Shown: positions 1-8,774 of the stretch, piece by piece | Numbering within the stretch: the first letter of the stretch is position 1 | Layout of the letters: every line of letters begins with the position of its first letter | DNA from: Octopus sinensis | Lineage: Eukaryota | Length of the DNA stretch: 8,774 nt | NCBI RefSeq assembly: GCF_006345805.1 | Contig: NW_021828313.1 | Span: 1-8,774 of the forward strand | Reading direction: 5' to 3' | Position numbers and translations under genes: made by a program | Notes under the pieces: generated by a model | Seen by the model: only the letters and a program-made list of their open reading frames with translations | The model's database searches: none | Told to the model about the DNA's origin: nothing

Positions 1-1257
1 CGGGTTTGTAAGGGAAATACTATATAAGCATTTTTAGAGAGTTATAGCCAAACAATAGCAAAAAATGCATTAAAAATGCAAAAAAATGACGGTAAATTTT
101 TTTTAAATCGTTGACTCATCGTAGACATTTTTAGAGAGTTACTTCCCTTATATATGCCAAAAATGCATTAAAAATGAGCAACATTGATGGTAAATTTTTT
201 TTTAATCGTAGACTCATCGTAGATGCGTGCTAATACCCAAAAGGGCTCGATATGAATCACGACTATAAGATACCCGGTTTTGGTTAAACAGCACCGCAAA
301 ATGTGGGAGTTGTTAGGAATCTAAATCGTAGGAGACAGACACACAACTTCTCTTTTATATATATAGACTAGCAGTATCGCCCGGCGTTGCTCGGGTTTGT
401 AAGGGAAATAACTATATAAGCATTTTTAAGGAGTTATAGCTAAACAATAGCAAAAAAATGCATTAAAAATGCAAAAAAATAATGGTAAATTTTTTTTAAA
501 TCGTTGACTCATCGTAGACATTTTTAGAGAGTTACTTCCCTTATATAAAGGCGAAAAAATGCATTAAAATGGAAAAAAATGATGGTAATTTTTTTTTACA
601 TCGTAGACTCATCGTAGACATTTTTAGAGAGTTACTTCCCTTATATAATAGCGAAAAAATGCATTCAAATGGAAAAAATGATGGTAATTTTTTTTTTTAT
701 CGTAGACTCATCGTAGACGCGCGCTAATACTCAGAAGGGCTCGATATGAATCACGACTATAAGATACCCGGTTTTGGTTAAACTGCACCGCAAAATGTGG
801 GAGTAGTTAGGAATCTAAATCGTAGGAGACAGACACACAACTTCTCTTTTATATATATAGACTAGCAGTATCGCCCGGCGTTGCTCGGGTTTGTAAGGGA
901 AATAACTATATAAGCATTTTTAGAGAGTTATAGCTAAACAATAGCAAAAAAATGCATTAAAAATGGAAAAAAATGATGGTAAAATTTTTTTAAATCGTTG
1001 ACTCATCGTAGACATTTTTAGAGAGTTACTTCCCTTATATAATAGCGAAAAAATGCATTCAAATGGAAAAAAATGATGGTAAATTATTTTTTAAATCGTA
1101 GACTCATCGTAGACGCGCGCTAATACCCAGAAGGGCTCGATATGAATCACGACAATAAGATACCCGGTTTTGGTTAAACTGCACCGCAAAATGTGGGAGT
1201 AGTTAGGAATCTAAATCGTAGGAGACAGACACACAACCTTACTTTTATATATAAAGA
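1..1257 (-). mobile_element. Head-to-tail array of non-autonomous Helitron-like elements: units 862-1257 (396 bp), 368-861 (494 bp) and 1-367 (cut by the window edge)
   Basis: On the minus strand the array starts A|TCTTTATATATAAAAG at 1258|1257. Units end CCCGAGCAACGCCGGGCGATACTGCTAG, a GC-rich hairpin about 10 nt before CTAG. Internal junctions read CTAG|TCTATATATATAAAAG at 368|367 and 862|861. 5'-TC, 3'-CTRR, a subterminal hairpin and A|T insertion are canonical Helitron hallmarks. No Rep/helicase ORF. Confidence 0.82.
421..718. repeat. Internal ~98-100 bp tandem subrepeat of the Helitron unit (3 copies here, 2 in each neighbouring unit)
   Basis: Copies start at about 421, 519 and 619 (catttttagagagtta...atcgtagactcatcgtagac). 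The extra copy accounts for the 494 vs 396 bp unit lengths. Confidence 0.85.
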
Positions 1258-1355
1258 TTTCCCTTGACTCACTTATTGCAAGAAACGGAATTTCTTCAGG
1301 TATAATCATACATGTTTCTACATGTTGCATTGTAAACTGTAGTTTTCCACTAGTA

Positions 1356-1395
1356 CCGTAAATCCTCGAGTATAATCCGCATTTTTTCCCAAAAA
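1356..1395 (+). mobile_element. Tc2/pogo-type DNA transposon terminus (possible MITE extending to about 1696)
   Basis: TA|CCGTAAATCCTCGAGTATAATCCGCATTTTTTCCC resembles TcMar-Tc2 (MER104-like) termini as I recall them. A degenerate inverted copy followed by TA lies at about 1676-1698 (attcatactccaggttgactg|ta). Confidence 0.45.
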
Positions 1396-1836
1396 CAAAT
1401 ATCTTACAAACTATAGAATTTTCTCAATAAAGCCAAGAGAAAAAGATGTTTTATAAACACATTCTACCAGTATACGAAGTTTAAAAGTGTTTAGTTACGT
1501 GGAAATTATTTTACAAAACTGCCGGTCAAACCGAAAAGATCCCTTTCAACTTGATACTAACCTCATATCTTCGTCTTTTTGCTGGTGGTTGCATATTGGT
1601 ACGGCTATAAAATAATTATATAATTCACTTGACTAGACAGCTTGTGATTTTCTAGGAAATATAGACTAAACGACTATTCATACTCCAGGTTGACTGTAGC
1701 TTATTTAAAATATTTCAGTCACATGAGCCGCCATTATTGTATTGTTCTTAGCGTTTGTTATGATAGATATAAAATTTTGATAAAGACGAAGAAGAATCAG
1801 GTTCCTTTTAGGCGATATATGAAGAAATATGATATA

Positions 1837-1866
1837 TTAGGTTGTTTCACATGAAGTGTATTTGAA
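1837..1866. repeat. Mariner 3' terminal inverted repeat
   Basis: TA(1835-1836)|TTAGGTTGTTTCACATGAAGTG matches the TA-TTAGGTTG start typical of mariner TIRs, about 45 bp beyond the transposase stop. Confidence 0.75.
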
Positions 1867-1910
1867 AGGTAACAATAAAATGTTTCAGAAGTGTTAGAAA
1901 ACTGATTTAT

Positions 1911-1954
1911 TTAATCAAAGTATGACCGATATTCTGTTGTTACCTTTTATCCAA
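1911..1954 (-). pseudogene. Mariner transposase, extreme C-terminus (WIKVTTEYRSYFD*)
   Basis: Continues the 2861-3097 fragment across the SINE insertion once one extra T in this TSD copy is allowed for. Matches the Hsmar1-type ending RWQKCVDCNGSYFD* (from memory). Confidence 0.8.
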
Positions 1955-1955
1955 A

Positions 1956-2860
1956 GGCGGCGAGCTGGCAGAAACGTTAGCGCGCCGGGTGAAATGTTTA
2001 GCGGTATTTCGTCTGGCGTTACGTTCTGAGTTCAAATTCCGCCGAGGTCGACTTTGCCTTTCATCCTTTCGGGGTCGATATATAAGTAGCAGTTACGCAC
2101 TGGGGTCGATGTAATCGACTTAATCCGTTTGTCTGTCCTTGCTTGTCCCCTCTGTGTTTAGCCCCTTGTGGGTAGTAAAGAAATAGGTATTTCGTCTGCC
2201 GCTACGTTCTGAGTTCAAATTCCGCCGAAGTCGACTTTGCCTTCATCCTTTCGGGGTCGATAAATTAAGTACCAGTAACGCGCTGGGGTCGATATTATCG
2301 ACTTAATCCGTTTGTCTGTCCTTGTTTGTCCCCTCTGTGTTTAGCCCCTTGTGGGTAGTAAAGAAATAGGTATTTCGTCTGCCGCTACGTTCTGAGTTCA
2401 AATTCCGCTGAGGTCGACTTTGCATTTCATCCTTTCGGGGTCGATAAATTAAGTACCAGTTACGCACTGGGGTCGATGTAATCGACTTAATCCGTTTGTC
2501 TGTCCTTGTTTGTCCCCTCTGTGTTTAGCCCCTTGTGGGTAGTAAAGAAATAGGTATTTCGTCTGTCGTTACGTTCTGAGTTCAAATTCTGCCGAGGTCG
2601 ACTTTGCCTTTCATCCTTTCTGGTTCGATATAATCGACTTAATCCCTTTGTCTGTCCTTGTTTGTCCCCTCTGTGTTTAGCCCCTTGTGGGTAGTAAAGA
2701 AATAGGTATTTCGTCTGTCGTTACGTTCTGAGTTCAAATTCCGCCGAGGTCGACTTTGTCTTTCATCCTTTCGGGCTCGATATAATCGACTTAATCCGTT
2801 TGTCTGTCCTTGTTTGTCCCCTCTATGTTTAGCCCCTTGTGGGCAGTAAAGAAATATATA
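1956..2860 (+). mobile_element. tRNA-derived SINE family A, multimeric: one head plus 5 tandem bodies (starts 2003, 2186, 2369, 2553, 2705; 183/183/184/152/~152 bp)
   Basis: A box TGGCAGAAACG (1966-1976) occurs once; B box GTTCAAATT occurs in every unit (first 2030-2038). TSD is accttttatccaa (1942-1954) vs acctttatccaa (2861-2872). The central GCCTTTCATCCTTTCGGGGTCGATAAATTAAGTACCAG resembles the Meta-domain of MetaSINEs (recalled, unverified). Confidence 0.9.
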
Positions 2861-3097
2861 ACCTTTATCCAACGTTTCTCTAAGTCATATATCCCACCTT
2901 TAAAAATATTCATCTTTTGCTGTGATAAACTCTCCAAATGCTTCAGTTATCTCTTCTTTATTTAAGAATGTTTTATTATTTATGAAAAGCTCAAAATGCT
3001 TAAATAAGTGATTATCAATAGGAAAGATATTAGACGAATTGTGAGAATGTTGCAAAATCTCATTATTCAGGCTTTGCAACTTTTGGACCGTAGCTTG
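2861..3097 (-). pseudogene. Mariner transposase C-terminal catalytic fragment
   Basis: QATVQKLQSLNNEILQHSHNSSNIFPIDNHLFKHFELFINNKTFLNKEEITEAFGEFITAKDEYF, then after a stop and frameshift GIYDLEKRWIKV. Aligns with Hsmar1 QPTLQKLNELGYEVLPHPPYSPDLSPTDYHFFKHLDNFLQGKRFHNQQDAENAFQEF. The YSPDL motif is decayed; the third catalytic D is retained. Confidence 0.88.
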
Positions 3098-3099
3098 AG

Positions 3100-3192
3100 G
3101 ACTTATTCTATTGGCCTCTTTTGCCAAACTGCTAAGTTTCAGGGATGTAAACACACCAACATTAGTTGTCAAGCGATGGTGGGGGGACAAAC
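3100..3192 (-). mobile_element. Diverged 3' part of SINE family B (old copy), followed by a decayed TA/CA microsatellite to about 3300
   Basis: The reverse complement gtttgtccccccaccatcgcttgacaactaatgttggtgtgtttacatccctgaaacttagcagtttggcaaaagaggccaatagaataagt is homologous to 4994-5086. Confidence 0.85.
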
Positions 3193-3306
3193 AAATACAT
3201 ACATACATATATAATGTGATAAATAAAAATATATGCATACATACAAACATATATGTACGTACCTACATCTACATGTATATATACATGCATATATAAATAA
3301 TTATAC

Positions 3307-3792
3307 GTGAGTACAGGACACCACAATAAGACGTAGAAACGGGAAAAAAAACAAAAAAACAAAAAATAAGAAAACGAAAAAAACAGTTACAGGACGTGCT
3401 ACACAAGAAAAAAACCCCCGTCATCAGCTGTCGCTAGTAGACTCGAGCATGTTTCGAAGGCAAAGACAGAACACTAATCCACTAGGCCTTCCTGCGAGAG
3501 AATTAAAATAAAATTCCAAGCAGCGGGGCAAAATGAGTACGAACACGAAAAAGACGTAACAGTAAAACTGCAAAAATAGAATACATGTACAAAAAATACA
3601 AATAAATACATAACGAGAAAATAAAAAGAGAATACGATACAGGAAATCAAACACACAAGAGGACGAACGAAAAAACCTTTTTTTTCTGGCATAGACGAAG
3701 GATGCTGTGGCAGCGCGTGGAAGGCAGTCTTTTCAGTAGTAGGAGCAACGTGTAAAAGAAATTTTTATAGGCTGGCAGTAAGGAAGAAGGAA

Positions 3793-3795
<3 letters not shown>
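3307..3795. mobile_element. Unidentified A-rich, strand-asymmetric insert between microsatellites; possibly a Penelope-like or other retroelement non-coding end
   Basis: It separates the head and tail of a minus-strand SINE B and is flanked by TA-rich tracts. It carries GAAAC...GTC...CTGATGA on the minus strand (3455-3421). No protein homology recognised. Confidence 0.35.

Positions 3796-3865
<70 letters not shown>
3796..3865. repeat. (TA)n(TG)n microsatellite
   Basis: Directly visible. Confidence 0.97.
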
Positions 3866-3907
3866 AGTGGATTTGGCAGACAGAAACTGAAAGAAGCCAA
3901 TTGTGTG

Positions 3908-3949
<42 letters not shown>

Positions 3950-3973
3950 TACATATACATACATGTGTGTATG

Positions 3974-4005
<32 letters not shown>

Positions 4006-4068
4006 ATATATATACATATACATACACAATTGGCTTCTTTCAGTTTCTGTCTGCCAAATCCACTCACA
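3862..4068. repeat. Perfect 45-bp inverted repeat (3862-3906 / 4024-4068) around a (TA)n-rich spacer
   Basis: tgtgagtggatttggcagacagaaactgaaagaagccaattgtgt and its exact reverse complement. Confidence 0.93.
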
Positions 4069-4189
4069 AGGTTTTGGTCAGCTTGAGGCTATAGTAGAAG
4101 ACACTCGCCCAAAGTGCCACGCAGCAGGACTGAACCTGGAACGATTTGGTTGGGGAGCAAGCTTCTTACCACACAGCCACTCCTGCGCC
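4024..4189 (-). mobile_element. SINE family B 5' half (tRNA-like head plus CORE-like segment), diverged copy
   Basis: The reverse complement ggcgcaggagtggctgtgtggtaagaagcttgc...ggttcagtcctgctgcgtggcactttgggcgagtgtcttctactatagcc is homologous to 4758-4918. Confidence 0.88.
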
Positions 4190-4301
4190 TATATTTAAGT
4201 TGTTTGTTTAATAGTTTATGCAATTTACATTATCTGTTGTAAAAGTATTAAATGAAATACTTAATGTAATATATAAAACATATGCTAGGGTTGGAGGAAT
4301 A

Positions 4302-4685
4302 GGAGCACCCCGTCGGTTGCGACGATGAGGGTCCCAGCTGATACGATCAACGGAACAGCCTGCTCGTGATATTAACGTGCAAGTGGCTGAGCACTCCACA
4401 GACACGTGTACCCTTAACGTAGTTCTCGAGGAGATTCAGCGTGACACAGAGAGTGACAAGGCCGGCCCTTTGAAATACAGGTACAACAGAAACAGGAAGA
4501 AAGAGCGAGAGAAAGTTGTGGTGAAAGAGTACAGCAGGGATCACCACCATCCCCTGCCGGAGCCTCGTGGAGCTTTTAGGTGTTTTCGCTCAATAAACAC
4601 TCACAATGCCCGGTCTGGGAATCGAAACCGCGATCCTCCGACCGCGAGTCCGCTGCTCTAACCATTGTGCCATTGCGCCTCCACA
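4302..4685 (-). mobile_element. tRNA-derived SINE family C, full length
   Basis: The minus-strand head gtggaggcgcaaTGGCACAATGGttagagcagcggactcgcggtcgg has an A box, and B box GGTTTCGATTCC at 4629-4618. A perfect 13-bp TSD ggttggaggaata lies at 4289-4301 and 4686-4698. Confidence 0.9.
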
Positions 4686-4757
4686 GGTTGGAGGAATACA
4701 TAAGTGCAGAAAGAACATGTGAAAATACATACATATGTATATATATATATATACATA

Positions 4758-4929
4758 GGCGCAGGAGTGGCTGTGTGGTAAGTAGCTTGTTTACCAACCA
4801 CATGGTTCCGGGTTCAGTCCCACTGCGTGGCACCTTGGGCAAGTGTCTTCTACTATAGCCTCGGCCCGACCAATGCCTTGTGAGTGGATTTGGTAGACGG
4901 AAACTGAAAGAAGCCTGTTCGTACATATG

Positions 4930-4981
<52 letters not shown>

Positions 4982-5600
4982 TTGTGTGTCTGTGTTTGTC
5001 CCCCTAGCATTGCTTGACAACCGATGGTGGTGTGTTTTTGTCCCCGTCACCTAGCGGTTCGGCAAAAGAGACCGATAGAATAAGTACTGGGCTTACAAAG
5101 AATAAGTCCCGGGGTCGAGTGTTCGATTTAAGGTGGTGCTCCAGCATGGCCGCAGTCAAATGACTGAAACAAGTAAAAGAGTAAACTTAGCAGTTCGGCA
5201 AAAGAGACCGATAGAATAAGTACTGGGCTTACAAAGAATAAGTCCCGGGGTCGAGTTGTTCGATTTAAGGTGGTGCTCCAGCATGGCCGCAGTCAAATGA
5301 CTGAAACAAGTAAAAGAGTAAACGTAGCGGTTCGGCAAAAGAGACCGATAGAATAAGTACTGGGCTTACAAAGAATAAGTCCCGGGGTCGAGTTGTTCGA
5401 TTTAAGGTGGTGCACCAGCATGGCCGCAGTCAAATGACTGAAACAAGTAAAAGAGTAAACGTAGCGGTTCGGCAAAAGAGACCGATAGAATAAGTACTGG
5501 GCTTACAAAGAATAAGTCCCGGGGTCGAGTTGTTCGATTTAAGGTGGTGCTCCAGCATGGCCGCAGTCAAATGACTGAAACAAGTAAAAGAGTAAAAGAG
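4758..5600 (+). mobile_element. tRNA-derived CORE-like SINE family B with internal (TA)n(TG)n and a 3' tail repeated 4 times
   Basis: A box TGGCTGTGTGG, B box GGTTCAGTCC (4811-4820), CORE-like ACCTTGGGCAAGT (4832-4844), microsatellite about 4922-4995, end gagtaaaagag. A possible short TSD tatacat (4750-4756 / 5601-5607) is ambiguous because it lies in simple repeat. Confidence 0.88.
5052..5600 (+). repeat. Four tandem 136-137 bp copies of the SINE B 3' tail (starts 5052, 5188, 5325, 5462)
   Basis: Near-identical units tagcggttcggcaaaagagaccgatagaataagtact...gaaacaagtaaaagagtaaac. Confidence 0.95.
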
Positions 5601-5634
5601 TATACATGTATACACGCACGTAATTATTGGGACC

Positions 5635-5929
5635 CTGCGATATGTAACACATTGCGTTGAAGTGGGGCAAAATTGGGCCATCTCTATTCACTAATCGGGG
5701 TCGCTTCTTTTTCAAATTCTCACGCATAAAATCAATTTCCTGTCAATGCGTTGCTGCTGTTTCCGTTTTCCTTTGTTGCAAAAATGAATAATGAATAATT
5801 CCTTTCGCAGACCACCGTACAGAGACCACAAACATTTTAGGGTGCCACGCTGGGATTTGGTAGTGTTTAGGTGACTCTCCTGCATCTAATCACTGTCCAT
5901 TTCTCATCACAAGTAATGATTCAATGCAA
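5635..5929 (-). pseudogene. Mariner transposase central catalytic fragment
   Basis: LH*IITCDEKW (first catalytic D), a short deletion and frameshift, then *LDAGESPKHYQIPAWHPKMFVVSVRWSAKGIIHYSFLQQRKTETAATH*QEIDFMRENLKKKRPRLVNRDGPILPHFNAMCYISQ. Compare Hsmar1 WLDQEEAPKHFPKPILHPKKVMVTIWWSAAGLIHYSFL...LVNRKGPILLHDNARPHVAQ. The second catalytic D is mutated to F. Confidence 0.92.
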
Positions 5930-6712
5930 GGTGGCGAGCTGGCAGAATCGTTAGCACATCGGGCGAAATGCTTTGCGGTATTTCGGCTGCCGTTACGTTG
6001 TGAGTTCAAATTCCGCCGAGGTCGACTTTGCCTTTCACCCTTTCGGGGTCGATAAATTAAGTACCAGTTACGCGCTGGGGTCGATGTAATCGACTTAATA
6101 CCTATGTCTGTCCTTGCTTGTCCCCTCTGTGTTTAGCCCCTTGTGGGTAATAACGAAATAGGTATTTCGTCTGCCGTTACGTTGTGAGTTCAAATTCCGC
6201 CGAGGTCGACTTTGCCTTTCATCCTTTCGGGGTCGATAAATTAAGTACCAGTTACGCACTGGGGTCGATGTAATCGACTTAATCCCTTTGTCTGTCCTTG
6301 CTTGTCCCCTCTGTGTTTAGCCCCTTGTGTGTAGTAAAGAAATAGGTATTTCGTCTGCCGTTACGTTGTGAGTTCAAATTCCGCCGAGGTCGACTTTGCC
6401 TTTCATCCTTTCGGGGTCGATAAATTAAGTACCAGTTACGCACTGGAGTCGATGTAATCGACTTAATCCCTTTGTCTGTCCTTGCTTGTCCCCTCTGTGT
6501 TTAGCCCCTTGTGGGTAGTAAAGAAATAGGTGTTTCGGCTGCCGTTACGTTGTGAGTTCAAATTCCGCCGAGGTCGACTTTACCTTTCATCCTTTCGGGG
6601 TCGATAAATTAAGTAGCAGTTACGCACTGGGGTCGATGTAATCGACTTAATCCGTTTGTCTGTCCTTGCTTGTCCCCTCTGTGTTTAGCCCCTTGTGGGT
6701 AGTAAAGAAATA
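5930..6712 (+). mobile_element. tRNA-derived SINE family A, multimeric: one head plus 4 tandem 184-bp bodies (starts 5977, 6161, 6345, 6529)
   Basis: Single A box (TGGCAGAATCG), B box in each unit. TSD is gattcaatgcaa (5918-5929) vs gatttaatgcaa (6713-6724), 11 of 12 identical. Confidence 0.9.
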
Positions 6713-6943
6713 GATTTAATGCAAAAATGGTCTTTTTCCAGCCGGGAAAATAATCAAGAGCACAATTCGAGGCGCCTGTTTTTTTAAAATCTCGTTCAGT
6801 TGATGTGGAACAAACCTATCCGTTTTCTTGAGCTTTCCAGTTTTTTTTTACAAGTGTCCAAAAACAGTTGTGTGAGATGTTTGGAGTTCTAATGAAAGTT
6901 TTCGAACCTTTGTTCTCGGATTTTGTTCAAACAAAGCATTTAA
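6713..6943 (-). pseudogene. Mariner transposase second HTH and linker fragment
   Basis: LNALFEQNPRTKVRKLSLELQTSHTTVFGHL*KKTGKLKKTDRFVPHQLNE; FVPHQL (6797-6814) corresponds to the WVPHEL motif. After frameshifts it reads NRRLELCS*LFSRLEKD/PFLH, leading into ITCDEKW beyond the SINE. Confidence 0.88.
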
Positions 6944-6949
6944 TCCAAC

Positions 6950-7156
6950 ATGCATCCATCCATTCATCCATCCATCCATACGCACTACATAGATACGTAC
7001 GTACATACGTATATACATACATACATACATACATACATACATACATACATACATACATACATACATACATACATACATACACATACATACATACATATAT
7101 ATACATACATACATACACACACATACATACATACATACATACATACAGACAGACAG

Positions 7157-7189
<33 letters not shown>

Positions 7190-7830
7190 TACATACATAC
7201 GTACGTACATACACACATATACACATACATACATACATAGATACATACATACAAACATACATACATACATACATATACATACATACATACGTACGTACAT
7301 ACACACATATACACATACATACATACATACTACGTACATACACACATACATACATCTATACATTCATACATACATACTATCATATATACATACATACATA
7401 CAGACATACATACATAATACATACATCATACATACACACATACACCATACATACAAACATACATACAACACATACATACATACAATACACACATACATAC
7501 AAACATACATACACACATACATACAACATACATACATACACACATACACACATATACATACAAACATACATACAAACATACATACTACATACATACATGC
7601 ATACATACATACATACTATATTATACATACACACACACATACATACATACATACATACATACATACATACATACATTCATACACACATACACATACATAC
7701 ATACATAATACATACATACATACATACATACATACATACATACATACATACACCTACTACATACACAGATGCCTACATACATACATACATCCACCACCAC
7801 ACACATACATACACACATACACACACACAC
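6950..7830. repeat. Long compound microsatellite: (CATC)n, then mainly (TACA)n with (CA)n and (CAGA)n
   Basis: Directly visible; it produces the H-T-Y-I / M-Y-V-C ORFs. Confidence 0.97.
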
Positions 7831-7959
7831 AGGCGTCATATGCACACGGATGGTTACGTGCAAGCTTTTGCTTATATAATAAAATTATTTCCTTCAATAA
7901 AATAAAAAAAACAGAGAAAAACTACAAAAATCTAAAATACGTAAACATCGAACAATGGC

Positions 7960-8165
7960 CTCCCCCCCTCTCTCTCTTTCCCTCTGTCTGTCTCTCTCTC
8001 TCTTCTCCCTTTCTCTCCCTCTGTCTATCTCTCTCTTTTCCCTTTCTCTCCCTATGTCTGTCTCTCTCTCTCTCTTTTCTCCCTTTCTCCCTCTCTCTCT
8101 CTCTCTCTCTCTGTCCCTCTCTCTCTCTCTCTTTCTCTCCCCTTCCCTATGTTTCCTTTTCTCCT
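7960..8165. repeat. (CT)n polypyrimidine microsatellite
   Basis: Directly visible. Confidence 0.95.
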
Positions 8166-8544
8166 TTTCACGGCTATTAAACCTATCGTCTGGATCTTTG
8201 AAATTTTCGTTCTCGTCGTTGCGAACAAAAGCAAATGTGTTAGCCATTGTAGATACAGCAGCATTTAAACTAGGAGTGGTTCGAAAAAGGAAAGAAAATG
8301 TACTATGGTTAATATTTATTAACAAACACAAGTCCTTTACAATTATTAATGCAACAAATAGTAATGAAAATGGCGACGGTGGCAGTCATGTCTGCAGTGA
8401 CGGAGCCCCCCACCACCTCTACGCGAACTATGGGTGTTGTCAGTATTTTCTAGTTAAACGAACTTCACAAATGATTTGGTTTCTGGTGTTCAAGGCGTTT
8501 GCGATGTTCAGTAGCCTTATGACCCTTCTACCAAATCGACAAGT

Positions 8545-8645
8545 GTAGCTCACGTCAGGTGGTGAAGTGACCGCAGGGGCAGCGTGAAAGGCAGCGTTTC
8601 TGTCCAAAAACAAGATGCATCACCTTGACTGGGAATCGAACCCCG
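8545..8645 (-). mobile_element. Decayed tRNA-SINE fragment (B box plus possible CORE-like segment)
   Basis: Perfect B box GGTTCGATTCC at 8642-8632, followed by ttgtttttggacagaaac (weakly CORE-like). The A-box region is replaced by microsatellite. Confidence 0.4.
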
Positions 8646-8649
8646 ATTA

Positions 8650-8774
8650 ATCTCTCTCTCTCTCTCCTCTCTCTCTCAAAATATCTATGTATATATATAT
8701 ATCTTTATCTATCTATCTATCTATTCTATCTATCTATCTATCTATCTATCTATCATCTATCTATCTATCTATCT
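8650..8774. repeat. (CT)n / (TA)n / (TATC)n microsatellite
   Basis: Directly visible. Confidence 0.96.

What the first reader, a model, noticed from the sequence alone, without database searches (positions are those of the whole stretch)
1956..6712. Multimeric SINE system: one promoter head plus n bodies inside a single TSD pair, seen twice independently with the same junction
Seen: both family A insertions have one A-box head followed by 5 or 4 bodies. Each is bounded by its own 12-13 bp TSD. All 7 internal junctions are the same gaaata|ggt(a/g)tttcg, about 47 nt into the element. Neither array contains a TTTT run, so Pol III could read through the whole multimer. Inference: multimers are generated or propagated by retrotransposition itself, through reiterative template jumping, a circular RNA template, or a multimeric master copy, and not by random unequal crossover. 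I do not know whether this is already described for this family.
Basis: partly seen in the sequence, partly recalled or inferred. Interest (0 to 1): 0.8.

Follow-up and report, generated by a model that had tools for sequence, protein, structure and literature searches.

The report
SINE with tandemly repeated body
Two separate insertions of one short retroposon family each carry a single 47-base head followed by four or five copies of a 184-base body, which fits a mobile element that travels with a variable-number internal repeat, a known kind of thing seen here in what looks like an octopus-type genome.

Summary
A1 (1956-2856) is a 47-nt head plus 5 units. A2 (5930-6712) is a 47-nt head plus 4 units. 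All 7 internal junctions read GAAATA|GGT(A/G)TTTCG, neither array has a TTTT run, and each has its own 12-13 bp target-site duplication. Joining the flanks across each array restores one mariner transposase fossil, so both are clean, independent insertions.

The shared junction joins the exact 3' terminus to position 48. Head and unit show no significant similarity, so independent random unequal crossover is unlikely as its origin.

Unit number is not set by retrotransposition alone. A1 units form a nested tree, u1|(u2,u3)|(u4,u5), with a 32-bp deletion shared by u4 and u5. A2 u2 and u3 differ at only 2 sites. In-register DNA-level duplication therefore occurred.

The B box lies inside every unit; only the A-box-like motif is unique to the head. 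No ribozyme or tRNA model matched.

Best reading: a multimeric, VNTR-like source element (confidence 0.55). Close precedents are SINE-derived satellites in squamates and SVA.

No genome census was possible with these tools.

The parts
1942..1954 (+). A1 5' target-site duplication, ACCTTTTATCCAA
   Evidence: On the minus strand it lies within the mariner codons for WIKV.
1956..2002 (+). A1 head, 47 nt, present once. A-box-like motifs at element positions 11 and 23.
2003..2552 (+). A1 units 1-3 (2003-2185, 2186-2368, 2369-2552), 183-184 bp each. Each has the B box GTTCAAATTCC at unit position 28.
2553..2856 (+). A1 units 4-5 (2553-2704, 2705-2856), 152 bp each. They share a 32-bp deletion between the GGGGTCGAT direct repeats, and a T at alignment column 77.
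2857..2872 (+). Extra TATA (2857-2860), then the A1 3' target-site duplication ACCTTTATCCAA (2861-2872)
5918..5929 (+). A2 5' target-site duplication, GATTCAATGCAA
   Evidence: It lies in the mariner stretch PFLHxII.
5930..5976 (+). A2 head, 47 nt. It differs from the A1 head at 8 of 47 positions, about half at CpG sites.
5977..6712 (+). A2 units 1-4 (5977-6160, 6161-6344, 6345-6528, 6529-6712), 184 bp each. All four carry G at alignment column 87, where all A1 units carry C.
6713..6724 (+). A2 3' target-site duplication, GATTTAATGCAA
4758..5051 (+). Family B 5' part: a tRNA-like/CORE-like head (CCTTGGGCAAGTG...), an internal (AT)n(TG)n stretch, and a spacer with TTTTT at 5035
5052..5596 (+). 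Family B array: 4 units of 137 bp that differ at 2-3 sites. The internal junction is GTAAAAGAGTAAAC|[GT]TAGC. The array ends in the element's own GTAAAAGA-type tail. It has the same head-plus-n-bodies layout as family A.
5635..6950 (-). N-terminal part of one mariner transposase fossil (5635-5929 and 6725-6950), interrupted by A2
   Evidence: The joined flanks align to SETMAR 3k9j_A residues 1-151, E 2e-30.
1906..3091 (-). C-terminal part of the same mariner fossil (2873-3091 and about 1906-1955), interrupted by A1
   Evidence: The joined flanks align to SETMAR residues 137-226, to the C-terminus, E 7e-13.

Best explanation
Family A is a LINE-mobilised, Pol III-type short retroposon. Its retrotransposition-competent source copies already carry a tandem array of a 184-bp 3' module that runs from just before the B box to the exact 3' terminus. 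In effect it is a SINE with a body VNTR.

The founding junction (3' terminus joined to position 48) arose once, in a retrotransposition-linked event. That event was either a 5'-truncated copy landing on the tail of a full copy and then being co-transcribed with it, or a single RT template switch to a fresh 3' end. All later copies inherited the junction.

Unit number then drifts by in-register unequal exchange or replication slippage, in the sources and possibly after insertion. Whole head-plus-n-bodies transcripts are copied into new sites by target-primed reverse transcription, which gives 12-13 bp TSDs.

Shown: the anatomy, the TSDs, the empty-site continuity, the independence of the two insertions and the nested unit variants. 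Inferred: Pol III transcription, the LINE partner, the multimeric source and the nature of the founding event.
For: The junction is identical at 7 of 7 positions in two insertions that have different TSDs, different flanks and diverged heads (8 of 47). The last unit of each array ends at the same GAAATA as the internal units and directly abuts the TSD. Head and unit have no significant similarity, so no homology explains a recurrent exchange at 47|48.

The flanks joined across each array restore a colinear mariner transposase. The TSD matches are far beyond chance.

A1 units give a conflict-free tree in which sister units are neighbours: column 204 T in u2-u5, column 80 C in u2 and u3, and column 77 T plus the 32-bp deletion in u4 and u5. 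A2 u2 and u3 differ at 2 sites against 6-10 for the other A2 pairs. That is the signature of in-register DNA-level duplication.

Column 87 is C in all A1 units and G in all A2 units. The units of each array therefore share a more recent ancestor than the two lineages do, as expected for concerted evolution in separate sources.

An unrelated family, B, has the same layout: a 5' part plus 4 units that run into its own tail. All 3 full young copies of these two families in the window are multimers.

The principle has precedent. Squamate SINE-derived tandem repeats have a longer terminal unit that reaches the SINE terminus (PMC10702118). Dispersal of TE-borne tandem repeats by transposition has been reviewed (PMC6947457).
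Against: There are only two family A copies and no genome census; every external route returned nothing. No monomeric or multimeric source copy was seen.

Units at the same ordinal position in A1 and A2 share no diagnostic variants, so a shared heterogeneous master is not shown directly.

Transcripts of 781-911 nt are long for Pol III. Neither ARAGORN nor the Rfam tRNA model recognises the head, so Pol III transcription rests on box motifs alone.

In two families the repeated segment ends at the 3' terminus. That hints at a mechanism tied to the 3' end which may recur, not a one-off event.
Confidence: 0.55

Rival explanations
1. Multimers are built anew at each insertion. The LINE reverse transcriptase runs off the 5' end of a body-only RNA that starts at G48, for example a SINE RNA cleaved in the apical loop of its tRNA-like hairpin. 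It then jumps end-to-end onto the 3' end of another SINE RNA, repeats this, and finishes on a full-length RNA that supplies the head.
For: The junction joins the exact 3' terminus to a fixed internal position with no shared sequence. Position 47|48 lies in the apical loop of the central hairpin in the predicted fold of element positions 1-88. Family B repeats the pattern, with units that run into the tail. Non-LTR RTs perform serial end-to-end template jumps in vitro (PMC8857657; bioRxiv 10.1101/2021.04.30.442027). The A2 and family B units are roughly star-like.
Against: It needs 7 independent jumps that are exact to the nucleotide, with no untemplated bases, and a pool of RNAs that start exactly at G48, for which there is no evidence. 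Units born identical cannot give the nested shared variants and shared deletion seen in A1 without later DNA-level duplication. The fold z-scores are weak, -0.9 and -1.8. In family B the junction lies about 295 nt in, far from any tRNA-like loop.
Confidence: 0.15
2. Both loci received monomers (head plus one body), and the arrays grew afterwards at each locus by local tandem duplication and unequal sister-chromatid exchange.
For: In-register expansion keeps the TSDs and both element ends intact. The nested variants in A1 and the near-identical u2/u3 pair in A2 show that such duplication does happen.
Against: A monomer has no internal repeat to misalign, so the first duplication must be illegitimate. 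Its hitting the same two nucleotides (3' terminus to G48) independently at two loci, and a 3'-terminal boundary again in family B, is very unlikely. No microhomology links the unit start to either 3' flank. Head and unit tail show no significant similarity. Terminal branches in A1 (2-6 private changes per unit) are about as deep as the whole array (pairwise 6-10), so most units are old.
Confidence: 0.08
3. A circular body RNA, with its 3' end ligated to G48, is copied by rolling-circle reverse transcription, as proposed for retrozyme-type elements.
For: A circle closed at 231-to-48 would give exactly the observed junction. Tandem units of about 150-400 bp are typical of metazoan retrozymes (own knowledge).
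Against: No hammerhead, HDV-like, twister or other self-cleaving ribozyme family matched at E<=1 over the window, or at E<=10 over the first 246 nt of A2 (head, unit 1 and the first junction). The array must also start at the true 3' end and finish with a linear head, which needs two extra in-register template switches. The nested variants in A1 still need DNA-level events.
Confidence: 0.03
4. The arrays, or their unit counts, are assembly artefacts.
For: Tandem repeats of 150-190 bp are prone to mis-assembly, and no reads are available here.
Against: Every unit carries its own private substitutions, and two carry a specific deletion. Three arrays in two families show the same layout. Both arrays have intact, matching flanks inside a colinear mariner fossil.
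Confidence: 0.04

Closest known systems
SINE-derived satellites (sSats) of squamate reptiles (Vassetzky et al. 2023, PMC10702118)
   Same: They are tandem repeats made from part of a tRNA-related SINE. They have a longer terminal unit that continues to the SINE terminus, which is head-plus-n-bodies in effect. They arose independently in several SINE families and are homogeneous within and between loci.
   Different: sSat arrays reach up to about 1000 units and favour subtelomeric regions. TSDs and retrotransposition of the arrays were not addressed, and unequal homologous recombination was proposed as the initial step. Here the arrays are short (4-5 units), the unit runs to the exact 3' terminus, and each array is one TSD-bounded insertion in a different phylum.
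SVA (SINE-VNTR-Alu) composite retrotransposons of hominoids (own knowledge, not tested here)
   Same: It is a non-autonomous, LINE-mobilised element that carries an internal variable-number tandem repeat. It inserts as a whole with TSDs, and its repeat number differs among copies.
   Different: The SVA VNTR units are about 35-50 bp and internal, followed by a SINE-R part and poly(A). SVA is Pol II-transcribed and L1-dependent. Here the unit is 184 bp, contains a B box and includes the 3' terminus.
Monomer arrays of mouse L1Md promoters (PMC6454616, abstract seen)
   Same: A retrotransposon carries a variable number of tandem promoter-bearing monomers, and monomer duplication occurs within the element lineage.
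   Different: Those monomers are at the 5' end of an autonomous LINE and are Pol II promoters. Here the repeats are at the 3' end of a short non-coding element.
Head-to-tail SINE multimers and dimeric SINEs (Dip, B2, B1, Alu; PMC8466645)
   Same: Tandem SINE units, up to eight for Dip, may arise by insertion into a pre-existing tail or by retroposition of multimeric templates. The authors of that paper left the same question open.
   Different: Those multimers consist of full-length units, each with its own head. Here the internal units all lack the same 47-nt head.
Bov-A2 (two Bov-A monomers plus a linker; PMC4324840)
   Same: A retroposon built from repeated monomer units and mobilised as a whole.
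   Different: Bov-A2 has a fixed dimer with a 27-bp linker and an (AGC)n end, and no Pol III head on Bov-A2 itself.
Tandem-repeat-bearing MITE and Helitron elements of molluscs, and the Nin-SINE-derived satellite of Patella (PMC11121367)
   Same: These are mollusc mobile elements that carry or seed tandem repeats of satellite-like unit length.
   Different: Family A has no terminal inverted repeats and has long, variable TSDs, which do not fit MITE or Helitron insertion. The Patella satellite lacks A and B boxes.

Membership tests
tRNA-derived SINE (Pol III, LINE-mobilised) | Internal Pol III A and B boxes near the 5' end | tested here: met
   The B box GTTCAAATTCC is exact at element position 75. 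A-box-like motifs are TGGCAGAAWCG at position 11 (1 mismatch to TRGCNNANNNGG in both copies; 2 mismatches to the strict TRGCNNAGTGG in A2) and TAGCRCRYCGGG at position 23 (0-1 mismatch to TRGCNNANNNGG). This is motif level only.
tRNA-derived SINE (Pol III, LINE-mobilised) | Head recognisable as tRNA-derived | tested here: inconclusive
   ARAGORN found no tRNA. The Rfam tRNA model did not match at E<=1 over the window or at E<=10 over the first 246 nt of A2. The fold shows 5' GGCGG pairing with CCGCC after the B box, plus a central hairpin, but the z-scores are only -0.9 and -1.8.
tRNA-derived SINE (Pol III, LINE-mobilised) | Dispersed copies flanked by TSDs of variable sequence, and no coding capacity | tested here: met
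   Two insertions have different 12-13 bp TSDs. The empty sites are restored in a mariner fossil. Only short spurious ORFs are present, and their translation has no database relatives.
tRNA-derived SINE (Pol III, LINE-mobilised) | 3' region or tail shared with a partner LINE | not testable with these tools
   The window holds no LINE and no cephalopod sequence collection is available. The element ends in GAAATA(TA) without poly(A).
SINE-derived satellite (sSat) | Tandem units derived from part of a SINE, with a longer terminal unit that reaches the SINE terminus | tested here: met
   Head plus unit 1 is the longer 5' terminal unit, and units 2 to n repeat element positions 48-231.
SINE-derived satellite (sSat) | Satellite-like behaviour: long arrays and a heterochromatic or subtelomeric location | tested here: not met
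   The arrays have 4-5 units and are embedded in interspersed-repeat DNA, inside a mariner fossil. The chromosomal location is unknown.
Retrozyme / ribozyme-bearing tandem retroelement | A self-cleaving (hammerhead) ribozyme in each unit | tested here: not met
   No ribozyme family matched among the Rfam hits at E<=1 (window) or E<=10 (first 246 nt of A2).
MITE or Helitron carrying tandem repeats | Terminal inverted repeats with a fixed-length TSD (MITE), or no TSD with A^T insertion and a 3' hairpin-CTRR end (Helitron) | tested here: not met
   The ends GGYGGCGAGC... and ...GTAAAGAAATA are not inverted repeats. The TSDs are 12-13 bp and differ in sequence.
VNTR-bearing composite retrotransposon (SVA-like principle) | An internal tandem repeat whose copy number differs among TSD-bounded copies | tested here: met
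   A1 has 5 units and A2 has 4, each array inside one TSD pair. This is a resemblance in principle only; no sequence relation to SVA is claimed.

The most novel reading that the evidence does not exclude
Octopod SINE families build their multimers during retrotransposition. The partner LINE reverse transcriptase concatenates 3' fragments of SINE RNA, cut at a fixed site such as the apical loop of the tRNA-like hairpin at position 47|48. It does so by precise serial end-to-end template jumps onto fresh 3' tails, so each new insertion is born as a head plus n bodies. This would make retrotransposition a direct generator of satellite-like arrays.
Probability: 0.12. Interest if true: 0.75.

Novelty: new member of a known kind. 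Interest (0 to 1): 0.42.

Why it matters
There is little direct evidence for how interspersed repeats turn into tandem repeats (PMC10702118). Here the tandem array lies inside a single TSD pair and reaches the element's exact 3' end, in two families. That points to arrays being seeded and spread by retrotransposition, not only by local recombination.

If a census confirms it, cephalopod genomes would offer a tractable system for the birth and dispersal of satellite-like arrays. The census is a straightforward computation.

Each unit also carries a B box, so the arrays would scatter clusters of potential TFIIIC-binding sites. This last point is inference.

There is a practical side. Variable-length multimers inflate and fragment de novo SINE family counts in repeat annotation. 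One annotation reports 893 'unclassified SINE' families among recently active elements in O. vulgaris.

Tried and rejected
1. External copies for a census. Exact and degenerate pattern scans of metagenome, prokaryotic-genome and viral contig collections gave 0 hits. A protein-database search with the junction-spanning minus-strand ORF found no candidate. The other collections on offer hold phages, plasmids and E. coli and were not searched. No census was possible.

2. tRNA or ribozyme identity. ARAGORN and Rfam gave only microsatellite-driven 'miRNA' noise.

3. Homology between the head and the unit's 3' end, which could have explained the junction by homologous exchange. It was not significant: 26% and 74% of shuffles scored as well.

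4. GAAAT microhomology (head GAAATG, unit end GAAATA). An exchange there would leave GYTTWGC in the junction, and it is absent. Rejected.

5. A shared module between the A and B units. The similarity is only weak, z about 2.9 under permissive scoring and not significant under stricter scoring. Left as a hint.

6. Segmental duplication of one array to make the other. The flanks are unrelated, the TSDs differ, and the two arrays interrupt different parts of the mariner fossil. Rejected.

7. Pfam did not detect the mariner fossil. The PDB sequence search did.

8. Literature. No paper in the library describes head-plus-n-bodies SINEs in cephalopods. Albertin et al. 2015 was not held.

9. Species identity. 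'Octopod' is my recognition of the repeat content, including a CORE-like motif in family B. No tool verified it.

Full report
**1. What is there**

The window is AT-rich, microsatellite-laden, SINE-dense animal DNA. I take it to be octopod from memory of such repeats, including a CORE-like motif in one family. No tool here could verify that.

Two arrays of one family ('A') are present. A1 spans 1956-2856 and A2 spans 5930-6712. Each starts with a 47-nt head, GGYGGCGAGCTGGCAGAAWCG..., that occurs only once per array.

In A1 the head is followed by five units. Three are 183-184 bp and two are 152 bp. In A2 it is followed by four units of 184 bp.

A regular-expression search finds exactly seven junctions GAAATA|GGT[AG]TTTCG, and they fall at the predicted places. 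The last unit of each array ends in the same GAAATA as the internal units. Neither array has a run of four T or four A.

**2. Are these single insertions?**

The A2 TSD is GATTCAATGCAA against GATTTAATGCAA. It abuts the first and last base of the element.

The A1 TSD is ACCTTTTATCCAA against ACCTTTATCCAA, and four extra bases (TATA) follow the last unit.

Among about 37,500 random pairs of positions from unique parts of the window, a match of at least 11 nt with no more than one mismatch occurred in 0.2%. A match of at least 12 nt occurred in 0.024%.

A stronger test came from the flanks. Joined across A2 and read on the minus strand, they encode ...GKRPFLHxIITCDEKW.... This aligns to residues 1-151 of the SETMAR mariner transposase domain (E 2e-30).

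Joined across A1, the flanks encode ...PIDNHLFKHF...GGIYDLEKRWIKVTTEYRSYFD. This aligns to residues 137-226, right up to the C-terminus (E 7e-13). I bridged frameshifts in the fossil by hand.

Both arrays therefore interrupt one old mariner copy at different codons, and the TSDs are mariner sequence. The flanks of A1 and A2 are otherwise unrelated. These are two independent insertions and not a segmental duplication.

**3. What the units say**

In the alignment of the nine units, column 87 is C in all five A1 units and G in all four A2 units. The units of an array therefore share an ancestor that is younger than the split between the two lineages. Units at the same ordinal position in A1 and A2 share nothing special.

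Within A1 the informative characters are nested and free of conflict:
- u2-u5 share T at column 204.
- u2 and u3 share C at column 80.
- u4 and u5 share T at column 77 and the same 32-bp deletion between the GGGGTCGAT direct repeats.

Sister units are neighbours. This is what stepwise in-register duplication at the DNA level produces. It cannot arise from units that were born identical and then only mutated.

Terminal branches carry 2-6 private changes per unit. That is about as deep as the array itself (pairwise 6-10 differences), so the duplications were early.

In A2, u2 and u3 differ at 2 sites while the other A2 pairs differ at 6-10. This suggests one more recent duplication. The excess is not significant, however: private changes of 6, 1, 1 and 4 give a chi-square p of about 0.11 by my arithmetic.

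The expected decay of a 12-bp TSD pair at about 2.4% per copy is roughly 0.6 differences, and one was observed in each. That is compatible with most units being as old as the insertion. The test is very weak.

**4. The junction**

The junction joins the element's last base to position 48. Head and unit show no significant similarity.

The head contains GAAATG and the unit ends in GAAATA. An exchange at that GAAAT would leave GYTTWGC in the junction, and it is not there.

A monomer therefore offers no homology for a recurrent exchange. Two independent illegitimate events hitting the same two nucleotides are very unlikely. The junction is best read as inherited.

In the predicted RNA fold of element positions 1-88, the 5' GGCGG pairs with CCGCC just after the B box. 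Position 47|48 lies in the apical loop of a central hairpin, which has a 15-bp stem in A1. The z-scores are weak (-0.9 and -1.8), so I treat this as a lead only.

**5. Promoter**

The exact B box GTTCAAATTCC lies at element position 75, which is inside every repeated unit. The A-box-like motifs lie at positions 11 and 23 and are unique to the head. 'One promoter head' is thus half right.

ARAGORN and Rfam do not recognise a tRNA in the head. The lack of TTTT is compatible with Pol III read-through but is not informative: 22% of shuffled monomers also lack it. The first T4 run lies 21 nt (A2) and 59 nt (A1) downstream.

Transcripts of 781-911 nt would be long for Pol III (own knowledge).

**6. 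A second family with the same layout**

Family B (4758-5596) has a tRNA-like/CORE-like head, an internal (AT)n(TG)n stretch and a spacer. These are followed by four 137-bp units that differ at only 2-3 sites.

Its internal junction is GTAAAAGAGTAAAC|[GT]TAGC, and the array ends in the same GTAAAAGA-type tail. Here too the repeated segment runs to within a few bases of the 3' terminus.

This copy has TTTTT at 5035, upstream of its array. An older B-like copy on the minus strand (3093-3266) has no array and a different 3' end (and direct reading).

So all three full young copies of families A and B in the window are multimers. In both families the repeat includes the 3' end. This suggests that the founding events were tied to the 3' end, which means to retrotransposition.

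**7. Mechanism**

I consider a multimeric, VNTR-like source element most likely (confidence 0.55). The sequence of events would be:
- One founding event made a head-body-body element. It was either a 5'-truncated copy inserted on the tail of a full copy and then co-transcribed, or a single RT switch to a fresh 3' end.
- That element stayed retrotransposition-competent.
- In-register unequal exchange or slippage changes the unit number.
- Whole arrays are inserted by target-primed reverse transcription.

This accounts for the invariant junction, the TSDs, the array-specific column 87 and the nested variants.

The rivals rank as follows.
- De novo concatenation by serial template jumping (0.15) is attractive. 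Non-LTR RTs do this in vitro and both families repeat their 3' ends. But it needs RNAs starting exactly at G48 and seven exact jumps, and it cannot explain the nested variants of A1 by itself.
- Independent growth from monomers at each locus (0.08) fails on the shared junction.
- A circular-RNA route (0.03) has no ribozyme support.
- An assembly artefact (0.04) is unlikely, given the unit-specific variants.

**8. Comparison with what is known**

The nearest described case is the SINE-derived satellites of squamates. These are tandem repeats from part of a SINE with a longer terminal unit reaching the SINE terminus. They arose independently in several families, and unequal recombination was proposed as the first step (PMC10702118).

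That paper did not examine TSDs or the mobility of the arrays. Its arrays can be very long and subtelomeric.

In principle the element behaves like SVA, which has an internal VNTR and is mobilised whole (own knowledge). It also resembles the monomer arrays of mouse L1 promoters.

Full-length SINE multimers (Dip, B2) raise the same unresolved question of tail insertion versus multimeric template. Dispersal of TE-borne tandem repeats by transposition is a reviewed concept.

I found no description of this layout for cephalopod SINEs in the searchable library.

**9. Verdict**

I file the finding as a new member of a known kind: retroposons that carry and spread a variable-number tandem repeat.

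Interest is moderate (0.42). The anatomy is clean, and the question of whether retrotransposition makes or only spreads the arrays can be tested by a simple census. The principle is not new, however, and only two copies were available here.

Noticed in passing
window 1906-6950, minus strand: One mariner (Hsmar1/SETMAR-like) transposase fossil runs through the whole finding. Its N-terminal part lies at 6950-6725 and 5929-5635, and its C-terminal part at 3091-2873 and 1955-1906. It is interrupted by A2, by about 2.5 kb of nested repeats (3092-5634) and by A1. Pfam missed it; the PDB sequence search found it.
   Followed up: yes
window 4758-5596: A second SINE family (B, with a CORE-like motif CCTTGGGCAAGTG) also has a 5' part plus 4 tandem 137-bp units that run into its own tail. 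The units differ at only 2-3 sites, and a TTTTT at 5035 lies between the head and the array.
   Followed up: partly
window 3093-3266 and 3974-4189, minus strand: These are an older B-like 3' part with no tandem array and a different 3' end (...AGAATAAGT) abutting mariner sequence, and a B-like head at 87% identity. Microsatellites and about 480 bp of A-rich sequence separate them. They may be one disrupted old copy.
   Followed up: partly
window 3867-3905 and 4024-4063: A near-perfect inverted repeat of a B-head segment flanks a (TA)n tract. Rfam scored it as a spurious 'mir-5014' hairpin. It could be a rearrangement or an assembly palindrome.
   Followed up: no
window 4300-4686, minus strand: A third SINE, monomeric, with a clearly tRNA-like head (GGCGCAATGGCACAATGGTTAGAGC...GGTTTCGATTCCC). 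It is flanked by the 13-bp TSD GGTTGGAGGAATA. Rfam and ARAGORN did not call it as a tRNA either.
   Followed up: partly
window 1-1260: A tandem repeat of about 494 bp (2.1 or more copies, 93% matches, running off the window start). It contains 100-bp subrepeats and T-rich and A-rich runs. Its nature is unknown.
   Followed up: no
window 1956-2002 versus 5930-5976: The family A heads differ at 8 of 47 positions, against 3-8% for the bodies (6-14 of about 184). About half the changes (positions 3, 27, 29 and 35) are CpG to TpG or CpA, which suggests germline methylation of a CpG-rich head.
   Followed up: partly
window 6948-7831, 7968-8145 and 8625-8650: There is a very long impure (ACAT)n tract of about 880 bp and a (CT)n tract. 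A tRNA-type B box (GGTTCGATTCC, minus strand) lies next to a (GA)n tract and is probably another truncated SINE.
   Followed up: no
window 2159-2171 and the equivalent position in each unit: Each unit's 3' end carries TAGCCCCTTGTGG, which has 1 mismatch to a long-D-loop A-box pattern. It lies 54 nt upstream of the next unit's B box, so internal junctions might recreate weak Pol III promoters. No statistical support was obtained.
   Followed up: partly
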